DNA from: Raillietiella orientalis
Lineage: Eukaryota
Length of the DNA stretch: 64,000 bases
NCBI GenBank assembly: GCA_036172245.1
Contig: JAYWIR010000007.1
Location: 2,728,001 to 2,792,000 of the forward strand
Direction: 5' to 3'
Positions 1-64,000 of the stretch are shown here, in pieces. The translations under genes were made by a program, and so were the position numbers. How positions within the stretch are numbered: position 1 is the first letter of the stretch; each line of letters opens with the position of its first letter. The notes below the pieces were generated by a model. It did not search any database. It was not told the DNA's origin and worked only from the letters and a program-made list of their open reading frames with translations.

Positions 1-109
1 GAGGAGGAATGGACGCGCGGGCGGAAAGGGTGGAGTCGGCAAGGGGACGGAGAAGGAGGAGGGGAAGGAACGGACGCACACAGAACAGAGAGGAGAGGAG
101 CGCGCACCC

Positions 110-137
110 CCGCCGCCGCCGCCGCCGCCGCCGCCGC
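110..137. repeat. (CCG)9 microsatellite within a purine-rich low-complexity region (1-~840)
   Basis: Direct reading of ccgccgccg... at 110-137; flanks are GA-rich. Confidence 0.95.
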
Positions 138-3100
138 AGCCGCACCGAGCGAGGAGAGCGCTGGCTGGCGCGGAGCGGCGGCGGGCCTAGCCATAAAGGC
201 ACCGCGCCCGGCGCTGTGGCTGATGACTTCATCCGTCGCCGGAAGGAGGCGCTCCCGTGTTTTACGCCCGCGATGGCAGGCGGCGGCTGCCCTCGGAGAC
301 AATTAAGTTATCAGCAGGTGGAGGGGGAGGGAGGGAGCGCGGGAAGGGGAAGCAGGGGAGGGAAGGAGGAAGGAAGGCCAGGAGGTGGACGTCTGTAGGG
401 ACAAACCAACAAAGGGAAGAGGAAGGGAGCCGCGGACGAGGAGCAGGCGGCAGTGGCAGTGGCAGTGGTGGAAGAGGAGTCAGGGGCGGTGAATAGGAAA
501 GCCGTACGCGGAAGGAAAAAGGGAAGTGGAAGGAGAAAAAGGAAGGGAGGAGAGGAAAAGAGGAGGGACAGAGAGCATGGAGAGGGCAGGAGAGAAAACC
601 CGAAAAGAGGACCGCACTCAGGACAAACAGGAAGAGAAAGGGAGAGGAGGAAGACTGCGAATGGAGGGCGGAAGAAGGGCGAAGAGCATGGAGAGGGAAC
701 TGGGGAGGAATGGGGGGAAAAACACTCGATGGTAGCACCGAAGGAGGAGGGCACGGCCAAGGAAAGGACCCTCGCGGAAGGGGAGTGCGCCATTGGCACC
801 GAATACCCCTCGCCAGGAAGAAGGGGTCAGCAGTGGTAGCGGTCGCACCGGACGCGCTCCAGCTGCTGAGCGAGGAAGTCGTCAGGAACAGGAAAAATCT
901 GCTCTTCTTCCTACCTCCGCCTGCGACCTATCCGGCTCCCAGAACGTTTCCGCCTTCCTGTCCGCCTACCCCTTCTTAGGGAAAAGGGGAGGCTGAGGAA
1001 CGCCTGTCTCCCTTCCGTTCGTGTGAGCGACTTCTGGCTCCGTGCTCACCTCCGTTCCCTCCTCTTGCAAGAAAGGGAGAGCAAGAAGGGGGCTCTTTTC
1101 CCTCTGCGTGCAGCGCTCAGCTCGTAAGCTATCCCTCCCATCCCCCATTCGGAAGGCGAGGGAGAGTTTGGAAACACCTCTTCGTTCCTCCCCCTGGTTC
1201 CTCTTTCCCGAGGACCGTTACGCTGCAGCCTACAGACGGCGGCCGCGACCGCCTGTGAATGTGGAGAAGCGTCCTCGCCGCTTCTCGGTGCACCTGCCAT
1301 TCTCTTTGGGAGCGCAGCGGTGGGCGGCCACCCAAAAGTCATGTGACCTCGACGTCTGGGCATCCCTCCGGGAACGGGAGACCGACTGACATCCCGGAGT
1401 TCACGAAAGGGAAAGAGAAGGAGAGGGATGTGAAGGACTCCTGTCTACCGAGCGCAGAAGCATTCCTAGCTCTCTACCTCCTCTTCGTCATCACTGTCGT
1501 CATCATCTTCCGAAGGGATCGCTTCCTGAGTTTGCCGCCCCCGTGATGCCTCTTGCAGCTGAAGATGGCGTTGCCAGGCGCAGCGAGAACGCCTCAGCCC
1601 TCACTTCCGCTCGCTTGGTGGAGCACACTGCTCATGATGGAGGATGGAGTGCGGAGGAAGAACCACCGTCGACCCTGACCCGCTCCCGTCTCGAGAATCC
1701 GTCAATTGCTGCTCCTCTCGTTCCCGGAGCTCGGTAGGAGGAGGAAGGGAAAAGAGAGCATCTGGGGCGGGAACAACAGCGGACTAGCAAGAACGTGGCT
1801 ACAATGGCTGCCAGTCCTTCTTTTCATTTTCCTTCCTTGAACGTCCTCGTTTGCTTTCCACTTCTGGAATGTTGCCGGATGTTCCGAAAGCATCCCGACA
1901 CGTGCTAAAGAAGGAAGACTCATCCCTCCTTTCGATATCCCGGATCTTTTTCCAGAGTGCACGCCACTTCGAGGATTCAAAGGATAGCGGCGGAAGTAGA
2001 AGTGTGTGCAGGAGCAGAAGACGGAGGAGTAGAGAGAGCTGAGACAGATGGCCGCGTGGCAATCTCAGCGGACCTCCCAGCCGGGCCGATTACGAGGAAA
2101 AGGGGAGGTGCAGGCGCCTGCCTGAAAACGGGTGGAAGAAGGGGAGCCTCGAGGGTTCCGGCTCCATGACCGCCTTCCTTCAGCCAGGAGTACAGACTGA
2201 GAGTCTGACTCATCCCTGAACCACCCCATTCTTTTGAAAAAGCGAGTGGTAGCAGAGAGAGGGACGGTTTCGCAGATGGCCTGTTCGCTGCCGCTGGCTG
2301 CCGGAAGAAAGTTCCTGGAAAAAGGAGGCAAAAAAGAAGGAGTGGAAGATCAGAGTAGAGGACATCCAAAGTGAGCTCTCTGCCGAAGAAACGGCAGGGA
2401 AGAGGAAGGAGGAGGAAAAGGAGGAAAGGAGGAGGAGGAGAAGAATCAAGATAAGACGAAGAATAGGAGGAAGAGAACATCAGAAAGAGTAAGAGGAGGA
2501 GGAACAGCAGCAGCAGCAACTACCCTGCAGCGGTGCCGCAGGACATCATCTCTCGGCAAGGCGGTGTTCCTGGAAATCCAGGAGAACCTCGACAGACCGG
2601 GCTGCGCCCTGTAAGGCAAAGGAGCGAGAAGTGGGGCGATCCGCTGAGGGAGAGAGCTGCAGGAAGATGGTACCGGCTCCGCGAAGCAGGTCTGAGCTAG
2701 CGCTAGCGACCGCGTTGCCCTCGCTCAAGGGGAGGGTGAACTCGGGGCGTGCGTTGCCGATCTGGTCTCCAGTCCCAGAGAGCGGGGAGGACAGACGGTG
2801 GGAAGGGAGAGAATAGGAAGGGAGAATGGAGGAGCAGCTGTGGGTATTTGAGGAACTTCCCTCATGCCGCCTCCTCCACAGTTCGGTAGCGGAGCTCCAC
2901 GAGGGAAACTCTTCCGCTGTGAGCTCCCGCGAGCACCCGTCTTACTCCCTGTTCAGCTTCCCCAAGATGCTCGAGCAGGATTTTTGCGCCCTAAGGAAGA
3001 CGCGGGCGTGCAGCGGGACGTACCGGCTGAAGGACGCACCCGGTGTGGTCAGTCGCAGGGAGGGCAGGCAGAAGCGACTGCAGCAGCGTCCAGGAAAAAG

Positions 3101-4199
3101 CGACGATGGTGACGAGCGCTTGCGAGCAAAGCCCGCGGGAGGTGGAGGGAGGAACCAGGACACTTTCTTTTCAGAGTAGGCGTGGAGGGGGAAGAAGAGC
3201 AGCAGCAGCGTCTACTGCATAAGAAAAAGGAGAGAAGGGAGTGAATAAGACGGGAGTGAGAACGAGCGTAAGAAGAACTCCAGGCGCACGGAGTGGAGGG
3301 AGGGGGGAGGGGGAAGACGTAGAGGGCGCGCCCATCACTCGCTGCCGTCCTATCAAGAAGGCGTAGGCGGAGATCGACACTGAACTTACTAAGCGGAGAG
3401 ACCCCCCTGCCGGAGGGGATGCGTAAAGTAGCGGGAGGGGAAGTTAGTGTTAGATCTCCACGAGCCTCCCTCCTCCATGCCACCGCCCTCTCGCCCCCCT
3501 CTCGCCTTGCTAGCCGCCTCCTCAGCCGCTTTTTCGGTTCTCGGCGGGAGGCAAGTCCAGGAGGAACCCGTCGCAAGAGGAAAGGAGGGAGGTGGGGAAT
3601 CCGGAAGCCCCGTCCGCCCGCTGCGGCCCCGCCATAAACAAATGAAAAACTTGTTCTCCCGCTGGCTGCTTCCACAAGGGAAGCGAGAAGGAGAGGAAAC
3701 GGGGGGACTCTTTCTGGGAAAGAGCGTCGGGCGGAGGTGGTGCCGACACCTAGAAGGCGTGTGCGGGCGAGAGAGGATGAGGGGGGAGGGGGGAAGGAAG
3801 GAGTCGACAGAGAAGGCTCAGGGCGCGAAATTTTTTTTCAGTCTTATTTTTTTTTTTTTAAATTTTTCTACGTCTTCTTCCCTTTTATGGTCCGCATTCC
3901 GCGCAGCTTCCCAGGCGGAGAGGAGTGGCGACGGCAGAGGTCCGAGGGTCGTGCTGCTCCACCCTCTGGCCGGTCCCCCTTCCCAGAAGAGCTCTCTGCC
4001 GCCGCCGCCCCCGCCTCCACGCGCCCGCCGTCGGGGCCGGTGGCGGCGGAGCGCGCACGCGCCCCTCCCGGAAGGCAGGAGGAGGAACGGAGGCCACGCC
4101 CCGGCGCTCAGCCTCCTCAGGAGGCAAGGAGCTCTGGCCGGACGCTCCCAGCGGCTTTTATGAAGGCGCAAAGAGCGGCAGTAAAGCAATCCAGGCAGG

Positions 4200-6130
4200 G
4201 GCCGACGCGAAGAGGAGGCGATCCCAGGAGGTCCCCGTAGGTCGATCCTTCCGCTTAATGCTTTTACGGCTACTCTTGGAGGTCGGAGCGCAAGGGCGCT
4301 CCCGTAGTCGCTCCCATGCCCTCCCCTCTTTCTCTCCTGGACTCCATCGCTGCGCAAGTCACGACAATCTCTTCTCCGGGGCTCAAACGGCGCCCCTCCT
4401 CCCAGAGCAACCGTCCCAGGGAGAAGAGCAGCAGCTGCAGCTGCGGCGGGAAGACTGCTGCTCATCTGAGCGAGCGCAAACCAGGGGAGATTCCCTCTCC
4501 CGCCAGGATCCAAAAGCAAGGGGGCTTCCTTCTCCCCTCGGTGATGCACTCCACATGTGTCCCAGGGCCGTGCCACCATCCCAGAGCTGGTGACCGGAAA
4601 TCGGAGGGAGCTCTGGTGCCTCTTGAACTCTCGCCCAGCCCCTCGCTGCGGTCCTTTGCCTTGCGAGAGCGATAGCCGAGCAGGAAGCGGAGTCATCAGC
4701 TCGCCCTTCGACCTGTAGTAGGGCCAAGTTTCGCCATCCTCCCTTGCCCTCCCCGCCTCTCCTCCCTTGGCTTCCCGGGACAGCAAGAGTGACGGCGTCG
4801 CGGAGCTCCATCTCCCCTCTCCCGAGACCGACGTCCAGAGTTTCTCCCCATTCTGTAGCAGAGGCAGGAACGAGAGGGAGAAGAGGACGACGGGAGTGCA
4901 CAGTCTCATCCGTTCCCGGAGGAGAGGTCTTGGTGAAGCGAAAGAGAATGCTGCCATCTGCTGCGACCCCTCGCTCTCGGGCATCTCGCTGCACTATCAG
5001 GAGGGCACTCGGGTCACCTCCCCACTCATCCCGTTTCCTTTTGCTTCCCGAGGTCAAATGAGACCTCTGTGCCCTTCGAGCTTTGCTCCTCCCTCTCCGA
5101 ATTCCGGGAAGGGAGGCCTCAGTGGAAGACCCCCCTGGATCCTGCTCACGCTCGCCTTTACGCCGAAAGAGAAGCTGGAATGAGGTGGGGAGGAAGGGAG
5201 GAAAAAAGTCCCGTTCCTGGAGAAGGGGGCTCTCTTCCGGCTGGAAGGAAAGGGGGGCACAAACTCCCCCTCGTGCCACAGCCTCGCCAGGGGGCCCGGA
5301 GAGGGCTGCCCGCAATTAGCGCCTTCCTCGGGCCGGCCGTAAACCGAGCGTGGGAACGTCGCGGGTCGTAAAAAGCGCCCTCTAATGGACAGGAGGGGAG
5401 GCAATTAGCAGCCTCTCGCGGAAACCCTTTTATCGCCCCCGCAGGGCCGCTGAAGGGCCTCCAGGACGTGGCGTGCCCGATGTGGAGAGCGGGACGCTGC
5501 CGTCTTCCCCTTCCTCTTCCTACCACGTTCCTTCCTCCATGGTTCCTTTCTTCCGGAAAGCCCATGTGAGAGTCTTTCAGCTCACGGTTCCTCTTCTTCC
5601 CACTTTTCTCCCTCACCCCAGTCGCTCCGACGGTTTGCCAGGACAAGCCGTCCCTTCCTCTCCCGCTTGCAGGAATGTCTCCTTCCCTTACCCGTAAAAT
5701 CACCACGCAGAGTTGCTCTTCCCTCCTGTCCCCCTAGAGTGGTGGAGTCTCCGAACGAAGAGTTTCCAGAGAGAACGTTTCCTCCAGCGATCTGTGCCGC
5801 ATGAGCGCCGGTGGCGGCCGTGGTCAGCACAGGGGCATGTCCGTGGGTGCCCCATTTTCCCCCATTTTTCTTCCCTTTCTTGCAGGACGACCCCTCTCGA
5901 TACAGTCCGGGACTCGGCAAGTGGTTCCCGGCTCCGCGCGCTCGGACTGGGAGGAGGAAGTGCGCATACGCGCCTCTAGCGGAGGCAGCCAACGCGACTG
6001 GAAAACAAACGCAGGTACTCATCCTGCCGGCCAGGGTGTAACCTCTGGGAGGGAATGAACCCTTCCTGACCGGAAGAGAGCTCAAAAGGTCAGGATTCAT
6101 CCCAGAGCAATGGGGAACAGGAAGCGTGCT
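4200..6130 (-). mobile_element. Decayed L1/Tx1-like non-LTR retrotransposon ORF2 (APE + N-terminal RT); boundaries approximate
   Basis: Minus-strand motifs in correct order: LRGDF (5696-5710; cf. APE GDFN), KTSPPGTD (~4905-4930; cf. KSPGPDG), TLAVP...KGGWRNLALLQVE (4707-4790; cf. TLIPK..NWRPISLLNVD), APLLLDP (cf. LLLDFEKAFD). Frameshifted. Confidence 0.7.
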
Positions 6131-7249
6131 CGAGCCGAGGGAGGGAGCAGCCGGAAGCGCCTGCGCCCCGAGCAGCCCCGTCCGACGGCAGTCTGAGTTC
6201 TTTCCTGACGGCGGGCGCGCCCTCGCCTCCCGGTGCCGAAGATTCTTCTCTCTTCCCCTGCGCAAATTGCCGCCGTTCAGGAAAGAGGAGCAGGGACGAG
6301 GAAGAGGCGGAGGAGGACACCTGCAAGTAGGTAGAAGTGTGGAGATGCACGGCGGGGAAGTAGACTCCTCGGCGTTGTCGGTTACCCAAGAGAGAAATGT
6401 GCTTGGACCGTTGCACGGCAACGCAGCGTCGCTCACGGCTCGTTTCTCTTCTCGGTTCAAGGACACGGGTATTTTTTTTTCCCGTCTTCTTCTTCTTCTT
6501 CTTCTTTTCTTTCTCTCTTTTTCCGGAGGCCGCTCGCCGCTGCAGCCGCTCAGGAACGCTGTAAACAGGAAGAACTCCCAGTCCGGTCGGCTGACGGCAC
6601 CTGCGCGCGCACGTGCTCCTCCCCCTCCTCCCCTCTCGCTTTTTTGCGCGGACGCGCCCGTGCGCGCCACCCTCTGCCCCCTCCGGACCTTCGGACGGGA
6701 CGCGATCACGCGTGCGCGCACGCGCGAGCGACGAGGTCACGTGTTCTGCCGCAGCCGCCGTCGCCTCGGATGGGCTTCCCCCAGACGGCGGTCATCTGTC
6801 CCGTCGGGTGTGCAGCCAGTCGGGCGAAACGGGAAAGGAACGGGCTGCGAGTGCGCGAGCTTGCACCGGGGTGGAGGAGAAGCAAGGCAGCTCAGAGGGA
6901 AGAGAGGGGAGGGGGGAAAAAATCCTTCTTCACCCCCGTCCTTCGACCCTCCCTCTGCCCTTGGCTCTTCTCAGGGTCTCCCTTTCTTCGAGGGGTCCAG
7001 CGGAAGAGGGCGGAAGTTCTCTTCGTTGTCCACTGATCGCGCGGCTGGTCCCCTGCTTGTCTTCGGGAGAGCGAAGGAGGCGAGGCAGGTTGCCCCGACC
7101 GTGAAGGACAACTGGCGCGGAAGTATCCCTCCTGTCTTCCTTTGCCCTCCTCCGAGGAGAGCTTCATCTTCCCCTTCCAGCTTCCTTCCCTCCCTATTCG
7201 CTGGACCAAGCAGAGAGGGGGCAGGCATGCGTCAGCACCCTTCCTTCTC

Positions 7250-8330
7250 CACTCTGCTTGTCTCCTGGCTCACGAGCCAGGGATCACCTGCTGAGAGGGA
7301 CATGTCGGAGCTTCCGGCAGGCTGTCACTACTTCTCTCGCGCTCCCCGGCTGGGAAGGCAAAGAGAAAGAGAGCCCTGGAGACTCCTAGGGAGGAATGAA
7401 AGGGTCCCGGCGACTCCTTATCTGCAGCGCGGTGGTCACTGAGCTCCAGAGATTCAGCCGCGAGGACATCCTTGAGACGCTTTTTGGTCCGGAAGGTGGA
7501 ACCGATATGGCCCTGAGGGTGACGTTCTCTCTCCCCCCTATCTCTCCCTATCGATAAGGTAATCTCCCGCAAGATCCCTCAGGATCGCCCTTTCCTTCTT
7601 CGCAATGGGAAAGAGAATGCTGTGGTCACGAGACACCGCCCGATCTTCCTTTCGGAAGATCCAGAAGAGAGAGTTGTCTCGAGCGAGAGGCTGGACCGCC
7701 GCGACGCGCCCCCTTGAAGAGCGACGGAGGCACCTTCGCACCTGGTCCGGGCGAGAGAGGCTCGGGCTCCAGCTGGTGCCCAAGAAAATCGAGGAGGGAA
7801 GCACGACAGTCCCCAAGAAAGCCTGCCCAGGGACGACTGGGCTGAGGGGACATGTTGTAAGTCCCGAGCCCTCCAGGCTGGTACACCGTCTTCTCGGATC
7901 GCAGCTCGCTGCGCTCTCTTCTCCCCTCTCCGTTTGCCTGCGAACGCTTCCCCCCTCCCTTCTGTGCCTTCGACAGCGTTCGATCGGCCTTCGAGGAAGG
8001 CCTTCTTTATCCGTTCTTCTGTACCCGAAAAGGGTACACACTGGAAAAAAAACTCTCCCTTCTCGAGAGCACCCCTGATTTTCCCTGCTTGGCCGAGCTG
8101 TGCCGCTGCGAAGACCCTGGCAGCCAACCTCTACAGGACTGTTCTCTCGAAGGAAAGAGCAGCGAGGAGGACGAGGCTTTGGCTGGTTCCGCTGCTCCTT
8201 AGAGAAGTCCTCGCGCTGCTGCCGCGAATGAGTCTCCCTCTTGTCGATGGGTGGCTGCGAGCTCTTTTCCTCTCCCGGAAAGATGCATGGAGGGCGGCAC
8301 CTCCCACTTCCAGGAGCCGCGCCTGAGGCT
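7250..8330 (-). mobile_element. Decayed L1/Tx1-like ORF2 (linker/RT N-terminal) fragment
   Basis: IRGALEKGEFFF (cf. R..W.EEGE..TKFFF linker) followed by KKRLKDVL (cf. ANRLKKVL), across frameshifts. Confidence 0.4.
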
Positions 8331-8749
8331 TCCATGTGAAGCGGAAGCGCGGCCCTTCCCGAGGCCTCTCTTTCGCGGCTACCCCGAGACGCTCCTCCCT
8401 ATCCACGCAGCCACGCCGTCCACAGCCTCTAAAGGCTGTGGTGCCACGCTCAAGAGAACCTCCGGGAGGTGGGTCAGTTCGTCCCTCCGTCCTGCGCCCA
8501 GGCACACAGAAATCGCGTTTTCCCGCGCAGCCAGCACAGGGAACCATCCTTTCCCTTGAGAAACTGACGGGTGCGGGCACATGCGAGGATTTCGGTCCAC
8601 CGGGTGATTCACCTCTGTCTCCTCTATATCCACTCCCTTCTTCTGTGTCAGACGCCGGAGGGACCAACCAAGATTCTCAGCTTCTCTTTGGATCCCAAGA
8701 ATTCTGCTCCTGACGCGGACGGATCCCTTGGAACCGTTCAGCTGTTGTG

Positions 8750-9850
8750 GGGCGGGATAAAAAAAACGGAAGTAGGGATGTAACTGTTGCTACAGGTCGT
8801 GGACCACAGCATCGGGACTTTCGGAAAGGATGCAGCTACACTCTGGACCCGCATTGAAGAACGGCCTCCAGCCCTCTGTGGCCAGGGGAAGCACTTCGAA
8901 GGCTGACGTCGGAGAAGAGGAAGAGGTTGCGAGGAGGGGGAACCGAATCCTCCTGGTCCAAGCGGAAAGACTCCCTTGCCACGGCTCATCTTTCCTACCA
9001 AGTCTCCTTTCACGCCCGTTTCAGTTTTCCTCCGGAAGGGGTCACCTCGAGGAAACCAGTGGCTGCTCTTCCGGATGATGCCGGTTCAAAGAGCGGCTCC
9101 GCTTCATCTGCAATAGCGTTCTCTCCCATCCCCTTTCTTTTTTTTTCCCGTTTGGCTTCCATTCTCTGGAAAACAAGTTGGATTCGGCTCCTGGTGTGTT
9201 GGGACTTTTTGTTCTCTCGGAAGAGGAGGAATGGCCATCCCCAATCCTGTCGGTAAAGGGAGTGCCCCGTCACCCCCATTCCACATTTTCTGCCGCTCTG
9301 CCCCCCGTCATCTCTCCCTGTCACATCAGATGAGGAGGCAGTGGAGCAAAAGCAAGGTCTTCTGGGACGGATGGCATCGATCGGGTGGTACCAAGGGAAA
9401 GACGGAAATCTCGAAGCCACAGTCATCTCATTTTCCGACGTCCACGCCTCGGCCTGCAGACGTGTCCAGGAGGTCGTGTACGTTGAGCTCGCCGAGAGCG
9501 TTCCTCCTGGATCCTGCGTCGGATACTTCGAGGAGAGCGAACCAGGAGAGTGGCATGGAAGTGATCCAGACGTTGAAAAATCCGAGTCCTCTGGGAACTT
9601 CCGTCCCGTTTCCGGCAGCCGAGGAGCTCTTCGTCCTCCTGTTGGGATGAGATGCCTCCACTCCTCGGCTCCCAGGAGGAGAACCCTTCGTGGGTTTTGC
9701 AGGAGGTCGAGGACCAATCCGTCCGCGCTTGCTCAGGAGCGGACGGGCGTCGGAGGAACACGAGCGGCAACGTGCAGAAATAGGGCGCATCAATCAAACA
9801 GGTTGGAAACGGTGGGTACGAACGGACAGGAGAATGGCGATCTCTCACCT
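8750..9850 (+). mobile_element. Decayed non-LTR RT core/thumb fragment
   Basis: Degenerate motifs in RT order: QVVDHS (cf. DRVDH), AALPDDA (cf. AYADD), TKGKTEISK (cf. LS.KGK..I.K). Confidence 0.4.
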
Positions 9851-10749
9851 CCGTGACAAATCGACCTCGGTCATCGAGTGGACAAGAGAGAGAAAAAAAA
9901 AAAACAAAGAATAGGAAAGGAGGAAGCAAAAATTCCCCTCCTCGCATTGTTGTTCGGGAGACAATTCGATTCCGGGAAGTACCGGATTCGATCCGTCGGT
10001 CTGTCGACCGTCATCCCGGGGAACGCGCAGTTGAAAAAGGTGGCAGAAGAAGAGAGAGAACGGCTCTCTCGAGTCCTCTGCTCGACGCAGGACCGGAAGT
10101 CGCGAGCTCCCCGCCGGCCCTACTGAGGGAAACAAACAAACAAACAAACAGGAAAAGTGCAGGGCTGCGGTGCGGAGGTGGGTCGGGGGTGGCGGTAGAA
10201 AGGGGGGAGCTGTGAGAGTTTTCAGTGGGAGAACGGCGAGGCGTTCTATCCAAAGACGAATCACCCGCCCGCCCTTCCTGGCCGGCGTGCGGAGGAGAAA
10301 ACGGGAAGAGCCCGCTCGAGGAAAATTTCAAGCCGTGGCTTGCTCGGCTGTACTCACCCCCGCACGTGCGTGCGACGCACGCAGACTGCGCACCGTTCTC
10401 AGACTGTGGACCACTCGCGCCATGTGCGCCGAAGCGCGTCGGGCGACTTCCTCTGGACAGCTTCGACGCACCGCCCCCGAGAAGGCAATCCGCCCGAGAG
10501 TTGCGTGCGCTCGGAACCTCGCAAGGGGAGGAAGGGAGGGTGGTGGTGGGAGGGGGGGGGGGGGGAGAAGCTGGAAGAGTTACGTGGTCGGTCGATGAAT
10601 GGAATGGATGGGTGGACTGGCATCCGCACTCGTTAGGGTGATTCATCTCTCCAACGAACCAAAAGCCGGTTGGCACGTTGGCAGTCCCCCCCCCCCCTTT
10701 CCCTCTCCCCTTCGCGCCCTCTCGTATTTATCTTTTGCACCGTCCGGCC

Positions 10750-12900
10750 TTAATCAAGTCTGCCTGCAAACTGCCTGGTAGCTGTTAACCATCTGGAACT
10801 CCTTGTCGAACACCTTTTCATCCGAGTGACTTATCTCTGAATGGAACACTTTCCGAAAGAAAAGAGGAAAGTTATTGAACCCCGACCGACGGATCTCGAA
10901 GTAAGGAAAATGGATGGTCCAGCGTCGGGATTTTTCGGACAAGTGAACCAATGAATATTTTTTCATATTAATGGAAAGGCAGGCCCATTTGCATGATGTG
11001 TCACGAATCACTTTCCGTTCCGGAGGAGCGAGCAATCTGTGAGGAGGTGGCCAACGCCACCGAGCGTGCCGACCCGAGCAGCCGCAAGGGATCTTGCGAG
11101 AGAGATCGTTGCTTTCTGGCCGGGAACGGCGGAGGACGAGGCAGGAAGGGTGAAGGGGATGGCGAGCGAGCATTCCAGGCCTGCCCTTGGAACGAAGACA
11201 ACTCGTCCGGGAGCTTGGCTCGGAGCGCCCTGATTTCCTCGCGCAAATGAGCGCAGTTGATTTTTTCCTTCCCTCTCTCCCTCTCTCTCTTTCTCTTCTC
11301 CCTCCGCATGCACTTCCTTGCACTTTCCAGCGTGCGCCCATTGAGGACGGTCCGCCTGCGAGGTGACGGCGCGGAAGAGATCCGAGAAGTGGCGACGGGA
11401 AGGAGCACTTCCTCATCGGTGCGGATCTGTGCGGCCACTTGGTTCGCCCGGGGAAGTGGCGGAGGAACGGAACAAGAAAGGCCGTCCTCTCCCCCCTCCC
11501 CGCTTCCCTTCTCTTCCATGCTGCCCTGCTACGCATCTCGAAGACACGAGGGAGCTCATGAGGATGAGGTATAGGTGGGTTGGCCCCACGCGCGATTCAT
11601 CGGTGAAGCGGTCGCGCGTCGAATTGCCGGGAGATGCATGAGGAGATTGCAGCTGCGGTGGACCCGACATGATGCGCGCGGGTGCCCGCGATAGCGAAGG
11701 AAAAACGGAAGGCTCGAAGGCGTAGGGAATTCACCGCGGTTGAAGGAGGAATGAAGCATCGGTGACTGCAAGCTTTATCTTCTGGGAGTGGGGACCCTGA
11801 TCTGCCGGCAACTTCGCAAGAAGCGCACCCCAAGAGCCAGGATCTGGGACGCTTTCGGCTGCTCTTCGAAGAAAGCAGGATCTGAGACGTCAAGAAGCGG
11901 AGTTGGGACGGGAAAGACCGTGAAAGAGCACTTCGGGAGTCTACACGGGTCTGCAATCCGAAGAAAAGCGTGCTTCAAAGAAGACCGTTTTCTTGTGGAG
12001 CTCGTGGTGTCATGGCTCGTGACGAGGCGGCATGTACTTCGAAAGGATTTCGGAACGAGAATATTCCGAACGTGCCCCTGCGGTCTCAGAAGCCCACGTA
12101 ACTGCGTGCAGCACTGGTTGTGGGACCAGAGATAAAGTGCATTTTCTATCCCTCGAGAAGTTCCTTTGCTAATGAGTTTCCAGTTCCTGACGTCACTCTT
12201 CTGCGGCCCCTGGCTGCAGAAGTGCTGCCGGTCTTTATGGCGACATCTGGCGGGCGATGTGCAGAAGCAGGATGAAGAGGCAGGCCGCATGGAAATCCGC
12301 GATCGTCGTGGGGATTCTGTTCCCTGTCGGCGCGCTCCCTAGAGCGGTCAAGGTCATCTTTTGCTTCGTCCTTGGCAGAACGTTGCGCTCTCCCTCCAGC
12401 GCTCCGTTTCTTGCAGCATCCTCCGGAGTCCGTTCAGATTCCTCCACCTGCGTGGTTCAGAGAACTAGCAGTTGCGGGATCCGGTCAAGGTCATCTTTTG
12501 CTTCGTCCTTAACAGAACGTTGCGCTCTCCCTCCAGCGCTCCGTTTCTTGCAGCATCCTCCGGAGTCCGTTCAGATTCCTCCACCTGCGTGGTTCAGAGA
12601 ACTAGCAGTTGCGGGATCCGTCCTCCACTCTGCTTGGAAGCCAGCAGTTGCTGCGTTTCTCCTCCGTCGTACTGGAAGCAGCTTCCCCCGCCATCTGAAG
12701 AGTTTCCAGAACTGTCAGTGCAGAGACAGGAGGAGGAGGAGGAAGATAGGCTGCCTTGCGAACAGGTCGTGCACGCAGTTCCCTTCGCGCGTCCACCCGC
12801 CTCAAGGTTTTCTTCCGGTTCTGATAAGGGGTAGGTCGTGGAGCTCTTATAAGGATCACGTGGTAACCATGGGACTCTCGGAGCGCTTCTGATGTGGTGT
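10750..12900 (-). mobile_element. Decayed L1/Tx1-like ORF2: APE domain (11780-12900) plus RT remnants (10750-11000)
   Basis: GYHVILIR (cf. DVILIQE), IPTTIADFHA (12287-12316; cf. I.GDFNA), NILV...SSLKHAFL (cf. ID.IL...SDH..L), ACLSINMKK (cf. SGL.IN..K). Confidence 0.5.
12345..12618. repeat. Tandem duplication, 2 x 137 bp
   Basis: cggtcaaggtcatc...gcgggatc at 12345-12481 and 12482-12618; the only difference I see is cttggcag vs cttaacag. Confidence 0.95.
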
Positions 12901-13999
12901 TTTGAGGATGCACCGCACCGTATTGAAATGGAGAATGCCTTCGGTCCGCGACCTCGAAGGAAGAGGAGTCTGGGTGTCCGGCGTTCGTTCGGAAGGGGAA
13001 CGGGTGGATCGTTCCAGGAAACTCTTCCTTTCTGTTCCCCCTCTCTTTTACATGGAAACCCGAGAGCTCGATGGACCGAAAGCTCATACGGTCAACTTGA
13101 CAAACGACACGCACAATCCAGTTCCTTCCCCCCTCTCCTCCCGAAAGGAAAAAAAAAAAAAGACGTATTGAAAAAAAATAAAGGGAAACGGTCTGCCCTT
13201 GAGAAGCTGAGAATTTGTCCAGGTCATGAGTCCGGATCACGAAAGAACTGGATCCAACGGCAAAAGGCAAAAGCCGGGCGGGGGGGAGAGTGGTACACGT
13301 GAGAACTGTGCGCGCCCACCGACACCGATTTCTTATCTGAAGATGTGAAATTCAAATTTCACAATTAAGGAAGAAGCGAGCGTGAGCGTGGACCGCGTGA
13401 ATGACAAAATCACGCAGCGGTCGACGGGGGAGGTCGTGTCTTCTCCATTCAAGCGGAGAGTTCGGCAGCAGCCACAGGAGCCCGGGCGCGCGAATTCAGA
13501 CTCTGACGTCAGTGGCGAGGAGGCCGGCAGGAAGCGCGAAAACTCGCCCCCCCGGTACGGCGGCAGATGAAGGGGAAGGGGGAGGAGGGAGGAAAAGAAA
13601 GGGAAGAAACGCTCGTGGAAACGAGAGAACCTCTATCTCATTACCCGCCGCTGCTGCTGGAAGCTGGGCTTTTTTTTTTTTTTTTTTTTTGGACCGAGTC
13701 AAACGGGCGCGTGCGGCCGTCAGGAGAGTCGGCGTTCGCTGCGCGCGCGAAAGAGCCGCGGAACTCGGATTTCGGAAGAGGAGGAGGAGGAGGAAAAAAA
13801 ATAAGACGAAAAAAAGGAGGAAGGAAGGAAGGAGGAAAACAAAACCAAGGGACAGGGCAGGGAGGAAAAGGGAGTGGCAGGCGGGTGCAAGGATCCCCGC
13901 CTCCGGATATGCCGCGCATCCATGAGCAGGTAGCATCCAGCTCCCTGCTCTTGCCAAAAAAGGGACGGCGGCCTTGCAGCGATCCCGGAACATCCCGAA

Positions 14000-16900
14000 G
14001 TGTTCGCACGCGGTTCTGGCCTTCCCCCCGCTTTCCGCCTCAGGCTCACATCGCGCCAATTGAAGAGAGGCCAGGAACTCGGAGCCATTATGCTTATTCA
14101 TCTTCTCATTAGCATGGTCTGCAGAGTCTTTAAGGCGTTCCAGCTCCAGCATCCGCGCCATCAGCGTAGAGTTCACCTGATGCGGAAAGAGCGCTTATTA
14201 GTCTCATTACAGGATTCGCTCGCTCCGGTCCTTTCGCCGCTCGCAACTCGCGCGGGAGGGAGTCTCGTCCGGGAACGCCCGCTCGACCGGGGTCTTCCGA
14301 AAGAGCGGCGATCTGGACACGACGGCAATCGGGAGGGCTCGCGCCTCGCAATGACCCCCATCCAGAGAAGGGTGAATCAGCAGCAGCCGGAGGAGCGGCG
14401 CTCCTCCTCCCTCTTTCCCAGCCTCCAAGAGTCGGGGGAAGAGGGCTTTCTTCCCGAGATCCTAGACGCTCAGGCGACGAACCCGGCACTGGGGTGGTGC
14501 CTTTGGAGATTTTGGAAAGACCACCGAGTGCCGCAGAGCCTTCCCTCTCGCATCCAGGAGAAAGAAGATCATCCCGGAAGGGGAAAAGGGGAGGACGAAA
14601 CTGTTTTTGCTCTGCCACGTCCCGGAAAAATTACCCGATTAACGGTGAAGAAAGCAGAACGGGATTCTTGAGTGGAATTGCAACGTAACAAAGGAGGAAG
14701 CGTTTCTGGATAATTAACCGGCGCATCAGGCAGAACGAATTGCACAGACGAACTGTACAAGAGAAGACGCAGAAGCCAACAGGTGCGCGCTGGAACAAAA
14801 AAGTAAAAGAAAAGAACAAGAAGAAAATACAAAACAGAACAACAAAAAAAAAAGCCACTCGAGAAGGGATGGGAAGTGGTGTGATGAATTCCCAGGTACA
14901 AACACCATCATTTCCTGTAGTCGCTTCTGCTTTGCCTTTTTTTTTTTTTTTTATGCTGCCTTTTTTCCGTCGGCAGGAAGCGCCAGAGGCGATTTGCGAT
15001 CCTCGGAACGATGTTTTTGAGGGTGGTCCCTCCTGCAGCTCGTGGGGCAGACGCGACGAGGCGCCTTTCCCCTTCCCCCAGAACTTTCAAACCCTTCCTC
15101 TCTGGAGCGAAACCTCCTGGTCCCTGGGTCGGAACTTGCTTGCACTTTCCTCAAGATGCCGTGAACGCCAGTCCGGCGGATTCCAGACGCGAAAAGGGAG
15201 GGAAGGGGAGGAAAAACACGAGCTCAAGAGAGCTCTACGGCTAGAACTCTTCGCCGTAGTTGAGGAGCAACAGCATTTTGGTGCGGCTGCTGTGTGCTTT
15301 CGTCTCCCGCCGCCACCCACCATCACCCAATCCGCTACCACCTCAATCTTACGAGGTATCGCTGTATTAGGGACTGTCCTCTAGACCTCCTGTGCGACAG
15401 CAAAGCTCGTGGAGGCAATGATGCGAAACGTCTTACCCATTTCCTTCTTCCGGTCCTTTTCGCTGTTTCTACAGGTAGCTGCTGGGTGCGCCGAGGGGCG
15501 CGGCAGCCTTTGCAGGGTTCCGCCAGATCCACGGTGCGACCGAAGGGCTTGGCTCTCCCTCGCCAGCGCGTGGATCTGATCTTGCTCTCCTCAGAATGCA
15601 AAAGAGGGCATCGTGGGGTGGCTGTGGAGCACAATGGCGCTTGTCTCCCTTCGTGTGCCTTCATGAAAGAGTTAGCGAATTCGGCGCGAGATCCTTCCAT
15701 GCAACCCCAGGCGAGGAAGATGTCTGTGTTGCACACTTGGTCCAGCTGCTCTGCCGCTCGAGGAACATGAGTGAACGGGTATCTTGTCTCCCGCTGAACA
15801 GGAACGCCTCGAAGCAACAATTCCTAGGGGCGTAAAGGCTCTTAGAGAGTCCAATCTTTTCCGAGAGCAGTTTCATCAAGCTCTTGACCTTCGACGAGAT
15901 CTTAGACGATGCTAACACGCTTCTCAGGAATCAAGGCGAAACCTTTCAGGATGTTGAGTTCCCTCCCACATCGTTGAGATGTGGAAGAGTGGAAGGCAAC
16001 CTACCCGATGGCAACGGTCTCCGAGTTCACCGACCAAGATCGTTCCGGGAAACCAATTGGCTGGCGGACAAGACTATGCCCAAGGAATTGCGCGGCCATC
16101 AAAAAGGTGGATAGTGATCTTCAGAATTCTCTATGAAAACTTCGAGATTCCAGGCATCTTGCCCTTCATCTGCCAGTGAGCCGTCATTCCTGGAACAGTG
16201 AAACTTCTCTCGAAATAAGGAATGCCACGAAGACTCAGCTCACAGGGTCCTCAAAGAATGCACCCAGCAATAGAAGAGAGCCGTAAATCGACCAACGACG
16301 GCCTCTTCCGTTTCCAGCCAGTGTTCCTACTTGCCTCGATGATGTCATACCGGAAAACTGACGCCGAAATCAAAGTCCCGAGTCCGAACTTCGAAAGATA
16401 TTGCCTTCCTGGTCACCTTGAATGGGAAATGGTCCCCTTCGATCCTGTCTCGTGGAAGCTGCAGCCCACATGAGTGTGGATGCAGCGGACAGTAAGTCCC
16501 ATTCCGAACGATTGGATTCTCTTGCAGAATCCGAATGTGGTACCAACAGTCGATAGGGAAAATGCTGTGGGAATGGTAGCAATTCTGCTTACTCTTTTTC
16601 CCTCCCTATTCTTTTCTTACATTATTCCCGGACTTCCAAAAATTCTATTTACTGATTTGAAATTGATGGTGCTACAATCCGGGACCTCTTTGCACGTTTT
16701 ACGAGCGCCCTTTTCCTGGAGAAATACAGCGAACTGCAGAAGACAATTTGGTCCAACGCTCAGAGTAAATAAGCAGCTACTTATCACTATTTTTGCTTTC
16801 AGATCTCAAACCTTAAGATGCTCCGATTCTCTCAGCCGCATTTTCCTGAAAGGCAAAGCATTTTGGAACGATCGAATCCAGGCCAGAAGAACCCCTCTTC

Positions 16901-17690
16901 TCCTGTTATCTCACGCCGAGTCCCGCTCGCGCGAGCAAAAGCTGCATTCTGTATGAGGAAAAAGACCTCTTTCGCTTGTCGTCAGGCGCATTCCAAGCTG
17001 CAAGGCAGATCCGTCCTCCCCGACAAACAGCTCTCCTGCCACCGAGTGAGCATTTCTTCCCGTGGCCGCTGCACCACATACCAACCAACCCCTTCCTCCA
17101 GCTGACTACAATGAATGGAGCACGGTGTCTCTTCTCGAAGGTTGCTGAACCATTCAGCAAGGACCTCAAATACCTTCTTTTCCTCCTTCGGGTAGACAGT
17201 TCTCCCGTTCGCACAGTCTGTCGGCTTGCAGTCGCGCAGAGGAAACAAAGATCCAAAGTATTCATTGATCTCTCCTTTCCGGCTCTCTGGTTAAACGAGG
17301 CAAGCACGTTGTTTCATAGAATGGCTTCTTATTTCGTGGTTGTCGCACTGGGTTCACCCCACGTCCCTGAGTCTAGAACGAGCATCATCGAGCGCCCCTC
17401 TGAAAGCTTTGAAAGCGCTTTCATATGGGCGCTTTCCTGATCCAGTTCCTTTGGACGCAAGCTGTCTCCAGGCAGCACTGAATGCAGTGCGAAGACGGCA
17501 AGAGACGTCGGAAAATGAGGGCATCGCACGAACTTCTCCATCTTCCGTTTCAGCGGGTGTGAGAAAAGAACTCACCTTGTTGCCACTCATTGTGCGGTTC
17601 AAGGATGCCCAGAGGCTGAACCATATTTTCAGCTCTTCCAGTTCTCACGGTGGAGCTGAGGCTCTTGAGGATTCTTGAGGAATGAAGGCA
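14000..17690 (+). mobile_element. Decayed non-LTR retrotransposon ORF2 (RT motifs at 15850-16900); ends uncertain
   Basis: LTFDEILDDANTLLRNQG..DVEFP (cf. IT.EEI..A...L...KSPG.DGFP), Q*AVIPG (cf. Q.AFIPGR), PFDPVSW (cf. AFDRVSW), LFPSLFF...KILFTDL (cf. LSP.LF...LFADD), IFLKGK (thumb). Stops and frameshifts throughout. Confidence 0.55.
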
Positions 17691-18097
17691 TCTTCTGATG
17701 GATATTCCGGAAACACTGGATGCTCGGTCACAACATTTCTTTTTTGATGCGCTCCTTCCCTCCTGTCAACAACCTTCCAATCTCTTGGTACTTTGCTGTT
17801 CACCACTGATCCTGTGGAACCTATGACTATCGCCCTTGTGGCTATGGCCTCTTCTCTTTCGGCGGCGAACCATTCCATTGCCTCTTCTGGTGTAGTTTCC
17901 GAATACTCAAAGGGAGAATAACATTGCACTGGGCGTCAGTGTGACCACCTTCCCTTCGCTCTGCTGCTCCATTGAGAACGAAAGGCTGCTCGTGGGCTGT
18001 TTCTGAGACAGTCAAATAAAAGGCCACCAACTCCCAGTTTTTTAACAGTATTCCCTACCACTCTTCTAAAATTTTAGGCGCCAATTCATTCCGTTAT

Positions 18098-18900
18098 ATG
18101 GGATTGAAAACGAACGACTCATCTGGATCTGAGGCGGAATCTAAGGAAATCAGGTTCCAAGGGAATGCTAAAACAGCTGATGCACCCAATAATCAAAGGA
18201 GAAGTCTAAGGAACGTGCACAGATGCAATGGAAAGTGTACAAGGACGTCAGTAGCATCAGTCAGGAGGGATGAGAAGTCATTAGCAAGAGGTCGGAATTC
18301 GTAGATCGAATGGCTGCTCAGGGTATCTGCCAAACCGATAATCTTCCTTCCGCTGCAAGTAGCATCCGTTGAATTGAAGCTCATGTGGTCTGCATCCAAA
18401 GCTGGTTCCAGAAGCAACGTGCTCCTTACAGAGAGAAGGACTCCCGAAATGCTTCGAACACAGAAGGACGTGAAGTGTTGATCATGCGGAGAGCTCGGAA
18501 TCAAGGAGCAGGCAGCCACGGCCGATTTCCATGACGTCACTCTCAGATTCCGCTTGCCTTTCACGACTGGGGAATTTTAAACGCTTTCCGTTTCTTTCGG
18601 AGAACCAATTGGACTCTCACACGGGACGAAGCACAAAGGCGCACGAACAAAAGTACTAGCACGTTGGCGGTCTCTCGGTGCTCTTGGAGCCACCGAGGGA
18701 ACGCCAACGTAATGACAGACGGAGAAGGAGCCGAACAGTTGAATCGATGGCACCGAACGGAAGTTCCGAGTGAAGTGCTGCAGCAGGAGCGTTTTCTTGC
18801 GGCAGGCTATGGGGGAGGGGGGGACACAGGCAAGTACCTGAGGGAACAAGGGATTGTTCCTCAAAACAAGTACGGGAAGTAACGAATTTTTGGAGGGAGA
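18098..18900 (+). mobile_element. Possible LTR-retrotransposon gag zinc-knuckle/protease remnant
   Basis: KC*SCGELG resembles a CCHC knuckle start; downstream IDGTERKFRVKCCS resembles retropepsin I.G...F.VDTGS. Very degenerate. Confidence 0.25.
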
Positions 18901-20392
18901 TTTTTCGTTCCGATCGAATCTTCCATGAATCTCCTCACCGAGAGTCAAAAAGGACAGCTACATGGCTCCCGGAAGCACTCGAGAGAATGAACGTAACTGA
19001 GCCGGAAAGGTCACATGGAACGCTGTTTCTCTGAGGATTCTTGAACAAACAGATTCAGGCGCTGCGCGGTGGCAATCGCTGATCTGAGAGTTCATCACTG
19101 CTTCCACCTTGTGCTCCATCAACGGGAAACGCACGAAAACAGAGGAAGAAGAAGAGGAAGAAAGTGTGGCTCACTTGAGTCAGGAACGAAAAGGAACTCC
19201 CTCCTCTTACCCACAAGGGTCTGCAACTGCGACCTCTTCGAGATCCGCTTTTTACGCCATTCTCCTTTTATGAAGGCCTCGTTTTAACACGTCTCCTTGG
19301 TAGATGGTCGTCAACACGAATTAAGCTGAAATCTCGCAAAAAAGCAATAAACCTTAAGAATCAAAGCGGTGAAAACCACGGAGCTTCTCGGAATAAGCTG
19401 GAATCAGGGATGGACGTTCTTCGTTCGCTGGAACAGCAAGAAGAAAAGATATCCTCGTATCAACAGTCAGGACGAATGTTTGCGAAATTGCAATAAAAAG
19501 GCTTAGCCGCATTGCTCGCTGATGGCAGCCTTCTCTTTAAGGCTCCGATGGAATGCGCTGGACCAGTTTGAATGCGAGGAACTGTTTACTTGCAGCCTGT
19601 GAGGATTCCAACTGCCGTGATAATTGCTTGGAATCTTTTAGAAAGTTCGCGAGCCAACACAGCTGCCGCAGAGTTTCCCGCTCCGAACGCTCAACAGCCG
19701 ATTGCGGTGGGTTTCTGCAAATGCCATCAGGTCAAATTAACAAAATGGTCAGCCTGGAAATTCATCCTAATTGGGAAGCGGAGAGCGATACGGAAGATAC
19801 GAGCGAGTTTTCGCTGGAGCTGAGAAACGCTTTGCGAAATTCCTCCCATAAAACCATCTAAGATCGAGCTCTCGGTGTCGGAGTAGGAATTAGCATGCCA
19901 AGATTAAGGCTCCAGGATGATGAAATTTCCATATCACAAATCGAGAAGAATTGCGAGGGAGGCCTTCCGGAGAAAGAAATTTTCGGTGGTACTGGAAAAG
20001 GCGAAAGGGCACCTGTACTCAATCCGAAGATTCAATACATCGATTCCTGAGCAAGTGACGTATGTGCTCTGCTTGGCATAGCCACGGGCATTCGCGTTCA
20101 ACATCTCACTCAAACACGCGCATTTCCCAAGTGTGCAAGGCAATAAATGCACACGAACAGTTCTTAAAGATCGTAATCTAAATTGGCGGGAATGTGGGAA
20201 AATTGATATCGAAAGACGCAAGAATCTCGAGAACTCACCAAACTCCGTATTGGCAGCCTCAAGGATACCGAAAACCGGTACAACACATTCAAGAAAGTAC
20301 TCGATTGCGTAACTACGCATCATGCGACACATGTCCCACAGTGAAATGGAATGAGAGTTTTCCGTAGCCTACAGGACAGTTTGACTTTTTCC

Positions 20393-23200
20393 TTTTTTTC
20401 TCGCCGGGACATTTATTTGAAAAAAATAAATGAATAAGAAGCTAGAGGGGGGGGGGGAGGAAGTATCCTCTCAAAAAAAAAGGAATCCCCCTCCCTCGAA
20501 GAAGTTCATCCGGGATAATCACCGGCTCGCAGACCGGCTTCCATAAAGTAGGAAACGGAAAGAGGAGACGATGAGTAAATCAAAAAAAAAGACGGGGGGG
20601 GTGGGGATCGTATGAGACATTCCTTCCTCTTTAGTAGCGGCTGTGGATGGTGGCGATCTCCCTGGCGACTTCTTCTGGCAGATGAAGCCACCTTGCTGCT
20701 GTCCTCATGAGGACTGCTGCCGTAGCGGTGTCCTCTCTTGGCCGCGAACCTGACTCCAGTCGACGGAATTTCATTCATCAGCAAGAACCGCCTCCAAAGG
20801 ACTGGAACGTTGGGACGAACTCTTCTCCATTCAGCCCGAAGAGTTAGAAGTGCTCTCCGTGTTTATAGACAGGAAGCCGCTTCCCTCCAAGTGGCAGCAA
20901 TCGGCGCTGCTGATATTGCACTGGGGGGTCTCCCGTGCAATGTGCACCGTCACCACTGGACGAGGGCAGACATATCGCCGAAGTGTGCCACGTGTGGAGA
21001 GAAGGAGACCTTCCCCCACCTCACAGTGCAGCCTGTCGTCCTCCGGGACTCGTGGGAACGTTTCTCTGCGTCCCTTCCACACCCCGTGGACGATCCCAGA
21101 GACTCTTTAAGGCCCCTCTTCGTGCGGGACGCCATGACGCCCGCAGTCGCATTCGCAGAGCTGTGCTGCGTGCGCGGTGCCGTCTCAGAGAAGTGCGACG
21201 CCAAGAGAGGCCGGAGCGACGGGCGGGGGGGGGCTGTCCTGCATGCAATCCGCCTCCTGCAGATGGCTTCCAGGTGACCCCACCTGGAAAGGGAGAAGTA
21301 GGATCTCGCCGACATCCTTCAACGCATGCAGAGGTCCCACCCACCACGAAATGTGGTCTCTTCCCTTCCTCCCATCTAATTTTTGCTCTTTTCTTGTTTG
21401 TTATAGTTTGTTTTCATTTTCTATTTTTGTTTCATTCCCCTTCCCCTTCGTGAACGTGATAGAACTCTTTGTCCCCCCTTTCTTTCTAGTGTTACAACTG
21501 GAATTGGTGGGCCATCGGCTCCATCGATTCCTGTAAGAGAATAAAAGCCCTGGAGCACCCGGGTGTGAAACCCCAGCGCCCTCCTTCAGTCCTTATTCTG
21601 TGGAGAACCGTCGCAGCAAGTCCGTTGGCAACAGTGTCCTGCGGTCGACGAAGAGCCGAGACCACAAGCTCCGGAGGGCACTGCGGCCCAATAAAAGGTG
21701 CGGGGAGCGATCCCATCGCCCCGCGCCTTGAACAGTTCGGAGAGGCAACTCCTCCGGCAACCAGGTGTCCGCGCTGACGGCACTGGAATCCCCAGTGCAG
21801 GAACAGCAGAACATCCCGTTTGCACCGTAGCGGGAACACGGAGGTGTCCACGCGAAGGGAGTTGGGGGCCTTTTCTCACAATTCTCTTCCACTTCTGTTT
21901 CCTAGCATTTCCAACCGACGGAGCACACCAGCTCTAGGAAGCGAGAAATACACTTTCGTGTGTCAAGACATCGCGGAAATAACGCAGGTGCGGCACACCG
22001 ATGAAAACCGAGGGCGTGGTTGGGCAAGGTGTAGTGTTTCCAGTCTCCCAAGTATCCATTCAAGGAGTGCACGTCTGATCGAATGTCAAAACATTGCCAT
22101 CTAACGTCGGGGCTCTTAGGAGATTCCGAATTATTCGAATCATGGCAGCAACAAGTTGCGAGGAACGGACCCCCATCTGAAGCTGGCAAGGCCCCACGTC
22201 ACCAACGCTGCCTGGCACCAACATCCCGCAAAGTTAACGGGAAAATGCCGAGCTGGAACCATTGACTTGTTTAAAAGGCACCACCCGTTCCTGCATTCAC
22301 TAACAACAGCGCCTGGAATTGTTTTGCCGCATACTCGTTTTCGCCTTTGACTTGGAGCCATTTGATTTGGTTTATTGTTTGTTTGATTGGTTGGTTGATT
22401 GGTTCGTTGGTTTGCATGTGGTTGCTGGATGCAGCAACGCCTCGATCCTCTGTGCTTTCGACAGTGCGGAGATCTTAATGACGGTGTTTTCGCCGTCGGT
22501 GCCGAGTGTTCGGGACCTATCCAAGCAGCCGTGCCATTGTGATTCCAAAGCTCGTTGGTAATGCGCACCTTCCAGGTGAACACTTCCAGGAGTGTGGCAT
22601 TGCTGCTTCGATTCGGATCAGATGGTGGGCAGCAAGAGCAACGGGAAGAAAGCGCATCCCTGGAAGAAAAAAAAATGTGGAGAGAAACTCCTCGAAAAAA
22701 AAAAAAAAAAATGCACTGCCGGCACAAATAGATGGTGCGGTCATCAGAATCGCTCGGGAAATCTTGAGGATGACGAACCGGAAAACAAAATTTTAGCGTC
22801 GGTAAGGAACAGCTGCTCTTAAATACTCTCTCTTCGGCGGTAGTCAGGAGGTGAGACTGCTTTTCCGTGAGCCATTCGTAGTATCATGTTGAGGACTGCG
22901 GAAGAAATTTCAAAATTCTGGACGGCTCCGGGTAGATTCAATGTATCTTTTTAGATCAGAAGGAACTCTTGCGTGCTTCGAGGTCATCACCATGAGAAAC
23001 TTGGGTGCAAATCCTCTGGTGCAAAATCGCACCATTAAGCTCCTTGCTGAAGGTCAGCATTAGTAAGGAAGGCAACCTGGAAATGAAGATCGACCTCAGC
23101 GGTTGGCAGTGACATAAACGTGTCTACAGCAGCGGGGGCACTCCTCGTTTATCACCACTCCCTGCATTAAAAAACACTGAAAAGAAAGCATCGCTTAGAA
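20393..23200 (-). mobile_element. L1/Tx1-like element (RT through 3' end), interrupted by an opposite-strand copy at ~20800-21570
   Basis: Minus strand in order: IFISRLPSLL, VFKSSCSLPTLKF (cf. GVRQGCPLSPLLF), DSDDRTIYL (cf. YADD), RTLGTDGENTVIKISALSK, LLFLHWG, PHLLLG..LRSLW (21590-21850). Beyond the insert: AARWLHLPEEVAREIATIHSRY* (~20630-20700), a pyrimidine-rich UTR and AATAAATGTCCCGGCG-AGA7 at 20417-20393. Confidence 0.75.
20800..21570 (+). mobile_element. 5'-truncated L1/Tx1-like element (zf-RVT-like C-terminus, 3' UTR, terminal stem-loop)
   Basis: LPSKWQQSALLILHWG/PCNVHRHHW..ISPKCATCGEKETFPHL (CxxC..E..H); ends AATAAAAGCCCTGGAGCACCCGGGTGTGAAA (21540-21570). 5' junction approximate. Confidence 0.8.
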
Positions 23201-23599
23201 TGGAATTCTGTATCCCAAAATAAGGAAACAAGAGATCAGCGGATGGTTCAGAGGCTCGTGGATCTCACAGGCAAAGGCATGATGAAAGCTCAGATGGAAA
23301 AAGCCGGTTTCTGCAACCCGCAGAAGGATTTCCTAGCAACAGATCCGCAGCCCGTGCTGCCTGCTTTATTTTGGGTTTCTTGAATTAATCGAGGGTCAAA
23401 GAGCAAAAGAGCCAATACACGGCGCTGTCTAATAAAGTTGCAGTTTTTCGTAAGGAGGTTTTCTCGCTGCTGAAGATGCGTGGCATCTGCCGAGATTGCA
23501 GTGACCAAGGTATTTGCTTCCTAGACTCCAATTGTGATCTGTTTGCCAAGTCAGCAGCCAATCACCACGGTTCCTCAGCTTTCCTTAGGTATGTTACCT

Positions 23600-25300
23600 C
23601 TTCGGGCCAGCACCAGAAAGTAATTTGCCAGCTCGCATTGGGAGGAAATTTCATCGCCTAATTTCTTAGCTCCATTAGTGAACACGGAACACGCCACCAG
23701 TCGTATCTTTTTCAGAAACAAGGGTATGTTTGTCTGGGTGGTGGAGGGGGCTATATCTTTTTCCTCTGGATGATTTCCTTTCAAACAAATTAATTCCCAA
23801 ACTCCTTATTGGCATACAAGTCTGGAGCTGGTAATTGTCTTCTCCCCCTCCCCCCTTTCTGATTCTGCTGATCTCAGGCAGGCTCGAGTATTGAAACATC
23901 AGACGAGCCGTAGCGTCCTGTTCTCTTCCAGGAGCCATCGCCTGCTATCGGAAAAATTCGAAGATCACATTTCCTTAGCTACGAGCCAAACCCACCTGCC
24001 TTTAGCTGTTCACCGGGACAGCGCACTCGACGGCACCGGTCTCCAAGATGCATCTTTTCTGCCGAAGATTGCCAACGACTTTGGAAAATCAGTGCGGGAG
24101 GAACATGTGAGTCGGTAGTGCAGCACAGATGCGATGCCTGATTCTCACAGCAAAGCGGGAAGTGTTCAGCCGTCTCCCGAATTCTTCTTCGCTTGGATAC
24201 GAGTGCTCCTTGTCCGATAAAACAACCTAGGAATAAGCGGCTCGCAAATCCAAGGGAAGACACTTCCAACGCTTTTCGTGTGTTTTATGCGTTGCTGGTC
24301 GATCGCACGAGATGAACTCCTTCTCACCACATGTCCAGTGGAGAGCACCACCCCTGCGGCGATCTTAGCACACAGGAAATCATCGAATTGCTGCCGATAC
24401 GGACTGCTGAATTCTTCAAACAACGACTCCTGCAAAATCCCAAGCGCGTCTTCAATAGAAGGAGAAGCCCTCCCCCCCTTCCCCCCGAAAACAGTAAAGG
24501 TCGCGTCTTACGAGCATTCGTGACATTAGAGTTTAGCATCATCCAGTCATTGCTTGCTTGAAGTCGTGATTAATAAGCAACCGCAACCACGGGAACCCAA
24601 TATGAGTTTCTCATGCACCTGAGTGCGCCATGATGTAATTTTGAAATAGGATTACTGGAACATGCCTCGGTGATGCAACGTGATCCTAAGACACCCAGCA
24701 AACGCCCGGCTCCGCATCCGCAGCCTCGTGCAAGAAGCAGCAGAGAGGAATCACGCTGGAAGCTTCGGGAAGCGCGGGAGACAGTCATCCACCCCCGTAT
24801 GAATACAGATCCTCATGATGGGAACGGTTCCTTTGAGTGGTTTCGGCTCCCTCGGCGCACCTCGCCTCCCGTCTCTCCTCGGAAACCCACCACCAGCTGG
24901 TTGCAAGGTAACCCGTCTTCAGAGATTCCGCTAATTAGGAATGCAGTTGCTGCCTTTCGCTCGCCACGACGACCTTTCCCGATCTCCTGTCCCGAGCTTC
25001 CTCGTTTCAAAAGCAGAAGGGATGGAGTGGGGTGATAATGGAAGGAACTTTTATCGCCGACGCGGTGCATCTCTCCGCAGCGTTCTGCCTCCAAAGGAAA
25101 CTCCATGGTGATCCGCTGAGCCGATAATTACACGGACAGCGCGACTCCTTCGAACTGGGCTAAGCAGCCTGTGAATTTCAAAGCCATAAATTAAATCAGA
25201 ACTCAGATGAAAGATTTCCATTTCATATTTCATCCCGTGTGCTGGGGGGTTTGGTAAACACTTTCTTGGGAATTTCACGGAAATCTCACAAGCCTTCTTT
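23600..25300 (-). mobile_element. Decayed L1/Tx1-like APE C-terminus/linker/RT fragment
   Basis: IIGSADHHGVSF (cf. SDH..V), LRMRSRA (cf. IRSRA), KDASWRPV (cf. NWRPI). Confidence 0.45.
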
Positions 25301-27584
25301 GTTTTTGGAACAATGGAGCTGCTTTAGAAAAATCATATTTCCTGAGTTTTGACAAGCACACAATCCGCCATCCTTGAGAGTGCAACAGCATGATAAATTT
25401 GTCCGAGCGTGCCCACCGAAAAAAAGTCATTCATTCTTTTCCGGAACATCCGTGAGACTGAAAGCAACTGCTCCCCCGCAGGATCCTCTTGTACGTCCAT
25501 CCGCAGGAACAATTAACACCTCTCTCGGGAGGAAGGCAAGAGAAGAAGCCCCCTACCCTCCCCCCCTCACCCAAAAAAAAAAAAAAAAAAAATTCCGCTG
25601 TTTCCAGAAATGTGTCCTGCGATCCGAAGATAATTTATCGCGCGCTGGGAGGAAACAGACAACCAATGATCTATGAAGCATTGCAAGGGGAACGCATATT
25701 TCCTTCCTAACCGTTTTCGTCTTTCAGTTTATACAATTCTTGACTATCGCTGACAAATGAAGAACTCCTCCATCATCTTCCGGACGCGCAGGCATCGGTG
25801 TGCTGTTGTTCCACGCCCCGCACCTGAGCTGCCTTCCCGTGGAGACACCACCCATCTACGAGCGAGCTCTTTCCCGCCTCGCACATCTCGGAGGGGAGCA
25901 TCTGCGAGCAAGAGCTGTTCCGCAGGGGAGGAAGGCTAAACTTGCTGCTGCCTCCTCCCGACCTGGGTCAGGAGCGTTGCCGTGGGCTCGCGGGTCTCCT
26001 CTTCGCGCGGCCTCCGAGAAGTCACTTCCATCGAACAATCGGGAAATGCATTCATTTTTTTTTTTTTTTTTTCTTTTCCATTTTCATTTATTTATTTATT
26101 TATTTATTTTTTTTTGTTTCGGATTTCGGATGCCTGATATTTGATCTTATCACGTACCGCCCGTGACCCGAAGTGGAAGAATCCCGTCTTGGCATAAATC
26201 TTCGGTGGGCCAGCTGCTGAAAGTGGTCAGACGTCGACAATGCCCGGGCTGTTGCGAAACTGTAATCTCTGTACGTGTGAGGTGAGAAATGCGCCCACCC
26301 CTACTAACATCAGGTAGTAAAAATGTTTTCATGAGTATATAATTATCCTCCCATCAGCTACGTGTACTGGGGTGGTACCGGTGACTCGCAAATAAAAATA
26401 ACATATCATGATCTCTAATTTCTCTGGACTGTTGCGAAAAACAATGGGTGGAAAATCAAAACCATTCGTTTTCTCCAGAACAGGAAGAAGAAGGTTAGGT
26501 TTTAATGAAGGGAGAAGAACGATAAATTTCTGGACATGCCTTTTCCCGAAGAACATTCATGTCGCTGGAAACAGATGCCGCTCGTGACCGACATTTCTTA
26601 ATGCAGCGGGTTGCGCCGACCAAGACTGATGATTTTATCGAGCTGTGTGGTCATTGGCGCGAAACGACATGTACGTGTTACGTCACTAAAAGTGTAATTA
26701 TTTCGGTTAATGTGTTTTTGTTTTCAGCAGTGCCCACCAAATTCGGCCTGCAGTATGAATGCTCTCCTGGCGAGAGCTTCCATCTCTGGAAAAGGTTTGG
26801 TTCTCGTTCCTTCCTTTCAATTAGCAGGAAATTGTTTCCGAGATTTATCTTAGGAACAGTATTGCCAGGTTTCCCTGAAATGAAAAATCGAAATTGTAAG
26901 CAGCTGGAAGATTACGTTTGCCAGTAACATTAGCGAGCTCGGCCAATCGTCGAGCGCGAAAACAACGATAAACACTAATGCTTCTCGAAAAGTTTGTTCC
27001 GTTACTCATTGGTATCACAAACTGTTACGGAACCCATTCTTCTTCAGCTGGCGCGGAAGAGTCAGAAGTGCTTGGATTCAATGGAAACGGAAACTTTGCC
27101 CGCTCGGGTTCCTCCTCCTGGCCCGGACGCTCTAAAGAGGCGCGCAGGGAGACTCTTCAGGAGATGCTGAAGTGTCTGTCAGGAAACACTCCGGCATCGA
27201 TTCTCCTGACGAAAGTCGCTTTTCTTCTTCTTCTTCTTCTTCTTCTTCTTCTTCTCTCCCGCTCTCTCCCCTCCACGTCATCTAATGGAAAAATGCTCGG
27301 TCGAAATGGGACTTCGATAACAGGATCAATTTTATCAACGTGATTTTGCGGACGGGAAAAAAAGAAAAAAGATTGAATCCGCTGAATAAATATTCTTGCT
27401 TGGAAGCTCCGTTGCTCTCAGGAGCACCTTCTACGAGTTCTGGATTCCTCAGGGCTTTCATCATTTGCATGATAAAAAAAAAAAAAAAAAAAGAAAACTG
27501 CGCAGGAGCTCGCGCTTCTTTTGGAAAAATTTTCGTTACTGTTCTCCCTGCGCGTGGACCTCTTTGTTCCACGAAAACACGAAT

Positions 27585-27627
27585 TTCTTCTTCTTCTTCT
27601 TCGTCGTCGTCGTCGTCGTCTTCTTCC

Positions 27628-27672
<45 letters not shown>
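27585..27672. repeat. Compound microsatellite (TTC)n(GTC)n followed by an A42 tract
   Basis: Direct reading; a second (TTC)n lies at ~27222-27253. Confidence 0.95.
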
Positions 27673-27675
<3 letters not shown>

Positions 27676-29352
27676 TTCGGAGTTGAAACAAGTAATCTCA
27701 TTTTCCATCCTTCCCCAAATATACCACTCGAGATCGAGAGCATCTAACAAAATGGATTTCTTATATCCCCTTAAATTAATGTTTTCTTTAAGAAAGTTTG
27801 CATCGAAATGTGTCTTGAATATAGAGTTATAAATCCATTGAAATTGTTATTTATGGAACATCAAAGTCTGTAGAAATCGATTCGACAGTTGGCTGCAAGC
27901 CCTCTTTACAAAAATTACCCAGAGCGGTGGACAGCGTTCCGCTAACATATTTCTTGCACAACCACTTATTTAAAACTGGTCGGATTGGAGTTCTCATTAC
28001 TATAAACCATTTTCGTACCTTGGGAAATCGTTGGCTCATCACGAGCAAATTGCATCTGATGTCGAAATTGAAATGTTAATATTCCGCCCATTCATTTCTT
28101 GGGTTATACAATCCAGTCTATCCTTAAATTGCATGCAACTTAGTTCGTAAGAAACGAGTTGTTTAATGACTCCAGCAGAGAAATCCAAATGATTGCCAAA
28201 TGAGATGAAACATATGGAAATGAGCGGAAGGTTTCACTATTGCCATCTATGAACACGGCGGAGGAATTCAGGCGGTGGACGCGCGAGGTTCCCCGTTTTC
28301 ACCCCACCCCACCCACCCCCGGGATCCAGCCGATCGCGCAGGAGAGCCAACCCAGAAGTGCACGGGACGGCATGAGATCCTTAGGGGAAAGGGGGAGGGG
28401 GGGGGAGAGAGAGAGAGAGAAAAAGAAGAGAAAGAGGAAAAACGGCAGCGTTTTCTGCACTTTCGTCGCTTCCTCTCGGATCCGAGGCTCCACGACCTGG
28501 CGGAGGGTCTCCATCAGACGCACGCATGGCAACGGTCACACATGCGTATTTTCGCTCGGAGGCGAGGAGGAGGGAAAGTTGCCAAAGTTGAGCGGCTGAC
28601 TTGTGCCACGCCTCGTTTCGAATCCCGTACAAAAGCGAAAATTCCCCGACTCGGGTGAAACAGAACAGGAATCGGCGGAATCCTTTTCGTTCCTTCTCGG
28701 TTAGCGGCTCCGCAACAAAAGTTGCCCTCTTTCCCCCCCCCCCCCCGGCTTTGGAAATCTTTCGAATCGGTACTGCAGGAAGAGTCGGTCTGACCCCAGA
28801 CGTGGGATGATTTGTCAAGCCGGATGGGTCCCGAGCCACGGATGAAACCGCTCGCTCCTTCCTCTTCATATCGGTGAGACAAGTCACAGAGTCGAAGCTA
28901 TTCCAAGTTGATTTCGTTTCTCTCTCAAATTACATCTCGCAAAGTAATTCAAGAACAAAAGGGTTATGTGATAACGTGTGTTCGTGTTCTCAGAACGTTC
29001 GTGATTCTAGTTTGCTTTCGGTACTTGCGTTTTCCAGCATCCGACAGGATGGCGTGAATAACGACAAAACGTAGAGGAATTCTAAAATGCTTTTTATCTA
29101 CATGGAGATTTATGAAGATTTTTTTGTAAGGAATGATGAATATTCATTCGAAAGAATGCCCTCGCAATGTTTTCCATGTATTTGCTCCAGCTGGAATGCA
29201 ATCATCTAAAATTGTAAATAATCCAACAGAGAAATTTCCCCAAAGTAAAAGAATTCAAATGGGAAAGCTGGCAGTGCTGATCTCTTAGAAGGTCAACACA
29301 AACATTGCAATATCGGTAGAGGTCGTTTCTTTGAAGCATTAGAGGCTTGCTA

Positions 29353-29384
<32 letters not shown>

Positions 29385-29499
29385 AAAAACATTGCGTTGC
29401 ATTCGTGCCATCGAGATCTACGGCATCCATGATCGCGTTGCAGTGGACATCACTCTTTCCAAAAGAAGGGGGGAACCTTGCGCTTCGCCATTAGAGACT

Positions 29500-32400
29500 G
29501 AACATCTATGGAAGACGTGAAATTGAAGCGCGTTCAATTCAGGATGCTGAACTCCGGAGCCGGGAAATACAAAATGCAGGCACAGGAAAATGAAAACGAA
29601 GGCACACAAAGTGGAGTTCATGGTTGTCATGCCGAGAGACATGACTTACGCGAAGAATACAGCACCATCCACTTTCGGAGAAGTTGGAATGTCTTTTCCC
29701 AATAGAAGGTTTCATCTGCAGCCAAGCTCTCGGCCCGAGCACACCCAAGTCTCACATTTTTCACTTCTTTCTTCAGCTGAGTTCACGAAACTTTTGGAGG
29801 AAGAAATGCTGGAAAAAAAAAAAAAAAAAAGATGAAAAGAAAAAACTCATACTCGCTGAGTTCAGGATGGTGAGTGAAGTGACCGCAGAACATGAAGAGA
29901 TTTCGAGACGAAGTACCGAATGCTGAATCCGTGCTGATCCCTGCAACCGCTGCTTACTGGTTCCTCGACTTCGCTTGGAGCGCCTTTGAGAGCGCCCGAA
30001 GAACCCCTGGGTTGCCCAGGAAGAAAAGGGAGCTTCGTTGAGCAGACGTGATGTGTTAGCTTGCTGGAAGAGGTCTTGATGGCTTCAACGCGAGTGGGTT
30101 GGAACCATTGGTGTTCCTAAAGGCTGACGTCTCTAGCAGTGTGCTTCACACGCCTTTCGGAATGGAAATTTCGAAGGGACGCGCGACTTCGATTTCCCAG
30201 GAACACATTCAATGGCTAAGCATGAGAAATACATCTTGGGATGAACGGATGCTGAGTGAAAACTGTGGCAGCTGTTTTTTTCCATAAGAATGGAAGCGAA
30301 GGATGGCTAAAGAACGGTGATTTGAAAGAGACAGATGCGCGATGGCAAGATTCTAACGGGAGGAAATTCTAAACACGGTCACCCGCGGTTCAGTACATGA
30401 TGAAAACGCAAAAGATGTGTGTGGCGTGGGTGGCAGAGAGGCTCATATTTAATCGAATAGATCAAACGGACTGATACAGGGACATCAAACAAATATCCCT
30501 GAAATGAGGGACGGGTTCGATTGAGAGCCGAGAGTTGCTGCCTCCGCAGTGTCGTTTATTGCTCTCTCTGGTCATGGAAAGGCAGCTCTCGAAATCGCCC
30601 ATGGTTCGGGGGCTGCTGAACCGATGTCAAGAGATTGATGAGGAACGACTCAGAGGGGCATCACAAACATGAAAACACCACACACGAAACACCCCTGGTA
30701 ACACATGCTCTTCCCTTCGGAATCTCCTGGAAAAGAGAGAATCCAGAAAGAACGTTCGGATAACTTTTCTTTCGGAAAAAATTTTTTTTGGATATCTTCG
30801 AAAGATGAGATTGCTTGCAGATTCCCTAAGGATACCATCTTTGTAAATGGGTCAACCGTGAGGCTGAGGAAGGTTTTATACAGTTGAAATCCTTAACACC
30901 TTTTGATCCACACAAATCTTCGCTTTTACACGGGGAAAGGATGATTTTGTGGGTTGACCGCTGGGTCATAATCCAAAAGAAACCAAAACCAACAGGGTGC
31001 TTCGAGTTAGCAAAAATAGGTAGAGAGTATCGAATAAACAACCTGGGCACCGATGTGTGCGCTTCGTGTCGCACTTGTACGCTGCAAAGCAGAAATTCCA
31101 GCCTTCAGATCGTAAAAGGTCAGCATTCAGGAGCTCTACCTGGTCAGAAGAGAGTCCCCACTTCTTCCGATGACACGTTGCGAAGAAAAGTGCTCTCTCA
31201 GAAAGCGCCAAAGTCCCACTCTTCGCCCACTCCCTCCTTCGGCGGGTTGGTCCGGCTCGGCTGGCTGCCCGAAGAAGGGCACGGTGCTTTCCAGCCGGGC
31301 CGTTCTCAAAGCTTGTCCACACGCGCCTGGTGACCAGAGGAAGAACGCGGCTCTCCCATCCAAAAGCAAGGGTAAAGATTCGAAGGGGATTTGCGCCGTT
31401 CTTCCTCACGCCGTTCCCCACATATGGTCCTCGGGATGATGCTTCCAAAGAAATCATTGGCATTCTGAAAAAATTTCTTTAATCCTTTAGCTGTAAAGGG
31501 GGTATGGTAGATAGAAAGAAAAAAGGCATCATCGTTCTTGCAATCGTCAGATATTTCCGGTATGACTTCTTTTTGTTTATTTTTTTAGCGAAAGATGCTA
31601 CATCCAATAAGCAGATCGTTTTTCATGATCTGCTGAAACGAGATGATCTGGTAATGTGGACCTTCCCACAAATTGTCTGCTCCCTGTTTAAAGTTCGCAT
31701 GACTTTATTAGGAAGGAGAGGAAAAGAGGAAAGTTTCCTGACAACAGTGAAAGCAAAGAGGACAACAACAACAACAACATCAACAAAACTTATTTTTTCC
31801 CTCTTTTGGTCACCTACCACAGGATCGTTATGAAAGCTACTCGGGAAGAATTCACGTGGAGTCTGGAAAAGTACAGAACGAAGGTTCAGCTGCCTTCATG
31901 TGGAGTGAAGGAGCACATCATCATTTCGCAAAGCCAGTCATCCACTGATGCCGGAGGATTCGCTGTGGTACTTCCTCACATTATTTCGGTCGCGGATCAT
32001 ACTCCTTAGGGAAAGATAAAGTTCACCGAAAGTTCAGATCGTTCCTCCGTTTCAGACAGAGTTCATGATTCTCCTTGATCTTTATCTCTACCTTCTACCT
32101 TACGCAGATCATCTCCATTTGTTCTCCCACGCTCGAAACAGATGGCTCGCTTACCTTGCCTCCTTCTCCCAGTGCTTCCAACCCCTCCTCTTTGGATCTT
32201 TCCGCACCCTCAACGTTGCGGAGTGTACGAGCAGCATCTGCAAGAACGGAAGACCATTGGTAGCTCCATCGAGCACAACTTCGAACAACCACCTCTTTCC
32301 TGACCCTTAGATCCACACGTCCAGCTCGCGTGTCCCATAGAAGGGGTGGATGGAGGAGTGGCTCATCTACGAAACAAGGTGGAGTTTCATCGACCCTGAC

Positions 32401-32750
32401 TGACGATGGATGATCCGAGGGGAAGCTGAACAAAGGATCCTGGAAGAGTAGGAGGCACGCAGAGGATAACATGCTGGACGAGGAAGTGCTCCGAAGAGAG
32501 AAAGCGACCCCGCAGCCACTGTATCGAAAATCTCGAAGGAATTTTGCGAACGCCATTTTCATCCTCCTCCTAGATGTCTACCTCCGAACACTGTCTGCTA
32601 GCAGCTTCTGCTTCACGCCTTCCGAAGAGGGAACTTCGCACATTTGTGGAATCCGCCTCGGAACTAAGAGGGTGGCTCTCTTCTGCGCTAGCAGCTTCCC
32701 TGGCACCCCTCGGATGGTCCAAGTGGATTGAGGCGGACGATGCGGTTGCT
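29500..32750 (+). mobile_element. Long decayed L1/Tx1-like ORF2 (APE through RT catalytic motif)
   Basis: FRMLNSG and KVEFMVV (APE N-terminal), LILAEFRMV (cf. I.LGDFN.V), EYRINNLGTDVCAS...QHSGALPGQ (cf. NYRPISLLNTDYKIL...Q.GF.PGR; 31020-31150), LPYADHLHLF (cf. YADD; ~32095-32125), LNVAEC (cf. LN..KC). Confidence 0.7.
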
Positions 32751-33190
32751 GCGGTGCGCGCAACAGGCGACTGCTCTCGGCGAGCGTGAACGGTCCAGAG
32801 CTCTCAGCGCTCCGGGCTGCGGGCTCCGTGAGTCACCCGCTCCAGACAGCCCACATCCGCCTTCTCCGCATCTACTTTTCAGACTTCCCCCCTCCCGTTT
32901 TTTTCCTTCTTTTTCCCTTCCCGCTCACGAGATGAAGTTCGCGAGTTCTCCAAGCGCGAATTCTCGAGGGAGGGGTTTCCATAGTCATGCATGCGCACGC
33001 TTCCGTGCGTAATTTCGCGCCGCACGTTTCCAGTCTGTTCCCCCAGGAACGAAGCCCATGGAGCGCCCGCCGCCGAGAGATCTGGCTGCAGGTGGGCACG
33101 GCAGGAACTCCTCATCCTGATGCTGGAGCACCGTGCCATCAGCTAGTAAGCGATTCTTGGTCAAAGAAAGGGTACCCACGGCTCTTCCAA

Positions 33191-33223
33191 CCGATGCCCT
33201 GAGCATTGCTCCCTTCTCCACTT
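33191..33223. repeat. 33-bp exact direct repeat, copy 1 (copy 2 at 38050-38082)
   Basis: ccgatgccctgagcattgctcccttctccactt is identical at both sites. Confidence 0.95.
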
Positions 33224-33249
33224 CCAAGGATTCAGAAAGAGTTAGGAGG

Positions 33250-33950
33250 TAGGTAGAAAGCTTTCACTTGCTCCGGGTGTGATGACACCCACATAAAGGA
33301 GCAGTCTCTTGGGGACAAGGTCCGAGAATCGACTTAGCCGCAGAAGGGAAGGCCGTTCCTCGACTCGGCAACTTGCGATGCATGGCGAGAAGAGGAAGGC
33401 TCGAGTTCTGAACTCGAGCGCTCGACGAGCGCAGTGTGCTCTCGGGGTTCACTTGCGATTGTATCTGCAAAAGACGTCCTTCTTACTACTGAGTACTGCG
33501 GACGACGCCTGGAGGAGTCATCACCCCAGCCAGCTTCCAGTTTTCTTTCGAGATGAAACTCCTGCGGCGTTCTTCCGGACGGAACCAGAGAGGCATGTCC
33601 TTCCAAGGACTTTCTGATTCCGCAGTGAAGAAGCCATCGAGAATTCCGAGATGCGAATTGTTCACACCCTGGAGGTCTTCGTTCTCACTGTCGAGGAGGC
33701 CGGACTGTCCACCCCATCTTCCCCAGCAAACTCCGAGATCTTCCTCCTCTTGCGGATGGGCTCCACGGCAGTGTCTTTCTCTCTCCCCCAGACAGCTCTC
33801 TGGCCGTGGGGAGGACACCAATCTTCCGTCTTGCCCTCAGGCGATCGGAACCCGTGTATGCAAGCTTGACCTGCTCTTGAGCGAAAGTCTCTGCGGAGTC
33901 CATGACGAAGACGCAAGGGGAGAAAGGAGAAGGAAAGAAACTCGAGAAAG
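33250..33950 (-). mobile_element. Decayed non-LTR RT N-terminal fragment
   Basis: FRSPEG (cf. KSPG.DG), HPQEEEDL...SGLLDSENEDL (cf. IPK..DL...SLLN.D.KI), LVPSGR (cf. FVPGR). Confidence 0.4.
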
Positions 33951-34536
33951 AAGGATGAGGGGAAAGGGAGGGATCGGTCTCAACGGACGATGGACGGAGC
34001 AGCAGCGCTGCCCGGCCTGAAGATGGCTTCCGGAGATTCCACTCCTTCGCCTCTTCTCTGCCATGCTTTCCTTTTTCCGTGTTCGCTCTTCCCTCTCCAG
34101 ATGACTCCATTCCTTCCCGACAAAACGTCTTTTCCTTTCTCCGGAAGTTCCCTTGGGAGGCGAGGAACGAAAATGTCCCTTCTCTCTCTCATCTTCCGCC
34201 CTGCTCCTCGAGGGGAAGAGATGGGAGCAAGATGAGGATTTACAGACTGCTGCAGCAAGCAAGGTCAGGGAGGAGCAGGAGGGAGGGGTAGGACTCTTGC
34301 CGTCTTCGCCTAGAAGTGACTTCGGCCATTTTGTTTTTCCTGTCTTGGGAAACGGACGGTGGCGGCCCGGGAGGAGAAGGAAAGGAAGGAGAGAGGGCAC
34401 TCCTCTTACCCTTTTCGGTCAGGAGCACGACAAGAGAATTCCTGGCTGTCGCCGTCGTCTCGGCAACCGAGCCTCCGTTGCTTCCTTCACAAAGAGACGG
34501 TTTCGCACAGTGCATTCTGTGAATCAACTCAGAGAG

Positions 34537-34602
34537 CGAATAAACAATTCCGCCTAAAGAAATAATTGCAACTTCAGTTGTACCGCCTCCTATATCAACA
34601 AC
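34537..34602 (-). pseudogene. mreB: 66-nt fragment of bacterial rod-shape actin MreB (phosphate-2 motif)
   Basis: Translates to VVDIGGGTTEVAIISLGGIVYS, the MreB signature. A/T-ending codons contrast with GC-rich flanks, which lack MreB similarity. Confidence 0.85.
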
Positions 34603-37600
34603 CTCTTCCCTCAGCGCAGCCTCGCATCCAGGACGGCTCTGATCAGTCTTCGGCTGTGGAAGACTCAGTGCTGAAGAGCTGCTGTTGCAGAGCAGAGTCA
34701 CTGGGAAGGTGACATAGTGTGGACCTCGAGTAGCCTCTGCTATCTCCTTCTGTGTCCTCTCCCTGGAGAGCTCGGAGACTGAAGAACGGATTCGAGAGGA
34801 TGTGTGTGTGCTCTCTCAGATCGGAGACCGACGCCTCACTTCCGTCGGAAATTGCGTCCTGTAGTGGCCGCATCTCTCTCTGAAAACTTCGAGTCAGGCA
34901 GGAGACCACGCCTCCCGCGGTCTTCCCTCTCCACCACCCTGGATGCATCGGAGTCAGCTCCTGACGAGCTTGCTTCCACGCCTCGTTCCCTATCTCTGCC
35001 TTCCTGTCCACAGAGCTTCAGATCCGATGGCGTTCCCTAGGAAATTGAGTGCTCATCAAAGCGGAATCCTGGCGACGTCTGGAGTGCCGAGGGGTAGCAC
35101 GGAGGTACAGCAAGCAGGCAGGAGGAACCTCCTGCTGCTGCTCTCAAAGAAGAGAGTCCTCGTTCCCTTCCTGCATTCCTTCTCCTAATCGCTTCCGCTC
35201 TTCGAGGCAGCTTCAGCATGTTTTTCCCTGCAGCACCTTCGGGACGCCTTGCGCGACACATGTGCCGTTGCTGAGTAGGATGCTGCGCGCCATTCTTCTC
35301 CTCCTCTTCCCTCCATCCCTTGTTTCCTTCTCTTTCCAGCTCCAGTCGCTCCGATTCTGCCGTCTTACTTTCGCTCCTGTTAACCCTTGCGCTTTCTTTT
35401 TCCGCCTCCAGGGTCGTCTCCCTCCTTCCGCCAGCAGCTCCACCAGCTCGATCTCCTCCGCAATCTCCCTTTCTGCAGCCTCCATCATCACTTCTGCTTC
35501 CACCAGAGGTCCAGACAGGCCTCCAAGAAACTTCTCCCCAGATCAGCTTAAAAAAAGCACGAAAGAAGGAGAGAACCTCTGGGTCTTCGCCCGATTAGTC
35601 TTCAGTGACCTAGGCGAGTGGTGCTGCATGTAAGCTTCCTGGGTCAGCCACGCACCTCGCGCAGGGCCAGGTGACTCCCGCGAGCCGCGTGAGTCTCCGC
35701 CGGCGAAGAGCATCCTAGCCACGGGCGAAAGCTTCCAACTCCACGAAGGCTGAAGGTCACCGGGGGCGAAGAATTCTCGCCTCCCTTCACCTTCTTTGCC
35801 GACCCTGTCGCATCTTTTCCTCCTCCCGCAGCCCGGCCCACCCATGGCTAGCTCACCCTTCCTCCTCCTCATCATCACCGTCATCGCCATCTTTGCCATC
35901 ATCAGCGTCGTTTTCATCCTCACGGACATCAAGCTCCATTCCATCAGAAAAGCTGACTCCCCCTGCCCCGACCACCCTATCCGGGGACACGCCTCCGCGC
36001 GCACGCGTCTTTTCGCCCCTCTTGCTACTAGGGAAAAGCATCTACCTCCCTCTTTTCTTCCCCATCCAGGGGAAGGAGAGCACATCGAGTGACAGGGATG
36101 CGCGACGTGCGCCGCGCCTCGACGTCAAGTCAGCATCCCATCTTCGCCCCCTCCTCAGAAAAGTTGCTCTCTCCCCTCCTCCCCAGCCCTCCCTCCCAGC
36201 AGAGCCCCGGCCTCCACGAAGGCCTGCTAAGGGGAAGAGGAGGGGGGGAGAGAGAAGAGGAGGAGGAAGAGAAGGGAGGGATGCTTTGAGGCCGAAGCGC
36301 GCGCCCTCCTCCGACGTCCTGCGGAAGACGGATGCGCGCGCCCGTTCTCGTGGTCCCGCCTCTCGCGCGCCTAGCCGCCGCCCCTAATTACAGGGCAGGG
36401 GCCCGCGGTGAGCCCCTCGTCGTGATGGAAGCCTCTCGAGGGTCCGCTTTCGAGAGGAGGCGCCCCTGGCGGTCCGCGCGTGATGCTATCTGACCATTTC
36501 TCACGCCTCGCTCGCCCCGGGGAACTCCGGTTTCGTGACGTCCGGGAAACCCCTCGTCTCATTCGCCCGCTCCCCCCCCCGCCGTATTCTCCTGCTCCCT
36601 TCCTGTCATTCCCTTCTCTTCCTCCCTTCCCCCTCCCCTCCACTCCTCCTCCCGGCGGACTGGAACAGCATAATTCCCTCTCCCCACGGGCGCGAAGCGA
36701 CTGTGGACTCCGAGATCTTGCGTACAAACCATTAGTGGAAGATGTGCAGCCACTCCCCCGCCGGCACCCTCTTCCCGAGACAGAAAAATCTCCATCTTCT
36801 TCCCCATGGATCTCGGGTCGCCATTCTCTGTCTCTTTCCCTTCTTACCTCCTTCTTCCCCTTCCCCCCCCTCGTCTCGTCTAATCTATGCCTATCTCTTT
36901 TCTCTCCTCTCGAACTGTTTGCCAAGGAGGGACGGCTTGCCCATCCATTCGATGGCGGGTGCACCCCGCTTCCTCCTGGGAGCGGAACGCTCGATTGCGT
37001 GTCCCCTCGAAACACAGAGCTTGCCCCCCTCTCTCCTTCCTGCACCCCTCTGGATTATCCAGAGGGCACTCTAGGAAGAAGACATTAATGAAAGTAGGGA
37101 AAATAGAATGAGATGAAAGACCTACCACGCTCATCCAGGAAGCTCTCTTATGGCCTCCTTCCCTCCCTTCCCCCCGAGAGACTCCGACGAAAGTCACCGG
37201 GACAGCCTCAGGCCTCTGCTCATGTGGGCGGGAGTAGTTGGTGCTGCTCTTGCTTAACTCCTTCTTCAGCTCTTCTTCCCTGAGGGTGTCGTCTCCATCG
37301 TATCGCGGGCTGCTCCCTGGGCCTCTTTGTCCGTCTCCTTCGAGCCGGAGAAGGAAGGGAGGAGAGAAAGTCGGAGCTCGGCCACTGACCTCTCCGTGTC
37401 GCTCCCTTCCTCCGTGAAGCAAACACGGCTTCTATCTCAACCCCATATACGGAAGCAGATTCCTGGATCAATTTTTCTAGCTATTCAGGATGGCGTCATT
37501 GCCAGGAGAAGCGGATGAAAGAGAAGGGAGGGTGGGAAGTAGGTTTCGTGGCAACGACTGCACAAATGTGGCATCTCTGAGAGCGAAGGAAGTCTTCCGG

Positions 37601-38049
37601 GTAGACATGAAGGACAGACACCCTCTTACCCCTCTGTTTGAACAGATGTATCCTGTTGCTCTTCACATAGATGGGAATCATGAAGCATCCTTCAGCCTGA
37701 TGCTCGAGAAGAATCCTCCGACATCTCGCAGCGCTATCGCGTCCCAGAGCTAGCCGAAGAAACGCCAGGAACTTTGGAAGAATCTCATCTTCTCTCCTTC
37801 GAGAGACAGCGATTGGATTCTTCCGGGTAACTCCAGTGTTCCCACTATACCTGTGACGTGCCGGATCATGGAGTGCGCTTGGGGACTTCGGTGTCATCGA
37901 GGACTCGCGCTGAGAAATACCACGCAGAATTCAGTACCGCCAGCGCCCTTCAGCACCGAGAGAGTGTGTCTTGGAATTTCTCTGGAAACGATTCCAGCCG
38001 AGCAATGGCGAAGACACGGAGGTTTCGCAGCGTAGGCTCCAGCACGCAT

Positions 38050-38082
38050 CCGATGCCCTGAGCATTGCTCCCTTCTCCACTT
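38050..38082. repeat. 33-bp exact direct repeat, copy 2
   Basis: Identical to 33191-33223. Confidence 0.95.
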
Positions 38083-39399
38083 TTTGCAGGAACGGATGAA
38101 CAAAAGAAACCGCCGTGATCATACAGGTGCTCACTTTGCGGCAGGGCACGCTTGCTGTCCCAAGACACCCCAGAAACACAGATGCCTCAGCAGCGCAGCC
38201 GAAGAACACGTGGAGGTCGCGTCTGTCCGGGTGTGAGCGCGCAACTGCAAGCGATGCAGAAAAGCCTCATTCGAGGTGTGACCTACCAGCCGTAACACTG
38301 CCAACGCGCGTTGCCTACCATTAAGGGGTAGTGCAGGGACTCAAGTGAGATTGGAGTACCTGAAGACCTGTTGCGAGCTAATCCGCAGTAAACCTAACAC
38401 AAGAGGAACATCGTATCTATCTAAATTTGCCTAATGTGTCGCTCAGATGGGATCAGGAAGTCGGAAAACCGACGTTGCGTCCAACCGGAAACGCATGTTG
38501 CCTGAAAATCGGCACCTAATGCGTCTCCATTTTCCAGAAAAGCTGAGAACAAATCACGGGGCTCGTAATAGTCGCGCAGAGTCGTTTCCAGAAGAGCAGC
38601 AACTCAAGGGATGCAGAAGCCATCCGATCGAACCCTGCATGAGGAGCGCTCTGGGCCATTTCAGTACTCGTGCAGGGAATGGTCAACGTTAGGAAGTATT
38701 CAAGAGGTTTTTAACGTATTACAAGGAAGCTTTAGGATTCGTTGAAGGCAGAGAAGAGCATTTCTCAGTCAAGAATCCAAGTTCCGAAAAAAGGTTGAGG
38801 ATTGCGGATGAGAAGAACTGAGACATACTACCATTATCAGACCAAATACAAGCAAGCGATCACTCAAGAGATAAGTACATTCGTAGCAGAATGTGGAAGA
38901 ATTTAGCAGCTCACAAACCATAATAGCCGGAAGCACACCCAAGGAAGAAAGGCGCCCATGTATGCCTTTCGTATGCCACCAGTTCCCATCAAGACAACGT
39001 TTCCTAGTGAAATGCTGCTATGGTCCAGACTACGACAGCTCTGGGGTGGTATCCATGGAAATGAAAGCGCGATGAACATCTCTTTTCAGGCTCCACTAAT
39101 TTATGGCAATGGAGTCAATGTTCTGTAGAGTGAAGACAGATGTTTCTGTAACCACAGACAATAATTTTGGGAGCTGGGAACGTTTCAAGGACTCTGGCGG
39201 TCCAGCAGAATGTTGCAGCTGACACCTAGCGCCCGACTTTCAGAGAAGCCACCACTCGCATGGTCAGCCATGTCGAATTCAGTTCACAAATGAATTTCAC
39301 GCGACTGCCACAGCCTTTTCTTAAGCAGCACTGGATTGTTTCCATCATTTACTATTCCTGCCTACTCGCTTGGTGAATCAGAGAAGCTGATCTTGTATT

Positions 39400-40330
39400 T
39401 CTTCCGTTAGGATTCATGAATTCCAACCAATATGATGGGCAGCTCACATATTTGGGAGTTTGTCCAACTAGGAACAAGCAATACTTACTCCAGGGAAGGA
39501 AGAAGGGAATTCTACAGGGACTTAGGATCGACTGGACCACACTCAAAGGCTTAGGAGATGTTCTTACGGAACCCTTCTCCATATCCAAGGTCGCACTGGT
39601 ACATTTTCCATTGCCACCACCATCCGTGCCGAAGGCGGTTCCAGGCGAACTCATACCCAAACCCTTCCGCTTTCTCCGTCGCCAACTCCCTCTTGCTGGC
39701 CGGAACCCAGGGAACTGACATTTTCCGACGCCGGAACGCCGGGAGGAAGGAGCGACCCTGTCCCAGGGTTTAAATGCATCTCCAAATCCGCTCCACTTCG
39801 CAAGAGAGTCGTTCGAGAGTCTCCTAAGAGGATTACGACCCCTGTATTTGCCTCCGCATTACTACCGACAGCAACCACAGCACACCTTCCGTGGGATCCG
39901 ACGAGCGCCGTAAGCCGATGCTCAGCTTACCCCAGTTGCAGAGCCAGCTCCACCTACCAACACTGGCTCAATAGGGGTGCCCCTGCATCCCACCGACCGA
40001 ACTTCAGCGTTCGGGAAAAGTTCGGAAACCGAAGAAGGGTTGAGACTCACCGATTCGGAGTTTGAGAATAGGTTGAGCTCACTTGGACCCCAAGGGCGTA
40101 GCCATTCGCTTTACTGATGAGACTCCGTTTTCCTTCCTCTTGGACCAGAATTCAACTATATTAAGGGAAACTTAGGAGTGAAGAAGCCACTAGATGGTTC
40201 GATAAGTCTTTTCCCCCTCCATCAGCTGTTATGACGAATTTGTGCGTTGGGATCACTGAAACCTTTCGTTAGGATTTCTTCTGGTCTCTCCTCTTGGCTA
40301 GGCGTAGCGCATCATCTTTCGCTTGTTTTC
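39400..40330 (-). pseudogene. Heavily diverged 28S (LSU) rRNA pseudogene fragment
   Basis: Collinear antisense matches to conserved eukaryotic 28S blocks: cttaggatcgactg (39521), ggaacccttctcca (39568), gagtttgagaataggttgag (40058), cattcgctttac (40103), agggaaactt.ggag (40164), ctagatggttcgat.agtcttt (40190), atcatctttcg (40311). Many substitutions between the blocks; may extend weakly to ~39170. Confidence 0.85.
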
Positions 40331-40799
40331 TCAAATTTGCGAAGGATGACCTCTTCCTGCTCGAATGCATCATCGAATCATTTGTAGCCTTTCCAGGCGG
40401 CCATTTTTATCGTTGCACCTCTTAAGTCAGCCATCTTTCCTTGAGAACCTCAGGAGGGAGAGCGCACTTGCTGAGCGGTGCTTAAGGGTGGAGATGCAGA
40501 AAAGACATGCAGCAGGCAGACACTGCAAAGATAGTACCCCTGGGATCGTCTCTTCATGCCCATGGCATTTCATGTGAAAGTACCGTGAAGCGAAATCGGT
40601 AGAATGATGCAGAAGAAAAAAAATGTTCAAAGCTCGACTTGTTTCTTGGTTCCTCTGCCCGAGCTTTGAAGCACACACTTTTCTGGCGGGATGCCGCTTT
40701 TAACACTTATGCCCACAACGGGTGCTTGAACTGGGCTCACTCTTTTTCTTGTCTTCATGCTCTCAAATCATTCTCAAAAAGTGCCTGTCGCTCCTTACC

Positions 40800-41548
40800 T
40801 TGCCTCATCTAGGATGGATAAAGGGTACTAAACAGCTCGACAGCTCGATGCTTCCCCTGAAGTGGTGTTGCGGCTGATGCATCGGACCATCCCATGCAAT
40901 GCACTACGCCTCCACCACTGGACCAGGGTGAGTGTGGTCCCAGAGTGAAAGGGAAACCTTGCCGCACCTGCTTTTGGAATGTGTTGCCCTCCGGCTTATG
41001 TGGGGAATTTTGACCACGACCCTGAACTTCCCAGGAGACCACTCGAGGGTCTCATTGGGACGCATCTTCACGTGCGGAGGGATGTCGCCTGCCGCGACGA
41101 TCGCAGTTTCGTGCTGCGCCCGCGTAATCGTGGCGGCTAGAATCCCTGACAGCAGAGTCCAGAATAACTCAGAAGCCATTTGCTTCTCCTCCTTCGTTCC
41201 TAAGGATCGCAAAGAGACGACCGCAAGTGGGGCACATCCAGGAAGAACTTGCCGGCATCCTTGACAGGATGCAGAGGCTACCAGGGAACAATCTGTGATG
41301 CCTTCCTTTGATCCCCCCTCCCAAACATTCTAGTACTTCCTTTTGTTCAGCATTTATTTTTTGTTCATCTCCCTTCCCCCTAATTTCCCTGCGCGGGTCT
41401 CTTCCGGCATCTGCTCCAAGCAGCAGAGAGAACTCCTCCGGAACTTGCGGAAGTGGTGGCATCGTGCTGCCACTACGGAACTTGCGGGCGATTTATTGGC
41501 GAAATTTCTACTTTTCGGAAGAAACGCCCCGGCGTGACCGAGTGAAAA
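40800..41548 (+). mobile_element. L1/Tx1-like 3' fragment (zf-RVT-like region, UTR, terminal stem-loop)
   Basis: LMHRTIPCNALRLHHW / ERETLPHLLLECVALRLMW; ends AAGAAACGCCCCGGCGTGACCGAGTGAAAA (41519-41548). 5' limit uncertain. Confidence 0.75.
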
Positions 41549-41737
41549 CGCAGAATACTGGAAATCGCTCGACGTCAGCGGCAGAGAATTCACGATCTCC
41601 CGTGGAGGGCTCAGTAATCTAGAATGATTTCCGTCGAAGAACTCGCTGTTCCCGGCATGCTCACTGACCTCCGCCAAAGCCTCATAAACTCTTCGTGAGA
41701 TCTCAGTGATGAAAAAAAAAAAAAATATTTTGTACTC

Positions 41738-41792
41738 CTCTCTCTCTCTTTCTCTCTCTCTCTCTTTCTCTCTCTCTCTTTCTCTCTCTCTC
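41738..41792. repeat. Interrupted (CT)n microsatellite
   Basis: Direct reading. Confidence 0.95.
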
Positions 41793-42812
41793 TTTTTTTT
41801 TGTTTTCGATTGCTCAAATCTCCTCGCCTCAACTGTTGAACTCGCTCAAACCACCTTGGTCTTGCCTCTGGGGATGCGGTTCCAGCGAGACTCCTTTCAA
41901 GAATGGGATTCCCTGTCCCAGAAGGAATCGATCGTACACGTGTTTTACATTTACGGTTGCAATGAAACGAGCCTCCAAAGACCATGCATCTCTACGCTCT
42001 TTCTCGGCCTGGCCGTTGCTGATTTTTGTGAGAGAGATCTTGGTGATCCCTGGCAACCACATGCGTGGAGCGATTGATGATTCAACCACAAAGACGCCAC
42101 CATTGGCTCAACAATCGTGCTGCATGGGCGGGACAACTTCTTCAGAGTCCGAGTCATTGCGGATGTCGGCAGCCTGGACGCACAAAGATGGTGCCAGCCT
42201 CCGGCCTCTGACTCCAGGGTCTCGTGAGGAGTGGCATTTGAAGATAAGCTGGCGATCCTGAAAAGCCCTGGCGTCAGTCCACGCACCTTTGACCGTTCAA
42301 GTGCAGAGGACCCTCGTTCAGGATCAAGATGGCAAGATCAGCAGCCCTTTGTCTTCTGCTTGATCTTCCACGCTCGTTCGAGGACTCAGATGCCTATAAA
42401 GACTTCTGTCGAGATGGATAAGGACAAGCCGAAGCTTTCCTTCTTTCCTCTAAACCTTGCTCCTGCTGTAACTCACCACAGTGCAAGACACACTGCTCAT
42501 CCCCACAACCTCCAGATTTCTATTCCCGAGATGTGACTACAAATATTGTATGAAATTTTAGCATAATATAAATACGTTGGATTGTGCATTTGTAGATGAT
42601 TGCAGCACTCCTTGGATTTTATGCTGCATTTGTAATGATGTCTTAGAAGGAGAAATATGAATGCTATAAATGTACAGGACATCACTAAAGATGGAATATT
42701 TCGCTACAGGCAGAAGCCAGGGGAAAAAGAAAAACGCTATAAAAGGGTATTTCAGAAGATCCTTGAAAATGAATTGACCTGGAAGCAGTAATTGTGAATT
42801 GGTTTTTCACAT

Positions 42813-43200
42813 GTGCATGCACCCCTTGGTACGGAATCAGCCAGGAGCGCAGCCAGCATTGGACTTGTTCTGCCAGTCTGTTCGAATTTCGGTCGACAAA
42901 ATGGTGCTGAAAGGCGGGTACAGACTAATGAGGGAGTAAGTTTTCACCGTCTTCTCTTCGGTTCTTTTCTCTTCCTGGCAATGTCTCCCGTGATTTTCGA
43001 ATGCTCTTCCATTGTGGGCGGCGACCTACGCGGCGCTTCCTGCACACATCCTGGGACCATCGTATGTTCGAGTGCCCTATTTGTTTTCTGCGTGCTCCGC
43101 CCGTTTTTACGAGCCCACGCCTCTAAAGAGACTAGCAGTACTGAGAGGTCCGACCTTGCCCGGTTGTCTTCCATCTAGCCAACCACTTCAGCCTCCTAAA
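42813..43200 (-). mobile_element. Decayed non-LTR RT N-terminal fragment
   Basis: SKITGDIARKRKEP...LTPSLV...PKFEQ (cf. K.A.I..I.K.KDP..NYRPISL...KLFE). Confidence 0.35.
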
Positions 43201-43799
43201 GAGCTGCTACTTAATCCCTGAATTGCGGGAGGATCATTGGCAGGCGATGCAGCCAGATTGCTGTGGGTTTGCTTAAAAAAGGGAAGACGAGGCTGAGTTT
43301 CGCTCTCTCCTGGTTTTGGCGATTTACTGCTTCGTCGCGATTCCGTTACCACTCTTCTCGGACTCCTGCGCCTGCTTTCGCGATGCTCGCAACTGCTTGC
43401 GTCGCTCTAGATGAAAGTCGGCGGTTCCCTCGGGACGCTGACTGATGCTGCGCTCCCGCATCGGAATCGTCTGAGCACCCGCTTGGACCAGGCAACCGGC
43501 TCCCAGGCTTTCCGAGGATTTAAAGAACCCTGACGGGTGCTCGCCATGCTCCTCGAAGCCCTGCCAGCCAGCCTTCTGCTCAAGGAAGGCGCTCAGGCTC
43601 TGTGCATCGCAGTCGAAGCGTCATTAACTTGTCCACGCTCCTCGAGTGTTCTTCCGCCTCGCCGATTTGCTTTGGTTGCACCCCGGGCCTCTTTTCCGAA
43701 ATATCGCTGTCCAGCTGGCTTCAGCAGCACATCTTTGAAGCTGGAGTGGAGCCATCTATCTCCCTCTCGGCTCTGCGTTTCGTGTCTTTAATTGTCACC

Positions 43800-46082
43800 T
43801 CGGGGAAGAAAAACAACAGCGAATTCTCAGTGTGAGTTCTCCGCGGAGGCACCTACCGTGATCCACCTGGAACCACTCCTATTTCGAGTTCACGATCCAA
43901 CCAGAAAATTCACTTCCAGTGTTCCCAGATTGCATCGAAGCACTCCTCCAAACAAAAGCCTCTTGATCCCTCCGACGGGTTCTTCGAAAAGACGCAAGTT
44001 GCTCGGAAAGTTTGGTTGTCCCACGAAACATCCGTTTCGTTCCCTGCTGACGACACTAGTCCCTTCGCGGGGGGACGGAGAGACGAAGGAACGGAGGACG
44101 AATAGAGAATCTTGCGCGTTGCAAGGGAGGCTTGATGGCACACGTGACATTTCCGGAGTAATCAACACTTGATGCAAAAACGGGAAAACATGGGGAGTGA
44201 TTCGAGACGTCCCTTTTCGAATTCACGCAAACGGCAATGCCGATGTTCAATGTGTCCAAATGGAAACATTGAACCCCTCGAGGGAGACCCTCCATCTCGT
44301 ATCATGGAGCTGGTTGACACCTCTCCAGAGTGTCAGTTAGCGCTCTCTTCCTTCAGGGAGAGACCCTCCAGAGAAATTGGGATGCGTTTCTTCGTGGTTC
44401 TCTTCAGGGGAAGAAACAGGAAGCGGCTCCCTTGCGGGTTACCTTTGAAGAGGAAATTCCAGGAGCGTTTCTTTTCCGGGTTCCCTCCGGAGGAGAAGAT
44501 GAGAAGAAGGACCCTATAGGGGTCCCTTCGGAGAGAATAAGGAAGAGGTTCCCTTCGGAGAGTAAAAGGAGAGGACTCCTTCCAGAATTCATAGGGTGAT
44601 CCCTTCCCCTAACCTGAAGAGTCGTACGCGCCCGCGGGTGGTGTGGAACCGTGTCAAGAGCTGCGTAAGCCTCCAGGAGCGCGAAGGTTCTTGAGGTACC
44701 TGGAGAACAGGAGTGCCTGGTTTCAGGAAGCCGCTCGCACATGGGCAAGACACAACGATTGGAGTCTGGAGTTACGGCAGATTGTTGCATCCCTTCTGCA
44801 ACAGCCGCTCGCTCCAGGGGATCGCCGTGCATCCAACCAAGGGCGGGCGGGCAGAAATAAACTCCACTTGCTGTCAGATTGCCCTCCCTGAGGTAGCACA
44901 TTGGCAGCAACCTCCCGGAATGTGAGAGGTTTCCTGTGAGATCCACTCCAGGAGGAAGAGTTTAGATGGTTGGACAACAGGGAAGCTCGCAGAGATGCTG
45001 CGACCGCAAGTGCCTTACCGAAAGGACTTTTGCTCTCAGATGAGCCGTCCGGAATTAGATCTGAAGACGTCGAGTGGGCCCTGCTGCTGCGGAACACCCA
45101 CTCCCTCCCTCTCAAGTGGCAGGAGTCGGCGATCCTACTGTTGCACTGGGACCTCCCGTACAATGCCCACAGACACCACTGGAGCCGAGAGGGTGTCTGT
45201 GGACTCAAACTGTAGAAGATGCGGAGAATGCCCCCTGCACCTGCTTGTGGATTGTGTTGCCCTCCGACTCCTGTGAGAACGTTTTGCCGCGACCCTGCGG
45301 ACCTCCAACGGCAACCCCAGAGACCTTATCAAGAGCCTCTTTGTGCGAGACTCTCTGACGCCAGCCGCGTCCCTGGCAGCTGCTTGCTGCCTACGCAGGA
45401 TTTTGGCTACCTGGAGAACCGCCGGAGGAGGCCAGGGAAACAGCGGCGCCATCCACTTTGCAGTCCGTTTCCTGAGGATTGCAACGGAATGGCCCTGTCT
45501 GGAAGACACGTGGAAGCAAGGATGCAGAGGACACCCTCCAACAGGCAGTGATCCCTTTCTGATCCCTCCAGAGACCATTGATATTTATTTTTTACTCGCT
45601 TCCACTTTGTTTTTCTTTTCTTTTCCCCGCGTCCCCTCTGCCTCCGCACAGGCGAACCTCGCTGGTCTTCGTACCGTCCTCTCGGCAGGTTCCGTCTGAG
45701 ATGAACGCGGCCGGATCGAGTGTCCTGCCGCCGCTTCCATACGTTCATTCCTGGTGATACACTCTCCGGAGCACCCGGGAGGAAATCCACTCCAGACTTG
45801 CAACATCCAGTGTACTGGTATTTGAACTTTGCCGATTATTGCCTCACGTGGGCACGTCATCATCTCTGCTCGGCCAGCATCCACTACGGAACGCTCAGGT
45901 GCTTCGTCAAAGGGATGCGCGATCCGGGTTCCTGCGCGCGCGCGGATTTCACGTGGGAGCTCCTGGTAAACGGCTGCCTTGGCAATTCTTCTTCCCCTGC
46001 TAGCTGTTCGGATCCAGCAACTCCTCACAGCAGCCGCCTTCGCACTCCGATTCCAAGGAGGAAAAACAACTTCATCAAGTAG
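43800..46082 (+). mobile_element. Older L1/Tx1-like ORF2 (RT core onward), host of the nested insertion 44952-45784
   Basis: IHLEPLLFRV (cf. L.IEPLL.RI), SVSFPADDTSPF (cf. FADDT), ISGVIN (cf. SG..IN). The frame reads through the TSD once the insert is removed (RFPVRSTPDLQHPVYWY...). Confidence 0.7.
44952..45784 (+). mobile_element. 5'-truncated L1/Tx1-like insertion with 11-bp TSD
   Basis: LPLKWQESAILLLHWDLPYNAHRHHW..NCRRCGECPLHLLVDC; terminal CTCTCCGGAGCACCCGGGAG; TSD ATCCACTCCAG at 44941-44951 and 45785-45795. Confidence 0.9.
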
Positions 46083-46149
46083 GAAACACAATACGCCGAC
46101 GCATTTCTGCGGAAGGCGAATGGCTTGCCCTCTACCAAGCGATGCGTCT

Positions 46150-46450
46150 TTATCATGATAAAGGCAGTTAAGCGCTAGCAGGGGTCAAACTTAGTAATAA
46201 TCGGCGAGGAAGACGCTAATCATGGGTCGTGGGAAAGCGATTGAGAGTAAATACCGAACGCAAACAGCTATGATCGGCTCCATGTAGCTATTTGTAATCC
46301 GGCCATTCAACCAACAATCCGACCAAATATTGGCAAATGGAAGCTGCAATGATGCCTGCTACACATCTCTGTCCCCAGCGTTCGCTGCTGGACTGCTGTA
46401 GCAATCCGCTTGTTGACTCCCGATAATGTAAGTCCACAGAGCTTGGAGAA
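46150..46450 (+). mobile_element. APE endonuclease remnant of I/Jockey/R1-type LINE
   Basis: NLVIIGEEDANHGSWES resembles IIIGDFNAHH..WGS. Confidence 0.4.
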
Positions 46451-47363
46451 GGATGATGTGCTGAAGATTGTTGTAAATGTATGCGTTCCGGGAGGAAAGG
46501 GAAACATTTCCTCACATGTAAATATTTGCGGTGTCAGCTTTTATGCATACCTGCTCTCTCCTTCCGAGGAAGTCAGGAGACGCGATGACGACTGTGTTGA
46601 ATGGGCGTCAAAGGTGACCGGAAAAACAGCATTCTGTCACGAAAGAAAATCAAGAAATGGGGCTCTCACCCATCATGAATCGGCTTGAGCTGCATGTATT
46701 TGCCATTTAGGATCACAGAATTCGAATTCCTTGGCGATTGATAATTCCATTAGGGGGGACTCCATCTGACTCACGATCATCGAATGTATTTCAGCTGACC
46801 TGCGTTGGAGAAATGAAATCGTTTCTCATTCCCCCCCCCCCCTCTTTTTTTCTCTCCCCCCCTACAATAGTGGGCTTGCTGATGTTGCATAAGTCCAAAA
46901 AATTCCACGAAGATACCAAAAACTTAGCACTGTGAGACCAGCGTGTTTTATAGACCGTTTCCGGTTCATCTTAGAGTTCTCGGGGCTTAAGGGATACTGA
47001 GAATTCTTTCCGTTGGTCACGAAATCCGAAGAAAAACTTCCCGAAAATCTTCCTGGCTTCGAACTCGGCAACTCGATTCCTGATTCGGCGGTCCACGTAC
47101 GAAAATTGGCAACTTGATAGCAGTCGCATTATTCATCCCGAGTACGGGGAAACTTCAGCAAGAGAAAATTTCATTCATTTTATCAGCTTCTTTTCTCTTC
47201 TTTCTTTCTTTCTTTCTTTTTTTTTTGCTAGCAACCTCCGGACAGAATTTCTCAAGATTGTTTCCTACGTACACGACTTGTTTCCCCATTTTACTATCTG
47301 ATGGTATTCCTTTTGACAAGTGTTTCTCCGACATTCTTCTTGGGTAATCGAACTAATTAGGCA

Positions 47364-47543
47364 TTACTTTGGTCTGAGATGAAGATCCTCCGTCACTGCC
47401 ATAAAATCCCACGACTTTTGCACTTTGAGAATCGAGTTGCGAAGCTTTCCTGTGTGAACCACATTCTGTCCTTCCTTTTTGTCTGCATTGCTTTCAAAAG
47501 CCAGCAACAACGTGATCAGTAGATGCCAGTATGATTTTCGCAT
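47364..47543 (-). CDS. Possible small secreted-protein ORF or first exon (59 aa)
   Basis: MRKSYWHLLITLLLAFESNA-DKKEG...LRPK*: basic n-region, hydrophobic h-region, SNA cleavage-like site; a GTAATG donor-like motif overlaps the stop. No recognisable homology. Confidence 0.25.
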   Translation of the reverse strand: MRKSYWHLLITLLLAFESNADKKEGQNVVHTGKLRNSILKVQKSWDFMAVTEDLHLRPK

Positions 47544-48567
47544 CTCAATACTATTATCAGCGGTAATAGCTGTTGATACTATGAAACGGCATGGTATATA
47601 AAGAGTGCCAAATGATCCGGCGATGCAAAGAGTGTACTTCCGATATTGGTAACACGACTAACCAAGTCGATTACTGCAAATGAAATCAAAATTCAAGCAT
47701 CCTGTTTACAATAAACGAAGCATTTTTTCTTCTTTTTTTTTTTTTAAGAAAAAGGAAACACTGATTTACCGTCTCCCAACGAAAGGGCAAAAGTTGAGAA
47801 TTTCCATGCAATTTTTAAAAGAAGTAGATGAAGTATGAGAACACTAACATTTTTATGATGGTCGCCATGCTTTCCGCTTGAAATCAATTGCTTGCTTTTA
47901 TAATGCATATGTATTTATTGCTGCTTTTATATTTGCGGTTGTGTTCCGCTTCTACTTAACCTTTTTTTTTTTTTTTTCCTTCAAAGAGTAAAAAAAGGAC
48001 TCGTTCTGAGCTCTCCCCGACAGTCCAGCTACTTACCAGGAAATCCGCGAGAGGTAGACACAATGCAGGAAACAAATGAGCTGCTTTTTTCTGTTGTTCT
48101 AAGTGATCCAGTAATCAGAAATTCTTGAGGTACGGAAGATTTCTTCCAGGAAGCCTTTCTCCACATTTGTTCTTTGTGATAGGACAGCACACTTTCCCTA
48201 ACGTTCAATTGCTTTTCAAAAGCATTGGAAATGCTCCATAAAGACGAGAGGACATTGCCTTTTTTTGTTGTTGTTGCTTATCTTCATTTACTATGCTTGA
48301 GTATCTTCTTTCTATCAGAAAGAAGAATAGCTTTCCATCCTTCAATGACTCACTGTTGAGAACGTATCCTTTCTCAAAGTTTTTCTAATTCAAACGAATG
48401 GTTTATTAGGCTTGTTTATTAACAGCTCCGGAAAATGCAACTTCAACTCTTAACTGAGTGGTCACATTCTCTCTCGACAGGAAAAAACTGCCATGATTTG
48501 CGATTCTGTTAAGATGCTAGGGCTCCTCGCGTTTCGGGGCTCTATCTGGAATGATTCCTCCAGATCG

Positions 48568-50141
48568 ATGGACCTTTGCATTGCATCTGTTTGCAATGCA
48601 AAGGAAAATGTGCAAAAGAACGTATTTCACACAAAGACTCCTCAAAGATCTTCAGCAAAGGAAAATCGAAAGCAGCAAAGAACAAATCGAGAGACTTCAA
48701 AAACAGAAAGCAAAAAAGAGAGAGAGAGAACTATTAACAAAGTTTCATTATAAACAAAGTTTGATTATCTCGGCTTCGACAATTTTCAGCTAATAGTATT
48801 GCAAGGAGGGTTTGCAAGCCTTAGTTCTGATTATTAATAGCCATGTAACCCTGAGGCTGAAGTGGGCATGGTCTGCTTGGGATCAGAGCATTTTCGAAGC
48901 TACGAAAAATGGACCAACTTTTAGTACGTTGCCGAGTATTGGCAAGTAGCAGACAGCCATGTTGTGACTCCATTGCCGTGTGTTTCACAAACAGCGCCAA
49001 AGAGTCGAATAAAGCAAAGCTGAGAACGAGAACTCGGAAGTCTCATCAGAAAGGGAGCAATCGAGGTCGAGTAATAATCTCACTATCAATCATCCATCCA
49101 GCACCGATGCAGTCACTCGGAGCCGCAAAAAGATGATCGTGATCAGGGGGTTAATACTTTGGCAAGAACAATAAAATTCAAAAAAAGAAGCAAATCGCTC
49201 ATCTTGGAAAATGCACCCGAAATCGCATCAAGATGAGATTCGAAGAAAGGAAAAAAAACCCCGTAGCTAAGGGAACGAACGAAAATCTGGCTTGTCTATT
49301 CACCAATCGTTTGACAGCCTTCCAAGTTCTCCATCCTTCAAGTATTCGAGGAATTTTCCATGGAACCAAAGACATCACCCTGCACACGTTTTTTGAAAAT
49401 GCATGTGTTTCTAAATGCATCATATGGTTTCAGCATGCCAAAGGCGATTAGAAGCTCCATATATATGTATGAATTAAGTGTTGAGTTTACATATGTGATG
49501 CATTTATAGAGCGACACGGACACGCGAATGTATACAAGAGATACATGGAATTCGGGGAACCCAAAGTATATGAAATATTTGAAAAACAGTCGATGCTCGT
49601 TAAGGAATTGATTTTAGATGAAGATCTATTCAATACCTACGACTCAAAGGCAACAAATAAATTCCATACTTTGACCACACCGCACGTAACACTTTACATA
49701 AGTTTTCTTCAATGCATCCGGCATGCGGTCTTATTTAAGGAATAAAATACCATGAAAGCTTTTTACGTCCATTCCAGACGACTCTACTGAAGTGCGTTTA
49801 ACTCAGCAAAACGCATTTCTGCTTCTTGCTACTTTCCTTGGAAACTGCCACCTTAGCGAAAAGAGCACTTCGAAATTTGGCTTCCAACCCGCACTGATGC
49901 CGAACGTCCTAAGGTCCCATTTTGAAAAATGCTCGGGCGCAGCATGCTGCTGGAAAGTGTGATCTGTTCCATGGACCCGACTGGAACACAAATGAAGAAA
50001 GCCCCAAAAGGAATTGAAATCTGCTCCTGTCATGCAGTAACAACAAACTGGCTCCTGCAGACTCGAGGCATTCAAAAAAGTGCTCCAGATACGTATGAAT
50101 CTTTGAACCACATCAAAGGGAAAGGGAAAGGCGTTTCATAA
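48568..50141 (+). mobile_element. Decayed THAP/P-element (THAP9/Galileo-like) transposase
   Basis: Collinear remnants: MDLCIASVCNAK..VFH (THAP-like start), coiled coil (LQQRKIESSKEQIERLQKQK), TLPSI, LILDEDLFNTYDSK (cf. L.FDEM.I...L.YD.K), ESVICSMDPT (cf. V..VSDMGPT). No TIRs identified. Confidence 0.5.
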
Positions 50142-50580
50142 TACCGATGTGCACAAGGAGGAGGGGGGAAAGAAAAAAAAAAAAAAAACACATCGCCTTT
50201 TTTTTTCTGAGAAGAGTCAGCAGGAGAGAATAAGAGCAATTGGAGGTCCAAATTTATCAGATTCTTGAAATCAAATATGCATATTTAAAAGACAGTTTCA
50301 AAGCAGTTTCAAAATGCGCCACAGTGGAGTTGATTTTCGTCTGAAATCAGAAGGATTGCTTAGGAGACATCTGAAATTTAGGAAGCTGTAGCGGCAGCCG
50401 GCCAGAAGATCCGTAAAATCAATCCGGAATTTTTTTTCCAAATACCAGCCACCAGTAATAAGTAATAAAATGCAAAGGCTGCTAGAAGCAGATGCACACA
50501 CACACACGGTGCAAGGGAGAAAGATATACATGTTTTTGAATTCAAATGGGCAAGCTACCGACACTACAGGTTTGGGCAGA

Positions 50581-51083
50581 ACTACAGGCTGGCCTCAGCT
50601 CTCCTGCACCTGGGGGACACCGCAAGGGATTTGATGCGCCGCTTCTTCACGCCAGGCAGTCTGTCCTTAGGTGCTGTCATCGCAACGGTCTGTTGCACCC
50701 GCGCCATCGACAAGGCCCACCGAGAGCTGGAGAAGCTGATGATTCGTCGCCAGGCCACCGGAATAGCCGGCGAGAACATGATGTCGGCTGCCGAGTGGGT
50801 CCATCTTCCAGAGGACGTGAGGAGCGAGATCACCGGCATCCATAGCCGGTTCTGAAGGAAAGGAACGGCCCAAACCAAAGACCCCTGTCCCCTCACCTCC
50901 CCATATCTTTATTTCTATTTTTGATATGTGTATTTGTGGTCCCCTCCCTACCGTTCCGGACTTTCGGTATACCGACCTGCGTGTCGGGATCCCTCCCCCC
51001 CTTCGCTTCTTCTTTGTCCTTTGTCCGGGAACTCTGTTCCTGGATAGTTTAGAAATAAACGCTCCGGCGCACCCGGGTGACAA
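50581..51083 (+). mobile_element. 503-bp 5'-truncated L1/Tx1-like insertion with 15-bp TSD
   Basis: ORF2 end ...SAAEWVHLPEDVRSEITGIHSRF*; AATAAACGCTCCGGCGCACCCGGGTGACAA; TSD ACAGGTTTGGGCAGA at 50566-50580 and 51084-51098. Confidence 0.92.
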
Positions 51084-51832
51084 ACAGGTTTGGGCAGAGG
51101 GGAATGATACAACGAAAATAAACCACATTTTGAAATTTCACGTCTGAAGCAGATAATGCGGCATGAAAATTTCAAAGATACAAAAAGAAAAAAAAGCCAT
51201 GGCTCGCAAAGAAAAAGAAAGAAAGAGAAGTTGCGACTGGAGCACTGCTTTGAGGTCAATCAAAAACGTGCAATTTATGCAGAAACGCTTGGCAAGTAAT
51301 TTCGGACTGAACGATCTGAGCCATCCATCTGAATGGAACGAAGAGGACTGCGTCCATGACCGTCCCACATTCAGCTGAACAAGAAACACGCGATTGGAAT
51401 TTAAGTCACACAGATCAACATAAATGCAAATTTCAGTTGAAAATTGTAAATACGGGACGGAGAGGAGACACGCAGATTGATGTCACACTTACAATGAGAC
51501 AAGTTTACGGACGCAGTTAAAAAAGCATTCAAAGTATGAAAACCAAGTAGCAATTGCATGTGAACAGTGGAGAACGAGGGGAAAATTATCATTGCTAAAA
51601 TGAAAAAAAGTGACGACGAATGCATCTCCAAACCACAACGCAGCATGGATCGATAATAATAATAATAGCTTTTGTCCATCGATAAACCTTGCTTATATCA
51701 TAGTAAACTTCGTGGCTAAGTTGCAGTAAACACTTGTTTACAATTTCTACGAAGAAGGCAGAGAGGTTTTCATTAAGTGACAAACACATTTCGAGTAGCT
51801 CGAGTGAATACACAAAGAAGCGTTCGAAGGCT

Positions 51833-52517
51833 CAGTAAACCCGAAGCCGACAAGGACACCAGTGCCCTCTAAGAAGCCGCCAACCGCTACGGGAGCGACA
51901 GGGTCAACCTGCTAGCCATTGGAACGACCCTCTGGAGGAGTGACTTATCGCCAGACTCGCAGGATAACCGCAGGGTCTAGGATGAAGCACTTTACTGGGA
52001 GAAGAGAGGATGAGGACTGCAAAGCATGTGGAGACGTGGATACAAGACTTCACGTCCTGACCTGTCCCAAGATGCACAAAGACTAGCAAACCCTGAAAAG
52101 GATCATAGGGCTACAGAACATCTTAGTCATGGAAGTCTTAGCAGGGATGTTCCAAGGAATACCATGGTTAGGACGACCATCACCCTCTTCATCATCGCGA
52201 TCCTCATACTTTGGTGGAAGATGAAGACCGCCAGAATGGCCGTATCTCCCATGGAAATCCTGAAAGGCATCATCCAAAAGAAACTGTGGCAGAGTGCCGG
52301 TCTGGACTTACCGATACATCTTGAAGAGGATTGAGGACACCGCGCAGGCACACCCACCACTCAGTTCCACCTAAATGCAGAACCCAAATGAAAAGACCCC
52401 AAAGAAGTAGACTTCAAAGTGTTACCCGTGGTGTGCATGAGTATATTGAATGAATGAGAATGTAGCGTGAATGAAAAAAAAATGGATTTACCCCACCCCT
52501 TGTGGGATTGGGGAAAA
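51833..52517 (+). mobile_element. 5'-truncated non-LTR insertion of a second family with 9-bp TSD
   Basis: DCKACGDVDTRLHVLTCPK (CCHC) then a hydrophobic ILILWWKM tail; 3' hairpin CCCCACCCCTTGTGGGATTGGGG + A4; TSD TCGAAGGCT at 51824-51832 and 52518-52526. Confidence 0.75.
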
Positions 52518-53800
52518 TCGAAGGCTAATCGAAAGCTGCAAACCACTAGTTCTACTGCCTTGTCAAGATTTAGTAAATACGGTCCTTTTCGGAATTCCTG
52601 GAGATTGTTTCCACCCCGTAGTGAGAGAAAGGCACTCTCGATTGCACGAATTCTTTAGCTGAAAGAGTGCGTGCATTCTTAGGGAAAACGTGAAGAGTGG
52701 GGGGAGACATAGGTTGGTCATGGTGCAAATAAGCAGAGTATGCGGAGTACCTGGGAATCCTGGATGAACTTGTCAGCTGTGATGTAAGTTGAGTCATCTA
52801 TGCTGTAAATTAGAACAGAGCAAAGTTCTCCGAGTTTACGAGGAAAAAAATTCTGTCCACAAAAGTCTGTGATGTGCTGCAGTGTGATTTCACTTCCTGA
52901 TTAGTTAATCAAACACCAAGGGAAAACATGGGAATTTCGTTATGCCCGTTTCCCATATTCTTTCGCATTTGTGTTTAAAGTATGTCCACACATAAAAAAT
53001 ATAATTCTTTTATAATCAGTTTACAGAGAACTTTTACATAATCATGTATGGATGTGCATGTGCATGAAATGTGTGTTTGAAATCATTGGTTGGTTTCCCC
53101 TAAATCAAGGTTCACTCCATTCAATCATTTTTATCTGTTTTATCTGATCATGGTTATGCAGATAAAAATTAAAAACTGCTGAAGGAAACTAATAATTTTA
53201 CACTGTCGTTCGGGTATCAGGGATTTATTTATGTTTTATCATATTCATGAAAAAAACTAAAGGCGCACCCATGATACGATTCAGCTGTTAGTGTAGAATA
53301 ACTGATAGGAAGTGTAGAATAATTCATTATATGTGAAGTGTTATGTTTGTGGTTTGCTGAATTTGAAGCCCGAGATTCGTGTATGTTGAAACAGATTTGA
53401 AATTGTTAAGTTGTTTTCCAATGAAAATTCAAAGAAATGTTTTAACTTATGTCTAACACTACATTGAGATCGATAAGACCATCATTGAATTTTCAAGATT
53501 TGCAAGAATTGTAACCAATTTTTTAAAAACTCTGTATTTATATATAATGTTTATAAAGATTAGTTGCTTTTCTCATAGGTGCACGTTAAGAATCAAGCCA
53601 TTTGTTAGTAGTTAATAAAAAAATGCACATGAAAAATTCCATGCTATTTGTTTCCTCATGGATTTCTAATTATGAGATCCAACAAGTAATGCAAAAGCAT
53701 TAAAAGAGATAACTGGTATACGTAGTAAGTGTGTGCCAGTATTAATTTAATAAAGTAATGGGAATTGGAGTTTCACATGGTAGTCTTTATGATTGAATTG

Positions 53801-55349
53801 ATGATGGCAAGCTATTTACCAGAAACTGATTCTGAAGATGAGTTACCATCAGGTTGGCAGGAAAAAATTGCGAAGAGTGGTTGCGTTTATTATCATAAGT
53901 ATGAGGTTGCATGTACCAGTAAATTGTATATCATGTATTTATAGTCCACATACACAAGTTAGTCAGTGGATACATCCTAGAACTGGAAGGAAAAAGCAGA
54001 TTCCAAAAGGTAAACATGCCTGTTCATTTGTTTTGTAATTGTTTTTGTTTTTCTTGATCCTATTCAGAACTCCCATTTGGTTGGGAAGAAAAAAAAACAG
54101 AAGATGGTACCGTTTTCATCAGTCAGCTAACCAAACAAGTTACACATCTGGATCCCAGAATGGCTTTTGCCATAGAAGAGAAAGGGGAAGGTCCCAGGCA
54201 AATTTTTGATGCATCCTCCACAGCACTACAAGTTCTGCACGGAATAGATCTCAGGGGCAAGGTGGCAGTAATTACAGGAGGCAATGCAGGAATTGGTAGA
54301 TACGAAATAATCGATGGAACATGTTTTCTGTAGGATTTGAAACTGCTAGAGCATTCGCACTTCATGGATGTCATGTAGTGTTAGCTTGTCGTGATGTATC
54401 CAGTGCTCAGAAAACAGTTGAGCGGATTTCTGAAGAACATTCACAGAGTCTCTTGCACTTTCTCAGACTTGACTTGGCATCGTTGCAGAGTGTGAGGCAG
54501 TGCTGTCAGTCTTTGCATCAACAGTATGAGTGAGTCATGCACCTGAGTTTAAACATTGCTGTGCTAAGAGCATTGCATATATTGGTGTTGAATGCTGGAG
54601 TGTTCGCACATCCTTATTCTTTAACTCAAGATGGTTTGGAATATACATTCCAAGTTAATCACTTAGCTCATTTCTACATGACAATCTTGTTGCATTCTTT
54701 GTTGGTACGGGGTGCTGCACGCATTGTCATTGTCTCTTCTGAATCCCATCGGTAGGTTTTTGTTGGATTTAAAAGGCAACTTCTGGATGTTTAGCTTTTC
54801 TATGTTGACAGCTGATAATCTGGAACAGTTGCCACAGCCTCCTATGCAATTTTTCTTTCCAATGTTAGCATATAACAACTCTAAGCTGTGCAACATTTTG
54901 TTCATGCAGCAACTTCGGCAGCAATCCGAGTGGAATAGAGTGAGCTGTTTTGCTGTGCATCCTGGAAATTTAGTAAATTCTGGATTGTCTCGTCATTGGT
55001 GGGCTTATCGTTTACTTTTTTGGGTGGTTAGCCCATTCACCAAGACACTGGTAAGTAGTCAAGTAAAATTTCTTGCACAGATGCTGGGATCAGCGTTTGT
55101 GCTTTATGCTTGCCTTTGCATTTCAAAAAGTTTGTGTTGTTCATGTTGCTCTTGTTGTAGGAACAAGCAGCTAGTACAACTGTCTATTGTGCTACACTTG
55201 CAGACTCCTCATTCTTGTATTTCAATAATTGCTACCCATGCAAGCCATCTTCTGCTGCACTTGATGAGGAGCTGGGGAAGAAGCTTTGGGATTTATGCAT
55301 GGAATTGATAGAAGAAAAAATGGGTTCTTTATTAGTTGAATGCAATTAG
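53801..55349 (+). CDS. WWOX: WW domain-containing oxidoreductase; exons 53801-53898, 53945-54009, 54068-54295, 54334-54529, 54569-54751, 54795-55050, 55161-55349 (1215 nt, 404 aa)
   Basis: [12 protein letters not shown]...[10 protein letters not shown] (WW1), ELPFGWEE...LDPR (WW2), TGGNAGIG Rossmann motif, LNAG, VSSESHR, catalytic YNNSK, VHPGN, PFTK..QAA.TTVYCA. All six introns are GT-AG and preserve frame. The start could be 53804 or an upstream in-frame ATG (53777/53789). Confidence 0.97.
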
Positions 55350-56129
55350 CTTGTTGATGGGTAATGCTGTGAGACTTGAGTCAGAATGCCTGGATTTCAA
55401 TGCGTCTCCTGATTAGCAAAATCAAAACTTTTCACAGGGATCCATTGACAACGTGGCTGTATTTTAAATACAACTGATGCCAGTTTTGCAATTCATTGTG
55501 ATGAAAAACTGCTCAAAGTTCGGTTTATATGATTTCAGATTTTGCTTGCTGCATATGAGTTCATGACATGAAATTAATGTCATAAATCTGTAGCTGAATT
55601 TATATCGTTTAAGACTAAAATCATATTGAAACCTTGGGGAAAAACAAAAGGTAGACTGCATTTTATGTAGAGGTTTGTTCTGATTAAATTCCACGTTGTT
55701 ACATGTATTTTTGATCGTAGCAGAAGCAGATCCTACCCAAATGCTGAAGGTTTTAACAAATCAGTCAAGTGTCGAAAAATTCTTAAGAATATTTTTGCCT
55801 ACTTGAGGAAAAAGCTTGCGAACCTTTTTTCATTTTCTCCAAAACAAACAGAAGTCAAGAGCCTTTCGAAAGTGTTCAGTGTTCTTTGAAGGTCGCAGTT
55901 ATTCATTTATCCATTTGTAGTGATGTGTGTCTCACGTGTGCACCATTCGTCATTCGGAAAAAACGCTTTTGTTCATTTAAAGTGTTACGGTGAAATTTAA
56001 TTTCGTGTAATTGGAATTCTAATGCGTAATCGATTCAGTGCTCCTTGAGGTTTGATTTCATCTTTCAAAATCACTCGGTTTGTTGATTTCTGCATGATTG
56101 CATTTTGTCGGTTGAGTTTGCTGTTGCAT

Positions 56130-56983
56130 CTAAGTGAAACGGATGCACTATAAAAGGAATGCAAAAGCAAACATGAAGACTCCTCATAAATGTATGCGTT
56201 GTTTACTTACTATGCTCGTGTGCTTTTAATTCCATATCCATTACTTTCTAATGTTGAGCGATGCATCGAGTAATTGCACACTATGTGTGCAGACCCGGAA
56301 GAATTGGCAAAAGTGCGGTCGACTAAGCGTGCAGTCATCTAACACTGGAAACACTGTTCATTGTCCTTGCTGGGATCTAGGACAGAGGTCTAATAGGAAG
56401 GAAAGTTACGATTAGAAAGTCCAATCGGTTAAGGCAAAAACACATTCCGATTCATCGAGTTTCCTTGCACATCATACTCACAAAAGTCCAAAGTTGATCA
56501 GCAGCTTCAAAGATAATGCTTTTTGTGTTTGTGTCTGCGAGGCGAAAGTACAAAAACAACGGCACCGAGAGATCACATACCATTAGCTAAAATCGTCGCT
56601 GATTGGGGCGTCAAGTCGGATGACTTGTCGACAAAACCAGTTCAGGTTCTCGAGAGGGATCTGTGTAAGAGGGAACACTGTGATCCTCTGGGAAGAAACG
56701 TTGGCAATTGGGGAGTAGAAGGGCGGAGGGGGAGGGTCTTTCGTTGCGTGTATGCACGGATTTTAGAGCAGTCAGCAATTTGGAAACTCACGTTAAAGCT
56801 ACGTTTTGGGTAAGGACGCATGGCAATTTAGAGCATGTGGCTTGTTCCTCGAAACGTGGTGCCATTTTCAAGGTTCGGTATTTATTGCGTGCTGTACGAA
56901 CTGATACGTTGTACTTGTTCAGCGAGTTACCAGAAGCTGTTGCGATAAGGGTTGTCGTAGTTCTGGTGCCTGTTGGCAGCTGA
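56130..56983 (+). mobile_element. Possible decayed hAT (Ac/ZBED-like) transposase fragments
   Basis: NCTLC...SSNTGNTVH (BED-finger-like), LAKIVADWGV and NVGNWGVEG (cf. L..VL.EWGI), HVACSS (cf. H..CFAH). Very degenerate. Confidence 0.25.
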
Positions 56984-58199
56984 TTCAGTAAGTGCTTTCG
57001 GAATTCTTATGTTTGGATTGCAAGGGTTGGGGGATTCCACATTGTAAAGGCTGCAAGATCGCTTTTCAAGTGATGGGCGAACGAATGGGCAATTTCTTGG
57101 CAGCACGAAATTTCCAAAGATGGTTTCAAAGAGCCTTAAAGGAAGAAATAAAGGAGGAACGTTTCCTCTTGAGGAAATGTGGCATTCAGTGAGCCTGCGT
57201 GATTGGATTTCATGTTGCTGTGGTTCTGCATTTCGGTTTACCTAATTGAAATCTGTGGTCTTCCTCCGATACCTTAGGGTGTCTCTCCGTCTCAAGAGCA
57301 ATTCTTAAGATTCTGTTGGATCGATGTCCTCATCTGCTGGCACCTTGAATTCCACTCCCAGGCTGCGCACTTCCTGGAAGCAGTTCCTGCTTCGGGCGAG
57401 CAGAAACGGCGGCGTTAAACCGAGCACAGAACGGGAGCTTCCTCCGAGCTCCTTTTGGCTCCGCGAAGCTTTGCAGGGTCACGGGAAGCTCTCCGGCATC
57501 TCCGGAGTCGAGTGAGATCGGAACGCAAACAGGCAAAATACAGGAGCATCACGAGGGAAGACGTGCGATGCGCTTGGGGATGCCGAACACTGTTCGCGCA
57601 CGGCATCGACTTCTCGTGAACCTTTGAGGAGGAGGCCTAGGGAGATGAGAAACCGTGAAGCTGCAGGAGCTGTTTTTCGGAACAGGGTTTTGCGGGGCTG
57701 CCTGTTTAGAGACAAGCCGAGAAGATAAGAAAGATAAATCACGTCCAGGATTCGAAAGCATTGAAGGAACGTACCTTTGAACCGGGAAACGCGGAGGTAT
57801 TTGCACAGCATATCGTGCATGTCTGCGCCAGAATGTTTGCTACTGCGTCGCAGGCAGCTGGTACCGGGATGGTCTTTTGTGATTTCGGAGTACGTGAGGT
57901 GGAGGGAGGATCAGCCGAGGGAGCGTCCATTTTGACGCGCGCGCGAGGTCTGGGGCATTCGAAAGTAACGAAGTTCTCGCGAAGGGTCGAAGACGAGCTG
58001 CCCGTTCAAGAAGCGCCTGGAGTCTTCCGAATCGACCGAGTTTGCCCGTCTTTGTTCGGGCAGCAAGCACGCACACATCCAAGCAGGAAGAGAGAGAGAG
58101 AGAGAGAGAAGGAATGAGCAAAAGTCTTTTGATTTTGGCTTGGTCCTACTGGATCTTCGAGTGACCCAAAGCCGTAGGTTGCTCCGTTCGGCGGGAGCC

Positions 58200-60350
58200 A
58201 GCGGGTTCGAAACACTTCCTGCTCTTCAGGCGGTCTGTAGCGAGACCGGGAACATTCTCGCTCCCCTCAGAATTCTCAGCGTTTCTCGGCTTCTTTCCTG
58301 TTGGAATCTGATCGGGTTATCGAGAGCCCCTCCAGCCAATCAGAACCGATGGCAAACGCCGTGCACTACACCTCTATGCTGTACATCGAATACAAAAGGG
58401 GACGTCTTCCGATGACGCTCGCTCGTCCTGGATTCCCATTCGCGTTGGAGATGCCAGACTTTGTTGGCAACCGCTTCCTGCTACTCTCTCCTCTCCGAGT
58501 CAGTGGCGGGGCAAGCCCGGTGCTTGCAGAGCGCCAGCTGAGCATCTTAAGGAGAGCTCGGACAACACGAAATGGACATCCGGGTAAAGGGAGGGAGGGA
58601 AGGCAAAGAACAAATCTGAGAGAGCAAGAGAGGACGGCGCGATGACATCTGGGATTTGGGTAGAAGGACGAGGAGGAAGCGAAATTGCCGGAAGGGAGAC
58701 GGGGAAGGAAAGATGGTTAGGGGTCCGTTCCTGAAAAGTTGAAAGGCTCCTCCTCCCTCTGGCGAACACAGGGACCGCTGAAGCAGCTCTCCCTAGGCAA
58801 ATTCCGTAGCATCCCGCCTCGCATCCTCTGCAAACATCTGGGATGGAAATGCCGGCCGGTGGCAGCGTCCGTGGGGGATGTGCGCAGAGAGCATTTGCGG
58901 AACTGGGGCAAGGCGGCATGAAAGCAAACGCTGCGAGAGATTTTCTCGCCGGGTAGCTCAGGTGACGACGCTTGAAAACAAGGAGGGTTGCCGATGGTGC
59001 AGAGCATCACTTAGAAGGATGGAGAAATGGGGTACGAAGGTGAGCAAGCGGTGCAATTTTTTGGGGGTAGGCACAGGAAAGGTTAGAGTGGAGAAGGACG
59101 GGAGCCGGTTGCTGAGCTAGAGAGAGGCTGCAACGATGACCGGAATGCAACTCTGGAGAAGGCGAGACGTCCGGTCTGTCCAGTCACGGTGCCACTGGTC
59201 GAGTCGTCGCACATGAGAGGAAGGAGCGAATTCCTACAGGGTTCCTTCGCAACAGTCTCCATCCGAGTTTTCCGAGGGAGAGAGGGTCCGGTAATTGAGG
59301 GGGGGTAGGATGGGGAAAGAGAAGGAGTGGTCATCCGGGCGAGTCTTGAAAGATGGCTCTCCTCCGCTGAGGCTCGCAATTTTTTCTCATCTTCCGAGAG
59401 GAAAAGCCTTGGGATCCCCACGAGTGCAGCAGTGATGGTCCCGTTCTCAGGTCTTTCCCCTTCCGGAGCGAAGGTTCTGAACCAGTAACCATGACAATGT
59501 TTTCTAGAAGGGCATCGGTCGCTGAGTTCAGGATCTGGTGCTTTAGAAGCATCGCCCCTTGCAGATGGTGCAATAGGAAGAGCCGCGCTGTCTTTGCCTC
59601 CGTCCCTCCCACCACCCTAACCCTAAAGCTAGCAGGGGAAGGGGTCAGGAGTGAGAGTGGGGGGCAGAGGGGTGGTCGCGTCCGCATGTCAGTAGGGCAG
59701 AGTACAGCTACCTGTTTCTCGGGACCTCAGGATTCCCGCTGCAGAGCCTTGGGGTTCAAGCGTTCCCCTCCCTCTTCCCTTCGTTTCCATCCCTGTGTTT
59801 TCAGTGGTTCTGGAGCTACGCCGAGGATCGACCTACCTGTCGGCTCTTCCCTGAAGAATGAGCAGGCTGAGAGTCCTGTAACTGAAAAAATCCGTCGTTA
59901 GTTTCATCCTCTTACTCCGCTCCTCCTCCCCTCACCCTTCTCCGCTCCCCACCGCCCACACTTTCCGCAGGAAGGCCGTGTCACAGTTTCCCGGTTTCTG
60001 CTGGCTCTGATGGAAGGGGCGAGAGCATGCATCGTGAACAGAGAGAGAGGTTGGCCTATTCTCCTGCACCCTGTCCCCTATTTCGCTTCGCTGTCCTGCG
60101 CCCCATCGTTCAAGATGGGGACAGATGGCGACCGCAGAGGAGGTCGCACCCTTTCCCAAACACTTTTAGAGAGGGAAAGGGAGAGGAGATGGAAAGGGAC
60201 AAAGAAGGGTTTCCTTTCCCCTGTTTCCATCCTTCGGCAGTTGGCTCGTGTGAAAACGTCTCTCCTCCCCCTCCTGAAGCATCCATTGCGGAAGAGGGAG
60301 CCACCCCCATTATCAGACGGAACTACCTCTCCTGAAAGGTAGAAGAACAT
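58200..60350 (-). mobile_element. Decayed L1/Tx1-like ORF2 (linker + RT)
   Basis: RANCRRMETGERKPFF (cf. RA.W.EEGE..TKFF), LSEDEKKLRASAEES (cf. LS.EE...L..PIT.EE), SCRLAP...QMFAEDA (cf. GCPLSP...FADD). Confidence 0.55.
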
Positions 60351-62649
60351 TTCTCTAGCGGAAGGATGAGAGTAACGCTTTTCTTGGCACCCTTCCCCGT
60401 TTTCCATCGAACAGAGAGTGGGCGGGACGTCAGGGCGTCTCGTCCGCCCTCTGCCACCCCACAGACTCCGAGACCGTTGAGACAGGGGCTACCGCCTACC
60501 CTCCTGACTCAGCGCCCGAGCGCGCGCGCGCGCAATCTTCTCCCCCCCCTCCCCCTTTTCCCCCGTCTCTTCGCCCTTTGCGCGCCTCCGGGTGGGTCTT
60601 GGAAGAAGCTCTGCGGGAACGTCCGGAAGGCTCGTCGGGCGCTCGGTCGCCCGTTGGCCAATCAGAGAGCGCCGTCCGGACGTGCGCATGGTCCCGGTTC
60701 CCGGAGCGAACCTTCTCTCCCGATTGCGATCCGCGGCAATTTGCCGGGCGATTAGCCGTCGTCACGGAAACGGACCGCGCCGAAGGTTTATCGCGGCGGC
60801 GACCGCGCTCGCTCGCGAGGTGAAGGGAGCAGCGCGTTCGCGTGTGGAGGGGAGAGGAAGGAAGGGAGGGGGTCGGCGCGGGGAAGGATGGGGGAGTCCT
60901 GGAATCTCCACGGACCAGCAAGAAGCGCGCCAGGAAGAAAAGTCCCTCAGACGCGCGCGCGCGAACCCCTCCGCCTGGACCCCGGCTTCAAGGGGAGCGG
61001 ACGGGGGGCGTGCGACCGATCGACGCTGGCTCACCGTGTCGAAGCTACCGCTCCGGGTGTGCCCTCGCTGGACTCCTCTTCCTGATCGAGAGGAAGGAGT
61101 GGGAGAGGGGAGGAGGAGGGGGGAGGTGAAAGCGCGCCGCTCCTCAGGAGGCGCGCCGCGTCGTCATCGCTCCCGTCGCAGGGACGCCATCACTCCCTGT
61201 CGCTCCCGTTATCCCCCATTAGCAACGGCTAATGGCCAGTGGACGCCGACGTGCGATCTGATCCCCGGAAAACGAATGGCCCGCGTTCCCGGCTCGGCGG
61301 GATCGCGCACGCCGATAAAGAGGGGACCTGCCGGCTCGGGCGGGAGCGCCCGGTCAGCCCTCCTCCCGCTTATCACGGGGAGCGAGGCGATCCGTCTTCC
61401 CGGGTGAGCGTCGCGCCCGCTGCTGCCGTGGGCGCCGAGATCCGTATTTGCAGCTCCTGGAGAAGGGGGGAGGGGCGAGAAGAAAGGGCAACCCTGTCCC
61501 CCTCCCTCCTCCTTCCTCTTTTAGCCGCATGTCGGTGTTCCCCGTCTCCCTCGCTTCCCGTGGCGCTCGCCCTCGAGACGGCCCCGTGAGATTCCCCTTT
61601 CGGCCGTCCCGTTCCTCTCCCGCTTTCCCGTCTATCCGTCCCTGGTAAACTCCCCACTGACTGTCCCAGCCAGGCCACAGCGACGCCGTGGGATCTAAGC
61701 CGAAAGTAAGCATCGCTCTCTCACGTTCCTCCCTTCCCTTTTCGCGGGATGCCTCCTCCTCACTGTGCCCCGAAGATGCACGATAGAAGCGACTCTTCCC
61801 TCCGCCTCCCTTCGTGGAGGAAGGGGGGATGCCTTTCGTGGAGACGACGTGAGGAAGAGAGTTGGCGCGAGGGGCAGGGTCCTTCCCTGCATCTTCCCTG
61901 AATTCCCCATCCCTTTACGGTTTCCCTTACATAAGGAGAGGAAGTCCCCTTACATAGGAGTCCCCTTCCTCTGGGAAGACGGAAGGAGACTCAGAGAACA
62001 GTCGGGGAGTGCTCCCTTCCATGAATGCCTCCGGCCTCTCCGGCTTCCCCGGGAAAAGTCGATCTGGAAGTCGCCCTCCCTCTCCGGGGGAGTGAGGGGA
62101 AAGGGAAGAGCGGCGACCAAGAAGAAACTTTCCCGCTTCCTCTCCCTCTCCCGAGGCTGCCTCCGCTCCCGACCGGGATTCTTCGAGGGAAGTCCGCGTG
62201 TGCCCATCAAGAGGATGAGCGCGGCGGCGGCGGCGGCGATCTCTTGCCCCTCCCTCCCTCCTCCCCCTCTTTCCACTCGCTCCCTCCCATCCCCTCGCTC
62301 TCCGGTTCGTTTACCGCGATCGTTCCTCCGGGATGGATTGCGGTCGGATTTACGGCGCGCGATCATTAGCCGGGAGATAAATCGAGGGAGGCTGTCCTGG
62401 ACCGGTCTCCCGACGGAGCTCGTAAAAGCAGTTCCCCTGCGCACCCTCCTCTCCTCGTGATGGAATTGGAGGGGGAAGGGGGGGGAGGAATAGCCGCCGC
62501 CGCTGCAGCGGAAGGCGATCGAAGAGTCCAAAGGGACGGCAGGCGAAGCCCCTGCCACCTCCGCTCAGGATGGCACGAAGGAGCGACTGCAGGGACCCTC
62601 CTTTTCCTTCAGCCCTGACCATACTCATCGCTGCTCTTTGGTCGACTCT

Positions 62650-64000
62650 AGTCAGCCGAGCGACTGATCCCTAGGGAGTACCTCGGGGCTCTGGCTCTTC
62701 GTTCCTCCCTTCTTTCAGATCTCCTGCTTCCTACCCCGTCCTCGCCCTCCACCCGATTCCCTCTCGTATGACCTCGTTTCGCGGTATTTTGAGAACAGCT
62801 GCCTCTGTGGAACGGGTCCTGGGGTTCCTGGAGTGCCTGCTCCTCCCTGCAGGAAGGTAGAGAGGGAAACGGCGAAACGGTGGGGATGAAAAGGCATCTG
62901 CGTCCTCTCGTATTGCAGCGATCTCCGCTTCGATCCTCTTTCCCGCCTTCCCTATCATCTCCCCATCCTCCTTTACAGCACCGGACTCCTCGCCTTGGGA
63001 ACAGACGTCCCTGAGGCTGCGATCTGTTCTCGGAGGCATCTTCGGAGAAGAGGGTTGCATGCGGGGGAAGAAGCAGGATGGGGAACGCGCGGATGAGTTG
63101 AAGAGATGATAGAGGACACCTCTCGTCTCTGCACCCCCCACCGGATGATGCGAGGTCATCTGGAGGGACTGGTGGCGTTCATTACTTTGGCATTATTCCG
63201 CGTCCCCACTCCTTCCATCTTCTTGCTCTTCCTTTCGTCCTCCTGCAAGAGCGAAGTTCGGCTCCCCAGCTCGCTCCCCTCCCGCCTTTGAGCAGGGATA
63301 GAATCTTCCCTTTTTGCATCGATGGCATCTCCTGCGCCATGGAGGGGTCAGCGGGTTTTAGGAGGGGACTCAGGACCTACTCTCGCATCTCTCAGCTGCC
63401 CTCATTTTTTTCGCCATTCGCTCCCTGGCAACCCTGTGGGCACGCCTCCGCAGCGCTCCTCTAGCGTAGAGCATGCGAGCGGAAGTTCGGAATGGACGCT
63501 GGACTTTCTCTTCAGAGAGGTCGTGTGCTGCCCCTGTGGAGCCTCAACGGGGAGCTCGGAAAAGCATAAGATGGGAGGACGGCGGAAGGAGGGAGAACGT
63601 GTTTGTCATCTTTTGAGATGATGTTGCTGGATGCTGGAAGCAAAGTGCCAGTTGGGCAGGTCTCCTAACACGGAAGAAGGCGCAAGTGTTTCGCTTTGGA
63701 AAGGAAGCCTCAACGGCCCGAGCGTGCGAAAACGGAAGGGGTAACTGCAGGAAAAGACTGGATGGGAGGGAGGTCTTCTTTCTCTGGTCTTGCCCATACA
63801 AAGAACCGAGATGACATCCACAGCCTCTGGGTGAGGTGCCCTTCCTTCGAGAAGCTATTGAGAACGAGCAGAAGAGCTGGAAGGACACGAGGGGTGAAAG
63901 TAAAGGAGTGGGAGGTCAGCAGGCGAGAGTCAAGCAAAGGAGTCAGGAAACAACGATGGGGGAGAACAGCAGAAATTCGCTCTCATCCAAGTGTGGGGTT
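62650..64000 (+). mobile_element. Probable decayed LINE ORF2 (APE/linker) running off the window end
   Basis: RRKEGERVCHLL resembles the EGE..T..F linker; composition matches the other fossils. Weak. Confidence 0.25.

What the first reader, a model, noticed from the sequence alone, without database searches (positions are those of the whole stretch)
34537..34602. Intact 66-nt bacterial mreB fragment embedded in animal retroelement debris
Seen: the minus strand encodes VVDIGGGTTEVAIISLGGIVYS with A/T-ending codons, abruptly bounded by GC-rich non-MreB sequence. Known: this is the MreB phosphate-2 signature, and animals have no mreB; the continuation EVAIISLGGIVYS differs from Hsp70/DnaK (DLGGGTFDVS). 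Inference: a recent micro-insertion from an AT-rich endosymbiont (Wolbachia/Rickettsiales-like), possibly captured as filler DNA during break repair or by RT template switching.
Basis: partly seen in the sequence, partly recalled or inferred. Interest (0 to 1): 0.7.

Follow-up and report, generated by a model that had tools for sequence, protein, structure and literature searches.

The report
Tiny Wolbachia mreB fragment in animal DNA
A stretch of about 64-74 bases copied from the mreB gene of a Wolbachia bacterium sits inside GC-rich DNA of an invertebrate animal; such symbiont-to-host DNA transfers are well known, and this one is notable only for being so short.

Summary
Window 34537-34602 (minus strand) encodes VVDIGGGTTEVAIISLGGIVYS. 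It is 38% GC against 55-56% in the flanks, and it passes Pfam's MreB_Mbl threshold.

The donor can be named at the DNA level:
- Of 37 bacterial species genomes that encode this exact peptide, the 17 closest in nucleotides are all Wolbachia or Wolbachia-like Rickettsiales MAGs, best 64/66.
- 56 of 60 genomes of that genus match at 83-98%.
- Two of them share an unbroken 64-base run with the window, 34538-34601.

Homology ends sharply on both sides. Nothing else in the 64 kb matches Wolbachia.

The host is an animal. An intact WWOX gene lies 19 kb away, and its best hits are arthropod WWOX at 50-57% identity.

No retroelement domain was found in any of the 197 ORFs of 110 aa or more.

The surrounding 191-aa ORF has no homologue apart from the MreB stretch.

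Best reading: a recent, non-functional, very short nuclear Wolbachia transfer (NUWT), probably captured during break repair. The junctions could not be checked with reads, so an assembly or library artefact remains the main rival. This is a known kind of event and of modest interest.

The parts
34538..34601 (-). Core of the insert: a 64-nt run identical to the mreB gene of two Wolbachia-genus genomes (G007, G055). It encodes part of the MreB phosphate-2 region.
   Evidence: ungapped comparison with L048/L049; translation and Pfam MreB_Mbl.
34530..34603 (-). Largest block that BLASTN aligns to Wolbachia mreB: 74 nt, 95% identical to G001. The outer bases (34602-34603 and 34530-34537) may be insert or chance/microhomology. 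In 34530-34536, 5 of 7 bases match, but the second base of the Arg codon differs from all 17 Wolbachia-like sequences compared.
34604..34903 (.). Host flank on the mreB-upstream side. GC 0.560, no similarity to Wolbachia or to the sequence upstream in mreB. At most 1 nt (G) is shared at the junction.
34230..34529 (.). Host flank on the mreB-downstream side. GC 0.553, unrelated to the continuation of mreB. No target-site duplication and no repeat copy elsewhere in the window.
34240..34815 (-). 191-aa stop-to-stop frame that happens to run through the insert. It is not a conserved gene.
   Evidence: phmmer against 1.84 billion representatives gave 5 hits at E<=0.001. All 5 are bacterial MreB sequences; 4 align only around residues 70-100, and the fifth (P0047) aligns over query 72-139.
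53801..55349 (+). Host marker gene 19 kb from the insert: an intact WW-domain oxidoreductase (WWOX; two WW domains plus an SDR domain) with introns of about 44-110 nt. It shows the contig is animal nuclear DNA.
   Evidence: Pfam WW, adh_short, adh_short_C2 on successive small ORFs; sequence and splice sites read by eye; 36 hits; the named ones are mostly arthropod WWOX at 41-59% identity.

Best explanation
This is a very short nuclear Wolbachia transfer (NUWT). A piece of 64-74 bp from the mreB gene of a Wolbachia endosymbiont was inserted into non-coding, GC-rich nuclear DNA of its invertebrate (probably arthropod) host.

Shown:
- The bacterial origin and the donor genus.
- The sharp borders.
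- The absence of further Wolbachia DNA in the 64 kb.
- The animal nature of the contig.
- The lack of any conserved host gene around the insert.

Inferred:
- DNA released from lysed symbionts in germline cells was captured as filler when a chromosomal double-strand break was rejoined by end-joining, as happens with short mitochondrial insertions (NUMTs). The junctions show at most 1 nt of microhomology and no target-site duplication.
- The piece covers 24 of 327 MreB profile positions, so it cannot make an MreB protein and has no function.
- It is young. There is no amino-acid change in 22 codons, and the 64-nt run is identical to living Wolbachia. That puts a 95% upper bound of about 5% on divergence since transfer (my calculation: exp(-64d) >= 0.05).
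For: -: the sequence, its translation and the Pfam MreB_Mbl hit above the curated cut-off.
- BLASTN against plasmid records hits annotated rod-shape (mreB) genes. The best non-Wolbachia match is Bacillus at 89.8% over 59 nt.
- a degenerate scan for the exact peptide in 185,579 species genomes found 37 loci. Ranked by nucleotide identity, the top 17 (58-64 of 66) are 14 records titled Wolbachia and 3 'Rickettsiales bacterium' MAGs. The next best is 57/66.
- a 74-nt block at 95% identity, E 3.4e-25.
- 56 of 60 genus genomes match at 83-98%.
- a 64-nt exact run with two of them.
- the flanks do not align to mreB.
- GC 0.38 in the insert against 0.55-0.56 in the flanks, so the flanks are not decayed Wolbachia DNA.
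- no other window segment matches five Wolbachia genomes (best E is 0.005 and 0.02 or weaker).
- the window has no N.
- an animal WWOX gene lies on the same contig.
- the surrounding ORF has no homologue outside the MreB stretch.
- Literature: NUWTs are common in arthropods and nematodes (abstracts of PMC4299567 and PMC4046930 in the listing; passages of PMC3849323; sections 11 and 16 of PMC12693587).
Against: - No physical confirmation exists. No genome is held for the window, so neither the junctions nor the copy number could be checked.
- The exact 66-mer is absent from the species genomes and from 241 million metagenome records, so the donor strain itself was not found.
- The host species is unidentified. 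Its WWOX is only 41-59% identical to any hit, so a current or past Wolbachia infection is inferred, not shown.
- 64-74 nt is close to a short-read length, which leaves some room for a library or gap-filling artefact.
- The break-repair mechanism rests on analogy and on the lack of microhomology or a target-site duplication. No empty site was available for comparison.
Confidence: 0.75

Rival explanations
1. Assembly or library artefact. The host sample contained live Wolbachia, and a short Wolbachia-derived piece (a chimeric molecule, a mis-filled gap or a mis-corrected read) was built into a host contig. On this reading the insert does not exist in the animal's chromosomes.
For: The piece is nearly identical to living Wolbachia (64-nt exact run), as contamination would be. 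Its length is close to a short-read length. It occurs once in the window. No genome is held against which to check it.
Against: It is flanked by more than 29 kb of non-Wolbachia sequence on each side, with no N in the window. The junctions share at most 1 nt with mreB, so a mis-join driven by shared k-mers is unlikely. Chimeric clones or reads normally join long pieces, not 70 nt embedded on both sides. The five Wolbachia genomes match nothing else in the window.
Confidence: 0.15
2. Remnant of a larger, older Wolbachia insertion whose other parts have decayed beyond recognition.
For: Large NUWTs that later fragment are documented (abstracts of PMC4299567 and PMC4046930, listing).
Against: Neutral decay would not leave 64 nt perfect beside flanks with no similarity at all. 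The flanks are 55-56% GC, far from the 38% GC of the insert itself. No other hit at E<0.005 occurs in 64 kb.
Confidence: 0.03
3. Transfer from another AT-rich bacterium (Bacillus-like, other Rickettsiales, an enterobacterial symbiont) or a native eukaryotic actin-fold gene piece.
For: mreB is highly conserved. Bacillus sp. N5-665 reaches 89.8% over 59 nt and 'Ca. Stammera' 89.6% over 48 nt.
Against: Wolbachia reaches 64/66 and a 64-nt exact run. The Bacillus match fails at the last three codons (VTS in place of VYS). The best non-Wolbachia-like genome encoding the same peptide is 57/66. Pfam lists only MreB_Mbl.
Confidence: 0.03
4. The insert has been taken up into a host coding exon, lying in frame within the 191-aa ORF 34240-34815(-), and contributes a nucleotide-binding loop to a host protein.
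For: The 22 codons are in frame with an open stretch of 191 aa.
Against: In this GC-rich DNA, ORFs of 100-220 aa overlap in all six frames. Pfam finds nothing in that ORF but the MreB stretch. phmmer against 1.84 billion representatives returns 5 hits, all of them bacterial MreB sequences.
Confidence: 0.02

Closest known systems
Nuclear Wolbachia transfers (NUWTs) in arthropods and nematodes, e.g. Brugia malayi (PMC3849323), Drosophila ananassae (PMC4299567), Dictyocaulus viviparus (PMC4046930), 22 filarial species (PMC12693587)
   Same: Wolbachia DNA embedded in host nuclear sequence, non-functional, and near-identical to living strains when recent. The donor genus is established here by nucleotide identity.
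   Different: This one is far shorter than what those screens report or could detect. The B. malayi study defined boundaries for nuwts >100 bp (passage seen). The 22-species screen required nhmmscan E<1e-30 (sections 11 and 16). This fragment scores E of about 1e-25 to 1e-28 against one genome. It is also isolated, with no neighbouring NUWT in 64 kb.
Short NUMT/NUPT insertions captured at double-strand breaks by end-joining (recalled from the literature; no paper was read for this here)
   Same: Size class of tens to hundreds of bp, sharp borders, little or no microhomology, no target-site duplication, and insertion into non-coding DNA.
   Different: The donor is an endosymbiont chromosome, not an organelle genome. 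The mechanism is inferred by analogy only.
MreB/Mbl actin-like rod-shape proteins (Pfam PF06723)
   Same: The 22 residues are the phosphate-2 nucleotide-binding segment and are identical to Wolbachia MreB.
   Different: Only 24 of 327 profile positions are present. There is no start, no remainder of the fold and no bacterial expression signals, so this is a gene fragment and not a family member in any functional sense.

Membership tests
NUWT (nuclear Wolbachia transfer) | The sequence derives from Wolbachia, closer to Wolbachia than to any other source | tested here: met
   the top 17 of 37 loci are all Wolbachia or Wolbachia-like, best 64/66; 56 of 60 genus genomes match; 64-nt exact run. The best other donor is 57/66, or 89.8% over 59 nt.
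NUWT (nuclear Wolbachia transfer) | Contiguous on both sides with host nuclear DNA in the assembled sequence | tested here: met
   no other Wolbachia match in 64 kb; no N in the window; an intron-bearing animal WWOX gene lies on the same contig; flank GC 0.55-0.56.
NUWT (nuclear Wolbachia transfer) | Junctions verified in the organism (spanning reads, PCR, or presence after symbiont depletion) | not testable with these tools
   no genome is held; no sequencing run could be listed, so read laying was not usable.
NUWT (nuclear Wolbachia transfer) | The host is, or was, a Wolbachia carrier | tested here: inconclusive
   The host was not identified. One search shows only that its WWOX is nearest to arthropod WWOX (41-59% identity). 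Arthropods are the main Wolbachia hosts (abstract of PMC4046930).
MreB/Mbl gene (PF06723) | The full actin-like ATPase fold is encoded | tested here: not met
   the match covers profile positions 149-172 of 327; the flanks do not align to mreB.
   none of the 197 ORFs of >=110 aa hits such a family (thresholds 0.01, 0.01, 0.001); 0 of 131 ORFs of 50-109 aa overlapping 29-41 kb; the 2.2 kb around the insert has no other copy in the window. Strongly decayed elements, or elements without protein remnants, would escape this test.

The most novel reading that the evidence does not exclude
The insert is a true germline 'micro-NUWT' of under 100 bp. It would represent a class of endosymbiont-derived filler insertions that published NUWT screens cannot see, given length cut-offs above 100 bp or E<1e-30. 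Such pieces would record Wolbachia infection history and germline break repair at much finer grain than is now catalogued, possibly in a host lineage not yet known to carry Wolbachia.
Probability: 0.55. Interest if true: 0.4.

Novelty: new member of a known kind. Interest (0 to 1): 0.3.

Why it matters
If real, the fragment is a marker of a present or recent Wolbachia infection in this unidentified invertebrate. It also shows that symbiont DNA can enter host chromosomes in pieces as small as about 70 bp, below the thresholds of the usual NUWT screens. It changes nothing about what is known of lateral transfer from Wolbachia, has no plausible function, and cannot be told apart from an artefact without reads.

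Tried and rejected
- Whole-genome search of the window's own assembly: none is held.
- Public runs for 34100-35050: none was listed, and no RNA holder was listed. Read laying was therefore never used.
- Exact 66-mer in species genomes and in metagenome contigs: 0 matches each.
- A 26-nt host flank in metagenome contigs, to look for an empty or filled allele elsewhere: 0 matches.
- Earlier findings of this scan: nothing for this genome or for this sequence. A word search returned only unrelated cases.
I used stop-free ORFs instead.
- ESM Atlas on the WWOX exon gave no useful taxon.
- tRNA scan: none found.
- Repeat and tandem-repeat scans around the insert: only purine-rich low-complexity matches, no target-site duplication.
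- Pfam 'YxzE-like bacteriocin' (27421-27846, E 7e-6, below cut-off) looked like a possible second bacterial piece. It turned out to be a poly-F/poly-R low-complexity artefact of a poly(A) tract.
- The idea that the window is coccidian, my first impression from its composition, was dropped once the WWOX gene and its arthropod hits appeared.
- Host species: not identified.
- Supergroup of the donor: not attempted, because 74 nt carry too little signal.

Full report
**1. The observation**

The minus strand of window 34537-34602 translates to VVDIGGGTTEVAIISLGGIVYS. Nineteen of the 22 codons end in A or T. The 66 nt are 37.9% GC, against 55.3% and 56.0% in the 300 nt on either side. The stop-to-stop frame that contains it (34240-34815, minus) hits Pfam MreB_Mbl at E 4.2e-7 and 29.6 bits, above the curated cut-off of 27. 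Residues 72-95 lie on profile positions 149-172 of 327, and no other family was listed. The 66-mer occurs once in the window and in none of 100 shuffles.

**2. Where the fragment comes from**

The exact 66-mer is absent from one genome each of 185,579 prokaryote species and from the metagenome collection. BLASTN against plasmid records (some of which are mislabelled chromosomes) hit annotated rod-shape/mreB genes. The best was Bacillus sp. N5-665 at 89.8% over 59 nt, and that match fails at the last three codons.

I then scanned the species genomes with a degenerate pattern that demands the same 22-residue peptide. This gave 37 loci. Ranked by nucleotide identity to the window, the top 17 (58-64 of 66) are 14 records titled Wolbachia and 3 'Rickettsiales bacterium' MAGs. 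The one MAG I aligned with its flanks (L032) aligns like Wolbachia. The next best locus scores 57/66, and the GC-rich alpha- and gammaproteobacteria score 46-52/66.

BLASTN of the 74-nt block against 60 genomes of the genus around one complete Wolbachia genome matched 56 of them at 83-98% identity. Two of these (G007 and G055, 1.3-1.4 Mb) share an unbroken 64-nt run with the window, 34538-34601. They differ only at the first base of the first codon (Ile instead of Val) and at the third base of the Ser codon. Every third-position state seen in the window also occurs in some Wolbachia sequence. The donor is therefore Wolbachia, and the fragment looks like a natural allele of a strain not among the representatives.

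**3. Borders**

On the mreB-upstream side, similarity ends at or one base beyond the first Val codon (34602-34603). At most one G is shared with the bacterial ATG.

On the downstream side it ends after TATTCG-C. The next bases (CTCTCTG in the window, CGNTCTG in Wolbachia) match at 5 of 7 positions. However, the second base of the Arg codon, which is G in all 17 Wolbachia-like sequences, is T in the window.

The insert is thus 64-74 nt long. There is no target-site duplication, and there is no copy of the flanks elsewhere in the window.

**4. Context**

BLASTN of the whole window in four pieces against five Wolbachia genomes found only this block. All other hits were at noise level (best E is 0.005 and 0.02 or weaker). 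The flanks are GC-rich, so they are not decayed Wolbachia DNA. This is an isolated micro-insertion, not the visible tip of a larger relic.

The window has no N. It is animal nuclear DNA:
- At about 53801-55349 (+) lies an intact WWOX gene. Pfam finds WW, adh_short and adh_short_C2 on successive small ORFs.
- Read by eye, the gene has GT-AG introns of about 44-110 nt.
- One 85-aa exon finds 36 proteins at E<=1e-10. The named ones are WWOX of beetles, ants, spiders, a horseshoe crab, krill and a snail, at 41-59% identity.

No close relative appeared, so the host species remains unknown. An arthropod is likely, but that is not shown.

'Retroelement debris' was not found. None of the 197 ORFs of 110 aa or more hits a retroelement family, and none of the 131 ORFs of 50-109 aa overlapping 29-41 kb does either. 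Very decayed or non-coding elements would escape this test.

**5. Is it part of a gene?**

The 22 codons lie in frame in a 191-aa open stretch, but in this GC-rich DNA similar open stretches overlap in all six frames. phmmer of the 191 aa against 1.84 billion representatives gave 5 hits at E<=0.001. All five are bacterial MreB sequences, and four of them align only around residues 70-100. There is no sign of a host protein here, so the fragment is best read as inert.

**6. Mechanism**

The Wolbachia origin, the sharp borders, the isolation and the non-coding animal context are shown. The rest is inferred: capture of a small piece of symbiont DNA during end-joining repair of a germline double-strand break, as with short NUMTs (recalled knowledge, no paper read here). 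The near-absence of junction microhomology and the lack of a duplication fit that picture.

On age: there is no amino-acid change in 22 codons, and the 64-nt run is identical to living strains. That gives a 95% upper bound of about 5% divergence (my calculation), so the event is recent.

**7. The main rival**

The main rival is an assembly or library artefact in a sample that contained live Wolbachia. Several points count against it:
- More than 29 kb of host sequence lies on each side, without gaps.
- The junctions share no k-mer with mreB.
- Artefactual chimeras rarely embed 70 nt on both sides.

What keeps it open is the lack of reads, the near-identity to living Wolbachia, and a size near a short-read length. 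I put it at about 0.15.

**8. Comparison with what is known**

Transfers of Wolbachia DNA to host nuclei are common. [quoted passage not shown]

Published screens work above this size. The Brugia malayi study defined nuwt boundaries for pieces >100 bp (passage). The 22-species filarial screen required E<1e-30 (sections 11 and 16 of PMC12693587). This fragment, at E of about 1e-25 to 1e-28 per genome, would be missed.

It is therefore a new, unusually small member of a known kind. I did not search the literature specifically for NUWTs under 100 bp, so I make no claim that none is in print. I did not look at the supplementary tables of those papers, and they may list short pieces.

**9. Verdict**

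Its retroelement context is not supported, and the physical reality of the junctions and the mechanism are untested. Interest is modest at 0.3.

Noticed in passing
window 53801-55349 (+): Compact, apparently intact WWOX gene (two WW domains plus a short-chain dehydrogenase domain) with very short introns of about 44-110 nt. Its best hits are arthropod WWOX at only 41-59% identity, so the host belongs to a poorly sampled or fast-evolving lineage.
   Followed up: partly
window 39622-40337 (-): Degenerate fragment resembling eukaryotic 28S rRNA (Rfam LSU_rRNA_eukarya, 62.2 bits against a gathering score of 50, model positions 672-1449 of 3401). It stands alone about 5 kb from the insert and is probably an rDNA pseudogene piece.
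   Followed up: partly
whole window, 1-kb bins: Strong GC heterogeneity, from 31% to 65% GC. The one recognisable gene (WWOX) lies in the AT-rich part (47-57 kb). The GC-rich parts (1-15, 33-37 and 58-64 kb) carry overlapping open frames in all six frames with no Pfam family.
   Followed up: partly
window 27632-27672, 26056-26115, 29334-29393, 3828-3887: Long poly(A)/poly(T) and (TTTA)n tracts set abruptly in GC-rich DNA. One of them produces a spurious sub-threshold Pfam hit (YxzE-like bacteriocin, E 7e-6) through poly-F/poly-R translation.
   Followed up: yes
window 51157-51375 (+): Weak, sub-threshold similarity to ribosomal protein L6e (E 0.0043, 17.9 bits against a cut-off of 21.4). It could be an exon or pseudogene piece upstream of WWOX.
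   Followed up: no
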